Shown here: in pieces, positions 1 to 64,000 of the stretch | Layout: each line of letters starts with the position of its first letter | Position numbering within the stretch: the first letter of the stretch is position 1 | Source of the DNA: Phycisphaerae bacterium | GTDB lineage: Bacteria; Planctomycetota; Phycisphaerae; SM23-33 | Direction: 5' to 3' | DNA length: 64,000 nt | NCBI GenBank assembly: GCA_041946855.1 | Contig: JBHGBE010000005.1 | Location: forward strand, 11,108 to 75,107 | Translations under genes and position numbers: made by a program | The notes under the pieces: generated by a model | The model's database searches: none | Seen by the model: only the letters and a program-made list of their open reading frames with translations | Told to the model about the DNA's origin: nothing

Positions 1-613
1 CCAGGCGGGCGTCGTCGAGGTCGTTCTGCGCCTTGGTCAGCGCGTCGTTGGCCTCCTTTGCCTGCGCCTCGGTGAGCCTGCCGCTCTGGAGGTCCTTGCT
101 GGCCTTGTCGATGGCGGCCAGGTCCTTGTTTATCCGGTCGTTGATGTCCGCCAGCGCGGCCAGCTTCTCCTTGACCTGGGCGTTGGGCCCGGCGATGGCG
201 TCGATGGCCTTCTTGCGGTCCTCGCCGGTTGCATCCAGCACGGAGCGTATGCTCGACGACTGGATGTTGGTCTTCTCAAGGTCAACCAGCGCGTTCTGGT
301 AGGCCAGCTTGGCCTCCTGCGTCTCCTTGCGGGGAGCGGGCATGCGCACCTCGAAGCGGTTGCCCTTCAGCGGGCGCCATTCCAGCGAGTACAGGCCGCG
401 CGGGTCGATGCGCTTCTTGAGGACCGAGATGACCTGCGACGGCAGGTCGCTGGAGGTGCTCTCGCCCTCGCTTGTCTGTAGCGCGAAGATCATGCTGGTG
501 CCGCCGCGGAGGTCGATGCCCAGCTTGACTCCCGAGAAGAGCCAGATGCCCAGCGCCAACGCGATGAGCAGGACGACCAGGCCGAGTTTCACTGGCAGGT
601 ATTTTGCGTTCAT
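1..613 (-). CDS. secD: Protein translocase subunit SecD, N-terminal part. The gene continues past the window start (partial).
   Basis: Reverse-strand translation from ATG (complement of cat at about 611-613) gives MNAKYLPVKLGLVVLLIALALGIWLFSGVKLGIDLRGGTSMIFALQ... The LGIDLRGG motif and an N-terminal TM helix are typical of SecD. The reading frame is open to position 1. Confidence 0.6.
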   Translation of the reverse strand, partial: MNAKYLPVKLGLVVLLIALALGIWLFSGVKLGIDLRGGTSMIFALQTSEGESTSSDLPSQVISVLKKRIDPRGLYSLEWRPLKGNRFEVRMPAPRKETQEAKLAYQNALVDLEKTNIQSSSIRSVLDATGEDRKKAIDAIAGPNAQVKEKLAALADINDRINKDLAAIDKASKDLQSGRLTEAQAKEANDALTKAQNDLDDARL

Positions 614-805
614 TGTGGTCCTGAAAAAGTACTCAATTCCCGAACAGGGCAGCGCCTCGCGCCGGACTTCGGCGCACGCGCTCGAACCCGCGGCGGGCGC
701 ACGCCCGCTGCACCAACGGCGGGCGCGGCCGTCACCGCCGCGAAAACACAACATTCTCGCCCAAACCGCGGCGGCGGTCAAGCAAAACTGACAAGCGGGG
801 ACCAG

Positions 806-2443
806 TCAATGGTTGAAGTGCCTGGTTCCCGTGAAGACCATGGCCAGGCCCAGTTCGTCGGCGCGAGCGATCACGTCGGCGTCCTTCTTGCCGCCGCCAG
901 GCTCGATGACGGCCGTCGCGCCGGCGTCCGCCGCCCAGTCCAGGCTGTCGGGGAATGGGAAGAAGGCGTCGCTCGCCAGGGCGCAGCCTTTCAGATCGAG
1001 CTTGGGCGACTGCGGCGTGCCCCCGCCGTACTGTCTGGCCAGGTGCGTGGCGAGCATGGCCGAGTTGACGCGGCTCATCTGCCCGGCCCCCGCGCCCAGC
1101 AGCATCCTGCCCTTGGCCAGCACGATCGCGTTCGACTTGACGTGCTTGCACACCAGCCAGGCGAACCTCAGGTCGTCCATCTCGCCGGAGGTGGGCTTGC
1201 GCTTGGTGACGACCTTCCACTTGTCCTCGTTCAGGCCCACGAGGTCGCGGTCCTGCACTATCAGCCCGCCGACGACGTACTTGAGGAACTTCTCCCTGTT
1301 GTGCTTTCCCGGCGTCAGGGGCCCCGTCTCCAGCAGGCGAACCTCGCCGCCCCAGCCCTCGCGGGCGCGGATGATGGACAGCGCGTCGGGCTCGAATGAC
1401 GGGGCGATGATGATCTCGGCGAAGAACCCGCCCGCGCCGGCCGCCTTGCCCCACCGCTTGTAGCTCTCGACAATCGCCTGCGCCAGGCCGGCTGTCACGG
1501 GGCGGTTGACGGCGATGATGCCGCCCATCGCGGCGTTCACATCCGCCAGGTACGCCTTGCGGTAGGCCTCGACCAGGTCCTCGTCAACCGCGCACCCGGC
1601 CGGATTCGCGTGCTTTATGATGGCGATGGCCGGCTCCGCGAACTCCTTGACCAGCTCAAGCGCCCCGTTGGCGTCGAAATAGTTGTTGTAGGAAATCTCC
1701 TTGCCGCCCAGGAGCTTCGCGCGTGCGACGCAGGGCTCCGAGGCGTCCGGCGAGACGTAGAACGCCGCCTTCTGGTGCGGGTTCTCGCCGTAGCGGAGGC
1801 CGGCCGACTTGCGGTAGCTCATCACCAGGCGCTGCGGGAACTCCTGACAGAGCTGGCCGGCGAGGTACCCGCAGATGGCGCTGTCGTACGAGCCGGTGAG
1901 CTGGAATGCGGCCAGGGCGAGCTTGCGGCGGGTCTCGAAGCTCACCCCACCGCCGGAGCGCATCTCGGACAGGACCGTCTCGTACTGGCTCCTGTCGGTG
2001 ACGACGGTGACGAACTTGTGGTTCTTGGCGGCGGCGCGGACCATCGCGGGTCCGCCGATGTCGATCATCTCGACCGCCTCGGCCGGCGCGCAGCCCTCCC
2101 TGGCGATGGCCTGCTCGAAGGGATACAGCCCCACGCACACCAGGTCGATAGGCTCGATGCCGTACTTGGCCATGTCGGCCTGATGGGCTGGATCATCCCG
2201 CAGGGCGAGGATGCCGCCATGCACCTTGGGGTGCAGTGTGACGACGCGATGGCCGAGCATCTCCGGAAAGCCCGTCCACTCCTGGACGAAACGGACCTTC
2301 AGGCCGGCGGCCGCCAGGGCCTTGGCGGTGCCTCCGGAGGAGATGATCTCCGCGCCCATCCGCGCCAGCGCGCGGGCGAAGTCCTCGATTCCGGTCTTGT
2401 CGAATACGCTGATGAGGGCACGACGGATGACGACCTTGTCCAT
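806..2443 (-). CDS. purH: Bifunctional AICAR transformylase / IMP cyclohydrolase
   Basis: 545-aa ORF. An MGS-like N-terminal domain (VFDKTGIEDFARAL...GGTAKAL) and an AICARFT C-terminal domain are conserved throughout. Confidence 0.9.
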   Translation of the reverse strand: MDKVVIRRALISVFDKTGIEDFARALARMGAEIISSGGTAKALAAAGLKVRFVQEWTGFPEMLGHRVVTLHPKVHGGILALRDDPAHQADMAKYGIEPIDLVCVGLYPFEQAIAREGCAPAEAVEMIDIGGPAMVRAAAKNHKFVTVVTDRSQYETVLSEMRSGGGVSFETRRKLALAAFQLTGSYDSAICGYLAGQLCQEFPQRLVMSYRKSAGLRYGENPHQKAAFYVSPDASEPCVARAKLLGGKEISYNNYFDANGALELVKEFAEPAIAIIKHANPAGCAVDEDLVEAYRKAYLADVNAAMGGIIAVNRPVTAGLAQAIVESYKRWGKAAGAGGFFAEIIIAPSFEPDALSIIRAREGWGGEVRLLETGPLTPGKHNREKFLKYVVGGLIVQDRDLVGLNEDKWKVVTKRKPTSGEMDDLRFAWLVCKHVKSNAIVLAKGRMLLGAGAGQMSRVNSAMLATHLARQYGGGTPQSPKLDLKGCALASDAFFPFPDSLDWAADAGATAVIEPGGGKKDADVIARADELGLAMVFTGTRHFNH

Positions 2444-2648
2444 CTGGACTCCTTCCCAGGCTATCGCAATTTGCCGAGCGGAAGAGACCGGCGGCGACGG
2501 ACTAGTGACCAGGATGAAGGTGATTGGGCGCTTGCAGGGCGATCAAGCGAGCGTCTTGCTCACGAGGTCTTCGCCTTCCCAGTCCCTAGTCCCTGTTGCT
2601 CCGCCATGTTCCTTTTCAACTATTCAGGTTCCTGGAGACAGGGCGCGG

Positions 2649-3983
2649 CTACGGCGCCAGCGCCTTTGGCGCCGCGGGCGCTGACGTCGTGGTAGGCGCC
2701 GCGGCCCTCTTGGGCCTGAGCTTGCCCGGCTCCTGGAGCATGTCGACCGTCAGCTTGCCCAGGTCGGCGGGCGTGATGCAGAACACCCGCCCGTCGGACT
2801 TGGCGGTGTAGATGGCCGGCGCGGTGGTGTTTCCCGTGAACAGCTCGTGCCCCGTCAAGGCCACGGCGACCGATGGCTTGTTGGGCCCCATCATCTCGTC
2901 GAGGACTTGCAGGTTGCCCGTGCCATCCTTGAGGTAAACGTTCCCGCCGGCTATCGCGAGGACGAGCTGGCCGGTCTTGGAGGTCCATCGCAGGCGCCCC
3001 GTGGCCACGTCCAGCACGTAGAGCTTGTCCTGATCGGCGGCCTGGAATATCGAGCTTTCGCCCACCTGGATGGCCTGGGACAGTTGCCCCTGGCAGATGA
3101 ACGGCTCCCAGAGGCGGGCGCCCGTCATCGCGTCGAAGGCGTAGATGCGGTGGTCCACGCAGGGCACGAAGCACCCGCGCTGGTCGACGTAGATTCCGCC
3201 GCGGATGGGGCCGTCAAGCTTCTGGCTCCATTCCTGCCGTCCCTTGACGCCCAGGGACGTGGCGCAGAATATGCCTCCGCCCTCATTGGTCGCGTAGACC
3301 CTCCCGGCGAAGCACACCAGCGGGGCGGTGATCGGCTCCAACCTGGAGGTCGTGCTCATCGTCCAGACGAGCACGCCTTCCTGAAGCCGGATTGCCTCGT
3401 ACTCGCCCGTGGGCGAGCCGACATAGAACAGGACGCCATCGGTCGCGCCGCGGGTATTGGCGATGAACTTGCGGGGGCCCTGGGCGCTGAAGTCGATCAT
3501 GCCCGGCCGGCGCATGGCCTGCCCGGTGGCGCGGTTGTAGACGGCGACGTAGTTCATCGTGTTGAACATCACCGCGTCGAACGTCATCGCGTTGGTAAGG
3601 CGGGACGGCGTCAGAATCTCGCCCACGCCCGACATGGCCTCGGTCAGGGTCACGCCGTCGGCGTGAATGGGGCCGAAGACCGTGTCGCGTGGAGCGGCCA
3701 GCGTCGCCGCCCACTTCAGGCCGCCGCTGACGGCGTCCACCACGATCACCCTGTTCAGGTTGGTGATGCAGTAGACGTTCTCGTCAAGGCGGCTCAGCCT
3801 GACGACCCACTCGCCGGCCGAGAGCGGGATTGTGCAGTCCCAGTAGTATTGCAGGCCGGCCTTGGCCAGCACGCTGGGGTGAACTACGCCGGACCATTTG
3901 CCCCCGCCGGTGGCGGGCGTGGTCGTGCAGCCGGCCGCCGCACACAACGCGATCGCCGCCATGAACGTGATTGGACTACGCAT
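2649..3983 (-). CDS. PQQ-like beta-propeller repeat lipoprotein (BamB-like)
   Basis: 444 aa. Signal peptide with lipobox (LCAAAGC). Repeated ...YA.D..TG..LW... beta-propeller blades. Ala/Pro-rich C-terminal tail. Confidence 0.6.
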   Translation of the reverse strand: MRSPITFMAAIALCAAAGCTTTPATGGGKWSGVVHPSVLAKAGLQYYWDCTIPLSAGEWVVRLSRLDENVYCITNLNRVIVVDAVSGGLKWAATLAAPRDTVFGPIHADGVTLTEAMSGVGEILTPSRLTNAMTFDAVMFNTMNYVAVYNRATGQAMRRPGMIDFSAQGPRKFIANTRGATDGVLFYVGSPTGEYEAIRLQEGVLVWTMSTTSRLEPITAPLVCFAGRVYATNEGGGIFCATSLGVKGRQEWSQKLDGPIRGGIYVDQRGCFVPCVDHRIYAFDAMTGARLWEPFICQGQLSQAIQVGESSIFQAADQDKLYVLDVATGRLRWTSKTGQLVLAIAGGNVYLKDGTGNLQVLDEMMGPNKPSVAVALTGHELFTGNTTAPAIYTAKSDGRVFCITPADLGKLTVDMLQEPGKLRPKRAAAPTTTSAPAAPKALAP

Positions 3984-3999
3984 GCGTCACTCCTGTCGC

Positions 4000-4218
4000 T
4001 CAGGGTTCCTTGACGTATTCGGCCAGGTCGATTCCATGCTCCCGCTCGAAGGCCCGCAGCAGGTCGATCCGGTCCAGGTCGTCCACTATGCGGTGGGCCA
4101 GCTTGAAGATGTACGGCCGGCCCTCAAGCCGGGCCTTAAGGTCCTGGACCATCTCGTCCCAGCTTCCCTCGTACAACTCTCGCTTGAGAACTACGAGCAT
4201 CCGCTGCTCGCCTGTCAT
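4000..4218 (-). CDS. Small hypothetical protein (about 72 aa)
   Basis: Inner Met (MTGEQRMLVVLKRELYEGSW...) of ORF 4000..4368 chosen as start. The upstream part of the ORF overlaps a palindromic hairpin. Confidence 0.3.
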   Translation of the reverse strand: MTGEQRMLVVLKRELYEGSWDEMVQDLKARLEGRPYIFKLAHRIVDDLDRIDLLRAFEREHGIDLAEYVKEP

Positions 4219-4312
4219 CCGCTGGACGAACTGGCGAATCTGAGCCTGCTTGTCAGCCGTCGTGCCGGCCACAGAGGGTTCCTCGCGACCGCCTTCACGG
4301 TCGATGGCAGGG

Positions 4313-4349
4313 ATCCCCAAACGCGGGATACCGCGTTTGGGGGCCCCCA
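4313..4349 (-). terminator. Perfect hairpin CCCCAAACGCGG-GATA-CCGCGTTTGGGG downstream of the GGDEF/HD-GYP gene
   Basis: 12-bp perfect inverted repeat with a 4-nt loop, seen directly. No clear U-tract follows. Confidence 0.4.
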
Positions 4350-4432
4350 CCGCGCCAACTCGCCTCAAACGCCGGATAATCTACGGGAGGAACCAGAGGA
4401 ATGCAAACTGCAAATTGCGGCTCCAGGACATG

Positions 4433-6718
4433 TCAGCCGGCGTCATTCGGAATGGGGTCCGCAACGTTGTTCCCGTCGGGCACGGCTGCCGAGGGGGCTG
4501 GCTGTTCCGCCTGCCCGCCCCTGCGCGGCGGAAGCTCCATCAGGCCATCGCCCATGCGGGCTGCCACGCTCAGGAACGCCTCGACCACCGAGGGATCGAA
4601 CTGCGCGCCGGCGCCTTTCTCGATCTCGGCGCAGGCCTCCTGCCGGTTCTTGGCGGGGCGATAGGTGCGGCTGGAGGTCATCGCGTCGAACGCGTCGGCC
4701 ACCGCCAGGATGCGCGCGGTGAGCGGGATGGCCGCCCCGGAGATGCCCTCGGGGTAGCCCTTGCCGTCAAATCTCTCATGGTGGTAACGGACGGCCGGTA
4801 TCTCCTGCTCCAGGAACTCCATCCCTTCCATGACCTGCACCGACAGCAGCGTGTGCCGGCGCACGAACGCCTGCTGCTTGTCGCTGAGCGAGCCCGGGCT
4901 CAGCAGCACGGCGTCGGGCATCGCGATCATGCCGACATCGTGGAGCATGGCGGCTATCCGCAACTGCTTGACGACCCTGTCGGGAAGCCCCATCTCCCTG
5001 CCAATCAGGATCGAGTAGTGCTCCACCTTAAGCGTGTGGGCGGCCATGTGATGGTTGCGGTGCTCCAGGATGACGACCATTTCCTCTATGGCCCGCAGGA
5101 ACAGTTCCTTGAACTGGTTGTCCAGCCCGGCGAGCTTCTTGCACATCAAGCCGACCCTGTCGCCGGCCTCGCCGCACTGCCGCCAGTTCACGCCGGTCAA
5201 CTCGCGGGCCTGCACGACGCGGTTGCGGCCGCGCTCCTTGGCGGCGTACAGGGCGCGATCGGCCAGGGCCATCAGCGCGTCCGGGCTGTCCATCTCGCCG
5301 CTGTTGAGGTCCGCCACGCCGATTGAGGCCGTGATCGAGATGCGGGCGGACCCGACGCTTATGGGCAGGCCCGACACGCCCATGGAGATCCTCTCGGCCA
5401 CGGCCTGGGCGTCCGCCGCCGTCGTCTCCGGCAGCAGGACCGCGAACTCGTCGCCGCCTAAGCGGGCGGGCAGGTCGGCCTTGCGGCAGGCGGCCTCCAG
5501 CGCTCGCGTGACTTGCCTGAGCACGTCGTCGCCGGATGCGTGGCCGCCGGTGTCGTTGACGGCCTTGAAGAAGTCGACGTCCATCACCATCACCGACAGC
5601 GGTCGGTTGTACCGCCGGGCCTGGTTGTAGAAGGCCGCCAGGACCTGCTCGAAGTGCCTGCGGTTGGCCAGGCCCGTAAGCTGGTCGATCTTGGACATCT
5701 CCGCCAGGCGGTCGAACGCCGATTCCAGCCGCCTCGCCAGCAGCAGCGGCTCGCCGTGGAGGTCCCGGGTCAGTTCGGCGATACAGCCGCGGCCCGACTC
5801 CAGCCACTGGATCTTCTTCAGCAAGCGCATGGCCGGGCCGGTGACCAGCATGTGCGCGCCCATTATCACCATCAGCGACAGGCCTATGGACAGCGACAGG
5901 ACTATGAGGACTGTCCTTCGTCCGGCGGAAGACTGGAGGTTGGCCTGGGATATCGGCAGTGTGACCCGGAAGTAGCCCGCGGGCTTGCCCGACGCATCGT
6001 GTACCTGCCAGGCTCGCGCCAGGATGTCCTCACCGGATCGCCATGTCGAGCAGGTTGAGATGTCTTCGGTTGCCTCCCCCCGTGGAATCGTGCCATCTGC
6101 AACGAACACGACCTCACCCCCGGCGGCCTGACCCATCTTCGCGAGCACATCCGGGCCGACACCGCGGACAAGCCAGAGATGCCCTGCTATCCGCGAGTCC
6201 CGCCCGATCCTCGTGCGGCAGAACACGACCGGCCCGTCAGGCAGCTTCAGGAAGCCGATGAGACTGTCGCGATGGTCGCCTGGGGCGACGGCGGCTATGG
6301 CCTCCGCCAAAGCGCCACCTTCCGCCGGCCTGCTGTCGGTTGGGCCACGGCCTTCTGTCCAGAAGCCCGAGAGGCTTCCATGCGGATCAACCAGCCAGGC
6401 TTGGTCTGCCCCGGCGGATTCGAGCATCTGGTGCACTACGGCGGCGGTCATCGGTTCATCGGTCTTGTCCAGCATCATCTCGACGACTTCCGTTGACCGC
6501 AGCGCCGCGCGAGAGACGCGCCGCAGGCCTTCCTGCTGGCTGCTCAAGACGAGTTTGGCGGCGCTCTGTGCGCGACCGGCCTGCTCGCGGAGCGCCGACC
6601 ACTCCTGCACGCGGGCCCGCGGCCGCAGGTAGAACAGGTCCAGCAGGAAGATGCCGCCGGCGGCAGTCACGGCGAGGATCAGCAGGATGCCTGATGAAGT
6701 CAGTCGGGTCTTGTCCAC
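4433..6718 (-). CDS. Membrane sensor protein with a GGDEF diguanylate cyclase domain and an HD-GYP phosphodiesterase domain
   Basis: 761 aa. N-terminal TM helix plus a periplasmic region and a second TM helix. RLGGDEF motif. HD...HHERFDGKGYP motif. Confidence 0.85.
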   Translation of the reverse strand: MDKTRLTSSGILLILAVTAAGGIFLLDLFYLRPRARVQEWSALREQAGRAQSAAKLVLSSQQEGLRRVSRAALRSTEVVEMMLDKTDEPMTAAVVHQMLESAGADQAWLVDPHGSLSGFWTEGRGPTDSRPAEGGALAEAIAAVAPGDHRDSLIGFLKLPDGPVVFCRTRIGRDSRIAGHLWLVRGVGPDVLAKMGQAAGGEVVFVADGTIPRGEATEDISTCSTWRSGEDILARAWQVHDASGKPAGYFRVTLPISQANLQSSAGRRTVLIVLSLSIGLSLMVIMGAHMLVTGPAMRLLKKIQWLESGRGCIAELTRDLHGEPLLLARRLESAFDRLAEMSKIDQLTGLANRRHFEQVLAAFYNQARRYNRPLSVMVMDVDFFKAVNDTGGHASGDDVLRQVTRALEAACRKADLPARLGGDEFAVLLPETTAADAQAVAERISMGVSGLPISVGSARISITASIGVADLNSGEMDSPDALMALADRALYAAKERGRNRVVQARELTGVNWRQCGEAGDRVGLMCKKLAGLDNQFKELFLRAIEEMVVILEHRNHHMAAHTLKVEHYSILIGREMGLPDRVVKQLRIAAMLHDVGMIAMPDAVLLSPGSLSDKQQAFVRRHTLLSVQVMEGMEFLEQEIPAVRYHHERFDGKGYPEGISGAAIPLTARILAVADAFDAMTSSRTYRPAKNRQEACAEIEKGAGAQFDPSVVEAFLSVAARMGDGLMELPPRRGGQAEQPAPSAAVPDGNNVADPIPNDAG

Positions 6719-6828
6719 GTTCCCGTCCTGGAGACGAGTTTGTCAGGCGCCAGCGGGCGAGCGGCTGCACGACAGGCTTACGGGTGTGTTATCGGCTTGT
6801 GAAGACAAGACTTTAGCAGCAGGGCGAC

Positions 6829-7500
6829 CTAGCGCAGCGAGACCAGCCCCTTGCGGAGTGCGAACTTGACCAGCGTGGTCTGGTCGTGGATGTTGAGCTT
6901 GCGCATCAGGCGGGTGCGGTGAGTATCGACGGTCTTGACGGCCAGGTTCAGTTGCTCGGCGATCTCGCGGTTGGTCCTGCCTTCGGCGATCATCTTGAGC
7001 ACCTGGCGCTCCCGCGTCGTCAGGCTCTTGTACGGCCCGTCTCCCCCCTGGCCCAGCCGCTGGAGAACCGAGCGGCCGATCCCGGGCCCCAGGTACAGTT
7101 CGCCGCGGGCGACGCGCCTGACGGCCTCTGTCAGTTCCCCGGAGGCGGAGTCCTTGACGAGGTACCCCGACGCCCCGCTTTCAATCGCCGTGGCGACGAA
7201 CTCCTCGTCTTTGTGCATGCTGAGGATGAGCACGGCGGTGCCCTTGGCCTTCCTGACCAGCTCCCGGCAGACGTCCACGCCGTTCATGCCGGGCAGGGTG
7301 ATGTCCAGCACGACCACGTTCGGATGGGTCTGCTGGACCTCATCCACGATCTTCAGGCCGTCGCCGCACTGGCCCACCACGCGGAAGGAGGAATCCTTGG
7401 CGAACAGGGCCGCCAGACCCTCGCGGACCATCTCGTGGTCGTCGGCCAGGAAGACCGCGATCGGCTGTTGGCCGTCAGGCTCAGATGTTTCGCCGGCCAT
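6829..7500 (-). CDS. NarL/FixJ-family response regulator (REC + LuxR-type HTH)
   Basis: Receiver motifs (VFLADDHEMVREGL...VVVLDITLPGMNG). C-terminal LTTRERQVLKMIAEGRTNREIAEQLNLAVKTVDTHR helix-turn-helix. Start placed at the inner Met MAGETSEP. Confidence 0.85.
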   Translation of the reverse strand: MAGETSEPDGQQPIAVFLADDHEMVREGLAALFAKDSSFRVVGQCGDGLKIVDEVQQTHPNVVVLDITLPGMNGVDVCRELVRKAKGTAVLILSMHKDEEFVATAIESGASGYLVKDSASGELTEAVRRVARGELYLGPGIGRSVLQRLGQGGDGPYKSLTTRERQVLKMIAEGRTNREIAEQLNLAVKTVDTHRTRLMRKLNIHDQTTLVKFALRKGLVSLR

Positions 7501-7675
7501 ACCTGTGTCCCGCTGAATGCCGGTCAGATGTGCCCGTCCTTGACGGACTCGGACATCCAATATACACTATCGTCCAATGTCTACGCAAGGTTGAACTCGC
7601 TTCGAGGCAAGAAGACTCGGGTAAGTACCTCATTTTGGAAGCATAATCACCCGACGTATCCGTAGAGGTCAGCAG

Positions 7676-10600
7676 ATGGCTCCAGAAACACCGCTCCCTC
7701 CGCCTTCCGAAGATGCGGCCTCGCTTCGCTGGCGCGTGGCCCAGTTGGAGGAGGAACTGTTCCTGGTTGAGCGGTCCTACCGGCGCGCCCAAGAGACAAC
7801 CACGCTCCCGTCTTCCGGCGACGTGGCCGCGCTGCGACAGCGCGTGGCCCAGTTGGAGGAGCAGTTGTCCAGGGGGGAGCAATCATCCCGCGGCGCGGAG
7901 GACATAACGGCTGCCAGCCCAGCCGACGACGCGGCCGCCCTTCGCCGGCGCGTGGCCCAACTGGAGGGGGAACTGCTCCTCGTTGAGCGTTCCTATCGCC
8001 GGGCCGTGGAGCTTACGCAGCAGGTCGGCCAGGCCTTGCGGGACAGCGAGGAGCGGTACAGGGCCGTCGTCGAGAGCGCAGGCGAGGCAATCGCCGTGAT
8101 AGACCAGTCGGGCAAGTACCTGTTCATCAACACCACCGGTGCCGAGCGGCTCGGGCGGAAGGTCGAGCAGATGGTCGGCCGGACGGTCTGGGACTTCTTT
8201 CCCAAGGAGGCGGCCGACTACGAGGCTGGAATCGTGCGGGAGGTAATCAAGTCAGGCAGGGGACAGGCCGTCGAAGTCTGGATTCCCACTTCACGCGGCA
8301 AGAGGTTCTTCCGGACCACAGTCCAGCCGCTCAGAAGCGAGACGGGGCCGTCCACGGCCGCCATGGTGATCGCCCGTGATTCCACGGACCAGAAACTGGC
8401 CGAGGAGGAAAGCCGCAAGATCGACCAGTGGCTTCAGTTGATCCTTCGCCACAGCCAGGACGGCATAGTCGTTACCGAACGGGACATGAAGACCAGGAAG
8501 AGGCGGCTGATCCTGTGCAACGACCGCTATGCCCAGATGGCCGGGCGCAGCCGCGAGGAACTGATGGCCGCCGACGACCTCGACGTCTTCGTGAGGATTC
8601 ACAAGCGGCCTGACGAGGATGCGGAGGACTGGGAGAAGGTCATTCGCGGCGAGGCCATACGCGGGCGGGCATCATGGATTCGGCCCGACGGCAGGGAGAA
8701 CGTCTACGAATGGATGGCCGCCCCTATCCGTGTGCAGGACAGACTCTACCTGCTGGGCATCGACCGCGACATAACCGAGCAGATGCGCGCGGAGGCGGCC
8801 CTGCGAGAGAGCGAGCAGAGATACCGCGATCTGTTCGAGAACGCCCCCCTGTGCGTCTTCGAGTGCGACGGGCCGTTGGAGGCGCGGAGGATACTCCGGG
8901 CCAACCTGGCCGCCCAGCGGCGGTTCGGCTACTCGGAAGCGGAGTTCGCCAACATGCCGATGGCCCGCATCGTGCCCGAAGGGGCGCGCGGCGACATCGC
9001 GGCCGTGTTCGAGTCGCTCCGCCAGGGCAAGCGCGTGTCAATCGAGACCCCCCACATCTGCCGCGACGGAAGCATCTTTCCCAGCCGGCTGACCGCCACG
9101 ATCCTGCCGGGCACCGAGCCGCCCCGGACGATCGCCATGGTGGAGGACATCACCGAGCTGAAGCAAGCGGAGAAGGCGCTTCTGGCCAGCGAACGCGCGG
9201 AGCGCGACCTGCGATTGCGGCTCAAGGCTATGAACGAGGTAGGCACCGAGCTCTCGCTGGCCCCCTCTTTCGACGAGCTTTGCCGCCAGGCCGTGGTCCT
9301 GGGGACCGAGCGGCTTGGTTTTGAGCGCCTGGGCCTGTGGTTCTGGCAGGATGGGTGCTTTTTCGGGTCGTTCGGCACCGATGAGCGGGGAAATGTGCGC
9401 GACGAGAGGGGCTCACGAGGCGCGGAGGTATTCGACGAGGACCGAAGGGACCTGGTTGAGCGCCGCAAACACTTCATAATCAACCGCGACTGCCCGCTGC
9501 TGAACAGCGTGGGCGAAGTGGTGGGCAAGGGGACCCATATCACCGCCGCGCTGTGGGACGGGCAGAAGGTCATCGGCTTCTTCTCCGCCGACAATCTCCT
9601 GCGCGGCCGGGAGTACACGGAAGCGGACGGGGAGGTGTTGACCCTCTACGCGGCCGTTGTGGCCCGGCTCTGCTCCCGCCAGCGGGCCGAGGATGCGCTG
9701 CGAGAGAGCGAGCGGGCGGAGCGGCGGTTTGGCGAGCAGCTCGTGGCGCTGCACGAACTGGCGAACGAGTTGACGGAAACTTCCTCGTTCGACGAACTGT
9801 GCCGCAAGGCCGTCGAGGCGGGCCGCACGCGCCTGGGCTTTGACCGCCTTGGCCTGTGGTTCATCACGCCCAGGGATGGCGAGATGTCAGGCTCCTACGG
9901 CACCGACGAGAAGGGGCGGACCCGCGACGAACGGACCCACGTGGCTCGCCTGGTCGACGGCCTGGCCACGACCGAGATCGTCAGGAAGAAGACGCGGCTT
10001 GCCATCTGCGAGGGCGCGCCGCTGTACGACGGCGAGCGCCATATCGTGGGCCAGGGCTCCCACGCGGCCGCCGCGCTGTGGGACGGGCGCCAGATCATCG
10101 GCTGCCTGGCGGCCGATAACCTGTTGACCCATCGGCCTTTTTCCCACCAGGACGGCGTGATGCTGAGCCTGTACGCCACCGTGCTGGGGCACCTCTGCAC
10201 GCAGAAGCGGACCGGCGAGGCCGTCCAGGCGCTGCACGCCCAACTCATGAACGCCCGCGAGGAGGAGCGGAGGCGCCTGGCCAAGGAACTCCACGACTCC
10301 GTCGGCCAGCGGATGATCGCGATGAGCCTGGCGATCCAGAACGCCTTAGACTCCATGCCCAAGCCGCCGGCGTCGATCAGCGGACTTTCCCGCATGTGCA
10401 ACGAGATCGTCGACGAAATCCGCGATGCCTGCCACGGGCTTTACCCGCCGACGCTCGAGTCGCTGGGCCTGGGTCCCAGCCTCCGGCAGATAGCCGCGGA
10501 CCTCCGTCCGAAAATGAAGATGCGCGTGACCATCGACCCCGCCCTGGCCCGCAAGAGGCTTGGCGGCGAGATCGAGATCGCCCTGTTCCGCATCGCCCAG

Positions 10601-10870
10601 GAGGCGCTTAGCAACGCGGCACGACACAGCGGCTGCACCCGGGCGTCGGTGAGGTTCGCCCGTGTCAATGGATGCCTGTCCCTGGTCATCCAGGACAATG
10701 GCCGCGGCTTCGACCCGTCGGCCAAGGCCCGGGGCCTGGGCATCAGCACCATGCACGAGCGGGCCAGGGCCGTCGGCGCCAATCTGGAGGTGACCTCCCG
10801 CCCCGGCAGGACCCGCCTTGTGGTGACGCTGCCTGACCCGGCGAATGACGCCACGTCGAAGTCCAACTGA
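7676..10870 (+). CDS. Multi-domain PAS/GAF sensor histidine kinase (HisKA_3 / NarX-DesK type, HATPase_c)
   Basis: 1064 aa. Three N-terminal coiled-coil repeats. Multiple PAS and two near-duplicate GAF segments (SFDELCR[QK]AVE.G..RLGF[ED]RLGLWF...). ALHAQLMNAREEERRRLAKELHDSVGQ dimerisation/phosphoacceptor helix. C-terminal ATPase with GLGI motif. Confidence 0.85.
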   Translation: MAPETPLPPPSEDAASLRWRVAQLEEELFLVERSYRRAQETTTLPSSGDVAALRQRVAQLEEQLSRGEQSSRGAEDITAASPADDAAALRRRVAQLEGELLLVERSYRRAVELTQQVGQALRDSEERYRAVVESAGEAIAVIDQSGKYLFINTTGAERLGRKVEQMVGRTVWDFFPKEAADYEAGIVREVIKSGRGQAVEVWIPTSRGKRFFRTTVQPLRSETGPSTAAMVIARDSTDQKLAEEESRKIDQWLQLILRHSQDGIVVTERDMKTRKRRLILCNDRYAQMAGRSREELMAADDLDVFVRIHKRPDEDAEDWEKVIRGEAIRGRASWIRPDGRENVYEWMAAPIRVQDRLYLLGIDRDITEQMRAEAALRESEQRYRDLFENAPLCVFECDGPLEARRILRANLAAQRRFGYSEAEFANMPMARIVPEGARGDIAAVFESLRQGKRVSIETPHICRDGSIFPSRLTATILPGTEPPRTIAMVEDITELKQAEKALLASERAERDLRLRLKAMNEVGTELSLAPSFDELCRQAVVLGTERLGFERLGLWFWQDGCFFGSFGTDERGNVRDERGSRGAEVFDEDRRDLVERRKHFIINRDCPLLNSVGEVVGKGTHITAALWDGQKVIGFFSADNLLRGREYTEADGEVLTLYAAVVARLCSRQRAEDALRESERAERRFGEQLVALHELANELTETSSFDELCRKAVEAGRTRLGFDRLGLWFITPRDGEMSGSYGTDEKGRTRDERTHVARLVDGLATTEIVRKKTRLAICEGAPLYDGERHIVGQGSHAAAALWDGRQIIGCLAADNLLTHRPFSHQDGVMLSLYATVLGHLCTQKRTGEAVQALHAQLMNAREEERRRLAKELHDSVGQRMIAMSLAIQNALDSMPKPPASISGLSRMCNEIVDEIRDACHGLYPPTLESLGLGPSLRQIAADLRPKMKMRVTIDPALARKRLGGEIEIALFRIAQEALSNAARHSGCTRASVRFARVNGCLSLVIQDNGRGFDPSAKARGLGISTMHERARAVGANLEVTSRPGRTRLVVTLPDPANDATSKSN
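7715..8015 (+). repeat. Three tandem about-108-nt DNA repeats inside the kinase CDS
   Basis: They encode three AAL(R)xRVAQLEEELxLVERSYRRA copies. Near-identical nucleotide strings (gcgtggcccagttggaggag...) are seen directly. Confidence 0.7.
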
Positions 10871-10926
10871 ACGGCGCTGACCTTCTGCCGTTGCCATCGG
10901 GCCCCGAAACCGTTAGGTATCAGCGG

Positions 10927-11622
10927 ATGCAACCCATCCATAAGGTTCAGGCCCTCATCCTCGACTTCGACGGCGTGGTGGTCGACAGCGAACCGATCCA
11001 CCTGGCGTGTTTCCGCGAGGTGCTCGCCGGCATCGGCGTGCCGCTGGCGACGGAGGACTACTACGCCAGATACGTGGGCTTCGACGATCACGATTGCTTC
11101 GCGGCCGTGCTGCGGAACAACGGCCGTGAGGCGGCTGAATCGCTCATCCGCGAGCTTGTGGCCCGGAAGACCGCGCTCGTCCAGCAAGCATATACGCGCT
11201 CGGTACGAGCGATGCCAGGCGCAGTGGAGCTGATTCGCGGGGCGTCAGAAGCGGGCGTGCCGACGGCCGTCTGCTCCGGAGGGCTTCGCAAGGAGATCGA
11301 GATTGCCGCCCGCGCGGCCGGCGTGGCGAAACACCTGTTGACGGTCGTCACGGCCGAGGATGTCAGACACGGCAAGCCCGATCCGGAGGGCTACCGCCTG
11401 GCTCTGGCGAGGCTGTGCGCCATTACGGGCAAGGCCCTCACGCCGGGGCGATGCGTTGTGGTCGAGGACGCCCCCGCCGGCATCCAGGCGGCCAAAACGG
11501 CCGGGATGAAGGTGCTGGCCGTTACAAGCTCTTACCCGGCCGGGGCGCTCAATCTGGCCGACAGGATCGTAGCCTCGTTGACAGACGTGTCCCTCGGATC
11601 GCTCGCGGGCCTCGCGGAATAG
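10927..11622 (+). CDS. HAD-superfamily hydrolase (beta-phosphoglucomutase-like)
   Basis: LILDFDGVVVDSE motif I. Class IA motifs II and III (S/T...K...D) are also present. Start placed at the inner Met MQPIHKV. Confidence 0.8.
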   Translation: MQPIHKVQALILDFDGVVVDSEPIHLACFREVLAGIGVPLATEDYYARYVGFDDHDCFAAVLRNNGREAAESLIRELVARKTALVQQAYTRSVRAMPGAVELIRGASEAGVPTAVCSGGLRKEIEIAARAAGVAKHLLTVVTAEDVRHGKPDPEGYRLALARLCAITGKALTPGRCVVVEDAPAGIQAAKTAGMKVLAVTSSYPAGALNLADRIVASLTDVSLGSLAGLAE

Positions 11623-11808
11623 GGACGCGCTCTGTCCTTCGCGCGTGTGAGGTTGAGAACAGGGCGCGTCCCTATCTCTATCCGCATTTGACGTTTGCCC
11701 AAGGCGCCGCAAATCCTTGAACCGTCGGCCGGCCATCGCCATACTGGATATTCCGGCGGCGCGGCCGTCGCCGGATGCGTTAGGCTGGTCCCATCCGTCA
11801 ACAGGAGC

Positions 11809-14800
11809 ATGAACATGCGGTTGGCAAGTCTGGGTGCGATGTCGAGCGTGGCGATGGTTCTCACGTGGGCGGTCCTGACGACGCCGGTTCTGGCCCAGGA
11901 CAGCAGGAACATCGTCGAGAACCCTTCCTTCGAGGACAACAACCCCGGCGGCAAGACGGTCTTCCCCGGCTGGTCGTTCACGGCGCACGAGGGCCAGTGC
12001 GACCTCCGCGCAAGCGCCATCGCCCGCACCGGCAAGGCGTCCGCCATGCTCTGCGGGGCCAACGCCCCCAAGATGCGCCTGATGCAGACGCATGACCTTG
12101 AGCCCGGCAGGTATCGCATCACGGCCTTCCTCCGTGGCCTGGACATCGGCAAGGGCACGTGGGGCTGGACCACCGAGTTCATGTTCGACGGCTCCGACAA
12201 GGGCGGCTACTTCCAGCTTGACAAGAACGGGACGTTCGGCTGGACCAAGCTGACCTTCGTCGGCGAGATCAAGGAAAAGCACAAGGCCCAGGGGCCCTCC
12301 TTCGGCCTCTGCGCGCCGGGCTGGCTGTGGGTGGACGACGTGACGATGGAGAAGGTCGGCGACGACGTGGCCCTGACGCCCAAGCCGGTGCTGGATAAGG
12401 AAGAGGCCCCCATCGCCCCGCCGGGCAAGATCGACTCCACGGCCGTGCGCTGCCCGGAGTGCTCATACCGCAACATGCCCGCGTGGAAGAACTGCTACGC
12501 CTGCGGCACGAGCCTGGAGGTGAAGAAGGCCGTCGTCACCGGTCCGCCGGTAAAGCTCATCACGTCCTTCGAGGAGGCCAAGTGCCCATTCGAGGTGGGC
12601 GATGAAAAGGCGCAGGCAACCGTCGTCGAGGAGCACGCCACCGACGGCAAGAAGGCCCTGAAGCTCTCCCGGAGCTACGCCTCGATGTCGGCAAAGCAGG
12701 ACTGGGCGGGCTACGACTACCTCAAGGCCGACATGTACACGGACGCCACCGACCCGATGGAGATCACCGTCGAGGTCCGCGATATCGGGACTACCGACTA
12801 CTACACGCGAGTCAACTACACCACCATCGTCCCGCCGGGGGCCAGCACGCTGATCATCCCGATCAAGCAACTTTACGTCGGCGAGAAGTCCCGGCCGGGG
12901 CGGATGCTCGACGCGGGCAACGTCACCCGTCTGGTCTACGCCATCTCCGACAAGCCCCAGGCGCCGCTTTTCATCGACAACATCCGCGTCGAACGGGACG
13001 AGGACGCCGCGAAGGTCTTCTTCGACGGCCTGCTCGCATACGACTTCCAGCCCAACAACACCTGCCCGCTGATGGAGGGCTTCACGCCGGTCGTGCCGTC
13101 CACCATTTACAGCGAGGGCAAGGGCTACGGCCTCAAGAACGCCGGCAACCCGGCCGGCCAGAACGCCCTCCAGCCCGACCCGCTCTACCAGGACTACATC
13201 AATATCACTCAGGGCGGCATGGCCGTCGATGTGCCCAACGGAAAGTACCACGTCTGGGTCAACGTCAACCGGCCCAACCTCTACTGGGGCGAGGTGCAGC
13301 AGTGGACCAAGCGGACGATCAAGGCCAACGGCAAGGTCGTCGTGGATGAGACGCGGACGGCGGATGACCTCAAGAAGCAGCACTTCCGCTTCTGGAACAC
13401 CGACGACCTGCCGACGGACAACACGTTCGACAAGTACCAGAAGGTCTATGACGAGAAGGCGTTCGACGTCGACGTGACGGATGGGCAGCTCTTCATCGAG
13501 TTCGGCGGCCAGGGCTACGAGCCGTGCGCGGTGTCGGCCCTCGTGATCTACCCAGCCTCCAAGGCGGCCGAGGGCGAGAAGTTCCTCAAGTACGTCGAAT
13601 CGCGCCGGCGGTTCCACTTCGACAACTACTTCAAGCGGACGTTGCACAAGGCAACGGGGGACGCCCTGGCGCCAAACGACAACGACAAGAAGCTCGGCCT
13701 GGTCATCTTTGCGCCGAACTTCATGAAAGACGTGTACTACAACGACACGCCGCTCAAGTCGGAACTGGGCCAACCGGCAAAGGCGGACGCCTTCGCGGGC
13801 GAGATGGCCCCGCTGACCGTGGCAGTCGTTCCGCTGATGGACCTTGGTAGGGTGACGGCAACCGTCAGCGATTTGAGCGGCGATGCCGGCACGATCCCCG
13901 CCTCGGCCATCGAAGTCGGCTACGTCTCCTATCGCATCAATCGCGTCACGATGGAGGGATCGGTCTACACCATCGGCCCGCGTTTCGTCATGCCGACAAG
14001 CGCCGTGGAGATGCCCAAGGACATCACGCGGCAGTTTGTGGCGACGGTGAAGGTGCCGGCCGACGCGAAACCCGGCCTCTACACTGGGAAGATCAGCTTC
14101 AAGACCGAAAAGGGCGGCGACCAGGGCGCTGCCGCGGTCAAGAACAGCATCCTGGTCGAGCTTCGCGTTCGTAGCGGCGCGCTCGACGATGTTGACATCC
14201 CCGCCGGACCGTGGGGCATCGAAGCGCCGTACATCGGCGACCTCGTCTGCATGAAGAAGCTCCGCGAGTACGGCTTCACCGACTTTTCGAGCGGGCCGAA
14301 AGTGCGCTACAGCGGATTCAAGGACGGCAAGCCGCAGCTCGACTTCACGGCCGCCGACAAGCTGATGGCCACCGCCAAGGAACTGGGCTTCAGGGGCGTG
14401 GTCTTCTATAGCACGCTGGTGTACGGCTACAACGCGTACTTCAAGGATGACGCGGCGATGAAGGCCGCGGGCTTCAAGGACTACGCCGAGTTCATCAAGG
14501 CCCTCTACACGCCCATTCAGAAGCACGCCGAGGAGGCCGGCTGGATTCCGTACTTCATCAACCTCGGCGACGAGCCGGCCGGCGACGACGTTAACCGCGC
14601 GGCCGACAACTGCGAGGCCTATCGCAAGGCGTTCCCCAAGGGGCCGCCGTGGTTCTCCTTCGCGACAAGCTACTCCGGCACCGACACCAAGAGCCCGCAC
14701 GCGCGGCTGTGCAAGGCCGTCGAGATTCCCAACCTCAACGGCCATGACGAGGCCGCGATCAAGATACTGCACGACGCCGGCTGCCAGTGGGCCTTCTACA

Positions 14801-15222
14801 ACGGCGGCAGCCGCTGGACGTTCGGCGACTACATGTACAAGGCGGCGAAGCAGTTCGACATGAAGTTCCGCATCGCCTGGCACTGGAACTGCACGGCCGG
14901 CGATCCGTTCTACGCCCTGGACTGCCGCGAGGACGACTACGCCTGGGCGCAGTCGACGCCCGATGGCAAGCTGATGACCTGCCTTGACCTGTTCGAGCGG
15001 AAGCGCGAGGGCCTGGGCGATTACCGGCGACTGCTGACGCTGGCGCGATTGGCCAAGGAAAAAGCCGGCACGCCCGCGGCCGTCGCCGGCGAGAAGCTCA
15101 TCGACGCCCGCATGGCCAGCTTCAAGCTCGGCCAGCGCGACCACGACGCGCTCTTCGGCCTGGCCGACTGGGACGCCTTCCGCGCCAAGGTCAACGACGC
15201 CATCGAGGCGCTGAGGAAGTAA
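11809..15222 (+). CDS. Large secreted carbohydrate-active protein, putative glycoside hydrolase with an N-terminal CBM-like domain and a Zn-ribbon
   Basis: Signal peptide (MNMRLASLGAMSSVAMVLTWAVLTTPVLAQ) preceded by an AGGAG ribosome-binding site. CPECSYRNMPAWKNCYACG zinc ribbon. A TIM-barrel-like C-terminal region. The specific family is not recognised. Confidence 0.55.
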   Translation: MNMRLASLGAMSSVAMVLTWAVLTTPVLAQDSRNIVENPSFEDNNPGGKTVFPGWSFTAHEGQCDLRASAIARTGKASAMLCGANAPKMRLMQTHDLEPGRYRITAFLRGLDIGKGTWGWTTEFMFDGSDKGGYFQLDKNGTFGWTKLTFVGEIKEKHKAQGPSFGLCAPGWLWVDDVTMEKVGDDVALTPKPVLDKEEAPIAPPGKIDSTAVRCPECSYRNMPAWKNCYACGTSLEVKKAVVTGPPVKLITSFEEAKCPFEVGDEKAQATVVEEHATDGKKALKLSRSYASMSAKQDWAGYDYLKADMYTDATDPMEITVEVRDIGTTDYYTRVNYTTIVPPGASTLIIPIKQLYVGEKSRPGRMLDAGNVTRLVYAISDKPQAPLFIDNIRVERDEDAAKVFFDGLLAYDFQPNNTCPLMEGFTPVVPSTIYSEGKGYGLKNAGNPAGQNALQPDPLYQDYINITQGGMAVDVPNGKYHVWVNVNRPNLYWGEVQQWTKRTIKANGKVVVDETRTADDLKKQHFRFWNTDDLPTDNTFDKYQKVYDEKAFDVDVTDGQLFIEFGGQGYEPCAVSALVIYPASKAAEGEKFLKYVESRRRFHFDNYFKRTLHKATGDALAPNDNDKKLGLVIFAPNFMKDVYYNDTPLKSELGQPAKADAFAGEMAPLTVAVVPLMDLGRVTATVSDLSGDAGTIPASAIEVGYVSYRINRVTMEGSVYTIGPRFVMPTSAVEMPKDITRQFVATVKVPADAKPGLYTGKISFKTEKGGDQGAAAVKNSILVELRVRSGALDDVDIPAGPWGIEAPYIGDLVCMKKLREYGFTDFSSGPKVRYSGFKDGKPQLDFTAADKLMATAKELGFRGVVFYSTLVYGYNAYFKDDAAMKAAGFKDYAEFIKALYTPIQKHAEEAGWIPYFINLGDEPAGDDVNRAADNCEAYRKAFPKGPPWFSFATSYSGTDTKSPHARLCKAVEIPNLNGHDEAAIKILHDAGCQWAFYNGGSRWTFGDYMYKAAKQFDMKFRIAWHWNCTAGDPFYALDCREDDYAWAQSTPDGKLMTCLDLFERKREGLGDYRRLLTLARLAKEKAGTPAAVAGEKLIDARMASFKLGQRDHDALFGLADWDAFRAKVNDAIEALRK

Positions 15223-15260
15223 GCGGCAATCAGTGAGCAGTAATCGGTAAGCAGTCCTAT

Positions 15261-15374
15261 GGAGTGCGGCGGCAAAGTCCCGTAGGGACGCGACGCCGCT
15301 TTGGATGTCGTGCCAATCACCGACGGCGAGCCAAAGCGGCGTCGCATCGCTTCGCGATATTGCCGCCGCACTCC
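15261..15374. repeat. Nested about-115-nt palindrome between convergent genes (multi-branched hairpin; bidirectional terminator or structured RNA)
   Basis: Outer arms GGAGTGCGGCGGCAA / TTGCCGCCGCACTCC. Inner arms GCGACGCCGCTTTGG / CCAAAGCGGCGTCGC. Small hairpins GTCCCgtagGGGAC and ATCGCttcGCGAT. Confidence 0.6.
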
Positions 15375-15402
15375 ACAAGGTCGCCCTTAGTTCGGAATTC
15401 TC

Positions 15403-17991
15403 TCACTCCCGCGTTAGCAGGTACCACATCGTCTTGTACTTGGCGCTTGTCAGGACAAGTAGCTCTGAGTCTTGCCTCTTGAGGTCCACTTTCCCGTTGG
15501 CAGTCCCGTCTGGATTGAGCGCCTGACATTGCCACTTGGCAGACAAGTCCACTTCGCCCCAAGGCGGAACTCGTATCTCATCAGTTGTCGCCCCTATCCT
15601 CACAGGGGCCTTGCCCCATCGGGTCCCGACCGTGCGGCGGTCCTCGGAAAAGACCATGTCGGTGTTCTCACACCGCTCGCAGATGGTCAGGAGGATCTTC
15701 TTGGACTTCTTCAGGGAGAGACCGTCCATAGCTGTGGCCGTGAAGGCGCCGAAATGGTCTCTTGTCCCGCCGCCCAGCAGGTAACCATCAACCATCATGG
15801 CCTGCGTGCTGACAGCGAGCACAAAGTGGACCTGGGACATGCTCCAATTCCAACCGCTCCGAGCTTCGGTCAAGGGCCGGGTTGAGCTGCTTTGGCCATT
15901 GAGAGAGACAAGCGCTCGGCAGTTCTGACAGGTCAATGTCGACATTCTCTTGTCGAAGGCGGCCGCTGCGCCGAGCATGTCCATTCCGTGCTTGGCCTGA
16001 AGCTTCGCCAGGCTGGCCAGAGGATCCTCACCCTGGGACAGCGAGACCTCCACTTTGCCACTGAACGGTTCGAACCCTCCTTCACGGAAGATGATCGTCC
16101 CCGCCGGCATGAAGCCCCACTTGGCCGGGTTGCCGACGATGTCGAAGAAGCTGGAGAAGCGGTCTGTCGTCGTGCTGTCGCGTGAGTGGCTGTAGGCGAA
16201 GAGCCACACGCCGTCCCAGTCCTGCGCGGCGGCGAACGAGGCGATCATCGGCACGCACTCGGCCTGGTAGTCGTTTGGGGCCGGGTGGTTGTACTCGCTG
16301 ACGGTGTAGGGCTTGCCCGCCAGTCGCTCGCAGGCGAGGCGAAAAAGCGGCGACTGGTCGGGGTGGTCCACCATCGCCTTCTGCTCGACGAGCCAGTTCG
16401 CCCCGTCCCACGGCCGGCCGGGGAAGTGCGGGTGCTGCCAGTAGGCGTGGCCGTCGATGTAGTCCATGTCGCTCTGCGTCCACAGGCCAAGCGGGCCGAA
16501 CACGATCGTCCCGGTCACCAGCGACTTGCAGCCCAGGTCCTTCTTGATGAACTGGCGCATGTCGTCGAAGTAGGCCTTCTCCGTCTCGGCGAAGAAGCGC
16601 ATTCGGTCGGTCGTGCGGGCGGGCGATTCGGCCTGGCCGTAGAGGGCGACGTTGGCCTTGTCGATGGACTCATCCTTTGCCAGCCCCTCGATGCCGCCGG
16701 GGCGAAGTTCGACATCGGCGATCTCGACGGCCGTGTCGCTGCCTCCCAGGACAAAGCCCACGCGGGCGTTGTCGTCGGAGTCGCTGGCGGTGAAGCCGCA
16801 GCGGAAGGGCTTCCACCGGTCGCTCAGGCTCACGGTTCGCGACAGGCCCAGGCCTTTCCACGGATCGTGCGCCTGGCCGGCGGAGGCCGTGATCTGCCGC
16901 GGCTTGTCCGCGCGTGCCTTGAAGATGAACGTGTAGTAGCTGCCGGCCGTCAGCTTGATGCTGTTGAGGCTGAACTGGATGTGCCATGTTGTCTGGTTTG
17001 CCTTAGCGATGTCGATCCGCACTCCTTCGGACTTGACCTCGCCCGCCTTGGGCAGGTCGGCGGCCTTTGCCTGGCAGCCCTCGTGCTGCTCCAGGAACCA
17101 GACGCCCTTGTTGCCCTGCGCCTGACGCTTGGCGACGCCGGCGATCATGTTCTCACCCAGCGGCGCCGCCCCGGCCGACCACGCGGCCGTGAGCTTCTCG
17201 CCCGTGCCGTAGCGGGCCTTGAGCCATGCGTTGAACTTGCTCTCCAGGATCTTCGCGTAGTGCGGCGGGAGCGACTGGATCGTGTTGTCAGCGCCCCACA
17301 TGAACAGGCTGTCCTCGTTGTTGATCTCCACGAACGCGACGGCCGGGTCGTCGGCGTAGCGGACCTTGCGGTGGGCGTTGGTGTGCGTGAGCAGGTCGCG
17401 GGCGTACTTCTTCTGGGCGTCGATCAGCTCCGGCGTGAAGATGTCGATGATCTTGTCCATGCCGGGGGCCTTGTCGGCGTCGGGGAGCTTGAGGGCCTTG
17501 GCATGGCCGCGCGAGACGTGCAGGTTAATGTTCGCGCGGATGCCGTGGCGGGCGAGTTGGTCCAGAAAGTAGTCCAGCCGATCCAAAGCCTCGTCGGAAA
17601 GCTTGAGGCGGTCCTTGGGGTCCCAGATTCCGTCGGGGAAGGCCTGGCTGTCCATGTGGTGGTGGCGCGTGGCGTTGACGCCGAAGGCCTCCAGACGGCG
17701 GGCGATCTTCTGGGCATCGGCGTGCGTGGGGAAGTTCGCGCCGAAGCAGAAGTTGACGCCCCATGCCCGCCAGCGGTTCTTGCCGAGCCAGAAGTGGCCA
17801 TCGCGGGCCTCGACGCGGGCGGCGTCGGCCGGGACAGGCGCGGCCTTGAAGGCGATGAGCGACTTGTCGCTGACCTCCGACGGGATGACGAACGGGACGA
17901 AGTTCTTGTCGTTGCTGTCCGCATCATCGGCGGCCGTGAGTGTGTGGCACGTTGCGAGAATCCCCAGTAGCAGCATCGTGCGGAGGTTCAT
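15403..17991 (-). CDS. Secreted glycoside hydrolase family 5 (cellulase/mannanase-like) with an additional beta-sandwich domain
   Basis: Signal peptide. GH5 catalytic-acid context VAFVEINNEDS. Conserved aromatic/His residues. Confidence 0.75.
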   Translation of the reverse strand: MNLRTMLLLGILATCHTLTAADDADSNDKNFVPFVIPSEVSDKSLIAFKAAPVPADAARVEARDGHFWLGKNRWRAWGVNFCFGANFPTHADAQKIARRLEAFGVNATRHHHMDSQAFPDGIWDPKDRLKLSDEALDRLDYFLDQLARHGIRANINLHVSRGHAKALKLPDADKAPGMDKIIDIFTPELIDAQKKYARDLLTHTNAHRKVRYADDPAVAFVEINNEDSLFMWGADNTIQSLPPHYAKILESKFNAWLKARYGTGEKLTAAWSAGAAPLGENMIAGVAKRQAQGNKGVWFLEQHEGCQAKAADLPKAGEVKSEGVRIDIAKANQTTWHIQFSLNSIKLTAGSYYTFIFKARADKPRQITASAGQAHDPWKGLGLSRTVSLSDRWKPFRCGFTASDSDDNARVGFVLGGSDTAVEIADVELRPGGIEGLAKDESIDKANVALYGQAESPARTTDRMRFFAETEKAYFDDMRQFIKKDLGCKSLVTGTIVFGPLGLWTQSDMDYIDGHAYWQHPHFPGRPWDGANWLVEQKAMVDHPDQSPLFRLACERLAGKPYTVSEYNHPAPNDYQAECVPMIASFAAAQDWDGVWLFAYSHSRDSTTTDRFSSFFDIVGNPAKWGFMPAGTIIFREGGFEPFSGKVEVSLSQGEDPLASLAKLQAKHGMDMLGAAAAFDKRMSTLTCQNCRALVSLNGQSSSTRPLTEARSGWNWSMSQVHFVLAVSTQAMMVDGYLLGGGTRDHFGAFTATAMDGLSLKKSKKILLTICERCENTDMVFSEDRRTVGTRWGKAPVRIGATTDEIRVPPWGEVDLSAKWQCQALNPDGTANGKVDLKRQDSELLVLTSAKYKTMWYLLTRE

Positions 17992-18100
17992 GGTTCGGCC
18001 TTTCGAGGATGGCTCACATTGTCCGCCGGCGCGGCGGGGGCGGTCAACAGCCTATGTTGCAGTGCGGCCGGGCACACTCCTATCATACGTGCCAGGAGCA

Positions 18101-18769
18101 ATGGCCGACGACAGCGACAACCCCGATCCTCGTCCCATCCGCTGGGCGTCACGCGTCGAGCCGCGCCTGATCTGGCGGCTCTATCAGGCAGACGCCGCGG
18201 GGATTCACGATGGTGAACTGATGGACGAGGTCGCCTTCGCGCTCCTTGCGCGTTGCGAGTCGGTCCGTCGGGTCAGCGAGCGGCGATGCCCGCACTGCGG
18301 TGGCCTGCTGGCGGGCCAGCGCTCGGCCGATTCGGTCCTCACCTGCGAAGGCTGCTCCTGGCGGGTCCGCTGGCGGAGCTACCAGAACTCCTACAAGAAA
18401 CAGCGCCTCAACGGCCCACGGGCCATGCCGGCGTTCAGCGCGTTCATGGCCGGCTATCCGCAGGCGCGGGACTGGGCCGCGAAGATGCGGGCGGTCGACT
18501 CGCTCATCCACGCGGTACACGAGACGATCCGGCCGGGCTGCAACCCTTTTGTCGTGCCGGCGGCCGAGAACCTCATCGACGGCCCGCCGGAGGAGACCTT
18601 CGCCCTCCTTGAGTCGCTCGCCACCGGTCCCGGCGCGAGCATCGGCCTCGACAAGACGCGCCAGTCGTGGCTGGGGAAAGTAGCCGATTACAGGAAGCGC
18701 CTCGCCAGGGAGCTTCGCGAGCGCCAGAAGCAGCGCGAGCGCGCCAAGAGCAATACCGCGTCGCCATAG
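18101..18769 (+). CDS. Hypothetical protein with CxxC...CxxC zinc ribbon
   Basis: Start ATG at 18101 preceded by an AGGAG ribosome-binding site. The longer ORF 17603..18769 overlaps the convergent GH5 gene, so the inner start is preferred. Confidence 0.5.
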   Translation: MADDSDNPDPRPIRWASRVEPRLIWRLYQADAAGIHDGELMDEVAFALLARCESVRRVSERRCPHCGGLLAGQRSADSVLTCEGCSWRVRWRSYQNSYKKQRLNGPRAMPAFSAFMAGYPQARDWAAKMRAVDSLIHAVHETIRPGCNPFVVPAAENLIDGPPEETFALLESLATGPGASIGLDKTRQSWLGKVADYRKRLARELRERQKQRERAKSNTASP

Positions 18770-18773
18770 CAAC

Positions 18774-18804
18774 TGGGGACAGTCCCAAACTGCGGGACTG
18801 TCCC
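18774..18804 (+). terminator. Hairpin GGGGACAGTCCC-aaactgc-GGGACTGTCCCC
   Basis: 12-bp perfect stem directly after the stop of the 18101..18769 gene. Confidence 0.5.
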
Positions 18805-18894
18805 CAGCCACGGGCCGGAAAATGACCTTGCTATCCGCGTCATCCCTGCTAAACTACTTCGTTTCCGTTTCGTATAAGGACACGAGGTAGGACC

Positions 18895-19131
18895 ATGAAG
18901 GACAAGATACATCCCGACTATCACGAGGTGACCGTGACGTGCGCGTGCGGCAACACCTTCAAGACGCGCTCGACGGCCAAGAGCCTACAGGTTGACATCT
19001 GCTCGGCCTGCCACCCCTTCTATACCGGCAAGCAGAAGTTCGTTGACACGGCCGGGCGCGTCGAGAAGTTCACACGCAAGTTCGGCGGCGAATACTTCAA
19101 GAAGGCCGAGGAAAAGAAGACCAAGAAGTAG
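18895..19131 (+). CDS. rpmE: 50S ribosomal protein L31
   Basis: [30 protein letters not shown]...[13 protein letters not shown] matches the L31 signature. Confidence 0.9.
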
Positions 19132-19248
19132 CTGCGCGACGCCAATAGCGCCGACGGTGATTCCCTCGCTGGGGCCTGTCGGCGCTTCTGTTTGGCTGTG
19201 ACACCCCCAACGAAACGGCCGTTGGGGGTGCCACTGAGGCGATCATCC

Positions 19249-20355
19249 ATGCCTGCGAGCAATGACACACTGACGGCCAAGCTCGACGAACTGCACCGGC
19301 GCTACGCGCAGATCACGGAGCAGATGAACGACCCGGCCGTCGCGTCGGATGCGACGAAGATCGTCGCTCTGGCCAAGGAGCGGTCCAGGCTGGCCCGCAT
19401 AGTCGAGCCGTACATCAAGTACAAGGCCGTCGCCGCCCATCGTGACGAGGCGCAGGCAATACTCGACGATCCAGCCGGCGACGCGGACCTCAAGGCTATC
19501 GCGCGGGGCGAGGTCGATGACCTGAAGCACAAGGCCGAGGCGGCGCTGGACGAAATCAAGGGCCTCCTGGTCATGGTGGACGACGAGCAGATCGACTCGG
19601 TCGTGCTGGAGATCCGCGCGGGCACGGGCGGCGAGGAGGCGGCGCTATTCGCCGCGGACCTGGCCGGCATGTACAGGCGATACGCCGAGGGACACCGATG
19701 GAGCTTCGAGATACTCTCGGCCAGCCCGACGGACATGGGCGGCTTCCGCGAGCTCATCGCCAACATCAAAGGCCCCGGCGTATGGACCCACTTCGGTTAC
19801 GAGGGCGGCGGCCATCGCGTCCAGCGCGTGCCCAAGACCGAGGCTCAGGGGCGGATACACACTTCCGCCGCGACGGTGGCCGTCCTGCCCGAGCCGGAGG
19901 ACGTCGAGGTCAACATCAACTGGGAGAAGGACGTCGAGGAGTACACCAGCCGCGCCGGCGGCCCCGGCGGCCAGAACGTCAACAAGGTCGAGTCGGCCAT
20001 CCGCCTGGAGCACAAGCCCACCGGCATTACCGTGTCGATGCGCGATGAGAAGAGCCAGCACAAGAACCGCGCCAAGGCCAGGCGAATCCTGGCGGCCCGC
20101 GTGTACGAGCACATCCGCGGCCAGCAGTTGGCGGCCGAGGCCGCGGCCCGCAAGGCGATGATCGGCTCGGGCGACCGCTCGGAGCGCATCCGCACGTACA
20201 ACTTCCCGCAGAACCGCTGCACCGACCACCGGCTCAAGAGCGCCGGCTCCGAGGGCGCCAACTACAACCTCCAGCAGATAATGGCCGGCGACATGGACGA
20301 GCTGATCAACGCGCTGATCGCGCACGACAAGGCGCAGAGGCTGGCCAATCTCTGA
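19249..20355 (+). CDS. prfA: Peptide chain release factor 1
   Basis: GGQ motif ([24 protein letters not shown]). RF-1 PxT-type region. Start placed at the inner Met [11 protein letters not shown]. Confidence 0.9.
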
Positions 20356-20433
20356 TTGCAGATTGCGGATTGAACGCGCGCGAGCGGGTTGTGTCCTCCA
20401 ATCTGCAATCTACAATCTGCAATCTGCAATAGG
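20354..20433. repeat. Heptamer-arm inverted repeat element A (GATTGCAGATTGCGGATTG ... CAATCTGCAATCTACAATCTGCAATCTGCAAT)
   Basis: Starts on the prfA stop codon and ends 10 nt before the mazG-like start. Arms are tandem 7-mers. About 21-nt GC-rich loop. Confidence 0.7.
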
Positions 20434-20442
20434 ACCAATGCC

Positions 20443-20706
20443 ATGACCATCCGGGAGTTTCAGGACTTCATCTACAAACAGTACTACCCCACGGACTCCA
20501 ATCGCGGCACGCCCGCGACATTCCTGTGGTTCATGGAGGAGGTGGGCGAGCTGGCCTCAGCCCTGGCCGGCGACGATGAGCACAACAAGGAGGAAGAGTT
20601 CGCGGACGTCTTCGCGTGGCTTTGCACACTGGCCAACATCAACGGCGTGGACCTGGCCAAGGCCATCGAGAAATACACGGTGCGGGGGGTAGAAGGACAC
20701 AAGTGA
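20443..20706 (+). CDS. MazG-like nucleotide pyrophosphohydrolase (small MazG family)
   Basis: MTIREFQDFIYKQYY...FLWFMEEVGELASAL...EEEFADVFAWLCTLANINGVDL shows the EExxE/D MazG motifs. The ORF-track N-terminal extension (MCPPICNLQSAICN) is translated repeat DNA, so the inner Met is used. Confidence 0.75.
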   Translation: MTIREFQDFIYKQYYPTDSNRGTPATFLWFMEEVGELASALAGDDEHNKEEEFADVFAWLCTLANINGVDLAKAIEKYTVRGVEGHK

Positions 20707-20836
20707 TTTTCGATTGACGATTTCGATTGGCGATTGCTCAAAAAGAGAACCCGGCCCGTCTCTGGTTCACAAGACCAAAGACGGGCCGCGTCCTTGTAGT
20801 TCAATCGTCAATCGCCAATCGGCAATCGACAATCAG
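20705..20836. repeat. Heptamer-arm inverted repeat element B between convergent genes, with a nested GC hairpin
   Basis: Left arm gattttcgattgacgatttcgattggcgattgc. Right arm tcaatcgtcaatcgccaatcggcaatcgacaatcag. Centre contains CGGCCCGTCT...AGACGGGCCG. The arms overlap both stop codons. Confidence 0.7.
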
Positions 20837-23832
20837 CCTTTGAGGGCTTCTTCAATCATCTCCAGTATCTGCTTGCCCTGTCCTTCGGCGTCCTTCTCGA
20901 TTGACTTCTTGGCCGACTCCCTGGCCTTCTCCAGCAGCTTCTTGTCCCCGGTGGCCTTGCCGATCTTGTACTGGACCATGGCGGTCTTGTTCCACGAGTC
21001 GGCCAGTTCCGGATCGACCATGTTGATGTGGTCAGCCTGGCGGAGGGCCTCCTTGAAGTACTTGTCCTTGTCGGCCGGGGTCTCGGACTTGGCGGCCTTG
21101 CGGAGGTTGATGGAGGCCATCGCCTCGTAGGTGGAGGTCTCGTAGGGGTCGATGTAGAGCGTCTCGCGGTAGAACCGCAGGGCCTCGTCGTCCTGGTTGA
21201 GGGAGCGATAGATGTCGGCGATCTGCCGGGCGTAGTCGGGCTTGTTCATCGTGCGGCGGTGCAGCTCCAGCAGGTTGGGCAGGGCCTTGGCCGGCTGGCC
21301 GAGCTCCTTGTAGATCCTGGCGAGGTTCTCGTAGCTGTACGGGTCCAGCGGCTGGCGCTGCTTGTAGGTCTCGAGCGCAAGGATGGTCTCGGCCCAGGAG
21401 CGCTTCTCCATGTAGCACTGCGCCATCACACGCGGGGCGTAGATGGATGAGTGGTCCAGGTCCTCCAGGCGCTTGGCCATGCCGATGGCCTCGTCGTTCT
21501 TCTTGGCGGCGGCAAGGGCGGAGGCCATCGCGGCCAGGGCCTTGGTGCTGTTGGGGTCGATGTCCAGGGCCTTCTGCGCGTACTGCTGTGCGCGTGGCAG
21601 TTGGCCGATGGAAGCCAGCGCGATGGCCGCCTCGGACAGGGCGGCGGCGTCGTTGGGCCTGGCGTCCGCCTCGGCGACGGCCTTCTGCGCATCGGGCGGC
21701 GGATTGGGGTCGAAGTGCCACTCATCCTTCACCCACGCCTTGGCCCACTCGGCGAAGTCCTTGTCGAACTGCTCCTCGGTCGTGCCGAAGATGTCCTTGA
21801 TGACCTCCGCCTGGGTCTTGCCGGCGTTAAAGGCCTTGAGCATGTTGGCGACCGTGGGATGGTAGCCCTTCTTGACGTTGATGTACTCCAGTATCCACTC
21901 CGACTGTGCGTACGCCTGCTGGCGCTGCGCGGGCGTCTTGGGCCGGATGAATCCCCAGTCGAGGTCCTTGACGGGGATCAGCGTGTTCGTCCGCACCGCC
22001 TGCACCAGGAGCCTGACGTAGTTGTAGGCGGTCTTGTCGGGCTGCTGGGAGACGGCGCAGGCCTCGGTGAACCAGTGCGGGATGCGGTTCTGCGTGGCGG
22101 CCAGCGTGACCGAGTGCGTGTACTCGTGGCGGAGGACGACCGACCAGTTGTACGTCATGCTGTTGGCCACGTCCTTGCCGGGGGCGGCCAGGGCGATCAC
22201 GTTGCCGGTCGAGGCCCCCACCGTCGGCACCCACCCCTTTCCGCTGACCCGGACGGAGAACTGCGGCCCCGAGGGGAATATCTCGATGAGCGTCTTGTCC
22301 TTCAACTCGTAGTCGTAGTCGCCGCAGATTTCCTTGTAGATGCTCTCCATGTAGTCGCTGACCTGGTCCAGCAGGACCGAGTCGCGCTCGGTGTCGACCT
22401 TGACGATGAAGTGCTCGGTCTCCTTCACCGCGTACTTGGCCGGGTCGAGTATCTTCTCGACGAGGTTGTAGTAGTTGACCACGTCCTCGCGGAAGTCGTC
22501 GATGTCGTGGGCCTTCTTCAGCGCGACGGAGGCCTTGGCCTCATCGCCGGTCTGCATGTACATCAGGCCCAGGCCGGCCCACGGCTCGGCCAGCTCCGGC
22601 GCAAGCTCGGTGGCCTTGATGTAGTTCGGCTCTGCCTGCTTGAACTGCCGCCCGGCCACCAGCCAGTCGCCGATGGCCGTGTAGAGGCCGGCGTAGTTCC
22701 TGTTGATCTTATGCACCGCCTCGATATACGGCTTTGCCTTGTCGCCATGGCCCAGGCGCGTGTGGAGGGCCGCCATAAGGCTAAGCGCCTCCAGGTGGTT
22801 GGGGTTGACCTCCAGCGCCTTCTTAAGGACGCCCTCGACCTCGTCGAACTTGCGCCACTGCATCATGCACGTGGCCTTGAGCAGCATGGCCTCGACGTGG
22901 TTGGGGTTGATCGCCAGCGCCTGGTCGGACAGCTTGAGCACCGCCTCGAACTGGAACTGCGACAGGGCGGCCACGCCGTAGCCGACGAACACGTCGGGGA
23001 TCTTCTTGTTGAGGGCCTCGGCGAGCTTGAACTCGGCGATGGCCTGGTTTGGCCGGTGGTTGGACAGCAGGTACATGCCCGCCGCGACGTTGGCGGGCCA
23101 GTACTTCTTGTCCACGTTCATGTACGCTTCCTGGAGGTAGTTCTGGAGGATGTTCTCGGCCTGGTTGGAGGCCTTCTTGCCGCCAAGGACCACGTCGCGG
23201 TCCATGATCTGGCCGAGGGCCACAAGGCTCCGCGGGTCGCGGCGATAGGCGTCGGTGCGGATGACCTTGTCAATCGACTTGTAGACGGCCTTGGCCTCCT
23301 CTTTCCTGCCGACGACCTCCAGGGCCTGGCCGTGGGCGAAGATGGCCGGGGCCCAGTCGGGCTTCATCTCGTGGGCCTTTGTGGCGTGGTCCAGCGCCTC
23401 GTCGTACTTGCCGACGGCGCTGGTCAGCTCGTACATCAGGACATGCCAGGCGGCGTCCTTTGCGCCTTCGCCCTCGACGGCCTTGAGTGCCTCGATGGCC
23501 TCCTTGTACTTGCCCTCGATGGCCAGCGCCTCGGCCATGCCGATGGCGGCGCCCAGCGGCGACTTGGCCGCAAGCTTCTTGTACCCATCGACGGCCGCCG
23601 AGTAATCGCCCTTGGCATATAGGTCGTGGCAGGCATCGAGCGTGTCGGCCTTGGCGGTGGTGGGCGCGGGTTTGGTGGCCGGGGCGGATGATGTCGCCGG
23701 CGCCATGCCGGGGCCGGGCACGACAACGACCTTCGGCGTGGGCGCCGGGTCATCGGCAAGGCCGGCAGCGGGCCGGGAAAGCAGCATCGCCAGGGACAGA
23801 ACGGCGGCGGCAAGGAAGTGGCTGGTCTTCAT
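20833..23832 (-). CDS. Secreted TPR-repeat protein with embedded HExxH zinc-metallopeptidase-like motif
   Basis: Signal peptide MKTSHFLAAAVLSLAMLLSRPAAG. Many TPR units. VVLRHEYTHSV...HWFTEACA (HExxH plus a downstream Glu). Confidence 0.7.
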   Translation of the reverse strand: MKTSHFLAAAVLSLAMLLSRPAAGLADDPAPTPKVVVVPGPGMAPATSSAPATKPAPTTAKADTLDACHDLYAKGDYSAAVDGYKKLAAKSPLGAAIGMAEALAIEGKYKEAIEALKAVEGEGAKDAAWHVLMYELTSAVGKYDEALDHATKAHEMKPDWAPAIFAHGQALEVVGRKEEAKAVYKSIDKVIRTDAYRRDPRSLVALGQIMDRDVVLGGKKASNQAENILQNYLQEAYMNVDKKYWPANVAAGMYLLSNHRPNQAIAEFKLAEALNKKIPDVFVGYGVAALSQFQFEAVLKLSDQALAINPNHVEAMLLKATCMMQWRKFDEVEGVLKKALEVNPNHLEALSLMAALHTRLGHGDKAKPYIEAVHKINRNYAGLYTAIGDWLVAGRQFKQAEPNYIKATELAPELAEPWAGLGLMYMQTGDEAKASVALKKAHDIDDFREDVVNYYNLVEKILDPAKYAVKETEHFIVKVDTERDSVLLDQVSDYMESIYKEICGDYDYELKDKTLIEIFPSGPQFSVRVSGKGWVPTVGASTGNVIALAAPGKDVANSMTYNWSVVLRHEYTHSVTLAATQNRIPHWFTEACAVSQQPDKTAYNYVRLLVQAVRTNTLIPVKDLDWGFIRPKTPAQRQQAYAQSEWILEYINVKKGYHPTVANMLKAFNAGKTQAEVIKDIFGTTEEQFDKDFAEWAKAWVKDEWHFDPNPPPDAQKAVAEADARPNDAAALSEAAIALASIGQLPRAQQYAQKALDIDPNSTKALAAMASALAAAKKNDEAIGMAKRLEDLDHSSIYAPRVMAQCYMEKRSWAETILALETYKQRQPLDPYSYENLARIYKELGQPAKALPNLLELHRRTMNKPDYARQIADIYRSLNQDDEALRFYRETLYIDPYETSTYEAMASINLRKAAKSETPADKDKYFKEALRQADHINMVDPELADSWNKTAMVQYKIGKATGDKKLLEKARESAKKSIEKDAEGQGKQILEMIEEALKG

Positions 23833-24035
23833 GAGTTTCGATCCTCGTGTCAGTCTGCGCAACACCCAACCCGGGCGCATGGCCGCGCCCGCGGAATATT
23901 GTAACCCATCCTGAAGCATTCAACCAAGATTAACCGCCGCAAAGGGCGGCTATTGCAGGGAAATGCGCAAGACCGCGGGCCGCAGCCCGCCGGCGGCGAG
24001 CCACGGCCCGCTGTCCTGAAAGATGCGATCAGGCG

Positions 24036-24206
24036 TCAGCCTTCGCTGATCGCCTTGGAGGGGCACTGCTCGGCGCACTGCCCGCAGTCCACGCACGCAT
24101 CCGGGTCAATCGAGTACTTCTTCTCGCCTTCCTTGATCGCCTCGGACGGACAGACGTCCTTGCACGACCCGCAGGCGGTACACTCATCGCCGATCTTGTA
24201 GGCCAT
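24036..24206 (-). CDS. 2x[4Fe-4S] ferredoxin (56 aa). Not in the supplied ORF track.
   Basis: Reverse translation gives MAYKIGDECTACGSCKDVCPSEAIKEGEKKYSIDPDACVDCGQCAEQCPSKAISEG, with two CxxCxxCxxxCP motifs. Confidence 0.75.
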   Translation of the reverse strand: MAYKIGDECTACGSCKDVCPSEAIKEGEKKYSIDPDACVDCGQCAEQCPSKAISEG

Positions 24207-24330
24207 CGCTAGCTCCTTTGTGGTTGTTCAACGAAACGGGCCGGGCTGGCGTTCCCGGCCGGCTCGCTCTTCCGACATATTACGATTTTCCGGCCGAGCG
24301 GTTCAAGGCCATTTGTCGGCCCTCGCGCGG

Positions 24331-24376
24331 TCAATTTACAATCTGCAATCTGCAATCTACAATCGCCGAATCAATG
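24331..24376. repeat. Heptamer repeat half-element C (caatttacaatctgcaatctgcaatctacaatcgccgaatcaatgg)
   Basis: Same CAATCTG/CAATCTA units as element A. Sits in the divergent ferredoxin/thiF-like promoter region and contains the thiF-like ATG. A weak partner (acgattttccgg) lies about 50 nt upstream. Confidence 0.6.
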
Positions 24377-25162
24377 GCGAAAGACGGTCACAATCTCGGC
24401 CGGTACGAGCGGCAGATGGTCTTCGGCGGCTGGGGCCTGGCCCTTCAGAAGGAACTGGCGGCCAGGCGAGCGCTGATTGTGGGCGTTGGCGGGCTGGGGA
24501 GCTGGGCGGCGGAGCTGCTGGCGCGGGCGGGCGTGGGCTTCCTGCGGCTGGTGGATGATGACAAGGCCGCGCTGAACAATCTCCATCGCCAGGCGCTCTA
24601 CGACGAGGCGGATGCGGCCGAGGGCCTGCCCAAGGTCTTCGCGGCCGCCCGGCGGCTCAAGCGGATCAACTCGCAGGTGACAATCGAGCCTCGCGAGGAG
24701 CGGCTGGATAGGGACAACGTCGAGGAGCTTGCGGCCGGGGCGGATGTGATACTCGACGGCACGGATAACTTCGCCTCGCGGTTCATCATCAACGACTACG
24801 CGGTGAAGACCGGCCGGCCGTGGGTGTTCGCGGGCGTGGTCGGCGCCGAGGCGCAGACGATGACGATCATCCCCGGTCGCACGCCGTGCCTCCGGTGCAT
24901 CAGCGAGACGCCGCCGCCGCCGTGCGTCGATCCGTCATGCCGCGTGGCGGGGGCGCTCGGGCCGGCGGTAATGGCCGTTGCCGCGATTCAGGCGATGGAG
25001 GCCATCAAGATCCTCGCCGGGAAGCTCGACGAGGTAAGCCCGTACCTGGTCAAGTTCGACCTGTGGACCAACGGGTTCCAGCGGATCGACGCGGCCCGCG
25101 CGTGCGCCGGCGTGGATTGCCCATGCTGCAAACAGAGGCACTTCGAGTACCTGGAAAGTTGA
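24374..25162 (+). CDS. ThiF/MoeB-family E1-like adenylyltransferase
   Basis: Rossmann GVGGLGSWAAELLARAGVG. Conserved Asp/Arg residues. C-terminal Cys cluster (CxxC...CPCC). Confidence 0.8.
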   Translation: MAKDGHNLGRYERQMVFGGWGLALQKELAARRALIVGVGGLGSWAAELLARAGVGFLRLVDDDKAALNNLHRQALYDEADAAEGLPKVFAAARRLKRINSQVTIEPREERLDRDNVEELAAGADVILDGTDNFASRFIINDYAVKTGRPWVFAGVVGAEAQTMTIIPGRTPCLRCISETPPPPCVDPSCRVAGALGPAVMAVAAIQAMEAIKILAGKLDEVSPYLVKFDLWTNGFQRIDAARACAGVDCPCCKQRHFEYLES

Positions 25163-25186
25163 GGTAGTCAGTCTGAGGACAGTTCC

Positions 25187-25501
25187 ATGGGGGACGGGTA
25201 CAATACAGGAATGATGACCCAGGAAGATATCCGTCAAAGACGAGACGCAATCCTTGAGATTGCCCGCCGTTACGGAGCGCACGATGTGCGGATCTTCGGG
25301 TCGGTGGCGCGGGGGGACGTAACGGCAGAATCAGACTTGGATCTGATTGTCAGGTTCGAGGCAGGCCGTTCACTTCTGGACCACGGCGGGCTCGTCATGG
25401 ACCTGCGCGAACTTCTCGGAATCAGGGTTGATGTGATTGACGAAGACGGAATGCGGGAGAGATTCAGAAACCATGTCTTGAAGGAGGCGGTTCCTCTATG
25501 A
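25187..25501 (+). CDS. mntA: MNT nucleotidyltransferase antitoxin (HepT/MNT type VII toxin-antitoxin)
   Basis: IFGSVARGDVTAESDLDLIV matches the minimal nucleotidyltransferase GS...DxD motif. 4-nt overlap with the downstream HEPN gene. Confidence 0.8.
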   Translation: MGDGYNTGMMTQEDIRQRRDAILEIARRYGAHDVRIFGSVARGDVTAESDLDLIVRFEAGRSLLDHGGLVMDLRELLGIRVDVIDEDGMRERFRNHVLKEAVPL

Positions 25502-25845
25502 GGCCAGATCGCCTGCTGCTTCAGGACATCCTCGAAGCAATCAACGAGGTGATCGACGCCACACCCGCCGATATGGCCGCGTTCGATGCCAACAAATTCG
25601 TTCGCTCGCACGTCCTGCGTCATATACAAATCATCGGGGAAGCGACTTGGCGGCTTTCCTCGCAGGTCAAGGACAAGCACCTGGAAGTGCCTTGGAAGAA
25701 GATCGTTGGCATGCGCCATGTGCTGGTCCACGATTACTTCGAGGTCAACTGGGCGCGTGTCTATGAAACCGCTAAGGTGCATGTGCCGCCGCTCAAACCG
25801 ATCATTGAGTCAATACTGGCATCTCTCGGGCCGGAACCAGAATGA
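25498..25845 (+). CDS. hepT: HepT HEPN-domain toxin (DUF86)
   Basis: RHVLVHDY Rx4HxY HEPN motif. DUF86 size and layout. ATGA overlaps on both ends. Confidence 0.8.
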   Translation: MRPDRLLLQDILEAINEVIDATPADMAAFDANKFVRSHVLRHIQIIGEATWRLSSQVKDKHLEVPWKKIVGMRHVLVHDYFEVNWARVYETAKVHVPPLKPIIESILASLGPEPE

Positions 25846-26726
25846 GTGGATCCAGGCGTCGGTTCGTCGACCTTCACACCCACAGCACCGCATCCGACGG
25901 CCAGCTCCGGCCGGCGGAACTGATCGCCCTGGCGGAGCGGAAGCACCTGGCGATGGTCGCCCTGACCGACCATGACACGATGGACGGCCTGGCCGAGGCG
26001 CGGGCGGCAGCCGCGGGGTTTCCGGGCCTGCGGTTCGTGGGCGGCATCGAGGTCTCGGCCAGGTTCCCCACGGGCACGCTTCACATACTCGGCCTGGGCG
26101 TCGATGAGCGCTCGCCGGCCATCGCGAGCCTTTGCCGGCAGCTTGTGGCCGCACGTGATTCACGCAACCCCAGGATCATCGCGCGCCTGCGCGAGCTGGG
26201 CATAGCCATCGAGATGGAGGATGTGCGGGCCGTCGCGGGCCACGGCCGTATCGTCGGCCGGCTGCACATCGCCGAGGCCCTGCGGCGCAAAGGGCATGTC
26301 AAAACGACGCAGGAGGCGTTCGACACTCTTATCGGCAATGGCCGCGCGGCTTACGTTGACAAGGAACGGCTTTGGCCGCGCCAAGCCATCGAGGCGATCC
26401 GCGCGGGCGGTGGAGTTGCGGCCCTGGCTCATCCGCCCCAGCTTCGGTGCGCGAACCGCGCGGAGCTTGAGCGTGTCCTCCGCTCGCTAATCCGCGACGG
26501 CCTGGGCGGCATCGAGGTCTACCACAGCGAGAACACGCCTGAGCAGACCCGCCTCTACCTCGACCTGGCCCGACGGTTCAGGCTGGCCGTCACGGGCGGC
26601 TCGGACTTCCACGGCCCCGCCAAGCCCGAGGCCCGCCTGGGCATTCCCCGCGTGCCCCTGGCGGCCATCGCGGAGCGCATCGCCTTCCCGCGGGCCGGTG
26701 GCGACGCGAAAGGCCGTGTCACCTAA
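25842..26726 (+). CDS. PHP-domain phosphoesterase (TrpH/YciV-like)
   Basis: VDLHTHSTASDG...ALTDHDTM...GGSDFHG PHP metal-binding motifs. Confidence 0.8.
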   Translation: MSGSRRRFVDLHTHSTASDGQLRPAELIALAERKHLAMVALTDHDTMDGLAEARAAAAGFPGLRFVGGIEVSARFPTGTLHILGLGVDERSPAIASLCRQLVAARDSRNPRIIARLRELGIAIEMEDVRAVAGHGRIVGRLHIAEALRRKGHVKTTQEAFDTLIGNGRAAYVDKERLWPRQAIEAIRAGGGVAALAHPPQLRCANRAELERVLRSLIRDGLGGIEVYHSENTPEQTRLYLDLARRFRLAVTGGSDFHGPAKPEARLGIPRVPLAAIAERIAFPRAGGDAKGRVT

Positions 26727-26750
26727 GGCCCAAAAAACCGCGAGCGCGCC

Positions 26751-26783
26751 CTTGCCGAAACGGTTGGGCGCGTTATAATAACG
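26751..26783 (+). promoter_or_regulatory. Candidate sigma-70-like promoter (TTGCCG-N16-TATAAT) with palindrome CGTTAT-A-ATAACG overlapping the -10 box
   Basis: Seen directly. Located about 180 nt upstream of the PEP-CTERM gene start. Confidence 0.4.
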
Positions 26784-26958
26784 ACGCTTCGACCTCCGCT
26801 CTGGAAGCGGCGGATTTCGTTGCAAGTCGGCGGATTCGGGACGTCCGCTCACGCTCCCGGGTCTGCAAGCCCGCCCGGGCGAGTTTCCCTGACAACCATT
26901 TCTTTCTATCGAGCGCCCTTTCTTGATTCGTTCGCTGGGCCAGCGAAAGGAGAGCCCT

Positions 26959-27849
26959 ATGAAGGCTACTGCCCTGATCCTGTGTGTCTGTGCGTTCTTT
27001 CTGTGCGGTCCTGCCGTTGCCGATGTGGTAATCAAGACGGTGCCAGACTGGAACCAGCCGGATTTCTACGCCCCAGGGACTGCTGGACTGAACGTGGGCG
27101 ACTACCCCAACTGGTGCTCGCCTACGGCCGCCTCCGCACTGATGGGCTACTGGGAAGACCAGTTGGCTTGCGCCGGGCTGACCGACAGGCAAGTCGGCCT
27201 AGGCGCGTCAGCCCCCTACCCCAATCCGGTCAACCCCATGACCTACCAGCAGGGCCTATGGCACGATGGCGTGGTCGAGCTTGGGTGGTTCATGGACACC
27301 GGTGGGTGGAAAACGGCCGGCGGCCCATTCCCACCCAGAGGCATCGGCAACACTATCTTGGCCAACATCAGCCCCGGGGCACAGACTTACGCGCGGACGG
27401 CGTGGCTCGACCCCGGCGGGCTACAGAAAGTCGCGTTCCCCAACGCCGTCGCCATTCGGGACAACAATCTTGCCACGATGTTCGCCACCTACAAGGCTGA
27501 GATTGATGCCGGCCGGCCCGTGCTTGTCTCGTGGACCGGCTGGGTCAATCTCGCTATGGGGTTCAACACTGTGAGCGTGGACGGCGTTGACGTACAGGTC
27601 TACAACCAACTCCAGAATGTGTCCGAAGGACACACCACCTGCGGCGTTGGATATCGAGACAATCCCGCCGTGCAGGGCGATGAACTGATTATCGTCCAGG
27701 ACAACTGGTTCCAGACCGGCCAGTATGTGGGCGTCAGCCCCGGCAGCGGATTCTGGTCGCAGAACGACTACGTTACCATCCCCGAGCCGGCCACGCTGGT
27801 GCTGCTGGCCCTCGGAGGCCTGGCGATCCTGCGCAGGCGGCATCGCTGA
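26959..27849 (+). CDS. PEP-CTERM sorting-domain protein with a papain-like (C39-like) peptidase-type N-terminal domain
   Basis: Signal peptide. NWCSPTAASALMGYW Cys. EGHTTCGVGY His. C-terminal PEPATLVLLALGGLAILRRRHR (PEP motif + TM helix + basic tail). Confidence 0.75.
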   Translation: MKATALILCVCAFFLCGPAVADVVIKTVPDWNQPDFYAPGTAGLNVGDYPNWCSPTAASALMGYWEDQLACAGLTDRQVGLGASAPYPNPVNPMTYQQGLWHDGVVELGWFMDTGGWKTAGGPFPPRGIGNTILANISPGAQTYARTAWLDPGGLQKVAFPNAVAIRDNNLATMFATYKAEIDAGRPVLVSWTGWVNLAMGFNTVSVDGVDVQVYNQLQNVSEGHTTCGVGYRDNPAVQGDELIIVQDNWFQTGQYVGVSPGSGFWSQNDYVTIPEPATLVLLALGGLAILRRRHR

Positions 27850-27950
27850 GACACGGAAGGTGACCACCTTCCGCGCGGCAAGAACCCAGTCCCGGCTGGC
27901 CGGGACTGGGTTGGGAAGGAAGCGGCAGCGCCTCTGATTCTGTCGGTCGG

Positions 27951-28565
27951 CTACATCTTGCGGACGACCCCCACGACGACGCCTTGTATGTTGATCTGGC
28001 CCGGCTCGACGTAGATCGGCTTGAACTCCGGGTTGGCCGGCTGGAGGCGGATGCGGTCCTTCTCCTTGAAGAACCGCTTAAGTGTGGCCTCGCCGTTGGC
28101 CAGCAGGGCGACCACGGTGTCGCCGTTCTTCGGGTTGCTGCGCTTCTCGCAGATGACCAGGTCGCCGTCGCGGATGTGGTCGTCGATCATGCTCTGGCCG
28201 GTCACCTGGAGCGTGAACTTCTCGCCCTGTCCCGCGAACATCTCCTCAAGGTCGAGCATCTGGTGCTGCTCGATGGCCTCTATGGGCTGTCCGGCCGCGA
28301 TCCGGCCGACAAGCGGGAACCTCGTCGCACGCTCATCCTCAAACTTGAAGCTGGGCGACACCCGCAAAGAGCGCGCCTTGTGCTTGCCGCCGCGAAGGAT
28401 GAGGCCCTTTCTTTCGAGCGCCCCGACGTGCTCGAACACGGTGACCTTGGTAAGGCCGAGATGATCGCCCATCTCCTGCATCGTCGGCGAATAGCCGTAG
28501 CGATGGCGGGTATCCCGTATGAACCGAAGGATCTCCAATTGCCTGGGCGTAACCGTAATCTCCAT
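27951..28565 (-). CDS. lexA: LexA repressor
   Basis: wHTH N-terminus. S24 peptidase Ala-Gly cleavage site (RIAAGQP). Ser...Lys dyad (VTGQSM...LKRF). Start placed at MEITVTP. Confidence 0.85.
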   Translation of the reverse strand: MEITVTPRQLEILRFIRDTRHRYGYSPTMQEMGDHLGLTKVTVFEHVGALERKGLILRGGKHKARSLRVSPSFKFEDERATRFPLVGRIAAGQPIEAIEQHQMLDLEEMFAGQGEKFTLQVTGQSMIDDHIRDGDLVICEKRSNPKNGDTVVALLANGEATLKRFFKEKDRIRLQPANPEFKPIYVEPGQINIQGVVVGVVRKM

Positions 28566-29314
28566 CTTCGTTCTCCCGCGGCGGACCAAGCGCCGCCAGC
28601 GCACAAGCCCTGCACGCCGCCATCGGCCGCAGGGCCGAGGCCGGCATCGCGATTTCCCTGACGCTGACCGACCGCTCCCGGACCACTCGCGCCCGTTTCC
28701 GCATCAACCAGGCGACAAGCCCGGAGGGTCTTGCGGCCGCCGGCTCGGCCTCCGCGCCAACCGGCGACCACTCGATACCATCCGGCCCCAAGCTCACCAG
28801 GGGCGTTTCCATTCCGTGCGGCGGCTGTGGCGTGGGGCTCGCGGCCGGACCGGCCGCCACCGACAGGGGCCGACAGTCCGGCGGCCATGGATACACGTAA
28901 TCGCCGCCGGGACCAAACTGGCACAAAGGATACTCAGTCATACCACACCTACTTTGGCATCTGTTAGCCTATCCTATCCTAACTTCGGCCGAACGTCAAC
29001 AGGAACATGAATCTTTTTTTTCAAGTTTCACGCGACTGGCCAGGGATCGCCCATCGACAGCCGGCAGCCGCTCGCCTTTCTACAATACCTGCGGGACCGC
29101 GGTGCATCGGCCCCTACCTATCGTAGACAGACTATCGGCAATGGGCTGGCGGTTTCCTGAGCCAAATGCGGGATGATTCACGCGCCGCTGAGGTAAGCGG
29201 CGGAAAAATGTGGCATGACGGGCTTGGCCCGCCATGCCGCTTTTGCATCCGGCTCCATCGGCCTGTGAGAAGCATGGTGACTTGCGACGGAGGCGCGGAT
29301 ATGTGGGTGTCTAT

Positions 29315-29599
29315 CTACAGAACCGGCGGCTCGTCCTTGGGCTCATCCTCGCGCGGGGGGCGATGGCGACTTTCCAGCATCTGCCGCAGGTAGCGGTTCT
29401 CCCGACGCGTGGCCTCCAGGTCGAACAGCAGATACCTGAGCTGTAGCCTCAGGTTGTTCAAGATCTCCTCTATTGGCATGTTCCGCTGTGCCTCCGACAC
29501 GTAGACGCCCTCGGCCGCCGCCTTGCCGGCGCGGAGGTGCGTGGCGTTCATCACGTCGTTCAGCTCCGCCAGCCTTTCCTTGATCGTCGCCTCATTCAT
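29315..29599 (-). CDS. Small coiled-coil hypothetical protein (ZapB-like leucine-zipper character, speculative)
   Basis: MNEATIKERLAELNDVMNATH...LRLQLRYLLFDLEATRRENRYLRQMLE shows a heptad Leu pattern. Lies in the same orientation as lexA, upstream of it. Confidence 0.35.
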   Translation of the reverse strand: MNEATIKERLAELNDVMNATHLRAGKAAAEGVYVSEAQRNMPIEEILNNLRLQLRYLLFDLEATRRENRYLRQMLESRHRPPREDEPKDEPPVL

Positions 29600-30057
29600 G
29601 GCAACACTCCAACAAAACGCCATCATGATACCGGTATGAGTCCAGCTACGTTAGACGATGCAATGGCGGTGCCAAGGGTGGTGCGAAGGAGTCCGCGGCG
29701 CGCAGCGCGCCTAACACCCTTGCAAAGAGGACGTTACGGGTATGGGAAACGGCGAGAAGACACGTCAAGTGTGCCGTTTATGCCGGAATGATTGCTGCCG
29801 GCAACATAGCAGCAGACCACAACCGCCCGACGAGCCCTGCCTAAGCGGTCTCGCGAGCGGCCTGGCTGCGGAATGTTGAAGGCCGGCAACATGTTTACAA
29901 CCGGCAACGTCAAGGTAGCCTGCCCTCGCGCCGCAGCGTTTGCACCGGGAACATACGATTCCCTCGGCCGAGCGGCAAATCCCGCAATTCGATTCCGCGG
30001 TTGGCAATCCTCTTGTGGCAAACGCGATATCGCCCGCTTACAATTACGCGGAGAAAT

Positions 30058-30711
30058 ATGGCCGTACAGGAGCAGCCCGTGGCTCAGCGGCAATTCGAAT
30101 TCGTGCTGGCCTCCTCCAGTCCACGGCGGCAGGCGCTGTTGCGCGATGCCGGCTACAGCTTCAAGGTGATCGCCCCGCCGATCCAGGAGCCCGACGAGAT
30201 CATCGGCAAACTGCCGCCGGCGCAGCAGGCGGAGTCGCTGGCGTACTTCAAGGCGCGCTCGGTGGCGGATGCGCATCCAGGCGTCTGGGTCCTCGCCGCC
30301 GACACGATCGTCACGCTGGCCGGCAAGGTGATGGGCAAGGCGGCCGACGCCGACGCGGCCCGCGCGATGCTCCGCACCCTCTCCGGCACGCGCCACACGG
30401 TCGTCACCGGCGTGGCCCTGCTTGGGCCAGACGAGGAGCGGCTCATCGCCTCCGACGTCACCCACGTTACCATGCGCAAGATGTCGCCGCTGGAGATCGA
30501 GTCGTACATCGCATCGGGCGAGTGGATCGGCAAGGCCGGCGCCTACGCCATCCAGGAGACGGCCGACCGCTTCGTCCAGAAGGTCGAGGGGAGCTTCTCG
30601 AACGTCGTCGGTCTTCCCGTCGAGCTGGTCGGGAGGATGATCGCCGAGATGCGCTCGCACCCGCAGATGCATAAGGCCGGCATGCCCATCACCCAGCAGG
30701 TTTCGCCATGA
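30058..30711 (+). CDS. maf: Maf-like nucleoside triphosphate pyrophosphatase
   Basis: FVLASSSPRRQALL...ADTIVTL...TRHTVVTGVAL...YIASGEW.GKAGAYAIQE. Confidence 0.85.
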   Translation: MAVQEQPVAQRQFEFVLASSSPRRQALLRDAGYSFKVIAPPIQEPDEIIGKLPPAQQAESLAYFKARSVADAHPGVWVLAADTIVTLAGKVMGKAADADAARAMLRTLSGTRHTVVTGVALLGPDEERLIASDVTHVTMRKMSPLEIESYIASGEWIGKAGAYAIQETADRFVQKVEGSFSNVVGLPVELVGRMIAEMRSHPQMHKAGMPITQQVSP

Positions 30712-31193
30712 GGCACATTCCCACGTTCCTTGCGGCCGTACTGCTCGCCGCGGCGCTGGCCGCCGCCGACGGCTGTTCCGAAAGGTCGCCCGTTACTCCG
30801 CGCGTCACCATCAACGGCCACACGTGGACCGTCGACCTGGCCACGACGCGCAAGCAGCGTTACGACGGCCTGTCCGGCCGGACGTACCTCGCGCCGGGCT
30901 ACGGGATGCTGTTCGTCTATCCCACGCCTCGGCCGCTTGAGTTCTGCATGCGCGGTTGCCCGGTGCCCATCGACATCGCCTTCATCGGCGCCGACATGCG
31001 CGTCATCAAGACATATCAGATGCACGTCGAGCCGAACCTTGAGGAGAAGGACATCTATCCCTCCGACCGGCCGGCGCAGTTCGCCCTGGAGGTGGCCGGC
31101 GGGACGCTCGTGCGGGCCGGCGTGAAGGAGGGAGACGTCGTCACCTTCTCCGCCGACATGCCCCCGCCAGCTAAAGCCGAGGACGAGCCTTGA
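30708..31193 (+). CDS. DUF192 (COG1430) secreted protein
   Basis: Signal peptide with lipobox. GLSGRTYLAPGYGMLFVY...PIDIAFIGADMRVI matches the DUF192 pattern. ATGA overlap with maf. Confidence 0.7.
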   Translation: MRHIPTFLAAVLLAAALAAADGCSERSPVTPRVTINGHTWTVDLATTRKQRYDGLSGRTYLAPGYGMLFVYPTPRPLEFCMRGCPVPIDIAFIGADMRVIKTYQMHVEPNLEEKDIYPSDRPAQFALEVAGGTLVRAGVKEGDVVTFSADMPPPAKAEDEP

Positions 31194-31314
31194 CGATGAA
31201 GAACCAGGAAATGAAGAATGCAGAATGATGAATGCAGAATGTAGAAGTCAGACGGGTACGTAATGGCTGTCACTTCATCATTTTACTTTGAACATTTTGC
31301 ATTCTGCATTTCCA
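31194..31314. repeat. Heptamer-arm inverted repeat element D (GAATGCA type)
   Basis: Left arm gatgaagaaccaggaaatgaagaatgcagaatgatgaatgcagaatgtagaag directly after the DUF192 stop. Right arm ttcatcattttactttgaacattttgcattctgcatttcc. Confidence 0.7.
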
Positions 31315-31345
31315 GTGGGTCAAGGCCCCACGTCTTCCGGGCGCT

Positions 31346-32596
31346 GTGCAGGAGCCTTGTCCCCTGGAGATCGACTTGCCGTCCAAGCGAAAGCTCCTGT
31401 GGATATCCGACGCCTCCGTGCCGCCCAACCTGCGCAAGGCGCTGGGCGACGAGTGGGAGCTCGCGCCCTGCGCGTTCGGCCAGACGCTTGAGGCCCAGCT
31501 TGCCGAGGCGGGCCTGGCGGTCATCTACCCCAACGGCCGGCGCGACGATCCACTGCACCTGGGCATGATCCTCGGCGCACTGGAGCGGACGCCGGCCGTC
31601 GCGCTGCTCATGCTCGACGGGCCGCGGCGCACGCGCGGCAGCGGCGCCTCACACGGCGCGCGCCCGGCCGTCGCGGGAAGGTCCGGCCAGTTCCTCTGCG
31701 CCGCCGCCGACAGCACGCCGCGCGAGCTTGCCGCCAAGCTCACGGCCGCCGCCGCCCTCCAGCCGGCCATCCGCGAACTCCACGCGGAGCTCGCCTCCGC
31801 GCGCAAGCTCGCCGCCACGGCCGGCGCGATGGAGGAACTCGACGAGGAGCTGCGCCTGGCCGCGCGGCTCCAGCGCGACTTCCTGCCGCGGCGGATGCCC
31901 GAGGTCGGCCCGGTGCGCTTCGGCGTGCTCTACCGCCCGGCGAGCTGGCTGTCGGGCGACATCTACGACGTGACGCGCCTCGACGAACGGCACGTGGGCT
32001 TCTACGTCGCCGACGCCGTCGGCCACGGCATGCCCGCGGCGCTGCTGACCATGTTCATCAAGCACGCCCTCCAGACCAAGCGGATCGTCGGCAGCACATA
32101 CCAGATCGTCCCGCCGGAGGTCTCGCTGGCCGAACTGAACGCCGACATCTGCCGGCAGAACCTGACGAGCTGCCAGTTCTGCACGGCCGTCTACGCGGTG
32201 CTCGACACCGAAACGCTCACGCTCACCTACTGCCGCGCCGGCCACCCGCCGCCGATCATATTCCGCAATCCGAATTCGACAATCGGCAATCTCCAATCTA
32301 CAATCCTCGACGCTCCCGGCAGCCTGCTGGGCGTCTTCCCGGAGGAGACCTACCAGTCGCGCACGGCCGTGCTCGCTCCCGGCGACCGCCTGGTTCTCTA
32401 CACCGACGGGGCGGAAGAGGCGCTTCGCCGCGCCGACGGCAAGGGCGGCCTGGAAAAGCTGCTCGCGCCCCTGGCGGCCGCGCCGCGGGATGAGATGCTC
32501 CTGCGCCTGGCCGCGATGCTCGACGACGCCGCCGGCAACCCCAACAGCCGGGATGACATCACCGTCATGGTTGTGGATGTCCAGCGCGAATCATAG
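31346..32596 (+). CDS. PP2C-family (SpoIIE/RsbU-like) serine phosphatase with an N-terminal regulatory domain
   Basis: VADAVGHGMPAALLT...YCRAGHPPP...LYTDG...D motifs. The exact start is uncertain. Confidence 0.8.
   Translation: MQEPCPLEIDLPSKRKLLWISDASVPPNLRKALGDEWELAPCAFGQTLEAQLAEAGLAVIYPNGRRDDPLHLGMILGALERTPAVALLMLDGPRRTRGSGASHGARPAVAGRSGQFLCAAADSTPRELAAKLTAAAALQPAIRELHAELASARKLAATAGAMEELDEELRLAARLQRDFLPRRMPEVGPVRFGVLYRPASWLSGDIYDVTRLDERHVGFYVADAVGHGMPAALLTMFIKHALQTKRIVGSTYQIVPPEVSLAELNADICRQNLTSCQFCTAVYAVLDTETLTLTYCRAGHPPPIIFRNPNSTIGNLQSTILDAPGSLLGVFPEETYQSRTAVLAPGDRLVLYTDGAEEALRRADGKGGLEKLLAPLAAAPRDEMLLRLAAMLDDAAGNPNSRDDITVMVVDVQRES
32262..32310 (+). repeat. Heptamer repeat block E (6-7 x CAATCNN) lying in frame inside the PP2C phosphatase CDS
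   Basis: ccgcaatccgaattcgacaatcggcaatctccaatctacaatcctcgac encodes RNPNSTIGNLQSTIL. It shares caatctacaatc with elements A and C. Confidence 0.65.
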
Positions 32597-32785
32597 CCGC
32601 GCCCGCCCGCCAACCGGCCCCGAGGCAGGTTTTACCCAGATTACCCAGTCGCATATAAGTTCGGGTTCGTTTCGGGATCTTGCCTTCTTTGGCGGGCCGG
32701 AAATGTTGATTTCAGGCAACTTTGGCTTTGTCTTGCAGAACGGCCCTTTTTGGCGAAGGCGGTTCTTGGGCGGTCTGCGGGTCGC

Positions 32786-32816
32786 ATATAACATATTGTA
32801 ACAACTAATGTTATAT
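32786..32816. promoter_or_regulatory. 9-bp inverted repeat ATATAACAT-N13-ATGTTATAT in an AT-rich island upstream of the 33033 cluster
   Basis: Seen directly. The surrounding 32597..33032 region is markedly AT-richer than the genome and non-coding. Confidence 0.4.
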
Positions 32817-33032
32817 CACAAACGCGAAATGTCTAAATCCCCCAGATTAACACTTTACGTATGTTGTGTATTCTGCGTATCCTTTTCAGCCAGCGCCCTT
32901 TAACTCTGCCTGCCTTACCCAATCTGTGCAATTCATGGGCACACCACGAGCCGCAGGGCCGACGGCCGTGGAATCGGATTGACGCCGATGGACGCCGCCA
33001 TGAGAATCTCCCAGCGGAATTGAGGACTACCC

Positions 33033-34025
33033 GTGAAGGCGTCGCTCCTGGATTATCTCGCATGCCCCTTCTGCCATTCCCCTCTGCGCCTGGAGGTCAG
33101 CGCTCGGGCAGGTGACATCATCGAGGCGGGCGCGGTCCAATGCCCATCCTGCGGCGATTCGTACCCCATCCGCGGCGGCATCCCCGACATGCTCTGCCCT
33201 CGCCTGGCCGGCATCGACCTCAAGCTGCGCGAGGTCCGCGGCTGGGTTGCGATGGCCTCCAAGGACGGTTGGTACGAGCCGGATGACCGCGTCGACCTGG
33301 CCCTCCCGTACGTGGTGGAGAAGCTGGGATGGGACCCCAGGGGCGCGGCCGTGTGGGTCGCCACGCGGACATCCTTCGAGCGCCTGCTGAACTGTTACGT
33401 GCGGCCGGGCATGCGCGTGCTGGAGGTCGGCGCGGCCAAGACGTGGGCCGGCCGTTACTTCATCCAGCGCGGCTGCCGGTACACCGCCTGCGACCTCGTG
33501 GGCGACGCCAACATCGGCGTCGGCCGGTCGCGCTTCTTCACGGAGCGTTTCGGCCATTACGAGGCGGTGGTGGCCGACGCCGAGCAACTGCCCTTCGCGG
33601 ATGGGAGCTTCGACCTGGTCTATGGCGTCGCCGCGCTTCACCACGCGCTGGACCTGCGCAGGATGGTCGGCCAGATGGCCCGCGTGGCCCGGCGCGGCGC
33701 TGTCGTCGCCGGCCTGAACGAGGGGGTGCGCTCCTACCGCGCCGGCGCCGAGGCCGGCGTGCAGGGCAAGGAGAAGCAGTTCGGCATAAACGAGCACGTC
33801 CACACGTTGGGGGACTACCGCGCCGCGTTCCGTCGCGGCGGCCTGAGGATCGCGGAGATGACCCTCGGCCTGGACCGCGCCGGCGCCGGCCCCAAAGGCA
33901 AACTCGGGCGGCTGATCGACGCCCTCCAGCGCATCCCCCGCATCGGCGGACCGATGGCGACATGGCTGACGTTGGGCCTGCTGCTGCCCTACGGCGGCGT
34001 CACGATCTTCGCGCGCAAACCGTGA
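33033..34025 (+). CDS. SAM-dependent methyltransferase with N-terminal Trm112-like zinc-ribbon domain
   Basis: LDYLACPFCHSPL...CPSCGDSYPIRGGIPDML (Trm112 fold). VLEVGAAKTWAG class-I methyltransferase motif I. Confidence 0.7.
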   Translation: MKASLLDYLACPFCHSPLRLEVSARAGDIIEAGAVQCPSCGDSYPIRGGIPDMLCPRLAGIDLKLREVRGWVAMASKDGWYEPDDRVDLALPYVVEKLGWDPRGAAVWVATRTSFERLLNCYVRPGMRVLEVGAAKTWAGRYFIQRGCRYTACDLVGDANIGVGRSRFFTERFGHYEAVVADAEQLPFADGSFDLVYGVAALHHALDLRRMVGQMARVARRGAVVAGLNEGVRSYRAGAEAGVQGKEKQFGINEHVHTLGDYRAAFRRGGLRIAEMTLGLDRAGAGPKGKLGRLIDALQRIPRIGGPMATWLTLGLLLPYGGVTIFARKP

Positions 34026-34476
34026 GGCGGCGGCGGGCGGCAGGGCTTGCGCGGCGCAGCAGAGCAGCCACGTATCGTTCGTGTTGAAGGGCGGCGGGCA
34101 GAGCGCGGCGGGCGACGAGAATTTTTTTTCGCCTTTGGCCGGTGACAGTGGACTTGGGGCCGAAGCGGACCGTAATATGGAAGGCTGAAGACCGAGCGTG
34201 CAACGGCGCCTGTTGCGCGTCGGTCCCAAGGGTGCGGCAGTACAGTGCTGTCGTAGGTGTTCGGGCAGGTCGGGCCGCCTCCCGGAGAATGGACTGCGGA
34301 GAGCGGCATGGACAAGCTCGAGCGCACGGCCATTTCCACCAATCAGGCCAGCGGCGCCGGCTGTGTTTTGCGCCTTGGCCGCACGCTGTTCCGCGGCGCG
34401 ACGCCGCCGGCGGCCCGCCCGGCCGCGCGGGGCGCGGCGCGCGCCGTGGCCTGGGCCGCGGGGTAGGAGGTGGTCC

Positions 34477-36084
34477 GTGAAGATCACCAACATCCTGACC
34501 CCGGAGACTGTCATCACGGGCCTATCGGCGGCCAGCCGGGATGAGGCAATCCGCGCGCTGATAGACCTCCTGGGCAAGTCCAGGTGCGTTGACGGCGAGA
34601 GGGCCGGGCTGGACGTCGCGGCCAGGGACCGAAGCGGCCTGACCCTCATGTCCATGCGGGGGCCGGTCGTGGCGGTTCCCCACGCCCGCACCAGCGCGTG
34701 CAACCAGTTGGTCATGGCGCTGGGAACATCGCCCGAGGGCGTGCCGTGGGACGGCCCCACCCGCGCGAACCTGGCCGTGCTCATCCTTTGCCCGCCCCAG
34801 GCGCACGCGCTGTACCTGCGGGTCCTGGGCCGCATCGCCCGGATGTTCGAGGCCAGGGACCTGCTCGAATCGATGCTTCGCGCCTCCACCGGCAGGGAGG
34901 TCATGGCCCTGCTGGCGGCGGCCGAGGAGCCGCTGGGCGAGATGGTCGCCGGCGACGGGCTCCCGACCTTCTGCGTCCTGGGCGCGGGCCATGGGGGCCT
35001 GGCGATGGCCGCCCATCTTGCCCTGAACGGGTGCAAGGTGAACGTCTTCAACAGGACCGACGCGCACATAGAACTGGTCCGCACAAGGGGCGGCATTGAC
35101 GCCGAGGGAGAGGTGAACGGATTCGCGACCCTCAATGTCGTCAGTTCCAACCCGGCGGAGGCAATAAATGATTGCGACGTGCTGATGGCGGTCGTGCCGG
35201 CGACCGCGCATCGCGACATCGCCAGGATCATCGCCCCGCACATCAAGGACGGGCAGACCCTCGTTCTGAACCCGGGGCGGACCGGCGGGGCCCTGGAGGT
35301 CGCCAGGATCATACGCCAGGGCAATCCCAACGTCCGGCCGTATATAGCCGAGGCGCAGACGCTGCTCTACGCCGCCCGCGCGACGAACCCCGGCCAGGTG
35401 CGGGTGTTCGGGGTCAAGAACTCCGTGCCGCTGGCGACGCTGCCGGCGTACAGCGTCACCGACGTGCTGCCCGTCATTCGCAAGGCCCTGCCGCAGTTCG
35501 TCCCCGGCGACAACGTGCTGAAGACCAGCCTGGACAATATCGGCGCGGTCTTCCATCCCGCCATCACCATCCTCAACGCCGCCCGCATAGAGGACACGCA
35601 CGGCGACTTCGAGTACTACGTGGAGGGGGTCACGCCCGCGGTGGCGAGGGTCCTGGAGGAGATCGACAAGGAGCGGGTGGCCGTGGCCGCCGCGCTGGGC
35701 ATCCGCGCCAACACGGCCCGCGAATGGCTGTACCTCGCGTACGACGCGCCCGGCAAGACGCTCCTCGACGCCATGAGGGCCAACGCCGGGTACGCGGGCA
35801 TCAAGGCCCCCGGCACCATGGAGCACAGGTACATCTCGGAGGATGTGCCCTGTAGCCTCGTGCCCATAGCGTCCATAGGCGAGATGCTTGGCGTCCGCAC
35901 GCCGACTATCCGCTCGATCATCCGCCTTGCCTCCGCGATGCACGGCGTGGACTACTGGGCCGAGGGCAGGACGGTGGAGCGGCTGGGGATCAACGGGATG
36001 TCCGTAAAGGAGATTCGTTTCCTGGTGGTGGGGGCTGAAGGGGCCGCCGAGCCGCCGGCGCCGGCGCCTCCCGCGGAAGAATGA
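34477..36084 (+). CDS. PTS EIIA(Ntr)-type domain fused to an NAD(P)-binding opine-dehydrogenase-like domain
   Basis: GTG start with an AGGAGG ribosome-binding site. ITNILTPETVITGL...VVAVPHARTS (EIIA-2 with phosphorylatable His). FCVLGAGHGGLAMAAHLALNGCKV Rossmann fold. Octopine/nopaline-dehydrogenase-like C-terminal helical domain. Confidence 0.65.
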   Translation: MKITNILTPETVITGLSAASRDEAIRALIDLLGKSRCVDGERAGLDVAARDRSGLTLMSMRGPVVAVPHARTSACNQLVMALGTSPEGVPWDGPTRANLAVLILCPPQAHALYLRVLGRIARMFEARDLLESMLRASTGREVMALLAAAEEPLGEMVAGDGLPTFCVLGAGHGGLAMAAHLALNGCKVNVFNRTDAHIELVRTRGGIDAEGEVNGFATLNVVSSNPAEAINDCDVLMAVVPATAHRDIARIIAPHIKDGQTLVLNPGRTGGALEVARIIRQGNPNVRPYIAEAQTLLYAARATNPGQVRVFGVKNSVPLATLPAYSVTDVLPVIRKALPQFVPGDNVLKTSLDNIGAVFHPAITILNAARIEDTHGDFEYYVEGVTPAVARVLEEIDKERVAVAAALGIRANTAREWLYLAYDAPGKTLLDAMRANAGYAGIKAPGTMEHRYISEDVPCSLVPIASIGEMLGVRTPTIRSIIRLASAMHGVDYWAEGRTVERLGINGMSVKEIRFLVVGAEGAAEPPAPAPPAEE

Positions 36085-36098
36085 GTGGAGATGCCGAT

Positions 36099-37586
36099 AT
36101 GTGTGGAATACTTGGAGTCTCCCGCGGGCGCGAAGCACGCACCGTCGCGCCCCTGCTGAAGCTGCTTGAGCATCGCGGCCCCGACGGCAAGGGCCTCTGG
36201 CACGACGACCATCACACGTTCGGGCACACTCGCCTGAGCATCATCGACCTGGAGGGGGGCGGCCAGCCGATGAGCGGCGCCGACGGCCGGATGCATGTGA
36301 CCTTCAACGGCGAGATATACAACTATCAGCAGCTCCGCCAGGCCATGGGCGAAGGGGTGTTTCGCACTCACAGCGATACGGAAGCCATCCTGGGTCTTGC
36401 CCAGACCGGCAGTCTCCCTGAAGTGTGGGTGAGGAAGCTGGATGGCATGTTCGCCTTCGCCCTGGCCGACGGGGCCGACCTCATGCTGGCGCGTGACCCG
36501 CTGGGGATCAAGCCGCTCTACATCGGCCAGGTCAAGGGCGCGATGGCGTTCGCGTCGGAGCTCAAGGCCCTGGTGGGAAGGGCGAGCCACATCTCGGAGT
36601 TCCCGCCCGGACACGTCTTTCACGTCAAGAGCGGCCTGAAGTGCTACTGGCGCTTGGAGAGGGCGGCCAAGGACATCCAGGACGCCCGGGAGGCGAAGGC
36701 CGGCCTGCGCGAGCGGCTGGAGCGAGCGGTCAGGACAAGGCTGATCGCGGATGTGCCGGTGGGCGTGTTCCTCAGCGGCGGGCTGGACAGCAGCCTTATC
36801 GCGGCGCTGGCCCGGAGGCACAAGCATCCCCTGGACACGTTCTCCGTCGGCACGGAGGGCAGTCCCGACCGGCTGCTGGCCTGGCAGGTGGCGGCGTTCC
36901 TGGGGACGCGCCATCACGAGCGCGTCTATGACATCGAGGAGGCCATTGAGGCGCTGCCGGAGGTGATCTACCACCTGGAGTCCTTCGACTGCGCGCTGGT
37001 CCGCAGCGCAGTCCCCAACTTCTTCCTGGCCAAGCTGGCGAGCCAGCACGTCAAGGTGTCGCTGTCCGGCGAGGGGGCGGATGAACTCTTCGCGGGCTAC
37101 GAGTACCTCAAGGACATTCCGGCCGACGCCCTCGACGCGGAACTGCTGAACATCACCTCCGCCCTGCACAATACGAACCTCCAGCGGTGCGACCGCATGA
37201 GCATGGCGCACGGCCTGGAGGTCCGCGTGCCGTTCCTGGACGACCTGGAGGTGGTGCAGTACGCCTTCCGGATTCCCGCGCGGCTGAAGCGCTATGGCAC
37301 GGAGGGAATTGAGAAATGGATACTCCGCATGGTCGCCCAGGACGTGCTGCCGGAGAACATCGCCTGGCGGAAGAAGATGAAGTTCGCCGCCGGCGCCGGG
37401 CTTGGCGACAAGCTGGCGGTCTTCGCGGACAAACAGATCAGCGACGGCGACTTCCGCCGCCAGCGCGAGATCGCGGATGGCACGTTCCTGGGCTCCAAGG
37501 AGGAACTGCTGTACTACCGCATCTTCAGGCAGATGTACCCGCGCGACGAGCTGATTCCACTGGTGGGGCGAAGCCGGAGCGTTTGA
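36099..37586 (+). CDS. Asparagine synthase (glutamine-hydrolysing) family amidotransferase
   Basis: MCGILG N-terminal nucleophile Cys. SGGLDSS PP-loop. Start set at the Met immediately preceding the Cys. Confidence 0.85.
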   Translation: MCGILGVSRGREARTVAPLLKLLEHRGPDGKGLWHDDHHTFGHTRLSIIDLEGGGQPMSGADGRMHVTFNGEIYNYQQLRQAMGEGVFRTHSDTEAILGLAQTGSLPEVWVRKLDGMFAFALADGADLMLARDPLGIKPLYIGQVKGAMAFASELKALVGRASHISEFPPGHVFHVKSGLKCYWRLERAAKDIQDAREAKAGLRERLERAVRTRLIADVPVGVFLSGGLDSSLIAALARRHKHPLDTFSVGTEGSPDRLLAWQVAAFLGTRHHERVYDIEEAIEALPEVIYHLESFDCALVRSAVPNFFLAKLASQHVKVSLSGEGADELFAGYEYLKDIPADALDAELLNITSALHNTNLQRCDRMSMAHGLEVRVPFLDDLEVVQYAFRIPARLKRYGTEGIEKWILRMVAQDVLPENIAWRKKMKFAAGAGLGDKLAVFADKQISDGDFRRQREIADGTFLGSKEELLYYRIFRQMYPRDELIPLVGRSRSV

Positions 37587-37616
37587 CCGGTCCGGGGATG
37601 CAATAGCGAGGCCAAG

Positions 37617-39506
37617 GTGAAGCACGCGTTGACAAAGGACGACTGCTTCGGGCTGGCGCGGCCGGTCGTGGACTCCCACACGCTGGGGATAAGCTCCGTC
37701 GAGCAATCGCTGCGCGACTGCGGCGTGAAGACGGTCGTGGCGGACGCCGCGACGTGCGAGGCGTTCGGCGCGCCGCAGGCGCCGGCCTGCATGGCGGCCA
37801 TCGAGCGCTGGATCCGCGAGAACCGAATCACGGCCCTTGGCTTCAGCTACCGGCTGGACCCGGAGGAGGGCTCGGCGATCTTCGAGAGGCTGGTCCACGA
37901 ACTGAAGGCCAGGCGTTTCCTGTCCGCGCAGGGAGGCGTGCTCAAGTCCCTGTTCTTCGCCGGCCTCCCGGCCGCGTGCGGGATAGTGGAGCGGCGGGTG
38001 CCGGAGGTCAGCGGGACCTTCCGCGGCGACGAAACGCCGGCTCAGACGCTGGCGATATTGGGCGTCAGCCCGAAGGCCATCCCAAGCGAGATGGCCGGAG
38101 GCATGGCCTATGACGAGGACCGGCTCGCCTTCGGCAGGGACCTGATTCGCAAGGGGGAATACCTGGCGGTCAAGCCGGTTGACCGCGGCGGCTACAAGGA
38201 CTTCGGCTCCGAGGCGGACACGCTGGCCGCCAGGATCGCCGACGGGCGCAAGCGCAGGCTGCCCCCCATCATGCGGGCCCACGTCGGGCCTTATCTTCCC
38301 GACCGCCTCGCGGCCGTCCGCCTGTTCATGGAGTGGGCGCGGCGGCTTGCCGCCTCCGGGCACCTGGACGTGCTGTCCATCGGCACGTCGCAGTTGACGC
38401 AGTCGAACTTCGGGGACGACTGGGCCGGCAAGCCCAACGGCGGCGGCGTGCCGCTGAATTCGCCCGGGGAGTTCGCGGATGCGTGGCGGGCCGCCAGGCC
38501 AATGCTGGTCCGCGCCTACGCGGGGACGCGCGATGTACCCGCCCTGGCGCGGATGTACGAGCGGACGATTCACATCGCCTGGCACGCGCTGTCGCTGTGG
38601 TGGTTCTGCCGCATAGACGGGCGCGGGCCGTACACGCTCCGCGAGAACCTCCAGCAGCACGTCCGTGCGCTCAAGTGCATCGCCTCGACGGGCAAGCCCT
38701 TCGAGCCCAACGTGCCGCACCACTTCGCCTTCCGGGGCGCGGATGACGTGACCTACGTGGTTTCCGCCGTCCTCGCGGCGACCCTGGCGAAGGTGCTGGG
38801 CATCCGCTGCCTGGTCCTCCAGAACATGCTCAACACGCCCAAGTACACCTGGGGCATCCAGGACCTGGCCAAATCGCGCGCGATGCTCCGCCTTGTGCGC
38901 GAGCTGGAGGGCCCGCGGTTCCGCGTGTTGCTACAGCCGCGGGGAGGGCTGGACTACTTCTCGCCGGACCTGGACAAGGCCCGCGCCCAACTGGCGGCCG
39001 TCACGGCCCTGATGGACGACATCGAGCCGCACAACGGCCGGAGCCCCGAGCTGATCCACGTCGTGAGCTACTCGGAGGCGACACGGTTGGCGGACCCGGA
39101 TGTCGTCGACGAGAGCATCAAGATCACCCGTCACGCGCTGGCGGAGTACCGAAGGCTCCGGTCCACGGGCCAGGTCGACGACATGTCCCGCCATCCGGAC
39201 GTCGCCGAAAGGACCGAGCAACTGGTGGCCCAGGCGAGGACGGTCCTGGCGTTCATAAAGTCGACAGTCCCGGGGCCCTTCACGCCGGAGGGCCTGTATC
39301 AAGTGTTCGCGGCGGGGTTTCTTCCCGTGCCGTACCTGTGGGAATGCAGGCAGGAGTTCAAGCCGGCCGTCTGCTGGCAGACAAGGGTCATCGGCGGATC
39401 GGTCAAGGTCGTGGACGAGCGCGGCGTCCCCATGCCGGTCATAGAGCGGATGCGCCGGACGTGCGCATCCGCCGGGCTGGGCATGTTGAGAGGAAGGGAC
39501 AAGTGA
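37617..39506 (+). CDS. Hypothetical 629-aa protein with an N-terminal cobalamin(B12)-binding-like domain (DxHxxG ... GG)
   Basis: PVVDSHTLGISSVEQSLRDCGVKTVV ... AQGGVL. The remainder is unrecognised. Confidence 0.45.
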   Translation: MKHALTKDDCFGLARPVVDSHTLGISSVEQSLRDCGVKTVVADAATCEAFGAPQAPACMAAIERWIRENRITALGFSYRLDPEEGSAIFERLVHELKARRFLSAQGGVLKSLFFAGLPAACGIVERRVPEVSGTFRGDETPAQTLAILGVSPKAIPSEMAGGMAYDEDRLAFGRDLIRKGEYLAVKPVDRGGYKDFGSEADTLAARIADGRKRRLPPIMRAHVGPYLPDRLAAVRLFMEWARRLAASGHLDVLSIGTSQLTQSNFGDDWAGKPNGGGVPLNSPGEFADAWRAARPMLVRAYAGTRDVPALARMYERTIHIAWHALSLWWFCRIDGRGPYTLRENLQQHVRALKCIASTGKPFEPNVPHHFAFRGADDVTYVVSAVLAATLAKVLGIRCLVLQNMLNTPKYTWGIQDLAKSRAMLRLVRELEGPRFRVLLQPRGGLDYFSPDLDKARAQLAAVTALMDDIEPHNGRSPELIHVVSYSEATRLADPDVVDESIKITRHALAEYRRLRSTGQVDDMSRHPDVAERTEQLVAQARTVLAFIKSTVPGPFTPEGLYQVFAAGFLPVPYLWECRQEFKPAVCWQTRVIGGSVKVVDERGVPMPVIERMRRTCASAGLGMLRGRDK

Positions 39507-39572
39507 CTGAATGAGGACTTTGGGAACGAACACACCGATACCGCGGCGCAAACCACGGCGATGGAGGCGCGA

Positions 39573-39761
39573 TCAGGCAGCGGTTGTGACCACGACATCG
39601 GCGCGGATCGTGGGTTCCGGGATCGGCTCGCCATCCTCGGCCAGCCCCTTGAGGTGCATGTCTATGGCCTCGGCAATGGATTGCCGCGCCTCTTCCTGAG
39701 TGGCATAGCCCACAACGGCGCAGCCCGGCAGATCGGGCACGTAGGCCCCTCGTGTTTTCAC
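39573..39761 (-). CDS. hicB: HicB-family antitoxin-like protein (orphan)
   Basis: YVPDLPGCAVVGYATQEEARQSIAEAIDMHLKGLAEDGEP matches the HicB/UPF0150 pattern. Putative GTG start overlaps (GTGA) the stop of the upstream TPR-hydrolase gene. No HicA partner seen. Confidence 0.55.
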   Translation of the reverse strand: MKTRGAYVPDLPGCAVVGYATQEEARQSIAEAIDMHLKGLAEDGEPIPEPTIRADVVVTTAA

Positions 39762-41236
39762 CGTGTCGCGGCTGCGGAGATCGGATCTGACGCCGGCTGG
39801 CTGGCGGGCCTGCTCGCGGGCAGCTTGCCTTGGGCGACCTCGTCCAGCCACTTTTCCAGGACGGCAAGGTTGGCCTTGTCCGACGGCCGTAGGAGCCAGC
39901 CGTGGCCCGCGCCCTGGACGTACTCAATGGTCAGCGGCACGCCCGCGTCGGTCCAGGGCTTCTCGACCTTGCGCCACATCTCGCAGAGCGGCTTGATGCC
40001 CCGCGCCTTGGCGGCGGCCGCGTTGCCGCCCGCGCCGAAGTCCTCCGTGCCGACGACCACGAGGATGGGCGTCTTCCTGACATCCTTGCCCTTGGGGGGC
40101 TCAAGCGGCTTGGCGACGAGGCGGCCGCCCTCGACGGTCTGGCTGACCGGGTATGCGGCGTCGATGATGAGCCCGCCGAACTTGTCGGCGTTGTCGGCCC
40201 AGAGCGACAGGGCCATCTGCCCGCCGGCCGAGAAGCCCATCAGGATCGGCCGCCGAACGTCGATGCCTTCGATCTTCCCAACCTCAGGCAATGTCTTGTT
40301 GAGCAGCTTGACGGCGTCCTCGCCGCTCCAGCCCATCCAGTTCTTGCGCGTCAGCACGAGCAGCGCGAAGCCTTTCTTGACCATCATGGGCGAGAGGGCC
40401 TCGGCGAAGATGTTGGCCGAGCCGCCGGATGGGTGCATCCAGATGATGAGCCTGTCGGGCTTGTCCCTGGCGGCGTCGGGGCCCATCCGCAGGCGGTATC
40501 GCAGGCCGCCGGTGGGGAAACCCTCGACCGTCTTGACGCCCTCGATGTCCTTGCCCTTCTCATAAGGGGCCTTCTTCTCGTTCTCATCCGCCTTGGCGGC
40601 AAGCTCGTCGAACTGCTTGTCCTTGCGAAGCTCGGCCAGGTCGGGATCGCTGCGCATGTGCTCGGGATTGTCCCAGCCGAGATCGACCGCCTTGGCCAGG
40701 GCGGCCATCGCCTCATCCTTCCTGCCCAGGAGCGCCAGTGCGCACGCCAGGTTGTAGCGGGAATTGGCGTTATTGGGATTGTTTTTCACATCCGCGGACC
40801 ACTTGTCGAGTTCCTTTGTGGCGATGGCGGAGATCAGGTCCTTGAAGGCCTGCCTGTCGCGAAGGGCGGCCAGGTCGTCGTCGGCCCTGATATGGGAGAT
40901 GTCGGTGTAGCCAAGCTCGACTGACTTGGTGAGACTGGCCATGGCCTCCTCGTTCTTGCCTAGGCGGGCCTGGGCGCAGGCGAGGTTGTAATAGCCCATC
41001 GGGTCCTTGGGCGTCAGGTCGATCACCTGCCGGCATAGGGCGGCCGCCTTTTCGTAATCCTTGCTGGCGAATAGTCTTATAAGGTCCTGCTGGAGGGCCG
41101 CGGCCTTGGCGGTGCGCTGTTGAGGCGACATGGCCGGCCCGGTGGCCGGCTCGGAGGCGGGGTCTTCCGCGAGCGACAGGCCGTGACCCGCGGCCAGTGT
41201 CAGGATTGCACAGGCGATCAGTCGAGTGATACGCAT
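39758..41236 (-). CDS. Secreted TPR-repeat protein fused to an alpha/beta-hydrolase (esterase/dienelactone-hydrolase-like) domain
   Basis: Signal peptide MRITRLIACAILTLAAG. TPR units. GFSAGG nucleophile elbow. Downstream Asp/His. Confidence 0.7.
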   Translation of the reverse strand: MRITRLIACAILTLAAGHGLSLAEDPASEPATGPAMSPQQRTAKAAALQQDLIRLFASKDYEKAAALCRQVIDLTPKDPMGYYNLACAQARLGKNEEAMASLTKSVELGYTDISHIRADDDLAALRDRQAFKDLISAIATKELDKWSADVKNNPNNANSRYNLACALALLGRKDEAMAALAKAVDLGWDNPEHMRSDPDLAELRKDKQFDELAAKADENEKKAPYEKGKDIEGVKTVEGFPTGGLRYRLRMGPDAARDKPDRLIIWMHPSGGSANIFAEALSPMMVKKGFALLVLTRKNWMGWSGEDAVKLLNKTLPEVGKIEGIDVRRPILMGFSAGGQMALSLWADNADKFGGLIIDAAYPVSQTVEGGRLVAKPLEPPKGKDVRKTPILVVVGTEDFGAGGNAAAAKARGIKPLCEMWRKVEKPWTDAGVPLTIEYVQGAGHGWLLRPSDKANLAVLEKWLDEVAQGKLPASRPASQPASDPISAAATR

Positions 41237-41358
41237 TGGCTTGCACCTCGTTTTGCTGCCGGAAGCGGCTTGCCGGACCGTCCGAAAGGCTGCCCCGGCG
41301 GGCGGATTTCGCGGCCAAGACCCTACATGGCAACTATTTCCGGGGCAAGATGTTTTTG

Positions 41359-41389
41359 GTTGACGCGGCTGTGGCACGCTCTATAATTT
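41359..41389 (+). promoter_or_regulatory. Strong sigma-70-like promoter TTGACG-N16-TATAAT
   Basis: Seen directly. About 470 nt upstream of nusA. Confidence 0.5.
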
Positions 41390-41747
41390 AGCGTCAACTT
41401 GTGTACGGACTGTTTGTCGCCTGCCATGCCCAGGAGGCAACGGGCTGTGTGCAGGCGGCACTGTTTATTCGTGCGGACGGCAGTTGGCTGTTTGAGAGCG
41501 GCTAATGTTGTCGTTTTTTGCCAAAGAGAACTTTTCAGGCCGGGAGCGAACGAGTATGCGCCCCAGCAAGGTCCACGCCGGTGTTACGGCTTAGGCCCAT
41601 GGCGGTTGTGCCCCGCCGGGCCTGCGGAGGAACAGGTCCGCCCGGATAGTTTGCGGGGCGGCGCGCCATCGGCGCCGGAGGCGGTGAGCCAAACCGCCGA
41701 CGGCCGGCGGCACGCCCCCTGACAAGGCGAGGCTTGCGGCTTGAAAG

Positions 41748-41781
41748 TGGGCAGAGGCGACCCACTTTTTTTGTCGCCTTC
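41748..41781 (+). terminator. Rho-independent terminator (AGTGGG-cagaggcga-CCCACT + TTTTTTT)
   Basis: Stem-loop followed by a T7 run, seen directly. Located about 55 nt upstream of nusA. Confidence 0.6.
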
Positions 41782-41833
41782 GCGGCGGCCCCGGCGGCGC
41801 CGCGGGATACGGACATAAGAATAAGGGAAAAGA

Positions 41834-43270
41834 ATGAACCAGGAACTTCTACGCATAGTCGAAGGACTGGCCCGGGACCGCAACATCGATGCGGAAACGC
41901 TGTTCGAGGACCTTGAGGCCGCGATAATCTCGGCCATTCGCAAGGCCAATCCGGGCACTGAGGACGTGGCCGCCAACGTCGATCGAAAGACGGGCGACAT
42001 CACCGCGTCGCTGAACGGCCAGCCCATCAGCCAGCGAGACCTGGGCCGCATAGCCGCACAGACGGCCAAGCAGGTGCTGATCCAGCGCGTTCGCGAGGCC
42101 GAGCGCGGCAGCATCTACGAGCAGTACCTGGAGTTGCGCGGCACGATCGTCACCGGCCGTGTCGCGCGGTGGGAGGGCGGCAGCCTGATCGTTGACCTGG
42201 GACGGGTGGAGGCCATCCTGCCCAAGAGCGAGCAGATCCCCGGCGAGCAGGCCCAGCCGGAGGAGCGAGTCCGCGCGATGGTCCTGGAGGTCAAGGAAAG
42301 CCCAAGCCAGGTGCGGATCATCCTGTCGCGGACGCACCCGGACTTCATCAGGGCGCTGTTCGAGCTGGAAGTGCCCGAGGTGGCCGAGAAGATCATCGAG
42401 ATCAAGGCCCTCGCCCGCGAGGCGGGATACCGCACGAAGGTGGCCGTCACGAGCCTTGACCCGAAGGTGGACGCGGTGGGCGCGTGCGTGGGCATCCGCG
42501 GCAGCCGGATCAAGAACATCGTCGATGAGCTGGGCGGCGAGAAGATCGACATCGTCAGGTGGAACGACTCGTCCAAGATACTCATCGCCAACGCGCTCAA
42601 GCCGGCGGAGGTCGCCGAGATCGCACTGTGCTTCGAGCTCGGGCGGGCGACGGTGGTGGTGACGGATGACCAGCTTTCGCTGGCCATCGGGAAGCGCGGG
42701 CAGAACGTCCGCCTGGCTGCCCGGCTGACCGGCTGGGACATCGACATACTGACGCCCAACGAGTTCAACGCGGGCCTCGATACGCTGGAGAAGGCGCTGC
42801 GGTCGGTCGAGGGCGTGGAGTCGACAGTGGTGGACCAGATCGTGGCGATGGGCATGGTGAACGTGCTGGACGTGGAAGAGGTCGGCCCCGATCCGCTGGT
42901 CAACGAGCTGAACATGGACCGCACGCTGGCCCAGAAGATCGTGGTCCGCTGCGCCGAGGAGGCCAAGCGCGTTGCCGCGGAGCAGCAGGCCAACAAGGAA
43001 AAGAAGGCCGCCGCGGCGCAGGCTCCCGCACAGGCCCCCGTGCCGGCTGAGGCGCCGGCCGCTCCGGCCCCGGCAGAGGGCGCAGCCGCCGTTGCGCCGA
43101 CGGAGGGCGCAGCGCCGGCCGCGGCGCCGCCCGAAAACCAGCCTCCGCCCGCTGCTCCGGTGGAAGGCTCGCAGCCGCCTCCGCCGGCGGAGGTTGCCCC
43201 TGGCGATGCGCCAACCCAACCGCCCGCCGCCACGCCGGCCCAGGATGCGCCGGCCGATACGCGGACGTGA
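41834..43270 (+). CDS. nusA: Transcription termination/antitermination factor NusA
   Basis: N-terminal domain, S1 and KH domains. Acidic/Pro-Ala-rich C-terminal extension. Confidence 0.9.
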   Translation: MNQELLRIVEGLARDRNIDAETLFEDLEAAIISAIRKANPGTEDVAANVDRKTGDITASLNGQPISQRDLGRIAAQTAKQVLIQRVREAERGSIYEQYLELRGTIVTGRVARWEGGSLIVDLGRVEAILPKSEQIPGEQAQPEERVRAMVLEVKESPSQVRIILSRTHPDFIRALFELEVPEVAEKIIEIKALAREAGYRTKVAVTSLDPKVDAVGACVGIRGSRIKNIVDELGGEKIDIVRWNDSSKILIANALKPAEVAEIALCFELGRATVVVTDDQLSLAIGKRGQNVRLAARLTGWDIDILTPNEFNAGLDTLEKALRSVEGVESTVVDQIVAMGMVNVLDVEEVGPDPLVNELNMDRTLAQKIVVRCAEEAKRVAAEQQANKEKKAAAAQAPAQAPVPAEAPAAPAPAEGAAAVAPTEGAAPAAAPPENQPPPAAPVEGSQPPPPAEVAPGDAPTQPPAATPAQDAPADTRT

Positions 43271-43315
43271 AGGACAGTACGAACACGCCTCGGCTGAGCG
43301 TTTCAGCCGGGCGAT

Positions 43316-46108
43316 TTGATAGATGAGTGGTTGCCGGGAGGTTTTTCCTTGGCAAAGTTACGTATATCTGATCTGGCCAAAGAGCTCGGCGTGATGAGCA
43401 AGACGGTGCTGGCCAAGTGCCGCGCCGAGGGGATCGACGTCAAGAACCACATGGCCACGGTGTCGGCCGGCCTGGAGGCCACGATCCGCGAGTGGTTCGC
43501 GGAGGGCGGCCTCAAGACAGCCGTCGAGACCACCAAGCACGTTGACCTGGCCAAGGAGCATGAGAAGGCCAGGAAGCAGCGCCGCAAGGGCAAGAAGGAA
43601 GAGCCTGCCGCCGCGCCCGCTGCCGCTGATGTGGCAGCCGTGGCCGTCGAAGAGGCCCCGCCCGTTGAGAAGGTTCCAGTTGTTGAAGCACCGCCGGTCG
43701 AAGAGGTCCCCGCGCCGACGGCCGCGCCTGTCGCGCCGCCGGCCGAAGTCGCCAAGCCCACGGCAGCCCCCGCCGAACCAGCGCCGCCTGCTGCCCCTGC
43801 GCAGCCCGCTCAAGTCGCGGCGAGCGTCGAGCCGCCGCCGGCCGCGCCGGCCAAGCCCGCGCCGCCCGCCGCCCCTGTTCAGCCGGCGGCCGCGACGCCT
43901 CCGGCGGCCGAGCCCCCCAAGCCGGCGCCGCCGAAGGTTCCCATCAAGCCGGCCGGACCGCAACTTGTCCCAAGGCCGGCTCGTCTTCAGGGGCCGCGGG
44001 TCGTCCGCGTGGAAAGGCCCGACTACGTCCAGGCCCCGCGCCGCAGGCCGCCCGCGGCTCCGGCCGCGCCCGAGCCGGCTGCGCCGACGGGCGCCGGCAG
44101 AAGGGGCAGGAAGCCGGCCGTCGTCGTCGAGGAAGAGGAGGAAGGCGCCGGCAAGAAGGGCGCCGCCAAGAAGCGCAGCCCGCGCCGCCGTGGCGGCCGC
44201 AGCGCCGACAGCGGCGAGGTCATCAAGGAATGGCGCGACCAGGACTTGCAGGAGCGCACCGAGCGGATCACGGCCGCGACAGGCGGCCTTCGCCGCCACC
44301 GCGCCGCCGTCACGCAAAAATCCGCCGAGGGCGGCCCGGCCGTCAAGAGCCCGCAGGTCGAGGTCGAGGAGCCCATCACGATAAAGAACCTGTCGGCCGC
44401 CTCAGGCATCAAGGCCGGCGAGTTCATTCGCAAGCTGATGGACCAGGGCACGATGGCGACCGTCAACCAGGTCATCTCGCGCGAGACCGCCGAGTCGCTC
44501 CTGATCGACTACAACGTCGAGCTGATCGTCAAGCGGGCCAGGACCGCCGAGGAGGAGCTGCTCGAGGAGATCCGGAATCGCCCCAAGGGCCCGCTGACCA
44601 CCCGGGCGCCGGTGGTCACGTTCCTGGGCCACGTGGACCACGGCAAGACGTCGCTGTTGGACCGGATCCGCCAGGCCCGCGTGGCCGAGGGCGAGGCCGG
44701 CGGCATCACGCAGCACATCGGCGCGTACCGGTTCGACCGCGGCAAGAGCCACGTGGTCTTCCTTGACACGCCCGGGCACGAGGCGTTCACGGCCATGCGT
44801 GCCCGCGGCGCCAACATGACCGACGTGGTCGTGCTGGTCGTGGCCGCCGACGACGGCGTCATGCCCCAGACCGTCGAGGCCCTCAGCCACGCCAAGGCCG
44901 CCAACGTCCCGATCGTCGTGGCGCTCAACAAGATCGACCTGCCCAACGCCAACGAGCAGAAGGTGCTGGGGCAACTGGCCGAGCACGGCCTCCAGCCCCG
45001 CGAGTGGGGAGGCAACGTCGAGGTCATCCGCACCAGCGCCACCACCGGCCAGGGCATCGACGCGCTTGTCGAGACCCTCAGCCTGGAGGCGGAGCTGCTG
45101 GAGCTGAAGGCCGACAGCGCGGCCCCGGCCAGCGGGTTCGTGATCGAGAGCAAGATGGACAGCGGGCTGGGCGTGCTGGCCCGCCTGCTGGTCCGGGATG
45201 GAACGCTCAGGGCCGGCGACATCTTGCTGGCCGGCGCTGGCTACGGGCGGGTCCGCCTCATGGTCGACGACCGGGGCAGGCCCATCGGCGAGGCCGGGCC
45301 CTCCACGCCGGTCGAAGTGGCCGGGCTGGACGAGATCCCCGAGGCCGGCGACCGGTTCTACGTGCTGGACGACCTGGACAGGGCCCGCGCGGTGGCCGAA
45401 GACCGCCGCCAGAGGTCCAGGGCCGCCGACCTGGCGACCGTCCCCGAGCGCACGCTGGACGCCATGCTGAAGCGGATCGAGGCGGGCCAGGCGACCGAGC
45501 TGAACCTGATTATCAAGGCCGACGTGCAGGGCTCGATAGAGGCCATCACAGGCTCCATCGAGAAGCTGAGCACCGACGAGGTGCGCGTGAAGGTGCTCCA
45601 TGCGGCCGTCGGCGGCATTACGGCCGGCGACGTGGCCCTGGCCGAGGCGTCCGACGCCCTCATCATCGGTTTCAACGCCGTGCCCGACGCGGCCGCGAGG
45701 CAGTTGGCCGAGGCCGCCGGCGTCGATATCCGGCTCTACCGGATCATCTACGACATCATCGAGGACATCCGCAAGGCCCTGGAAGAAGGCCTGGCGCCGG
45801 AAATCCGCATGGAGACGCTGGGGCGGGCGGAGGTCCGCCAGACGTTCAAGGTGTCGCGAGTCGGCACGATCGCCGGCTGCTACGTCACCGACGGCGTGGT
45901 CACGCGCAGCTCGAAGGTCCGCATCACGCGGAACAACGTGGTCGTCGAGGACGAGCGTACGCTGGAGAGCCTCAAGCGGTTCAAGGACGACGCCCGCGAG
46001 GTCCGGGCCGGGCTGGAGTGCGGCATCAAGATCGCCGGCTACGACGACATCAAGGAGGGCGACATACTGGAGTTCTACCAGCGGGTCGAGGTGACAAGGA
46101 AGCTGTAG
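43316..46108 (+). CDS. infB: Translation initiation factor IF-2
   Basis: [13 protein letters not shown]1 motif. [12 protein letters not shown]. Ala/Pro-rich N-terminal linker. The start could be a few codons downstream. Confidence 0.9.
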
Positions 46109-46153
46109 GCAGGGCCTGGACAACGCGAGGCCCTGCCCTGAGGAGCATCGGCT

Positions 46154-46462
46154 ATGGCAGTGAAACCAGTCAATCCGGTGGCCGAGAAGCAAGCCAAGCT
46201 TCTGGCTCTGGATAATCGTAAGGCGGAGCCGGACGTCACTAGAGTATTCTGGTTCCCCGACGACCAGGAAGTCAGGCTGGTCGAGTTGACGGAGGTCGTG
46301 CCGATCAACCCTGACGACGATCTCCATCCGTTCTACTTTCGCCCATCGCCAAGGGACGACATGCCATTGCCAACGGCCTTGGCAATGATCCGACCTGACG
46401 AGTTCGGCAAGCTGAAACCGCCTTCGGAATGGGGCAACTGGTCCGACGCCGTGGAATTGTGA
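46154..46462 (+). CDS. Hypothetical protein (102 aa), first of a two-gene insertion in the nusA-infB-rbfA operon
   Basis: ORF with a plausible start 45 nt after infB. No recognisable family. Confidence 0.45.
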   Translation: MAVKPVNPVAEKQAKLLALDNRKAEPDVTRVFWFPDDQEVRLVELTEVVPINPDDDLHPFYFRPSPRDDMPLPTALAMIRPDEFGKLKPPSEWGNWSDAVEL

Positions 46463-46469
46463 GGACGGA

Positions 46470-46958
46470 ATGGGCTGGCACGAGGCTTATCTGGTCCAGG
46501 CGCGCAGCGAATATGCCGTGCTGAAGAAACTCGGCGACCTTAACGTGGAATACTCCCACCGGCTTCACTACTTGCAGATGCTGACCGAGAAGCTTTCCAA
46601 GGCGATGCAGACGCCCCCTGGCAAACGGGCGCCCGCGCCCATGACGCACGTGATGTTCGTGCAGATGCTTCAGGCGCTCATCAACTGGCCCGAGATGCGG
46701 CGCAGACTGGGCTATGATAGGCCGTCTGTCTTCAGAGAGTACACTAGGTCGCTTCTGGACGTCGCGAGGAGCATCGAACGGCTCTCGCCGGATATCGCGG
46801 GTTTGACCCAGCCCAATCCGGAGTACCCGTGGGAAGACCGTGGCGCCAACCGCGTGTGGGCCCCGGCTGAATTCGATTTCCAGCAGTTCGACCCCAAGGC
46901 TCCGCGGATGGCCAAGATCGCCAAGCTTGTGGATGACTTGATTGTGGCGGCTTACTGA
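46470..46958 (+). CDS. Hypothetical protein (162 aa), second of the two-gene insertion
   Basis: Starts 8 nt after the previous stop. Helical N-terminus. No recognisable family. Confidence 0.45.
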   Translation: MGWHEAYLVQARSEYAVLKKLGDLNVEYSHRLHYLQMLTEKLSKAMQTPPGKRAPAPMTHVMFVQMLQALINWPEMRRRLGYDRPSVFREYTRSLLDVARSIERLSPDIAGLTQPNPEYPWEDRGANRVWAPAEFDFQQFDPKAPRMAKIAKLVDDLIVAAY

Positions 46959-46984
46959 ATGCCTTATGCAGTTGGGCATTACGT

Positions 46985-47317
46985 GTGGCATGCATGAACT
47001 TGTTGTCTGAATCTCCTGGCAAGAGGACCTCGCCGACTGTGGTCGGCCTGGTCCATCTGAAGCTCCACGTCGCCCAGGCGGCGAGCCTCAAGGACAAGCG
47101 CCGGGTGATAAAGGGCTTCAAGGACCGCGTGGCCCACGCGTTCAACGTGTCCATCGCCGAGGTGGACTACCTGGACAACCACCGGATGGCCCTGCTGGCG
47201 GTGGCGATGGTCGGCAACGACAGGGCATACGTCGATGGCGCGCTGCAAGAGGTCATCAACCTGGCCGCGATGCACCGGGACATGGTCCTGCTGGAAAGCG
47301 AGATTCAGTGGCTATGA
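46985..47317 (+). CDS. DUF503 (YlxP-like) protein
   Basis: LKLHVAQAASLKDKRRVIKGFKDRVAHAFNVSIAEVD matches the DUF503 pattern. Canonical position immediately upstream of rbfA, overlapping it. Confidence 0.7.
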   Translation: MACMNLLSESPGKRTSPTVVGLVHLKLHVAQAASLKDKRRVIKGFKDRVAHAFNVSIAEVDYLDNHRMALLAVAMVGNDRAYVDGALQEVINLAAMHRDMVLLESEIQWL

Positions 47318-47739
47318 CGCGAAGGCTCGAGCGGATAAACAACCTGATCCGCAACACCATCGGCGAGCTGGTGCTGTCGAAGCTCTCCGACCCGCGTATC
47401 GACCCCGCGCGCGTGTCGGTGACGCGGGTGCAGACGGCCGACGACTTCCTTTCGGCCACGGTGTTCGTGTCGGTGCTGGGCGAGGAAAAGCAGCAGAAGC
47501 TGGCCCTGGCGGCCCTTCAGCACGCGGCCGGGCACGTCCAGGAGCTGATGATGCGGCAGATCGACCTCCGCAACACGCCCGTGCTGACGTTCAGGCTGGA
47601 CAAGCAGTTCAAGAAGACGCTCCAGACGCTCCAGATCCTCCAGAAGGTCTCGGAGGAGATACGGCGGAAGGACCAGGCGCGGGCCGCCGCTGGTTTCGAT
47701 GCCTCGGACCCGCCACGCGCCGGCGAGGACCGTGGCTGA
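47308..47739 (+). CDS. rbfA: Ribosome-binding factor A
   Basis: RRLERINNLIRNTIGELVL...DPRI...VSVTRVQTADDFLSATVFVSVLG. Confidence 0.85.
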   Translation: MAMTRRLERINNLIRNTIGELVLSKLSDPRIDPARVSVTRVQTADDFLSATVFVSVLGEEKQQKLALAALQHAAGHVQELMMRQIDLRNTPVLTFRLDKQFKKTLQTLQILQKVSEEIRRKDQARAAAGFDASDPPRAGEDRG

Positions 47740-47951
47740 GAATTCGGAATTAGAAATGTCGAATGCCGAAATGACTCCAAATGAGGAATGCCGGAAGAAC
47801 GGCTTGGGCCGCCATTTCTCTTTCGAGCGGCCCCAGCGCGTTGCTGTCCCGCCCGCACGTCAAGCCGGATGCCGACACGGCGCCTTAGGGCATTCTGCAT
47901 TTGTCGTTTGGAATTCCTTCGTCATTCAGGCATTCCGCATTTTGCATTCGC
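47740..47951. repeat. Heptamer-arm inverted repeat element F (GAATTCG/GAATGCC type) with about-90-nt GC-rich centre
   Basis: Left arm gaattcggaattagaaatgtcgaatgccgaaatgactccaaatgaggaatgccggaag starts on the rbfA stop. Right arm ggcattctgcatttgtcgtttggaattccttcgtcattcaggcattccgcattttgcattcgc. Confidence 0.7.
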
Positions 47952-48020
47952 TACCGGAGCGATTGCCGCTTGGCGAACCAACGCGAGTGCCTGCCGCGGG
48001 CGACGAAAACGGATAGAGCC

Positions 48021-48851
48021 ATGAAGAACGCCACCAGCTACGAGAAGAAGATCAGGAAGCTGCTGTCGGGCATGGGCAAGGGCCCCGCCGACGAGCCGCC
48101 GACGGGCGTGGACGCCTTCACGTTCATGCTCCAGGCGATCCTGGAGTCCGATGCGCCGCGCAAGGAGGCACAGAGGGCCATCCAGGCCTTCCAGCGGGAG
48201 TTTGTCGACTACAACGAGCTCCGCGTCGCGCCGACCAAGGACATCGTCGACGTGATCGGCCGCGATTTCCCGGGCGTCCGCGAGAAGGCCGAGGCCATCG
48301 TCAAGGCCCTCAACACCATCTTCGACCGCAGCTCCCGCCTCTCGATGGAATACATGCACAAGATGCCCAAGCGCGAACTCCGAAAGCATCTGCTGGAGAT
48401 GGGCATGACGCCGTACTCGGCCGCGCTGGTGACTATGGGCGTCTTCTCGGGCCACGCGGTGCCGGTCGATAAGAGCCTGGTGATCGCGCTGAAGGCCAAC
48501 GGGTACGTCCATCCCAGCAGCGACCTGGACGACATACAGGGCTTCCTGGAGCGGATAGTTGCGCAGAAGGACGGCCCGGCGGCGCATGAGCTGTTCCGCG
48601 ACTTCGTGGAGAAGAACGCCAAGGTGGTCGCCAAGCGTCTGAAAGAAGAGGCGGCGGCCGCCGCCGCGGCCAAGGCGCAAGCTGAGGCGGCCGCACGAGC
48701 GGCCGCCGCTGAGGCCGCCAAGGAGAAAGCCAAGGCCCAACAAGCGCCTGCTCCCGCCCCACAGCAGGCCGCAAAGCCGGCCAAGGCGCACAAGGCGGCG
48801 AAGATCGCCGCCGGCCGGAAGAGGGCCGGCCCTGCCGGCAAGAAAGCGTAG
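48021..48851 (+). CDS. Hypothetical protein with C-terminal Ala/Lys-rich histone-H1-like tail
   Basis: Inner Met [10 protein letters not shown] chosen as start. C-terminus [60 protein letters not shown]. Confidence 0.5.
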
Positions 48852-48898
48852 CCGGGGGCGTTTTGCCTGATGCATTGCGCTGCATGACGAGGAACTGG

Positions 48899-49786
48899 AT
48901 GGCACACAAGACGCCCGACGACAAGCTGGTGCTGGGCATACCCAAAGGCTCACTCCAGGACAGCACCCTGGACCTGCTGGCCCGCGCGGGCTACTGGGTC
49001 ACGATCTCCGCCCGCAGCTACGCCCCGTCCATCGACGACGAACAGATCAGCGTCATCATGTTCCGCGCGCAGGAGATGAGCCGCTACGTCGAGGACGGCG
49101 TCATCGACGCGGGGCTGACCGGCCACGACTGGATTTGTGAGAACGGCTCCGACGTGCAGGAGATCGCCGAGCTCGTCTACGCCAAGCAGAACCTTCGCCC
49201 GGTGCGGTGGGTGCTGGCGGTGCCGGAGGAAAGCCCCGTCCGCAAGGTCGAGGACCTCGAAGGCGGGATCATCGCCACGGAGCTGGTCAACGTGACCAGG
49301 AGATTCTTCCAGGACCGGGGCGTACACGTGAAGGTCGAGTTCAGTTGGGGCGCCACCGAGGTCAAGGCCCGCCTGCTGGACGCCATCGTGGACGTCACCG
49401 AGACCGGCTCCAGCCTTCGCGCCAACAAGCTCCGCGAGGTGGCCACGCTGCTTACCTCCACGACGCGCCTGGTGGCCAACAAGGACGCACTCAAGATCGC
49501 CTGGAAGCGCAACAAGATCGAGAACATCGCCCTGCTCCTGAAGGGGGCGATCGAGGCCCGAGAGAAGGTCGGGCTGAAGATGAACGTGCCAAGGGCCGCG
49601 CTGGACGCGGTGACGCGGGCTCTTCCCGCGGAGAAGAGCCCCACCGTCTCCGCGCTGGCCGACCCGGACTGGGTGGCCGTAGAGGTCATCGTGCCGGAGC
49701 GCATCGAGCGGGAACTGGTCCCGCGGCTCAAGCGGGCCGGCGCGACGGGAATCATCACCTATCCGCTGAACAAGGTCATACCATAG
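48899..49786 (+). CDS. hisG: ATP phosphoribosyltransferase (long form)
   Basis: [22 protein letters not shown]-terminal regulatory domain. Confidence 0.85.
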
Positions 49787-52700
49787 TGACTACTCGACAT
49801 TCGCCGTGGATCGGACTTGTGGCGGCAGTCGTTCTCTGCGCCGCCTGCGGGTGCTCGGCGCAGGGCCAGGGCCAGACTGCGCAGGCCGGCCCGGGCACGT
49901 CGGCCCAGCCGACGCCCGCGCCGCTGCCCGCCAAGGCGCTGCTCAAGCTCGATGAGCTCAAGCCGCCCCTCGCCACGCGCCCGACGGCCACCAGCGCACC
50001 GACGACCAGGCCGCTGTCGCCCCAGGCCGCCGCCGCCCTTGCCGAGGCCGAGAAGTGCCTGGCCGCCAAGCCCACCCCCGACACGATGGAGGCCATCCGC
50101 TACCTGGAGCGGGCCATCAGCTTCGACCCCGACAGCGTCAAGATTCGCCGCACCCTCGGCCTGGCCTACGCGAGCATCCAGGACTACGGCAAGGCCGTCA
50201 ACCACCTCCGCTACGCAGTCAAGGCGGCGCCGGATGACCTCGAATCGCACCTGCTCCTGGCAAACGTGCTGATGTTCCAGAAGGCCAACGAGGACGCCAT
50301 CGCCGCCTTCCGCACCGCCCTGGCCTGTTCCGACGCCCGGCCGGAGAATCCGTTGACCGCCGAGGCGCTGCTGCACCTGGGCGAGTTGCTCCAAAAGGAA
50401 GGCTACTACACCGCCGCGCTTGAGTGCTTCACCCGCCTGGAGGGCATGATCGAGAAATACGGCAGCGCCTACACATCCCGCGCGGCGCTGAAGGAGCTGG
50501 TGCTCCGCCCCGAAAGGCTCCAGACGGTCCGCGGCCAGTTGCTCACCGACCTCCGCCGCCCGTCGGAGGCCATCGACCCGCTCCAGAAGGCCTACGACAG
50601 CAACCACACCGACCTGACGGCCGCCAGGCTGCTTCTGGAGGCCCTGATCGCCGTCAAGCAGTACGACCGCGCGGAGAAGCTGCTGGTTGAGCTTGCCGGC
50701 GAAGGCTCGCAAGGCCCACAGCTTTCGATGCTGGCCCAGTCGCTCTGCCGCGCGGCGGGCGACCCCGCGATGCCCAACCGCATCTGGGAGGCGTTCCGCA
50801 AGAAGAACGCGGTCAACGCGCCGCTGGCCGTCGCGCTGGCGGCAATCTCAGAGCGGCTCGGGCGGGACGACCAGGCGCGGGCGATCCTTCAGGCTGTCGC
50901 CGAGCAGATGCCCGGCAACATGAGCGTCGCTTCCGCGCTGGCGGGCCTGCTGGCGCGCCAGGGCAAGCCCGAGGCGGCCCTGGACGTGCTGGTGAAGGCC
51001 GTCGCGGCCAGCCCCCGGAACGTCACCGGCGTCGGCGAGGGCGTCCGCCAGGTCCTGGCAGCCAGCCTGACCGATGCGAAGGAGAAGGAGTTCATTGACT
51101 CCGCCCGCGCATCGGCCGGGGCGGACAAGTACGCGATGCTCTATGTGGCGGGCATGATCGCCCAGGCCCGCGGCCAGTACGACCAGGCCGTCGACCTGTT
51201 CGGGCAGACCATCGACGCCCGCAGGGACTTCCTGCCGGCGTACGAGGGGATCGTCGACGTCGACCTGGCGCAGGACCTCTATGACAAGGCCGCCAACGCC
51301 GTCGCGGGACTGCCCAGGCAGGATTACTTCGCCAGCTACCTGCTGGGCAAGATCAAGCTCGCTCGCGGACAGACCGCCGCGGCGATCAAGGACCTGGAGG
51401 CCTGCCGCAAGGCAGACGAGAAGTTCGTGCCCGCGTGCCTGGCGCTGGCCGAGGCGTACGTCCGCGAGCGGCGCGGCGACACGGCCGCCAGCGTGCTCAA
51501 GTCGGTGCTGAACACCGAGGACCCGCGAGTCTACCGCCTTCTGTTCCAGACCTACCTCGCCGGGAGGCAGTACCGCGACGCCCAGGCGGTCATCGGCATG
51601 TCCATCGAGCGCTCGCCGCAGAGCCTCCAGGGACTGATCATGCTGGCGGAGCTGAACATGGCCATCGGCCAGCACCTGGCCGCGCGGAGCATCGTCGCGC
51701 AGCTCCTGGAGCAGGCGCCCGACAGCGTGGATGTGAACCTGCTGGCGGCGCGTGAGGAAGTTGCGGCGGCCGGCGGGCTTGTCTCCAAGCCGCAGTACGA
51801 CGTTGCGATGAAGCGCCTCGACGCAGTCCTGCGCCTGGACCCGCGCAACATAGACGCCCAGCGCTTCAAGGCGCAGCTCGCCGGCCAGCCGGGCCTGTTC
51901 GCCCAGGCCGCCGAGACCTGGAAGAACCTCCGCCAGCAGTACCCCGCCGAGACCGAGTTCGGCGTCAACTACGCCATGGCGCTCATGCTGGCCAGGAAGT
52001 ACGACCTGGCGGCGCAGACGGCCGAGGAGCTCCTTGCCGGCATGACCACCGACACGCCGGACCGCCAGGCCCTGCGCACCACCTTCATCGAGCTTCAGCT
52101 TAAGCTCAAGAACTATGCCAAGGCCGAGGAGCTCGTCCAGAAGTGGATCAACGAGGAGAATGCCAAGGCGGACAATGCCAAGGACCTCGCGCGAATCCGC
52201 GGCTATCAGGGCCTCCTGCTGACGATTTACGAGGCGGCCAAGGACCCGGCCTCCTGCGAGAAGGCGGTCAAGGCCATTGACGAATGGCTCCCGAAGGCCG
52301 ACGCCAGGGCCAAGGCGCGGCTCTACCAGCAGAAGGTCCAGTTCCTGTGCCTGGCCAAGCAGTACGACAAGGCCGTCGAGTACGTCAACGGCCTGATCAA
52401 GCAGAAGGTCAAGCCGGAGACGGACATCCCGCGCGGCGCGCTGATCGTCGAGCTGAGAGAGGCCAAGCAGTTCGACAAGGCCCAGGCGGCGCTGGATGAG
52501 TGGATCAAGGCGGGCGGCAGCGCGGACCTCCTCGAAAGCTACCGGGTGCTGAAGATCGAGTTGTACGGCCAGGCCGGCAAGCTCGACGAGGCCCAGAAGG
52601 TTGCGGACGCCTGCATCGCCCAGGCGCCGACCGCCGTCGCGCCGCGGCAGGCGCTGATCGACGTCCTTGCCGACCCCGCTCACAAGAAGTACGACCAGGC

Positions 52701-53523
52701 GCTGGCGCTGGTCGATGGATGGTTGGCAAAGGTCCCCGCCAGCGCGCCGGCCACCGCCCCCGCGACAAAGCCCGCGCCCACGCCGACTCCCCGGCCGCCC
52801 ATCAGGCCATTCCCGGGCCCGGGTCCCGGTCCCGGCCCAGGTCCGGCGACAGCCCCGGCGAAGGTCGTCATCGAGCTTGGTCCCTGGCTGCGCCAGACGA
52901 AGGTCTGGGTACTCCTCAAGGCGGGCAAGTTCGGCGACGCCCTGGTGACGGCCGACAAGTACCTCAAGGATGATCCCAAGGACGTCCGCCTGCTCAACCT
53001 CAAGAGCTCCTGCCTGTCGGAACTGAAGCGGCCGAAGGAGTCGATGGCCGTCCTGGAGGAAGTGTACAAGCTCAACCCCAACGACAGCATGGCCAACAAC
53101 AACCTCGGCTACGTCTATGCCGAGCAGGGCGTGAATCTCGACAAGGCCCACGAGATGCTCCGCAGGGCCCTGGGTGAGAAGCCCTCCGACCCGTCGTTCC
53201 TGGACTCGCTGGGCTGGATCCTCTACCGGCAGGGCCGGTTCAACGAGGCCGGCAGCGTCTTCCGCGAGCTGCTGACGCTGCTGGAGGGCCGCGAGGCGGA
53301 TGAGGGCCGCGCGGTCATCTACGACCACGCGGGCGACGCGTACTGGCGGCTGGGCTGGGCCCAGAAGGCCGTGGAGCTTTGGAACAAGGCCGTCGAGCTG
53401 GCCGGCAAGGACAAGTCGCCGACCCCGGAGGACAAGCAGGTGCAGTCCTCGGCGCAGGCGAAGGTCAAGGCCGCCCAGTCGGGCAAGGCCCCGGCCGTGA
53501 TGCTGACGGCCGAAGGAAAGTAG
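49786..53523 (+). CDS. Very large TPR-repeat lipoprotein with PGPGPGPGPGP linker
   Basis: Putative GTG start overlapping the hisG stop. N-terminal LVAAVVLCAACGCS lipoprotein-type signal. TPR units throughout. Confidence 0.65.
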   Translation: MTTRHSPWIGLVAAVVLCAACGCSAQGQGQTAQAGPGTSAQPTPAPLPAKALLKLDELKPPLATRPTATSAPTTRPLSPQAAAALAEAEKCLAAKPTPDTMEAIRYLERAISFDPDSVKIRRTLGLAYASIQDYGKAVNHLRYAVKAAPDDLESHLLLANVLMFQKANEDAIAAFRTALACSDARPENPLTAEALLHLGELLQKEGYYTAALECFTRLEGMIEKYGSAYTSRAALKELVLRPERLQTVRGQLLTDLRRPSEAIDPLQKAYDSNHTDLTAARLLLEALIAVKQYDRAEKLLVELAGEGSQGPQLSMLAQSLCRAAGDPAMPNRIWEAFRKKNAVNAPLAVALAAISERLGRDDQARAILQAVAEQMPGNMSVASALAGLLARQGKPEAALDVLVKAVAASPRNVTGVGEGVRQVLAASLTDAKEKEFIDSARASAGADKYAMLYVAGMIAQARGQYDQAVDLFGQTIDARRDFLPAYEGIVDVDLAQDLYDKAANAVAGLPRQDYFASYLLGKIKLARGQTAAAIKDLEACRKADEKFVPACLALAEAYVRERRGDTAASVLKSVLNTEDPRVYRLLFQTYLAGRQYRDAQAVIGMSIERSPQSLQGLIMLAELNMAIGQHLAARSIVAQLLEQAPDSVDVNLLAAREEVAAAGGLVSKPQYDVAMKRLDAVLRLDPRNIDAQRFKAQLAGQPGLFAQAAETWKNLRQQYPAETEFGVNYAMALMLARKYDLAAQTAEELLAGMTTDTPDRQALRTTFIELQLKLKNYAKAEELVQKWINEENAKADNAKDLARIRGYQGLLLTIYEAAKDPASCEKAVKAIDEWLPKADARAKARLYQQKVQFLCLAKQYDKAVEYVNGLIKQKVKPETDIPRGALIVELREAKQFDKAQAALDEWIKAGGSADLLESYRVLKIELYGQAGKLDEAQKVADACIAQAPTAVAPRQALIDVLADPAHKKYDQALALVDGWLAKVPASAPATAPATKPAPTPTPRPPIRPFPGPGPGPGPGPATAPAKVVIELGPWLRQTKVWVLLKAGKFGDALVTADKYLKDDPKDVRLLNLKSSCLSELKRPKESMAVLEEVYKLNPNDSMANNNLGYVYAEQGVNLDKAHEMLRRALGEKPSDPSFLDSLGWILYRQGRFNEAGSVFRELLTLLEGREADEGRAVIYDHAGDAYWRLGWAQKAVELWNKAVELAGKDKSPTPEDKQVQSSAQAKVKAAQSGKAPAVMLTAEGK

Positions 53524-53708
53524 CGGAAAGAAAAAACTTGCAGGGATGCAAGGGATACAAAGGATGATGAAGTTGAAGAGACAGGCAGTGCAATGCGGCC
53601 CGGCGGCCGAATCGCGACACCGGGCGCCTGTGGGGCGCTGCCGCGGCTTGCTTGCTTTCAATTGTCTGAATCCCCTGCATCCCCTTTATCCCTGCTGAGT
53701 TTCTGTTG
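53524..53708. repeat. Heptamer-arm inverted repeat element G (GCAGGGA/TGCAAGG type)
   Basis: Left arm cttgcagggatgcaagggatacaaaggatgatgaag immediately after the TPR-lipoprotein stop. Right arm aatcccctgcatcccctttatccctgc. GC-rich centre with its own hairpin. Confidence 0.7.
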
Positions 53709-53719
53709 GAGAAGGAAGC

Positions 53720-54472
53720 ATGTCAGGCCATTCTCACTGGGCTAAGATCAAGCGTTACAAGTCGGCCACGGACGCCAAGCGCGGCCGCGCGTGGAGCAAG
53801 CTCGCGCGCCGCATCATCGTGGCCGCCAAGCACGGCGGCGGCAACCCCGACGACAACCTTTCCCTGCGCTATGCCATCGACGACGCCCGCGCGGAGAACA
53901 TGCCCAACGACACGATCAAGAACGCCATCAAGAAGGGCACGGGCGAGCTCGGGGCGGTCAACTACGAGAACATCACCTACGAGGGCTACGGCCCCGGCGG
54001 CGTGGCGTACCTGGTCGAGTGCCTCACCGACAACCGCAGCCGGACCGCGCCGGAGATGCGCAAGATATTCGAGCGGGCCGGCGGCCAGATGGGCCCGGTC
54101 AACTGCGTGGCCTGGATGTTCGACAAGAAGGGCGTCTTCGCCATCACCTCCGACAAGGCCGACGAGGACACGCTGATGGAGATCGCGCTTGAAGCCGGGG
54201 CCGACGACGTGACGCGCGATGGCGACCTCTTCGAGATCACCTGCTCGCCGGCCGCGTTCAACAAGGTCAAGGAGGCGCTGGCCGCCCGCAAGATCGAGAC
54301 CGTCTCCGCGCAGATCGCCATGCAGCCCAGGAACACGGTCCCCGTCGGCCCCGACAAGGCCGCTCAGGTCCTGGGCCTGGTCGAGGCGCTGGAAGAGCAC
54401 GAGGACGTGCAGAACGTCTACGCCAACTTCGACATACCCGAGGAGGTGCTGGCGAAGGTGGGAGAGAAGTAG
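53720..54472 (+). CDS. yebC: YebC/PmpR-family transcriptional regulator
   Basis: MSGHSHWAKIKRYKSATDAKRG...KHGGGNPDDNLSLRYAIDDARAENMPNDTI. Confidence 0.9.
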   Translation: MSGHSHWAKIKRYKSATDAKRGRAWSKLARRIIVAAKHGGGNPDDNLSLRYAIDDARAENMPNDTIKNAIKKGTGELGAVNYENITYEGYGPGGVAYLVECLTDNRSRTAPEMRKIFERAGGQMGPVNCVAWMFDKKGVFAITSDKADEDTLMEIALEAGADDVTRDGDLFEITCSPAAFNKVKEALAARKIETVSAQIAMQPRNTVPVGPDKAAQVLGLVEALEEHEDVQNVYANFDIPEEVLAKVGEK

Positions 54473-54516
54473 CGCGACTGGCACCTGGTCCGTGCGACGG
54501 AGGCGAGACTGACGCC

Positions 54517-55185
54517 ATGCGTCATCTGGCAGTAGGAGACGTTCACGGATGCTTCACAGCCCTCAGGACCTTGGCAGCCTTTGTCCCTCTTGGGTCGTCA
54601 GACGTTCTTGTCATGCTCGGAGACTACGTTGACCGAGGCCCTGACTCCTGCGCTGTTCTGGACTGGCTGATAGACCGTGAGCGCCGCGGCACCTTGGTCG
54701 CCTTGCGCGGCAATCACGAGTTGATGATGCTCAACGCGAGGGAGGATCCGGAAGCCTTTCGACGATGGATGGAGTACGGCGCGGCGCCGGCCCCGGCTTC
54801 ATATTCACCGGTGAGCGACAGCGGGCGATTGCAGGACGTGCCGGACTCGCACTGGAAGTTCCTGGAGGAACGAACACGGCCGTGGTATCAAACAGATGCG
54901 CACTTCTTCGTACACGCGAATGCTTTTCCAGGTGTCCCTTTGGAGGAACAGCCTGATCTAATGCTGTACTGGGAGCTTTGGGGCGACCCTTCGCCGCACG
55001 AATCAGGCAAGGTCATGGTCTGCGGCCACACGCCTCAGAGATCAGGCGTTCCGAAGGACATCGGTCATGCCGTCTGCATCGACACGTTGGCATGGGACGG
55101 CGGTTGGCTGACGTGTCTTGATGCTGCATCGGGCGCATACTGGCAGGCCAACCAGAAGGGCGAGACTCGTCGATCCCGACTGTAG
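54517..55185 (+). CDS. Calcineurin-like metallophosphoesterase (PrpE/ApaH-like Ser/Thr phosphatase)
   Basis: GDVHGC, GDYVDRG and GNHE motifs. Confidence 0.8.
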   Translation: MRHLAVGDVHGCFTALRTLAAFVPLGSSDVLVMLGDYVDRGPDSCAVLDWLIDRERRGTLVALRGNHELMMLNAREDPEAFRRWMEYGAAPAPASYSPVSDSGRLQDVPDSHWKFLEERTRPWYQTDAHFFVHANAFPGVPLEEQPDLMLYWELWGDPSPHESGKVMVCGHTPQRSGVPKDIGHAVCIDTLAWDGGWLTCLDAASGAYWQANQKGETRRSRL

Positions 55186-55348
55186 TGGCTCCGGCCTCAC
55201 TGACCTTGTGACGGAGGATTCGGCGCTCACGACAGTTCGCACGCCGATTCAGGCATCAAGAACAACAGCACACCTTATTTTCGATTTCCGGCAAAATCGC
55301 AAATAACGCCCTTGCTTATTTTCGCGGCTGTAGGTAGGCTTTCCAGGC

Positions 55349-56509
55349 ATGACGACGCGCCAACAACCGCCCGGCAGGTTCGTGCGTTGCGCGGGAGGGG
55401 TCCAGGCGTTCGTTCCGGCCCCCTTGCCTCCCGAGGTCAACTGGACGCCCAGGCTGATGAGAGCGCTCTCCGACGCCGACCGCCTCCTGGGGCAGCTTGC
55501 CGGGGAAGGCCGGGGGCTGCCCAACCCGCACCTGCTCATGCGGCCGTTCGTCAAGCGCGAGGCCGTGCTTTCCAGCCGGATCGAGGGCACTCAGGCCACG
55601 CTGGGCGAGCTGCTTGCCGCCGACGCCGGGGCCGCCGTGGACCGCAGCCCCGAGGACCTGCGCGAGGTCGCCAACTACGTGGCCGCCCTGGACCACGGGA
55701 TCAAGCGGCTCAAGAACCTTCCGCTCTCGCTGCGCCTGGTAAAAGAGCTCCACGCCAAGCTCATGCACGGCGTTCGGGGCGGCGTGGCGACGCCCGGCGA
55801 GTTCCGCCGCAGCCAGAACTGGATCGGCCCGCCCGGCTGCACGCTGAGCAACGCCAGCTATGTGCCTCCGCCGCCGGATGAACTGATGGTGTGCCTTGGC
55901 GACTGGGAGAAGTTCCTGCACGATCGCTCGCTGCCGCCGTTGGCGCAGGTGGCCCTGATGCACTACCAGTTCGAGGCCATTCACCCGTTCCTGGACGGCA
56001 ACGGGCGCATCGGCCGGTTGCTGATCACGCTCTTTCTTGTCGAGCGCGGGATACTGCCCACCCCGCTGCTCTGCCTCAGCGCGTTCTTCGAGGCGACCCG
56101 GCGCGAGTACTACGACAGGCTGTCCGCTGTTACCGCACGGGCGGCCTGGGGCGGCTGGGTTGAGTACTTCCTTAACGGCGTCGCGCGAATGTCCGAGGAC
56201 GCCCTGGCGAGGGCCGAGAGGATCAACGCCTTGACCGTTCAGTGGCGCCGGAAGGTGGCAGGCGCGGCGTCCAGGACGCCCTCGCAACTGGTTGACCTGC
56301 TGGCCGAGAACCCATATTGGACCATCAACAAGGCGGCCCAGCGCCTCGGCGTGGCGTTCACGACAGCCCAGAGGGCCGTGGAGCGGCTGGAGAGTCTGGG
56401 CATCCTGAAGCGCGCGACCGATTCCAGGCGGGGACGAGTGTTCTGCGCGGCGGCGATAATGGACATACTGGACGAGCCCGCGAACCTTACGCCCCTGCCA
56501 CCCCTGTAG
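55349..56509 (+). CDS. Fic-family protein (AMPylation/Doc-like) with C-terminal winged-helix domain
   Basis: HPFLDGNGRIGR canonical Fic motif. Typical N-terminal alpha-inhibitory/adaptor region. Confidence 0.85.
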   Translation: MTTRQQPPGRFVRCAGGVQAFVPAPLPPEVNWTPRLMRALSDADRLLGQLAGEGRGLPNPHLLMRPFVKREAVLSSRIEGTQATLGELLAADAGAAVDRSPEDLREVANYVAALDHGIKRLKNLPLSLRLVKELHAKLMHGVRGGVATPGEFRRSQNWIGPPGCTLSNASYVPPPPDELMVCLGDWEKFLHDRSLPPLAQVALMHYQFEAIHPFLDGNGRIGRLLITLFLVERGILPTPLLCLSAFFEATRREYYDRLSAVTARAAWGGWVEYFLNGVARMSEDALARAERINALTVQWRRKVAGAASRTPSQLVDLLAENPYWTINKAAQRLGVAFTTAQRAVERLESLGILKRATDSRRGRVFCAAAIMDILDEPANLTPLPPL

Positions 56510-56536
56510 AACGCGGTCGGGCAGCGTCGACCGAGC

Positions 56537-57535
56537 CTAGTCGTTCCTTCTGACCGCCAGGGCCGTGGGGTATCCGATCATCTCGCCCAGGCTCACATCC
56601 GCGTCGGTGAACGGCTGTTCGCCCTTGCGGTAGAGGATGACCACGCCGATGAGTTCGCGGTCGGCCGGCACGAGCGGGATGGCCAGGATGCTCACGCCCA
56701 CGAGGCGCCGGCGGATGGCCTCGGCGAACAGGTGCGCATCCTCCGTGGCGTCCATGAGCAGGCACTTGGGGGCGGCAAGCAGCATGTCGACGACGGGCTT
56801 GGACAGGGCCTCGCAGAACTCCAGCGAGTCTGGCACGGGCACGCCGAACCGCCCGGCGATGCGGAGGCGGGCGCTGGCGTCGCAGACCATCGCCACGCCG
56901 AAGACCGTGCCCGACTGCTTGACGAACAGGCGGAAGACTGCCTTGAAGACGTCGTCGTCGTTGGCCGCGCGGACGAGCTCGTTCTGGAAGGCCATCGCCT
57001 GCTTCTGGATGGCGAACTGGCCGCTGAGGTCGCGGAAGGCGGCCGTCAGGTCGGCGCACGCGCCGGAGACCTGGCGGGCGAGTGTCTTCTTCTGGATGTT
57101 CGACTGGCGGGCGAGGCCTCGCAGGCGGCGGGCGCGCGCGGCCCTTCGGCGGCGCGTGCGGCCGTGCGCGATCTCCGCGCGGATGGCGGCCGTCAGGCGG
57201 TCGAGGTCCAGCGGCTTGGTCATCAGCTCCACGGGCCGCCGGCGCGACGCCTCGGCCATGCTCGCCGGGTCGCCCCGCCCGGTTATCACGACGGCCGGGA
57301 CATCCGCGCCGCTGTCGCGAAGGCGGTCGATCACGTCCAGCCCCGTGCAGTCGCCCAGGCGCAGGTCGGTCACGAGGAAGTCCGGGCGCTGGCGTGCGGA
57401 GATGTCCAGGGCGGCCTGCCCGCTGCCGGCGGCCGTCACGCGAAGGCCGCTCGCGCCCAGCGCATCCGTCAGCAGCTCGCGGATGTCGGGCTCATCGTCC
57501 ACGACGAGCACGTGTGGTTGGGCAGTCTCGCTCAT
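56537..57535 (-). CDS. Response regulator (REC) with C-terminal GAF-like domain
   Basis: VLVVDDEPDIRELL...FLVTDLRLGD receiver motifs. Confidence 0.7.
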   Translation of the reverse strand: MSETAQPHVLVVDDEPDIRELLTDALGASGLRVTAAGSGQAALDISARQRPDFLVTDLRLGDCTGLDVIDRLRDSGADVPAVVITGRGDPASMAEASRRRPVELMTKPLDLDRLTAAIRAEIAHGRTRRRRAARARRLRGLARQSNIQKKTLARQVSGACADLTAAFRDLSGQFAIQKQAMAFQNELVRAANDDDVFKAVFRLFVKQSGTVFGVAMVCDASARLRIAGRFGVPVPDSLEFCEALSKPVVDMLLAAPKCLLMDATEDAHLFAEAIRRRLVGVSILAIPLVPADRELIGVVILYRKGEQPFTDADVSLGEMIGYPTALAVRRND

Positions 57536-59868
57536 CGGTCCTGTTCCTTCTTCGATGGCTCATCGGCCGCGGGCATCGCGACGAAGACCTCTGTTCCCGC
57601 GCCGGGGGCGGATGTCACGCGTATCGTGCCGCCGTTGATCTCGACGAGCCGCTTGGCCTTCGCCAGGCCCAGGCCCCTGCGCCGCCCGGCAGGCCGGTTG
57701 GAGTAGAACGGCGTAAAGGCGCTGGCCAGCGTCTGCTCGTCCATCCCGGCGCCGTTGTCCTCGACGCACAGCACGACATGTCCCTTGGCCCGGTCCGCCG
57801 CGGCGGACAGGCGAATCTTCGGCTCGGGCCCGCCCGCGGCGGCCGCGTTGCGAAGAAGCTCGACTAACACCGTCTCAAGCTGGCCGCGGTCAGCACGAAT
57901 CGGCGGCGCGGCCTCCTCTATATCTATATCGACCGACGCGGACGCGGCTTGAGCATCGCCGCCCGCCGCGAGGGACGCCGCGGCCGACCGGAGAAGCTCG
58001 CGCGGGTCTATGGACTGCGGCGATGGCGCCGCGGGCGCCGCGCATTCCATCAGCTCCGAGATGATGTCGCTGATCCGCTGCGCCTGCTCGACGATGATCG
58101 CCCAGACCTTCTTCTGCTCGGGCTGGTCCGCACGCTGGGCCATCAACTGCGCCCGCCCTGAGATGATCGCCAGCGGGTTATTGAGCTCGTGGGCCGCGCC
58201 GGCGGCCATCTCGCCGATGGCCGTCAGCGTCTTTGCCTCGGCCAGCGCGTCGCCGGCGGCCGCCAGGACCTGCGACGCACCCGTGAGCTGCTCGTTCAGG
58301 CGAACGGCCCGCGACCGCGCCTGCACCAGCGACAGCGCCATGGCCATCGCCGCGACGATCCTCGCCCATGAATCATCCGCGCACCGCGCCGGCCCCTGGG
58401 CGGCCGACGGAATCAGGACGCCGCCCGCCCACTCGCCGGCGCAGATCAAGGGCTGGTGAACGCACGCGGCCAGGTCGATCCAGTCGGCCATGTCCTCCCC
58501 GCCGGCAAGCAGCGCGGCCATCGCATCGGGGGCCGGACCGGCCGTCCGCGGCGCTGTCAGCGAATCTCGCGGCCCGGCGCACGCCAGCGTCCGCCAGGAT
58601 GGATTCTCGCCGCCGTCGTGCCGCACGGCCAGGATGACCGGCTCGCCGGTATCGTCGAACGCGTAGGCGACGACCGGCGAGGCGAGGGAGGGCCGCAGGT
58701 CCAGCGCGGCCGCCGTCGCGGCGGCGATCCGGCCGACGACCTCGGCCACGCTCGACTGGCCCGTGAGCGACGAGGCGAACTCGCCCAGCTCTCGAAACGC
58801 CTTGGCCTCGGCGGCCGCGCGGGCGGCGCCGCGGCGGAGATGCTCGTTCATCCGTACTAACTCCGCCGAGGCGCGGGCGATCAACTTTTCGCGTCCTTGC
58901 GGCGCGGCCTCGATGTGCCCCAGGCGCTCGGCCGCCTCGGCGACGGCCGCGGCCGCGGATGCCCGGATTTCGTCCACTTCGCCAGGCTCCATGCCCAGCG
59001 CCTTCGCCCATTCATCGACGGCGCGAGGGAAAGTGTAGTTGCCGGAGAAGCCGATCCCCGCCCGACGGGCGATGGCGTCCGCCAGGGCGATCACATCGAC
59101 CAGGCGGCGATCAGCGACGGAGCCGGGAACCCCATCCGCCGGCTGGTGGTGCAGCCATATCACCGCCTCGAGGGCCGCGCCGAGCCGCCACATCTCGGCC
59201 AGGCGCCGCCCGAAGACGCAGTGGTCCGCGCCGATGATCTTCCGCTCGCTGTCCGCGATGGCCTGGCACTGCTGGGCGTCGGCGGCGATCGCGCGGGCGT
59301 AGCTCTTGGGCATCAGCTCATCCATCGCCAGCTTGCCGACGTCGTGCAGCAGGCCGCAGGTGAACGCCTCCATCGGGTCGATCGGCAGGCCGATCCGCTC
59401 GGCGAGCAGCTTCGCGGCGTGGGCCGTCGCAAGGCAATGCTTCCAGAACTCCACGCGGTCAAGGCGGCTTCCGGGCGGGGAGGCATTATCGAGGCCGGAC
59501 AGGCCGGCCGTCAGCGCGGCCGCTCGCACGGCTTCAGGTCCGAGTTTCGAGGCTGCATCGGCGGCGGTGCGGGCCGAGTCGGGAGCGGCCTGATTGGCCT
59601 GCCGGACCAATCCGGCCGTCATGGCCATATCCAGTACCGCAAGCTCGACAGTCTGTCGCGCGGCCGTGCCTTCGGCGGCCCAATCCCCTTCCGGCCGCAG
59701 CGCAAGTTCCAGCAGCCGGCCAGCGATTGCGGGCAGCACGGGAAGGCGGTCCAGCCGGCGCAGGGCGAGGTCCAACTGCCCGTCGCTGATGGACCCTCCG
59801 ACGCGGGCCGCCGCGCCTGGGGCCCGCGGCCCGGCACGCGCGGCTTGGTTAGCCTTCCTCCGGCTCAT
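57532..59868 (-). CDS. HDOD-domain sensor histidine kinase
   Basis: HDOD (GLLHDVGKLAM). GAF-like middle region. HisKA (AAHELNNPLAIISGRAQL). HATPase_c (DNGAGM...GLGL). ATGA overlaps with both neighbouring genes. Confidence 0.8.
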   Translation of the reverse strand: MSRRKANQAARAGPRAPGAAARVGGSISDGQLDLALRRLDRLPVLPAIAGRLLELALRPEGDWAAEGTAARQTVELAVLDMAMTAGLVRQANQAAPDSARTAADAASKLGPEAVRAAALTAGLSGLDNASPPGSRLDRVEFWKHCLATAHAAKLLAERIGLPIDPMEAFTCGLLHDVGKLAMDELMPKSYARAIAADAQQCQAIADSERKIIGADHCVFGRRLAEMWRLGAALEAVIWLHHQPADGVPGSVADRRLVDVIALADAIARRAGIGFSGNYTFPRAVDEWAKALGMEPGEVDEIRASAAAAVAEAAERLGHIEAAPQGREKLIARASAELVRMNEHLRRGAARAAAEAKAFRELGEFASSLTGQSSVAEVVGRIAAATAAALDLRPSLASPVVAYAFDDTGEPVILAVRHDGGENPSWRTLACAGPRDSLTAPRTAGPAPDAMAALLAGGEDMADWIDLAACVHQPLICAGEWAGGVLIPSAAQGPARCADDSWARIVAAMAMALSLVQARSRAVRLNEQLTGASQVLAAAGDALAEAKTLTAIGEMAAGAAHELNNPLAIISGRAQLMAQRADQPEQKKVWAIIVEQAQRISDIISELMECAAPAAPSPQSIDPRELLRSAAASLAAGGDAQAASASVDIDIEEAAPPIRADRGQLETVLVELLRNAAAAGGPEPKIRLSAAADRAKGHVVLCVEDNGAGMDEQTLASAFTPFYSNRPAGRRRGLGLAKAKRLVEINGGTIRVTSAPGAGTEVFVAMPAADEPSKKEQDR

Positions 59869-60434
59869 TTCCTGATGAGTTTCAAGATGCGCTCGATGAC
59901 GGTGGCGATGTTGAACGGCTTGCGGATGAAGTCATCCGCGCCGGCCTTCTTCAGGTCCTCAATCTCCGCGGGGCTGGCCACGCCGGAGATGATGATCACC
60001 TTCGTGCGGGACAGGTCCGGGTTCGCGCGGATGGTCCGGCACACCTCGTTGCCGTTGATGTCAGGCAGCTTGAAGTCGAGGATGACCACGTCGGGCAGCA
60101 GCTTCTCCGTCAGTATGCCCGCCTGGTAGCCGCTCTGCGCGGTGGCGACCTCGAACCGTCCATCGCTCGTCAGGGCGTCGACGAAGATCTCGACGATCTG
60201 CTTCTCGTCGTCCACCACCAGCACGCTGATCTTGCTGTTCTCCAGCCCGCCGGTGGGGATGTTGTGCTCCTTCATGAACTTCACAAGGGCGTCGTACGGA
60301 ATCCTGCGGAACTTGCTGCCCGGCACGCGGAAACCGCCGATCTTCCCGTCGTCGAAGCACCGGATGATGGTCTGCTGCGAAAGTTTGCACATCTCCGCCG
60401 CCTCGCCCGTCGTGTACACGGCCTTGTGACGCAC
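59865..60434 (-). CDS. Excisionase/MerR-type HTH fused to a receiver domain (DNA-binding response regulator)
   Basis: YTTGEAAEMCKLSQQTIIRCFDDGKI (HTH_17-like). ISVLVVDDEK...VVILDFKLPDINGNEV receiver. Confidence 0.7.
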   Translation of the reverse strand: MRHKAVYTTGEAAEMCKLSQQTIIRCFDDGKIGGFRVPGSKFRRIPYDALVKFMKEHNIPTGGLENSKISVLVVDDEKQIVEIFVDALTSDGRFEVATAQSGYQAGILTEKLLPDVVILDFKLPDINGNEVCRTIRANPDLSRTKVIIISGVASPAEIEDLKKAGADDFIRKPFNIATVIERILKLIRK

Positions 60435-60610
60435 GTTTGTGCTCCTTTTCTGTTAGTCCCGGCAGCGCCGAGACTTGACCCGCATCTCTAATCGACCCAT
60501 TCTCAAGCCGACTTAATTTACCTAATCGCTACAGTTTACCACATCTGCGCAAATTAACACGTGAAAAGAGAGATAAAGTAGGAGATTTGGGACCGGAATC
60601 AAGAACTACA

Positions 60611-60750
60611 GCGTTGCTTCGTTACTTCGTTAACTCGTTACTTCGTACATGTGTGGCCCCAGGAGTAACCGTGCGGGCCGAACAGAGCCGGGCGAGCCAC
60701 GAATCAGCCAAGTAACGAAGCTACGAAGCAACGAGGCAACGAGTCAACGC
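60611..60750. repeat. Heptamer-arm inverted repeat element H (CGTTACTT type)
   Basis: Left arm gcgttgcttcgttacttcgttaactcgttacttcgtac. Right arm caagtaacgaagctacgaagcaacgaggcaacgagtcaacgc, ending 1 nt before the stop of the 60752..63442 gene. Confidence 0.7.
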
Positions 60751-60751
60751 C

Positions 60752-63442
60752 TCACTTGGCCGGCTCGGGAACCTTCTCGTTGGGCAGGGCCAGCCTGATG
60801 TCGAACGGATCGTACTTGATGAAGTCCATCGCCTGGACCTCGGTGATCACCATGCCGTGGCCGGGCGTCACCTTGTAGCGGACGTATCGGCAATCGACCG
60901 GCTTGGGGAGGATCAGCTCGAAGTTGTAGCCGGTGAGCTGCTCGTTATCGGGCAGCATGTAGTTGATGGCGATGTCCTTGTACCACAGGCCCAGGTTGAA
61001 CATGCCCTGCGAGGCGTACTCCTTGCCGTCGGCGCTTGTGAGCAACTCGACCTTGTCGGGGAAGTCGCCGCGGAGGACTGCCTCCGGCCACGGCCAGCCG
61101 GAGGTGATCTGGATGCGGAACGCGCCGCACTTGTGGGATTCGCCCAGGTCCAGGTCGATGTTGTGGTCCACCTTGGCATCCGGGTTCCAGAGGATGCCCC
61201 ACGACGGCGCCGGGCCGCCGCAGTAGTTGGCGCCCACGACGCCGTCGGTGAGCTTCTTGCCCTCCTTGTCGCCGGCGCCCCAGGCGTCGGCCGACGGCGT
61301 GGAGAGCGTGTACTTCTTGCCTTCGGCGAAGTTCTTGCCGTACGTCACCCAGCGATGGACGTACTTCTTCGCATCCGCGTTGTCCTTCCCGTCGCTGTAG
61401 CCGTACTTGACCGGCTGCGTGGCGGCGGATGAGCCCTTGAGGTTGACCGTCAGCGAGTCCATCACCGGGTGGTCCGCGCCGCCGACGTTGATCTCGTACG
61501 TGGCCGGCAGGCTCTCGACTAATTGCGTGTGGCTCCGCTTGACGAGCGTTCGGTCCGCCTGGCGCTCGTTCCACGCGAACGTGACCTCAACCGGCTTGAA
61601 CGTCGTGTCTGCGGGCTTGTAGTCGGCCTCCATGCGCATCGAGTGTATGCTCGACCCGCCCGTCATCAGATACTTGAACAGGACCGACTTCGGCCCGCCG
61701 CTGATGGCGATCCTCTCCTGGTGGATGGTGTCGAACGGCGGCTCGATGCTCGTCAGCGACCAGGCCTGCGTCCAGTTCCTGCCGCCGTCGATGCTGTAGA
61801 GCATGTCGACGTGGTTGCCGCTGCCGCGGTTGGAGAACCGTCCGCCCATCGTGACGGCCGTGATCTCGCCGGGGGCGTCTATCTTGTAGACGAGGTACGC
61901 CTCCGACTTGCCGTCGGCCGGGTGGAGGTTGCCGTAGTAGGCCCAGTTCGAGAACCCGCAGGCGATGTTCTTTTCCTCGAAGACGAGTTCCTTGTACGTC
62001 TTGTCGCTGGCGTTGTTGGGCCACAGGACGATGGACTCTGTCTGGTCTCCCGCGCCGACGTAGATGGTGTTCTTGCCGATGTTGAGCTTCGGCTGGGTCT
62101 TGGCGTTGACCTGCGTGACGAGTTCGGCGTCGAGGGACTTGAGCAACGCGCCGCCCGATGGGCTGCGGTTGAGCTTGCCCGCCGCCATCCGCACCTTGAT
62201 CAGGAGCTCATACGCGCCGTTGACCTCCTTGAGAAGCAGATAGGTCCTCTTGCCATGCTCGTTCACCTGGTCGACCTCATTCTCGGCGGTCTTGGTCCAC
62301 GTGATGCCGTTGTTCGTGCTGATCTCGACATCGGCCTTTCCGAAGAACTCGGTCTGAATGCGAGCGCTGGTGACGACGTTGGCGGCGTTGACCTTGAAGA
62401 CGACTTCCGCTTCCTTGGACGTATCCACCGCCATCAGCCCGCAGCCGGCCGCCGGCGCGATGTTCGTCTCGCTGATGATGGCCTTCTTGTACGCATCTGC
62501 CGTCAGGGGCGGGCGGAAGGTCCAGACGCCATTTCCGCGGATGTTGAAGCCGCGCTCGGGGTCGAACGGCTTGGCCTTGGGGTCTTCGCCCGTGTTGGGG
62601 ATGTAGAACCGTTCGGTCTGCACCTCCTGGCCGGTGATCGCGTTGAGGAACTTGCCGCCCTTGACCGGTTGGCCGTCCTTGCCGATCTCCGGCTTGTCCA
62701 GCCGGTAGTAATAGCGCGTGTAGCTGTCTCCGTCGCGGAGGTTGAGGATGTAGCGGTGGCCGTCTTCCCAGCCGCACTCGTAGTTGCGGTACTTCAGGCC
62801 GTTGGGGTTGAAGCAGATGTACTCCTGCTGTAGGTCTCGCGGGCAGTCGGCCCCGGTCAGGAAGCCGTTGTTGCTGGTCGCGTACAGGCAGTGGTACTTG
62901 GCGATGTGGCCCGGCTCCTTCCTGCCGCCGGATGCCTCGCACGCCCCCTCCTTGCCCACATCCTGCACGCCGGCCACCGTCTTGCCGTCGCAGAGCGTGT
63001 AGATGGCCGACATGGAGTTGTCGTAGATGTGCCAGCGGTCGTCGTAGAAGCACTCGCTGACCGTGTGCATGGAGATGTCCCAGAACTTGACCGGCAGGCC
63101 CATGTTGTGCCAGATGGCGCAGTTGACGCCGGCCACCGTCGAGCACATCGTGTAGCCGTAGTCGTTGAACTGGCGAATGGGGTCGCCAAGCTCACGGCCG
63201 TGAAGGACCATCGGCGAGGTCTGGCGGCGGGCGATGTGCGTCCAGTAGTACATCGCCCAGCATTTCTCCCTGGTCGTGGGCCACTTGGCGGTGATCGACC
63301 GGATCATGCTCGCCATGTCGCTGTAGTCGGGGTTGGCGTCGGTGACGACCTTCAGGTTGTACACCTCGGCCGGGGCGGGCAGGACCGCCAGGGCCAGCAA
63401 GACCAGCAGGGCCAGGGCGCTGATGACGGGTAGTCGAGTCAT
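60752..63442 (-). CDS. Large secreted hypothetical protein with C-terminal discoidin/F5-8-type-C-like carbohydrate-binding domain
   Basis: Signal peptide MTRLPVISALALLVLLALAVLPAPA. No catalytic family recognised. Confidence 0.55.
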   Translation of the reverse strand: MTRLPVISALALLVLLALAVLPAPAEVYNLKVVTDANPDYSDMASMIRSITAKWPTTREKCWAMYYWTHIARRQTSPMVLHGRELGDPIRQFNDYGYTMCSTVAGVNCAIWHNMGLPVKFWDISMHTVSECFYDDRWHIYDNSMSAIYTLCDGKTVAGVQDVGKEGACEASGGRKEPGHIAKYHCLYATSNNGFLTGADCPRDLQQEYICFNPNGLKYRNYECGWEDGHRYILNLRDGDSYTRYYYRLDKPEIGKDGQPVKGGKFLNAITGQEVQTERFYIPNTGEDPKAKPFDPERGFNIRGNGVWTFRPPLTADAYKKAIISETNIAPAAGCGLMAVDTSKEAEVVFKVNAANVVTSARIQTEFFGKADVEISTNNGITWTKTAENEVDQVNEHGKRTYLLLKEVNGAYELLIKVRMAAGKLNRSPSGGALLKSLDAELVTQVNAKTQPKLNIGKNTIYVGAGDQTESIVLWPNNASDKTYKELVFEEKNIACGFSNWAYYGNLHPADGKSEAYLVYKIDAPGEITAVTMGGRFSNRGSGNHVDMLYSIDGGRNWTQAWSLTSIEPPFDTIHQERIAISGGPKSVLFKYLMTGGSSIHSMRMEADYKPADTTFKPVEVTFAWNERQADRTLVKRSHTQLVESLPATYEINVGGADHPVMDSLTVNLKGSSAATQPVKYGYSDGKDNADAKKYVHRWVTYGKNFAEGKKYTLSTPSADAWGAGDKEGKKLTDGVVGANYCGGPAPSWGILWNPDAKVDHNIDLDLGESHKCGAFRIQITSGWPWPEAVLRGDFPDKVELLTSADGKEYASQGMFNLGLWYKDIAINYMLPDNEQLTGYNFELILPKPVDCRYVRYKVTPGHGMVITEVQAMDFIKYDPFDIRLALPNEKVPEPAK

Positions 63443-63500
63443 CTTATTTCTCCTCTAAACGGCGCTCGATCGCTAATCCGTTAATCGGTGAATCGTCCAA

Positions 63501-64000
63501 TCAGTTCCGCGTCGCCGGTTGGCCCGATTGCCCGTTCCTCGGCGTCATCTGCGGCCGGAACAGCGTATCGACCACGTTGCGGACGTACTGCTCGTCGCTT
63601 AGCCCATCCGTCGCGGCCTGGGGGAACTCGACGACGGCGCGGAAGTGCTCCGCCAGGTCGGCAAAGAGCCTCACGCGTGCATCCGCGTCGAGCCGGTCGC
63701 GCCGCAGGACGGCCGCCAGGGCCACGCGGGCCTCATCGGGCGAGACGCGCTGCCGCAGGCGGGCCTCGATGTGCCCGTAGGCGCGGAAGGAGTTGAACTT
63801 GTCGGCGACGGCCATCGACAGGTCCGGCTGAACGTCCCGCGGGATGCGCACCACCACCGTGCCGGCCGCCAGGTCGCCAAGCCGCTGGCAGCGCCGGGTG
63901 AGCATGCACGCCGCGCCGCCGACCATGTACAGCAGCGGCAGCATGTCCGCGATCCGCAGCAGGTTGCGGACCACCACCTGGCTGAACCGCAGGCGCAGGC
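63501..64000 (-). CDS. RDD-family membrane protein. Probably partial, with the N-terminus beyond the window end.
   Basis: RLGDLAAGTVVVR is an RDD-domain hallmark, preceded by a TM helix. The frame is open to the window edge. Confidence 0.45.
   Translation of the reverse strand, partial: LRLRFSQVVVRNLLRIADMLPLLYMVGGAACMLTRRCQRLGDLAAGTVVVRIPRDVQPDLSMAVADKFNSFRAYGHIEARLRQRVSPDEARVALAAVLRRDRLDADARVRLFADLAEHFRAVVEFPQAATDGLSDEQYVRNVVDTLFRPQMTPRNGQSGQPATRN

Follow-up and report, generated by a model that had tools for sequence, protein, structure and literature searches.

The window, meaning the whole 64,000-nt stretch of DNA that was analysed, carries the genes for NusA and IF2 side by side on the plus strand. 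A promoter, a long leader, and an intrinsic terminator lie upstream of them. The window DNA is high-GC (the genome has roughly 65-70% GC), and the encoded NusA is 60-85% identical to NusA of Phycisphaerae (Planctomycetota) metagenome-assembled genomes. The genes and the main parts of the leader are listed here, together with one distant ORF that is referred to below.

10891-11622, plus strand: HAD-family hydrolase-like ORF with a DFDGVVVDSE motif, the site of a spurious RimP match
41360-41387, plus strand: sigma-70-type promoter (-35 box TTGACG at 41360-41365, N16, -10 box TATAAT at 41382-41387)
41394-41532, plus strand: 5' part of the leader, variable among relatives, with two strong hairpins in the window
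41533-41654, plus strand: clade-specific conserved core of ~120 nt, defined by an nhmmer profile
41744-41772, plus strand: intrinsic terminator/attenuator of the rimP-leader type, AAAGUGGG-CAGAGGCGA-CCCACUUU within the U7 tract
41773-41833, plus strand: spacer to nusA with a conserved GUCGCC(UUC), a GC-rich hairpin (41782-41803), and the nusA Shine-Dalgarno sequence AAGGGA (41823-41828)
41834-43270, plus strand: nusA (Pfam NusA_N, S1, and KH_5), encoding N-terminal, S1, and KH domains and a Pro/Ala-rich tail
43316-46108, plus strand: infB, encoding IF2 (Pfam IF-2, GTP_EFTU, and IF2_N), 45 nt 3' of nusA

The two proteins have low-complexity regions of some length. At the C-terminus of NusA, a Pro/Ala-rich tail of ~100 aa replaces the AR1/AR2 domains (42970-43270, plus strand). 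The N-terminal region of IF2 is long and rich in Pro, Ala, and Glu (43600-44300, plus strand). TTG at 43316 is the listed start of infB, and the true start may lie elsewhere.

The upstream neighbour of the leader is a divergent TPR/alpha-beta-hydrolase gene, and the ORF list and Pfam show no rimP in the ~600-nt intergenic space. The first-pass annotation of this DNA had stated that rimP is absent. This is true at this position of the window and in all distant relatives checked; no rimP was seen upstream of nusA in the distant relatives inspected. A tblastn search with RimP of E. coli against the window and 160 loci found nothing credible. The sole match elsewhere in the window (E = 0.16) falls within the HAD-family hydrolase-like ORF and is spurious.

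The promoter matches the consensus at 11 of 12 positions. Between 40500 and 42500, the TTGACG-N16-TATAAT site is the only promoter-like site, against 0.3 expected from shuffled sequences, and transcription of the leader is predicted to start at ~41394. The terminator stem is formed by AAAGTGGG (41744-41751) and CCCACTTT (41761-41768), with a 9-nt loop and a T7 run at 41766-41772. The hairpin has a folding energy of -11.8 kcal/mol (z = -2.5). A terminator pattern scan missed it only because loops were limited to 8 nt. The motif occurs once in the 64-kb window, and 61 nt separate the end of the T run from the nusA ATG (41834). The promoter-to-terminator unit that had been annotated from the sequence alone is thus real, with a near-consensus promoter and an intrinsic terminator, while its coordinates had been placed a few bases off.

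The loop of the terminator is complementary to the sequence behind it. GAGGCGAC (41754-41761, plus strand) can pair over 8 bp with GUCGCCUU (41773-41781), which lies directly 3' of the U tract. Relatives keep GUYG(CC) at this place, and the four inner pairs with the loop are 89% paired, with covariation not above that of shuffles. Such a hairpin could form only in read-through transcripts. The clamp GGCGAC/GUYGCC after the terminator was rejected as a conserved helix, its covariation being no higher than in shuffles.

Relatives were retrieved with the window NusA, giving 80 genome-contig loci and 80 metagenome-contig loci. An nhmmer profile was built from an alignment (A1) of the conserved block upstream of the terminator. 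It matched the window with E = 5e-18 and 49 loci in all. In each of the 49 Phycisphaerae loci, nusA follows the core directly and on the same strand, although the linkage to nusA could not fail by design, all 49 having been found through NusA. About 46 of them have the promoter and the terminator too. The equivalent promoter, TTGAC-N17-TATAAT, is situated 276-477 nt upstream of the terminator in ~46 relatives, and the unit from promoter to terminator is 276-477 nt long. The arrangement of promoter, core, and terminator is far beyond chance because it recurs upstream of nusA in 49 related loci; the comparison with related genomes that had been recommended earlier thus found the unit conserved. 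The 5' third of the unit varies in both sequence and length.

In 45 leaders, 98.9% pairing was found in the terminator stem, whose sequence hardly varies (GGG and CCC are invariant), and the surroundings diverge. The consensus of the relatives is AAGUGGG(C)...(GA)CCCACU7, with T6 to T9 as the run. In ~30 genome loci the same terminator, GAAAGUGGGC-loop-GACCCACUUUUUUUG, is found 27-125 nt before nusA. Equilibrium partition-function folding gave the terminator a predicted formation probability of ~1 in most leaders, including that of the window.

No second sigma-70-like promoter was detected in any of 46 leaders (46/46) when a relaxed pattern was applied from 10 nt after the transcription start to 130 nt past the terminator. 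The scan of the window likewise found no promoter-like site in the spacer 41773-41833 or before nusA. Without a second promoter, the essential genes nusA and infB would have to be transcribed through the terminator, and the terminator would thus be an attenuator. This conclusion is drawn from sequence, and promoters of other types are possible. The requirement for read-through, in turn, makes the unit a cis-acting leader or attenuator rather than a free-standing small RNA. The first-pass annotation had left these two options side by side. The leader or attenuator is the one that agrees with the lack of a second promoter in 46 leaders and with the signature of the rimP-leader; the independent small RNA is very unlikely.

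Known RNA families do not account for the region. Rfam gave no match there, either at gathering thresholds with the whole window or at E <= 10 with sequences of 701 nt and 161 nt, beyond E <= 10 noise (Xist_exon4, ar45, gyrA, and hya). ARAGORN found no tRNA or tmRNA in the region. The earlier observation that hallmarks of RNase P, tmRNA, 6S, and SRP RNA are missing agrees with these results, as neither the Rfam models nor, for tmRNA, ARAGORN gave a match; the Rfam scan of the leader that had been suggested along with it was also negative. A likeness of the core to the SRP Alu domain or to a box C/D K-turn was considered (a GGUG loop, UAGGCCCA, and GUGAUGA...CUGA). The Rfam SRP models have no match, and CUGA of the supposed K-turn pairs with UCAG in helix H1, so both readings were rejected.

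The terminator belongs to a known class. Naville & Gautheret (2010, PMC2965389) described the rimP-leader as more widespread than any other transcription attenuator. In that description, the first gene of rimP-nusA-infB is preceded at 4-130 nt by a terminator, the GGGc(...)gCCC of its stem is conserved to an unusual degree, a U stretch comes next, and no antiterminator is visible, which implies a protein effector. Recognition of the hairpin by NusA was proposed there, the repression of the E. coli operon by NusA having been shown 25 years earlier (PMC2965389). No larger conserved element was reported in that paper, and the accessible part of its supplements lists no planctomycete rimP-leader.

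The window terminator is similar to this class in several respects. It occupies the 5' UTR of the operon's first gene, at a distance (61 nt) inside the range of 4-130 nt. Its 5' arm is G-rich and its 3' arm C-rich, with GGGC...CCC, and a U stretch follows. The stem is unusually conserved, and no antiterminator is evident in folding predictions, which are weak for proving absence. The second hairpin of the t1/t2 pair between metY and rimP of E. coli, UGGGCU-UUAG-GCCCU7, resembles the GUGGGC-...-GACCCACU7 of the window. There are also differences. C follows GGG in most of the 45 leaders, but the 3' arm of the window reads aCCC instead of gCCC, so that GUGGGC(AGAGGCG)ACCCAC is not a letter-perfect match. 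The window terminator directly precedes nusA, without rimP or metY. The stem AAGUGGG/CCCACUU encloses a 9-nt loop whose sequence is conserved, and ~250 nt of lineage-specific conserved leader with a short ORF lie upstream.

The Rfam family RF01770, which consists of two tandem gammaproteobacterial terminators, has a gathering threshold of 47 bits and scores 102 bits on the metY-rimP spacer of E. coli used as a control. The window has no match to it even at E <= 10. This silence says little and does not count against membership in the broader class, because the model is specific to Gammaproteobacteria.

In B. subtilis, NusA-stimulated termination in its own leader constitutes autoregulation, according to PMC12288461 (citing Mondal 2016). 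The leader of B. subtilis nusA (ylxS/rimP-nusA) is ~180 nt long (PMC2965389). The resemblance lies in a long 5' leader and in an intrinsic terminator whose efficiency sets the expression of the operon, and the mechanism proposed below is the same. The sequences are unrelated, the dependence of the window leader on NusA is suggested by analogy, and the Phycisphaerae leader is about two times longer, with a conserved short ORF and core. According to PMC1865079, the infC-rpmI-rplT leader of B. subtilis is regulated by an operon product, through L20-dependent transcription attenuation. It resembles the window in its ~200-nt leader, its translation-factor operon, and its long-range pairing upstream of the terminator; it differs in operon and effector and in having a defined antiterminator/terminator alternative, none of which was found in the window.

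It is probable that the region is the 5' leader of nusA-infB with an attenuator of the rimP-leader type, most likely under feedback by NusA. Transcription would begin at the consensus promoter (~41394), and RNA polymerase would reach the sequence-conserved intrinsic terminator 61 nt before nusA. NusA and IF2 would be expressed only from read-through transcripts. When NusA is abundant, it would stimulate termination at the modest hairpin, and when NusA is scarce, more polymerases would read through. The mechanism is most likely the negative feedback by NusA that operates in E. coli and B. subtilis. The analysis shows the layout of the leader, how it is conserved, and that read-through is needed; the part played by NusA is inferred. 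The presence of the terminator without rimP supports recognition of the hairpin by a product of the operon, most plausibly NusA, not RimP. In our reading, a hairpin that is modest for such GC content (-11.8 kcal/mol with a 9-nt loop) fits a factor-assisted terminator. It may also be a strong terminator, because the U tract is perfect and the predicted formation probability is close to 1; nusA could then be expressed from a non-canonical promoter that escaped recognition. The core and the short ORF would probably tune the termination decision, for example, through pausing, folding, or ribosome loading. The ~250 nt of conserved sequence, structure, and short ORF are neither needed nor explained by a simple model of NusA feedback.

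The plus strand of the leader (41394-41781) folds better than shuffled sequences (z = -3.5), and the minus strand does not (z = -1.5). The consensus of the core is UCAGGCCGGGAG..GUGA..GCCUGACCAGG.UCCAAGCCGGUG....GGC.UAGGCCCA...CGGCUUCGCC...GG.CCRCCCGG. The smaller features of the leader are as follows.

41473-41520, plus strand: second terminator-like hairpin (-19.6 kcal/mol, z = -2.7), followed by U6 (GUUUUUUG)
41542-41546, plus strand: Shine-Dalgarno-like GGGAG, with 9 nt between it and the short ORF
41556-41594, plus strand: short upstream ORF, ATG to TAG, 12 codons (MRPSKVHAGVTA*), a candidate leader peptide
41572-41581, plus strand: counterpart of the 5' strand of helix P1, UCCACGCCGG, inside the short ORF
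41610-41659, plus strand: hairpin C, with outer GCCCCGC/GCGGGGC, inner CCGGG/CCCGG and CCUG/CAGG, and apical loop CGGAGGAA
41736-41744, plus strand: counterpart of the 3' strand of helix P1, GCGGCUUGA, abutting the terminator

The hairpin at 41473-41520 was rejected as a conserved tandem terminator, since no more than 4 of 47 leaders have a counterpart. Either chance or an additional, strain-specific attenuator may account for it.

Helices were tested singly on column shuffles of a second alignment (A2), which joins the core to the terminator region of 45 leaders. Helix H1 (UCAGGC/GCCUGA) is 75.6% paired, and its covariation score was reached by 4 of 500 shuffles. In the long-range helix P1, UCCAAGCCG of the core is paired with CGGCUUGGA, which adjoins the terminator. 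It is 65% paired, and the observed covariation values were reached by 16-44 of 500 shuffles. In ~22 relatives, P1 consists of 7-10 contiguous pairs and ends 0-5 nt before the terminator; compensatory changes are seen in four leaders (L002, L026, L032, and L119). P1 is degenerate in the window, where 41572-41581 and 41736-41744 have two mismatches. The covariation in these two core helices, as read from the alignment, is suggestive.

Hairpin C recurs at the same position in relatives with differing stem sequences. Of 44 sequences, 21 have its centre inside a single span of 7 nt, compared with 10.6 +/- 1.6 after shuffling. The terminator was all that RNAalifold recovered from alignments made with MAFFT or hmmalign, and hairpin C was not recovered with MAFFT. 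A scan for column compatibility showed many competing GC-rich pairings. For the proximal helix B (AAGCCGG/CCGGCUU) and the UAAGCC/GGCUU mini-hairpin, covariation is no higher than in shuffles, and neither was retained. Given the caveats of the shuffle controls, the fold of the leader is suggested rather than established.

Equilibrium folding, which is weak for proving absence, found no conserved antiterminator or alternative pairing with either arm of the terminator. In leaders where the terminator is out-competed, the competing partners are heterogeneous across leaders. The probability of the terminator did not fall when the ORF region or the 5' strand of P1 was forced to be single-stranded. 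Two candidate antiterminators were rejected. Pairing of GCCCA in the core with UGGGC of the terminator is broken without compensation where the core reads GGCCA, and it is not testable by covariation because both motifs are nearly invariant. Pairing of the 3' strand of P1 with the terminator loop always includes a G-G mismatch, and its variants are not compensated. The absence of a conserved antiterminator in these predictions is consistent with a protein-assisted attenuator.

The first-pass annotation had found no credible ORF in the unit. This is correct for the only ORF it considered (41399..41722, TTG start, 107 aa), which was rejected as a gene because it has no Pfam match and its 5' half lies in non-conserved sequence. 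The statement has to be qualified for the 12-codon ORF at 41556-41594, which is preceded by a Shine-Dalgarno-like sequence and conserved in position. Within the GGGAG motif, G, A, and G are at least 90% conserved. With a strict filter, 35 of 49 relatives have such an ORF of up to 20 codons in the same frame, against 0 and 5 in the other frames. By manual inspection, a short ORF of 8-15 codons with this motif is found in ~43 of 48 relatives, often starting with GUG, and three leaders with a frameshift have a new stop nearby. GGGAG is predicted to pair with CGCCCC (41559-41564) in the window and to lie in an internal loop of H1 in most relatives. There is no 3-nt periodicity of conservation in the short ORF, the peptide sequence is not conserved, and there are no runs of codons. 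Without the periodicity, if the short ORF matters, it is its translation that matters and not the peptide.

The short ORF raises the possibility that the attenuator senses translation. Ribosome loading on the ORF would decide the fold of the leader, and translation-initiation capacity (IF2) would feed back on transcription of nusA-infB. The retention of GGGAG, a start codon, and a stop 8-15 codons further on in ~43 of 48 relatives, including the three frameshift cases, agrees with this, and a non-conserved peptide is expected if only the act of translation matters. The 5' strand of P1 is within the ORF, and the 3' strand is 0-5 nt from the terminator in ~22 relatives and shows compensatory changes; masking the ORF region raises the predicted terminator probability in ~8 leaders. 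However, masking leaves predicted terminator formation unchanged in most leaders, the window included, and the ORF stops ~150 nt short of the terminator. The competing pairings are heterogeneous and include no conserved antiterminator, the covariation of P1 is only suggestive (16-44 of 500 shuffles), and P1 is degenerate in the window. Conservation of the ORF is at the level of RNA, and GGGAG, GUGA, and UAR could therefore be structural. Sensing of translation is unlikely. Attenuators of the trp/his type, governed by a leader peptide, also have a short ORF with a Shine-Dalgarno sequence upstream of a terminator; they differ from the window leader, which shows no conserved antiterminator and no regulatory codons and in which the ORF ends ~150 nt away.

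The core closed by P1 might instead be a sensor domain that binds a ligand or a protein other than NusA and controls read-through. This, too, is doubtful. Motifs that appear single-stranded are invariant in the core (GGUG, GCCCA, and GGNCCRCCCGG), H1 and hairpin C have some support from covariation or position, a P1-like helix lies immediately 5' of the terminator, and the plus strand is more stable than shuffles. But no Rfam family matches, the structure is recovered inconsistently (RNAalifold finds the terminator only), about half of the members, the window among them, lack P1 or have a degenerate one, and no alternative pairing connects the domain with the terminator. The element is known upstream of one operon only, a distribution more often seen with autoregulation by an operon product.

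A combination of inputs was also considered. Initiation on the short ORF, whose codons 7-10 form the 5' strand of P1, would determine whether P1 forms beside the terminator, and transcription of the nusA-infB operon would respond both to translation-initiation capacity and to NusA. We regard this as quite doubtful. If true, it would be a two-input attenuator (a transcription factor and translation initiation) of a kind not described for this universally conserved operon.

An independent small RNA gene of ~380 nt that merely neighbours nusA is very unlikely: its strong promoter and complete U7 terminator would suit such a gene, and termination would leave a discrete structured RNA that would accumulate and could additionally act in trans, but in every one of the 49 loci sampled through NusA the element immediately precedes nusA in the same orientation, nusA has no promoter downstream of it, its 5' third is not conserved, its terminator is of the class known as the attenuator of the nusA operon, and no known sRNA, RNase P, tmRNA, 6S, or SRP RNA matches.

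NusA feedback on the nusA-infB leader is thus retained as the most likely explanation. If it applies alone, the leader is one more ordinary though well-documented case of an established regulatory element. Its terminator is of a described class; the conserved core, the short ORF, and the planctomycete setting without rimP have not been described. NusA and IF2 belong to the core machinery of transcription and translation, and how their operon is controlled has hardly been studied beyond Proteobacteria and Firmicutes. With this locus, the range of the sequence-conserved rimP-leader terminator reaches Planctomycetota, including operons that lack rimP. The core and the short ORF suggest a second input layered on an ancient attenuator in this lineage. 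The ~50 natural sequence variants of the leader can be used for designing experiments.

The core profile gave no match in loci of the Sedimentisphaerales type or the Phycisphaerales type. Other orders of Phycisphaerae have their own equally sequence-conserved terminators before nusA (L030-L080; for example, L037 at 2936-2971, and L055). The Sedimentisphaerales-type terminator is GAAGUGGAAAC-loop-GUUUCCACU8, and the Phycisphaerales-type terminator is CCACG...CGUGGU6. The terminator of L055 is ~110 nt before nusA. AAGUGG/CCACUU is common to the window terminator and the terminators of the other orders.

The only Rfam match of the window is located at a distance from the leader. It is the nhaA-I RNA (RF03057) at 34230-34283 on the plus strand, with 47 bits against a gathering score of 37, and a long plus-strand ORF ending at 36084 comes after it. 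The nhaA-I RNA is a candidate Na+ riboswitch.

Follow-up and report, generated by a model that had tools for sequence, protein, structure and literature searches.

Gene Locus and Flanking Features

Two ORFs lie between infB and the DUF503 and rbfA genes on the + strand of the window, i.e., the whole stretch of 64,000 nt of Phycisphaerae bacterium DNA that was analysed. ORF-A (46154..46462, ATG start) encodes 102 aa, and ORF-B (46470..46958, ATG start) encodes 162 aa. An earlier note on this DNA gave the same coordinates and lengths and the same end of infB at 46108, but its 8-nt gap between the two ORFs was incorrect; the spacer read from the sequence is GGACGGA (46463..46469, + strand), i.e., 7 nt. 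A Shine-Dalgarno-like GAGGA (46461-46465) overlaps the ORF-A stop codon.

Upstream of the pair, infB (43316..46108, + strand) encodes IF-2 in an ORF of 930 aa. A stem-loop, GCAGGGCCU...AGGCCCUGC (46109..46137, + strand), follows directly 3' of the infB stop and has no U-tract. Its region (46100-46160) showed a minimum free energy of -30.3 kcal/mol (z -2.6), and 3 of 200 shuffled sequences folded equally well. Stem-loops occupy the equal position after infB in the insertion-free relatives L017-L020. The assignment of this element to the cassette was therefore rejected; it is an ancestral feature of the operon and lies outside the cassette.

The 5' junction of the cassette (46138..46153, + strand) carries a Shine-Dalgarno-like GAGGAG (46140-46145), which was read from the sequence 8 nt before the ORF-A ATG, and it is too short for a promoter. 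No sigma-70-like promoter was found between 45900 and 47400, and neither an intrinsic-terminator pattern nor an Rfam family was detected in 45800-47400. Because the pair has no promoter of its own, it is probably co-transcribed with nusA-infB-DUF503-rbfA.

The 3' tail of the inserted segment (46959..47038, + strand) overlaps the ambiguous start region of DUF503, for which GTG 46985, ATG 46994, and GTG 47039 are candidate starts. In the relatives, DUF503 starts at M-(A/S)-T-V-V-G or at the GTG of V-V-G, 2-70 nt past the infB stop. In this region, the window has S-P-T-V-V-G and no ATG at the start position of the relatives. The DUF503 gene downstream of the insertion (46985..47317, + strand) matched Pfam PF04456 (E 7e-26), and rbfA (47308..47739, + strand) matched PF02033 (E 3.7e-24).

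Insertion into a Conserved Operon

The five closest genomes were found by using DUF503 (loci L016-L020, Planctomycetota). Their gene order is nusA-infB-DUF503-rbfA, an ORF of 316 aa, and hisG, and their infB and hisG products are 61-75% and 73-80% identical to those of the window. The gap between infB and DUF503 is 2-85 nt in these genomes, and ORF-A and ORF-B are absent from it in all five. The case of a pair syntenic in all relatives and homologous to ribosome-biogenesis factors, which had been raised in the earlier note, was thus not what the relatives showed.

The base composition of the pair was also distinct. GC3 was 0.709 in ORF-A and 0.791 in ORF-B against 0.863 +/- 0.041 in 37 long ORFs of the window, i.e., 3.7 SD and 1.8 SD below the mean, so the previous description of the codon usage as typical of the genome was wrong. 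Overall GC was 0.58-0.60 in the pair and 0.66-0.70 in the flanking genes, and the GC of the pair was below that of its flanks in 10/10 occurrences examined (9 loci). Because the pair is missing in L016-L020 and its GC3 and GC are depressed, it is an insertion into the otherwise conserved nusA-infB-DUF503-rbfA operon, as had been proposed from the window.

When 90 nt on each side of the pair were compared in the same ten occurrences, no common repeats, hairpins, attachment-like sites, or recombination sites were detected. Shine-Dalgarno sequences were the sole common element of these flanks.

Homologs and Family Size

At E<=1, no match to either ORF was obtained in Pfam, NCBIfam, or PHROGs or with the defence-system protein models of PADLOC-DB 2.0. 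Single-sequence searches returned 63 ORF-B homologs and 30 ORF-A homologs with conserved lengths. By profile searches, at least 1,309 ORF-B clusters at 50% identity and at least 515 proteins of the ORF-A family were collected. Judged from these sequences, ORF-A and ORF-B are real genes, clearly beyond chance ORFs, and the lack of conservation considered in the earlier note did not agree with such large families. The top 150 representatives of the ORF-B family were all stand-alone proteins of 113-196 aa. Where taxonomy was named, the homologs belonged to Phycisphaerae, Phycisphaerales, and Tepidisphaeraceae MAGs.

Links to known HEPN and MNT (minimal nucleotidyltransferase) families were searched for with Pfam models. 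At E<=10, the 38 ORF-B relatives scanned yielded noise and one match to PF05168 (E 0.094; 1/38), and PF05168 did not match ORF-B of the window itself. The HEPN models PF01934 and PF08780 and the MNT model PF01909 matched neither ORF at E<=1 and none of the 38 relatives at E<=10. Profiles of both families had no match at E<=10 to any PDB sequence, and hhalign of these profiles against HepT and MntA encoded in the window itself detected no similarity (probability 0.3% and 0.04%).

No homolog was found in PLSDB plasmids (72,556), GenBank phages (50,697), or IMG/VR viral contigs (2.9 million). For a mobile toxin-antitoxin (TA) family, this is an unusual result.

Predicted Folds and Conserved Residues

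The previous statement that neither protein has a recognisable domain held at the sequence level, but not at the structural level, where nucleotidyltransferase (NTase) and HEPN folds were predicted by AF2 and Foldseek. The AF2 model of ORF-A showed pLDDT 92.7 and pTM 0.84. Its top Foldseek match in the PDB was the NTase domain of ANT(4') (6nmk_A, probability 0.99, E 5.4e-3, TMq 0.52), and further top matches were ANT(4')-IIb (4ebk), 9dbh HalB, TUT7, the minimal NTase 2rff (TM 0.52/0.48), and the MntA chains 7aer and 6m6v. ORF-A is thus predicted to have the alpha-beta core fold of NTases, i.e., to be MNT-like, and it has no hG[GS]/DxD catalytic motif.

Conserved residues of ORF-A are A14, L17, P26, R41, L42, E44, F62, E83, P90, and W93. 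GSX10DXD is absent, as the strand EVRLVEL is not preceded by a G[ST] motif, and a regex for GSX10DXD across the window and all loci matched only the canonical MntA at 25187-25501. The strand of ORF-A reads E-x-R-L-x-E, not DxD. Among 70 family members, D37 was variable, E39 was replaced by Pro in 12, and the conserved pattern was E39-x-R41-L-x-E44. The candidate reading of D37-x-E39 as a KNTase-like DxE dyad was rejected, since D37 was not conserved in this widened alignment.

The AF2 model of ORF-B showed pLDDT 93.3 and pTM 0.86. All three top Foldseek matches in the PDB were HEPN proteins, i.e., 3o10_D (sacsin), 2hsb (AF_0298), and 3o10_C, with probabilities of 0.99, 0.91, and 0.92. These matches were weak by E-value (0.16-0.5), with TM of 0.44-0.58, and the next matches had a probability of at most 0.25. 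No match was found among viral structures (BFVD). By the model, ORF-B has a HEPN fold of the nucleotidyltransferase-associated (AF0298/PF05168-like) type, in which four helices form an up-down bundle and an insert separates helix 2 from helix 3. An extension of approximately 40 residues with a beta-hairpin follows core helix 3.

Approximately 15 residues of ORF-B were 95-100% conserved among 156 diverse representatives, and Q10, H33, Q36, M37, E40, K41, K44, H60, P107, N116, E118, Y119, P120, W121, and P132 are near-invariant. An Ex3K motif is formed by E40 (99%) and K44 (95%) within the predicted helix 28-47, and the loop 48-62 ahead of the helix 63-71 holds H60 (99%). RX4HXY/Rx4-6H is absent, and no Arg or His past residue 60 was conserved in the 156 diverse members. 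Residues 100-125 contain no conserved Arg or Lys and have the invariant E118 instead. The loop N116-x-E118-Y119-P120-W121 is placed at the usual Rx4-6H position by topology, not by structural superposition. The conserved residues of ORF-A and ORF-B are concrete targets for mutagenesis.

Pairing and Genomic Contexts

By HMM-anchored gene calling, 97 occurrences of ORF-B were scored. An HMM-detected ORF-A homolog was placed directly upstream on the same strand in 83 of them, and six more had a divergent homolog there. As 4/97 were at contig edges, ORF-A was directly upstream in 89 of the 93 occurrences with room, and the order was always ORF-A then ORF-B. The commonest spacing was a 4-nt ATGA overlap (35 of 67 unique pairs), and overlapping reading frames usually imply coupled translation. 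The distance matrices of the two proteins were correlated (r=0.895), a value reached by 0 of 2000 Mantel permutations. ORF-A and ORF-B are an obligate pair with strict pairing.

The contexts of the pair were unrelated to each other, with 124 Pfam families among the neighbours of the 97 occurrences. The pair was found in a tRNA-Met/T2SSE context, in the suf operon (six loci), in a GH2/GNAT context near HigB, and in a BREX-like locus between a gene of 1147 aa and a PglX-like methylase. The BREX-like surroundings are a matter of context and do not make the pair a member of a known defence system. It was also found between obg and rnj, between groEL and dnaK or dnaJ, after rplK, beside ParE, and before a RlmI-like rRNA methyltransferase. 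Co-directional embedding in housekeeping operons was repeated, with spacers of 6-45 nt. Translation, chaperone, and Fe-S neighbours were in modest excess, i.e., approximately 6-7 of approximately 45 contexts by our own estimate with loci of common descent collapsed.

Within the clade of the suf operon, SufS was 57-87% identical and ORF-B 48-75% identical, and the pair had co-diverged with SufS. This co-divergence means long vertical retention in the clade, and such retention agrees with a useful function in the cell no less well than with addiction. On one contig, two paralogous copies with 62% identity were placed 3.5 kb apart, and one metagenome contained at least six paralog lineages of the pair. 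Diverged paralogs on one contig are typical of conflict modules.

Comparison with Known Systems

To our knowledge, the class I mechanism, i.e., an RNase silenced by AMPylation, is the only one worked out within HEPN/MNT. Among the TA classes of prokaryotes, HEPN/MNT is considered the most abundant, and in its class I (HepT/MntA, type VII TA) the antitoxin carries GSX10DXD; the DxD to ExE change in MntA already abolishes transfer (PMC7641770). The class I toxin, a HEPN protein neutralised by its cognate MNT, has the RNase motif RX4HXY/Rx4-6H where helix 3 ends. A canonical MntA/HepT example was found inside the window at 25187-25845. The pair resembles it in gene order, in sizes (approximately 100 aa and 115-160 aa), in overlapping or near-overlapping frames, in the predicted NTase and HEPN folds, and in a patchy distribution over many contexts. 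However, with neither GSX10DXD nor RX4HXY present in the pair, RNase toxicity and AMPylation-based neutralisation cannot be taken for granted, and its profiles showed no similarity to MntA/HepT of the window.

The closest likeness was to class II, i.e., PF05168 HEPN-T (AF_0298/2hsb) with PF01909 MNT. In class II, the HEPN protein has no RX4HXY and keeps a conserved Tyr, and the MNT retains GSX10DXD (PMC7641770). AF0298-type HEPN-T proteins carry Ex3[KR] on helix 2, and their helix 2-3 insert has a conserved alternative His (PMC3710099). The pair shares the tight two-gene order of a small NTase-fold protein followed by a HEPN-fold protein, and ORF-B, with 2hsb among its top structural matches, combines the loss of RX4HXY/Rx4-6H with Ex3[KR] (E40x3K44), H60, and Y119 near the former motif. 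As in class II, the function of the pair is putative. In contrast to class II, the pair of the window matches neither PF05168 nor PF01909, ORF-B has an invariant Glu (N-x-E-Y-P-W) at the place, assigned by topology, of the basic residue that class II retains, as well as the beta-hairpin extension of approximately 40 residues, and ORF-A has lost the GSX10DXD that class II MNTs keep.

ANT(4') joins an NTase domain to a C-terminal domain that is HEPN-like (PMC3710099). This enzyme (6nmk) was the closest match to ORF-A by structure, and its NTase and helical HEPN-like domains correspond to ORF-A and ORF-B fused. However, ORF-A and ORF-B are separate genes, ORF-A has neither the catalytic Gly-Ser nor the Asp/Glu dyad, and the pair showed no link to resistance contexts. 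The HEPN-T (Cpin_6617) family is a mostly bacterial, NT-associated clade in which Rx4-6H is not conserved (PMC3710099). As compared by description only, it fits ORF-B broadly, whereas the ferredoxin-domain dyad fusions described there were not found among the top 150 representatives of ORF-B.

The family escapes Pfam, NCBIfam, and PADLOC, numbers 1,300 or more clusters at 50% identity, and has neither class I motif. It therefore marks an NTase/HEPN territory of unassigned chemistry.

Interpretation of the Gene Pair

The identity of the pair is established by the predicted folds, the strict pairing, and the insertion. The HEPN matches of ORF-B and the NTase/MntA matches of ORF-A are independent results that point to the same known partnership. 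It is reasonable, with a probability of about 0.5, to consider the pair a horizontally acquired, strongly diverged module of class II-type HEPN/MNT (PF05168/AF0298), with a HEPN-like effector and an MNT-like neutraliser, of which we infer the toxicity, the neutralisation, and the target. The pair probably behaves as a small, self-contained TA-like or defence-like module riding a host operon. Such a module had been suggested in the earlier note, and the strict pairing, overlapping frames, unrelated contexts, and paralogous copies support it. Should the pair turn out to be no more than a degenerate remnant of a TA system, the finding would be an ordinary one.

In this reading, the module, which brought no promoter, was placed between the stem-loop after infB and the DUF503 start. 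In the proposed mechanism, ORF-A and ORF-B would form a tight complex. ORF-B, as the HEPN-like effector, may act through a different, near-invariant polar surface, i.e., the helix-2 face with H33, Q36/M37, E40/K41, and K44, H60 in the insert between helices 2 and 3, and the N116-x-E118-Y119-P120-W121 loop at the usual Rx4-6H place. MNT-like ORF-A may be the cognate binding partner, which would neutralise ORF-B by sequestration as in type II-like TA behaviour. Because both canonical catalytic motifs are missing, AMPylation of an RNase is not the likeliest mechanism, and since ORF-A has no NTase catalytic signature and ORF-B no R of Rx4-6H, neither toxicity nor neutralisation can be tied to any known chemistry. 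The merely moderate agreement of the folds (TM 0.44-0.58, with Foldseek E from 5e-3 to 0.5) and the searches that gave no link at the sequence level count against the diverged HEPN/MNT module. The absence of the family from the plasmids, phages, and viral contigs searched, the co-divergence with SufS in the suf clade, and the flanks without repeats or recombination sites count against it as well.

A less probable but possible reading is a domesticated MNT/HEPN derivative, i.e., a non-toxic heterocomplex that binds a ligand or RNA or has a new enzymatic activity at the invariant His, Glu, Lys, Tyr, and Asn of ORF-B, with a selectable, perhaps stress-related function. It would explain the retention in the suf, groEL-dnaK/J, infB-rbfA, obg-rnj, and rplK operons. 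Both canonical motifs were lost while approximately 15 other ORF-B residues stayed 95-100% conserved in the 156 representatives, and MNT-HEPN pairs have been "domesticated" into regulatory enzymes with inactive HEPN domains (PMC3710099). The long vertical co-divergence with SufS (six loci), the repeated co-directional embedding with 6-45 nt spacers, and the searches of plasmids, phages, and viral contigs without homologs are also consistent with domestication. However, the pair is patchy even in close relatives (absent at the site in 5/5), its GC is below that of the flanks wherever examined, its contexts include the BREX-like locus and the HigB and ParE neighbours, and diverged paralogs share one contig. 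The excess of translation, chaperone, and Fe-S neighbours was modest with loci of common descent collapsed (approximately 6-7 of approximately 45 contexts, own estimate).

A broader and rather doubtful proposal places the pair in a third class of heterocomplexes derived from NTase/HEPN, large and so far unrecognised. Both ancestral active sites would have been replaced by a new, near-invariant His/Glu/Lys/Asn/Tyr site, and the class would have been recruited repeatedly into core operons of stress, proteostasis, and translation (suf, groEL-dnaK/J, infB-rbfA, obg-rnj, rplK), where a new biochemical function would couple RNA or protein quality control to stress, and it would not be a selfish TA.

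The pair is improbable as a split enzyme of the kanamycin nucleotidyltransferase type, in which ORF-A would be the catalytic NTase and ORF-B a HEPN-like substrate-binding subunit, with a small molecule, protein, or RNA as target. The best match of ORF-A to the ANT(4') NTase domain (probability 0.99), the HEPN-like C-terminal domain of that enzyme (PMC3710099), and the strict pairing with co-divergence agree with two subunits of one enzyme, but ORF-A has no hG[GS], and its acidic dyad is not conserved (D37 variable, E39 to Pro in 12/70). Its strand is E-x-R-L-x-E, not DxD, and a change of DxD to ExE was enough to abolish transfer by MntA (PMC7641770).

The earlier note had also suggested a pair of factors for translation or ribosome biogenesis that is specific to the infB-rbfA operon, and the location and the few homologous pairs after obg, after rplK, and before the RlmI-like rRNA methyltransferase speak for it. 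This reading is very improbable and already largely refuted by synteny, as the pair is missing from the equivalent operon of the five closest genomes. In addition, the pair resembles none of the known families of translation factors, and most homologs are in unrelated, non-translational contexts (124 Pfam families around 97 occurrences).

As the family shows, small modules without promoters can settle even in operons considered "untouchable", including nusA-infB-rbfA, suf, groEL-dnaK, and obg, which affects the annotation and interpretation of operons in Planctomycetota and other environmental lineages.

Insertion of two genes between infB and the DUF503 gene

ORF-A (46154-46462, 102 aa) and ORF-B (46470-46958, 162 aa) form a horizontally acquired, obligately paired module of nucleotidyltransferase (NTase) and HEPN folds, inserted in the nusA-infB-DUF503-rbfA operon. 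In the window, the pair is placed after nusA (41834-43270) and infB (43316-46108), and before the DUF503 gene (46985-47317, Pfam E 7e-26) and rbfA (47308-47739, Pfam E 3.7e-24), exactly where the earlier note had located it. The spacer between the two ORFs was measured as 7 nt, instead of the 8 nt reported there. The codon usage, described as typical of the genome, proved atypical, i.e., GC3 was 0.709 in ORF-A and 0.791 in ORF-B versus 0.863 ± 0.041 in 37 long ORFs of the window. The GC3 of the adjoining genes (0.87-0.91) was above both, and GC drops to 0.58-0.60 over the pair. The NusA C-terminus (window 42850-43300) and the IF-2 N-terminal region (43600-44350) are long low-complexity stretches rich in Pro and Ala, where local GC reaches 0.79; this inflates the GC contrast with the inserted genes. 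A Shine-Dalgarno-like GAGGA(G) precedes each ORF, and the copy of ORF-B overlaps the ORF-A stop codon. No promoter-like site, terminator-like site, or Rfam element was found in the region around the pair, which is most simply taken to be co-transcribed with infB and rbfA.

Species-representative genomes were scanned with the DUF503 protein of the window, and nine loci were obtained. The five closest (L016-L020) were all Planctomycetota/Phycisphaerae MAGs, with 66-79% identity to the window in nusA, 61-75% in infB, and 73-80% in hisG. Their common gene order is nusA-infB-DUF503-rbfA-(316-aa gene)-hisG, and the infB stop and DUF503 start are separated by 2-85 nt. Neither ORF-A nor ORF-B was detected in these five genomes by tblastn; therefore, the insertion took place in the lineage of the window.

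Immediately after the infB stop codon, window 46109-46137 forms a stem-loop that lacks a U-tract (-30.3 kcal/mol, z -2.6). The four relatives that were folded showed stem-loops at the same place (L017:4587-4680, L018:1950-2015, L019:5979-6035, and L020:1277-1345; z -1.4 to -4.1), also without a U-tract and with differing sequences. Because the position is shared, the stem-loop is ancestral, and its role in the operon may be in RNA stability or attenuation. The cassette start falls in the 16 nt between this stem-loop and the ORF-A start codon. The ancestral start context of DUF503 is M-A/S-T-V-V-G and the window reads S-P-T-V-V-G, so that, judged from sequence, the start must now be GTG 46985, ATG 46994, or GTG 47039.

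In a more distant Planctomycetota MAG (JADFRO010000110.1, L021:2875-4095), an unrelated 406-aa gene lies between infB and DUF503; by eye, it has N-terminal motifs rich in Cys and one hydrophobic segment. Because the gene there is a different one, the infB-DUF503 junction has been invaded more than once. The insertion into a conserved operon is real, as the earlier note claimed, but its position is less remarkable than was supposed, because the same junction holds the 406-aa gene in that MAG and the pair inserts generally elsewhere. The infB-rbfA insertion is one case of the general habit of the module.

Family size and pairing

Single-sequence searches found 63 ORF-B and 30 ORF-A homologues, nearly all of the same length; database records list the two proteins of the window itself as hypothetical, from a Phycisphaerae MAG. 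By profile search, the ORF-A family comprised 515 proteins (E<=0.01), and the ORF-B family 1,309 clusters at 50% identity (E<=0.001), 194 of them with E<=1e-30; the top 150 ORF-B clusters were all stand-alone proteins of 113-196 aa. The pair is part of a large family missed by present annotation resources.

From 104 fetched loci, gene calling anchored on the family HMMs gave 97 ORF-B occurrences. An ORF-A-family gene was located immediately upstream on the same strand in 83/97, and six more had a divergent upstream ORF in a BLAST cluster with a bona fide ORF-A homologue; four were at contig edges, and four were outside all these groups. Among 67 unique pairs, the most frequent spacing was a 4-nt ATGA overlap (35 pairs). 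The ORF-A and ORF-B matrices of pairwise distances were correlated (r=0.895; 0/2000 Mantel permutations as high). Strict pairing and correlated distances indicate that the two genes are inherited and transferred as one unit; they are genuine, conserved genes that form an obligate pair.

Predicted folds and comparison with known HEPN/MNT systems

The earlier note saw no recognizable domain. This holds for Pfam, NCBIfam, PADLOC, and PHROGs, where neither protein had a match at E<=1, but AlphaFold2 and Foldseek gave NTase-like and HEPN folds. The ORF-A model, built from the family alignment (pLDDT 92.7, pTM 0.84), best matched in PDB the nucleotidyltransferase domains of ANT(4') (probability 0.99, E 5e-3); next came ANT(4')-IIb, HalB, TUT7, the minimal NTase 2rff, and MntA, the antitoxin of MntA-HepT. 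ANT(4') itself combines an NTase and a HEPN-like domain in one protein (PMC3710099). Across 70 diverse ORF-A members, A14, L17, P26, R/K41, L42, E44, F62, E83, P90, and W93 were conserved and hG[GS] was absent. A D37-x-E39 dyad was considered and rejected, as it was seen among close homologues but is not conserved across the family.

The ORF-B model, likewise from the family alignment (pLDDT 93.3, pTM 0.86), had three top PDB matches, all HEPN, i.e., sacsin 3o10 (probability 0.99 and 0.92) and AF_0298 2hsb (0.91), with TM 0.44-0.58; the remaining matches had probability <=0.25. Over 156 diverse representatives, the near-invariant residues were Q10 (99%), D14 (91%, E in the window), C29 (88%, S in the window), H30 (85%), H33 (97%), Q36 (99%), M37 (99%), E40 (99%), K41 (97%), K44 (95%), H60 (99%), P107 (99%), N116 (100%), E118 (100%), Y119 (99%), P120 (99%), W121 (97%), and P132 (99%). 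The E-values are modest, but the two fold predictions, independent of each other, converge on a well-known partnership, the minimal nucleotidyltransferase (MNT) upstream of HEPN.

Class I HEPN/MNT is defined by GSX10DXD in MNT and RX4HXY in HEPN (Yao et al., PMC7641770). Class II has a PF05168 HEPN without RX4HXY that keeps the conserved Tyr, and its MNT still has GSX10DXD (PMC7641770). Many HEPN families carry Ex3[KR] in helix 2, the Rx4-6H motif sits where helix 3 ends, and AF0298-type HEPN-T has an alternative conserved His in an insert between helices 2 and 3 (Anantharaman et al., PMC3710099). In ORF-B, E40x3K44 in the predicted helix 28-47 and H60 in the loop ahead of helix 63-71 agree with what is described for the AF0298 type. 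Past H60, no Arg or His is conserved in the 156 representatives, and the loop past core helix 3 reads N-x-E-Y-P-W, with an invariant Glu at the expected Arg place, an equivalence drawn from topology. The window pair thus lacks the defining motifs of class I and shows the HEPN-side features of class II in part only, and the MNT-side feature of both classes is absent.

The window also encodes a canonical type VII pair on the + strand, a convenient internal comparator. Its MntA (MNT; 25187-25501, Pfam NTP_transf_2 E 8e-11) carries GSVARGDVTAESDLDL, and its HepT (HEPN; 25498-25845, Pfam HepT-like E 7.9e-25) has R-HVLV-H-D-Y; the two frames share 4 nt (ATGA). A gene that looks ThiF/MoeB-like by eye, from its sequence, lies just 5' of them. 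Profile comparison showed no sequence similarity between these proteins and the ORF-A/ORF-B families.

As HEPN/MNT modules are already well known, the ORF-A/ORF-B pair is a variant and does not constitute a new kind of system. The variant is counted as new because it has no family model, other residues stand in place of both catalytic signatures, and known members do not allow its chemistry to be predicted.

Genomic contexts and putative function

In a Tepidisphaeraceae contig (L001:5555-5627), the pair follows a T2SSE ATPase gene and begins 55 nt 3' of a tRNA-Met gene; tRNA genes are a classic integration hotspot. In L012:5705-6489, a BREX-like locus contains the pair, flanked by a 1147-aa gene at the brxC position and a PglX-like methyltransferase gene (1129 aa), with a DUF932 gene and PglZ downstream. 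Other pairs were between GH2 glycosidase and GNAT genes with a HigB toxin nearby, next to a ParE toxin, ahead of an RlmI-like methyltransferase, or on their own between genes of divergent orientation. Two copies on one contig (L013:2129-2964 and 5678-6513), 3.5 kb apart, have diverged to 62% identity, and one metagenome (Ga0247727) contains at least six lineages of paralogues. The GC of the pair was under that of the flanks in 10/10 occurrences checked. The 97 immediate neighbours included 124 Pfam families; upstream neighbours were co-directional in 37 and divergent in 22, and downstream neighbours co-directional in 33 and convergent in 30. Therefore, the module is autonomous in many places and operon-embedded with 6-45 nt spacers in others.

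The most likely function is a TA-like conflict module, with a probability of about 0.5. This reading is drawn from how strictly the two genes are paired, the overlap of their reading frames, a patchy distribution over many contexts, paralogy, low GC, the BREX-like locus, and the other toxins as neighbours. ORF-A and ORF-B would form a complex, in which the HEPN-like ORF-B would work via a non-canonical conserved surface and the MNT-like ORF-A would be its partner or neutraliser through binding, not AMPylation.

Six loci (L004, L006, L026, L027, L028, and L030) have the pair between sufD and sufS, where it co-diverged with SufS (57-87% identical in SufS, 48-75% in ORF-B), indicating long vertical retention as a long-standing resident of the suf operon. 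This retention, the lack of flanking repeats, and the lack of homologues in viral contigs, plasmids, or phage records argue against simple mobility. A domesticated MNT/HEPN derivative that is non-toxic and serves the cell, perhaps in connection with stress, is a serious rival, possible rather than probable. In its favour, both ancestral active sites are lost, the new residue set is very strongly conserved, the pair has long stayed in suf and chaperone operons, and it is absent from plasmids and phages. That the pair is a split, active nucleotidyltransferase is improbable.

Pairs were also found between groEL and dnaK (L037:4681-5516), between groEL and dnaJ (L074:3479-4281 and L076:1337-2129), after rplU-rpmA-obg and ahead of RNase J (L015), and after rplK downstream of tuf, assigned as EF-Tu by sequence motif only (L043). 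These hint at a taste for highly expressed stress, translation, and proteostasis operons; by our informal estimate, translation, chaperone, and Fe-S contexts make up approximately 6-7 of roughly 45 once loci of common descent are collapsed. A translation-associated factor pair, one of the proposals of the earlier note, is very improbable.

A subfamily of 108-aa and 170-aa proteins was found in L013, and also in L010, L014, L048, L050, L056, and L057. Downstream of each copy in L013 and L014 lies a SpoIIE/PP2C phosphatase gene, in convergent orientation and with a slight overlap; in the other five loci, the genes after the pair were tied to these by BLAST clustering only. The arrangement may have arisen by duplication of a segment, or the pair may be functionally connected with PP2C signalling genes.
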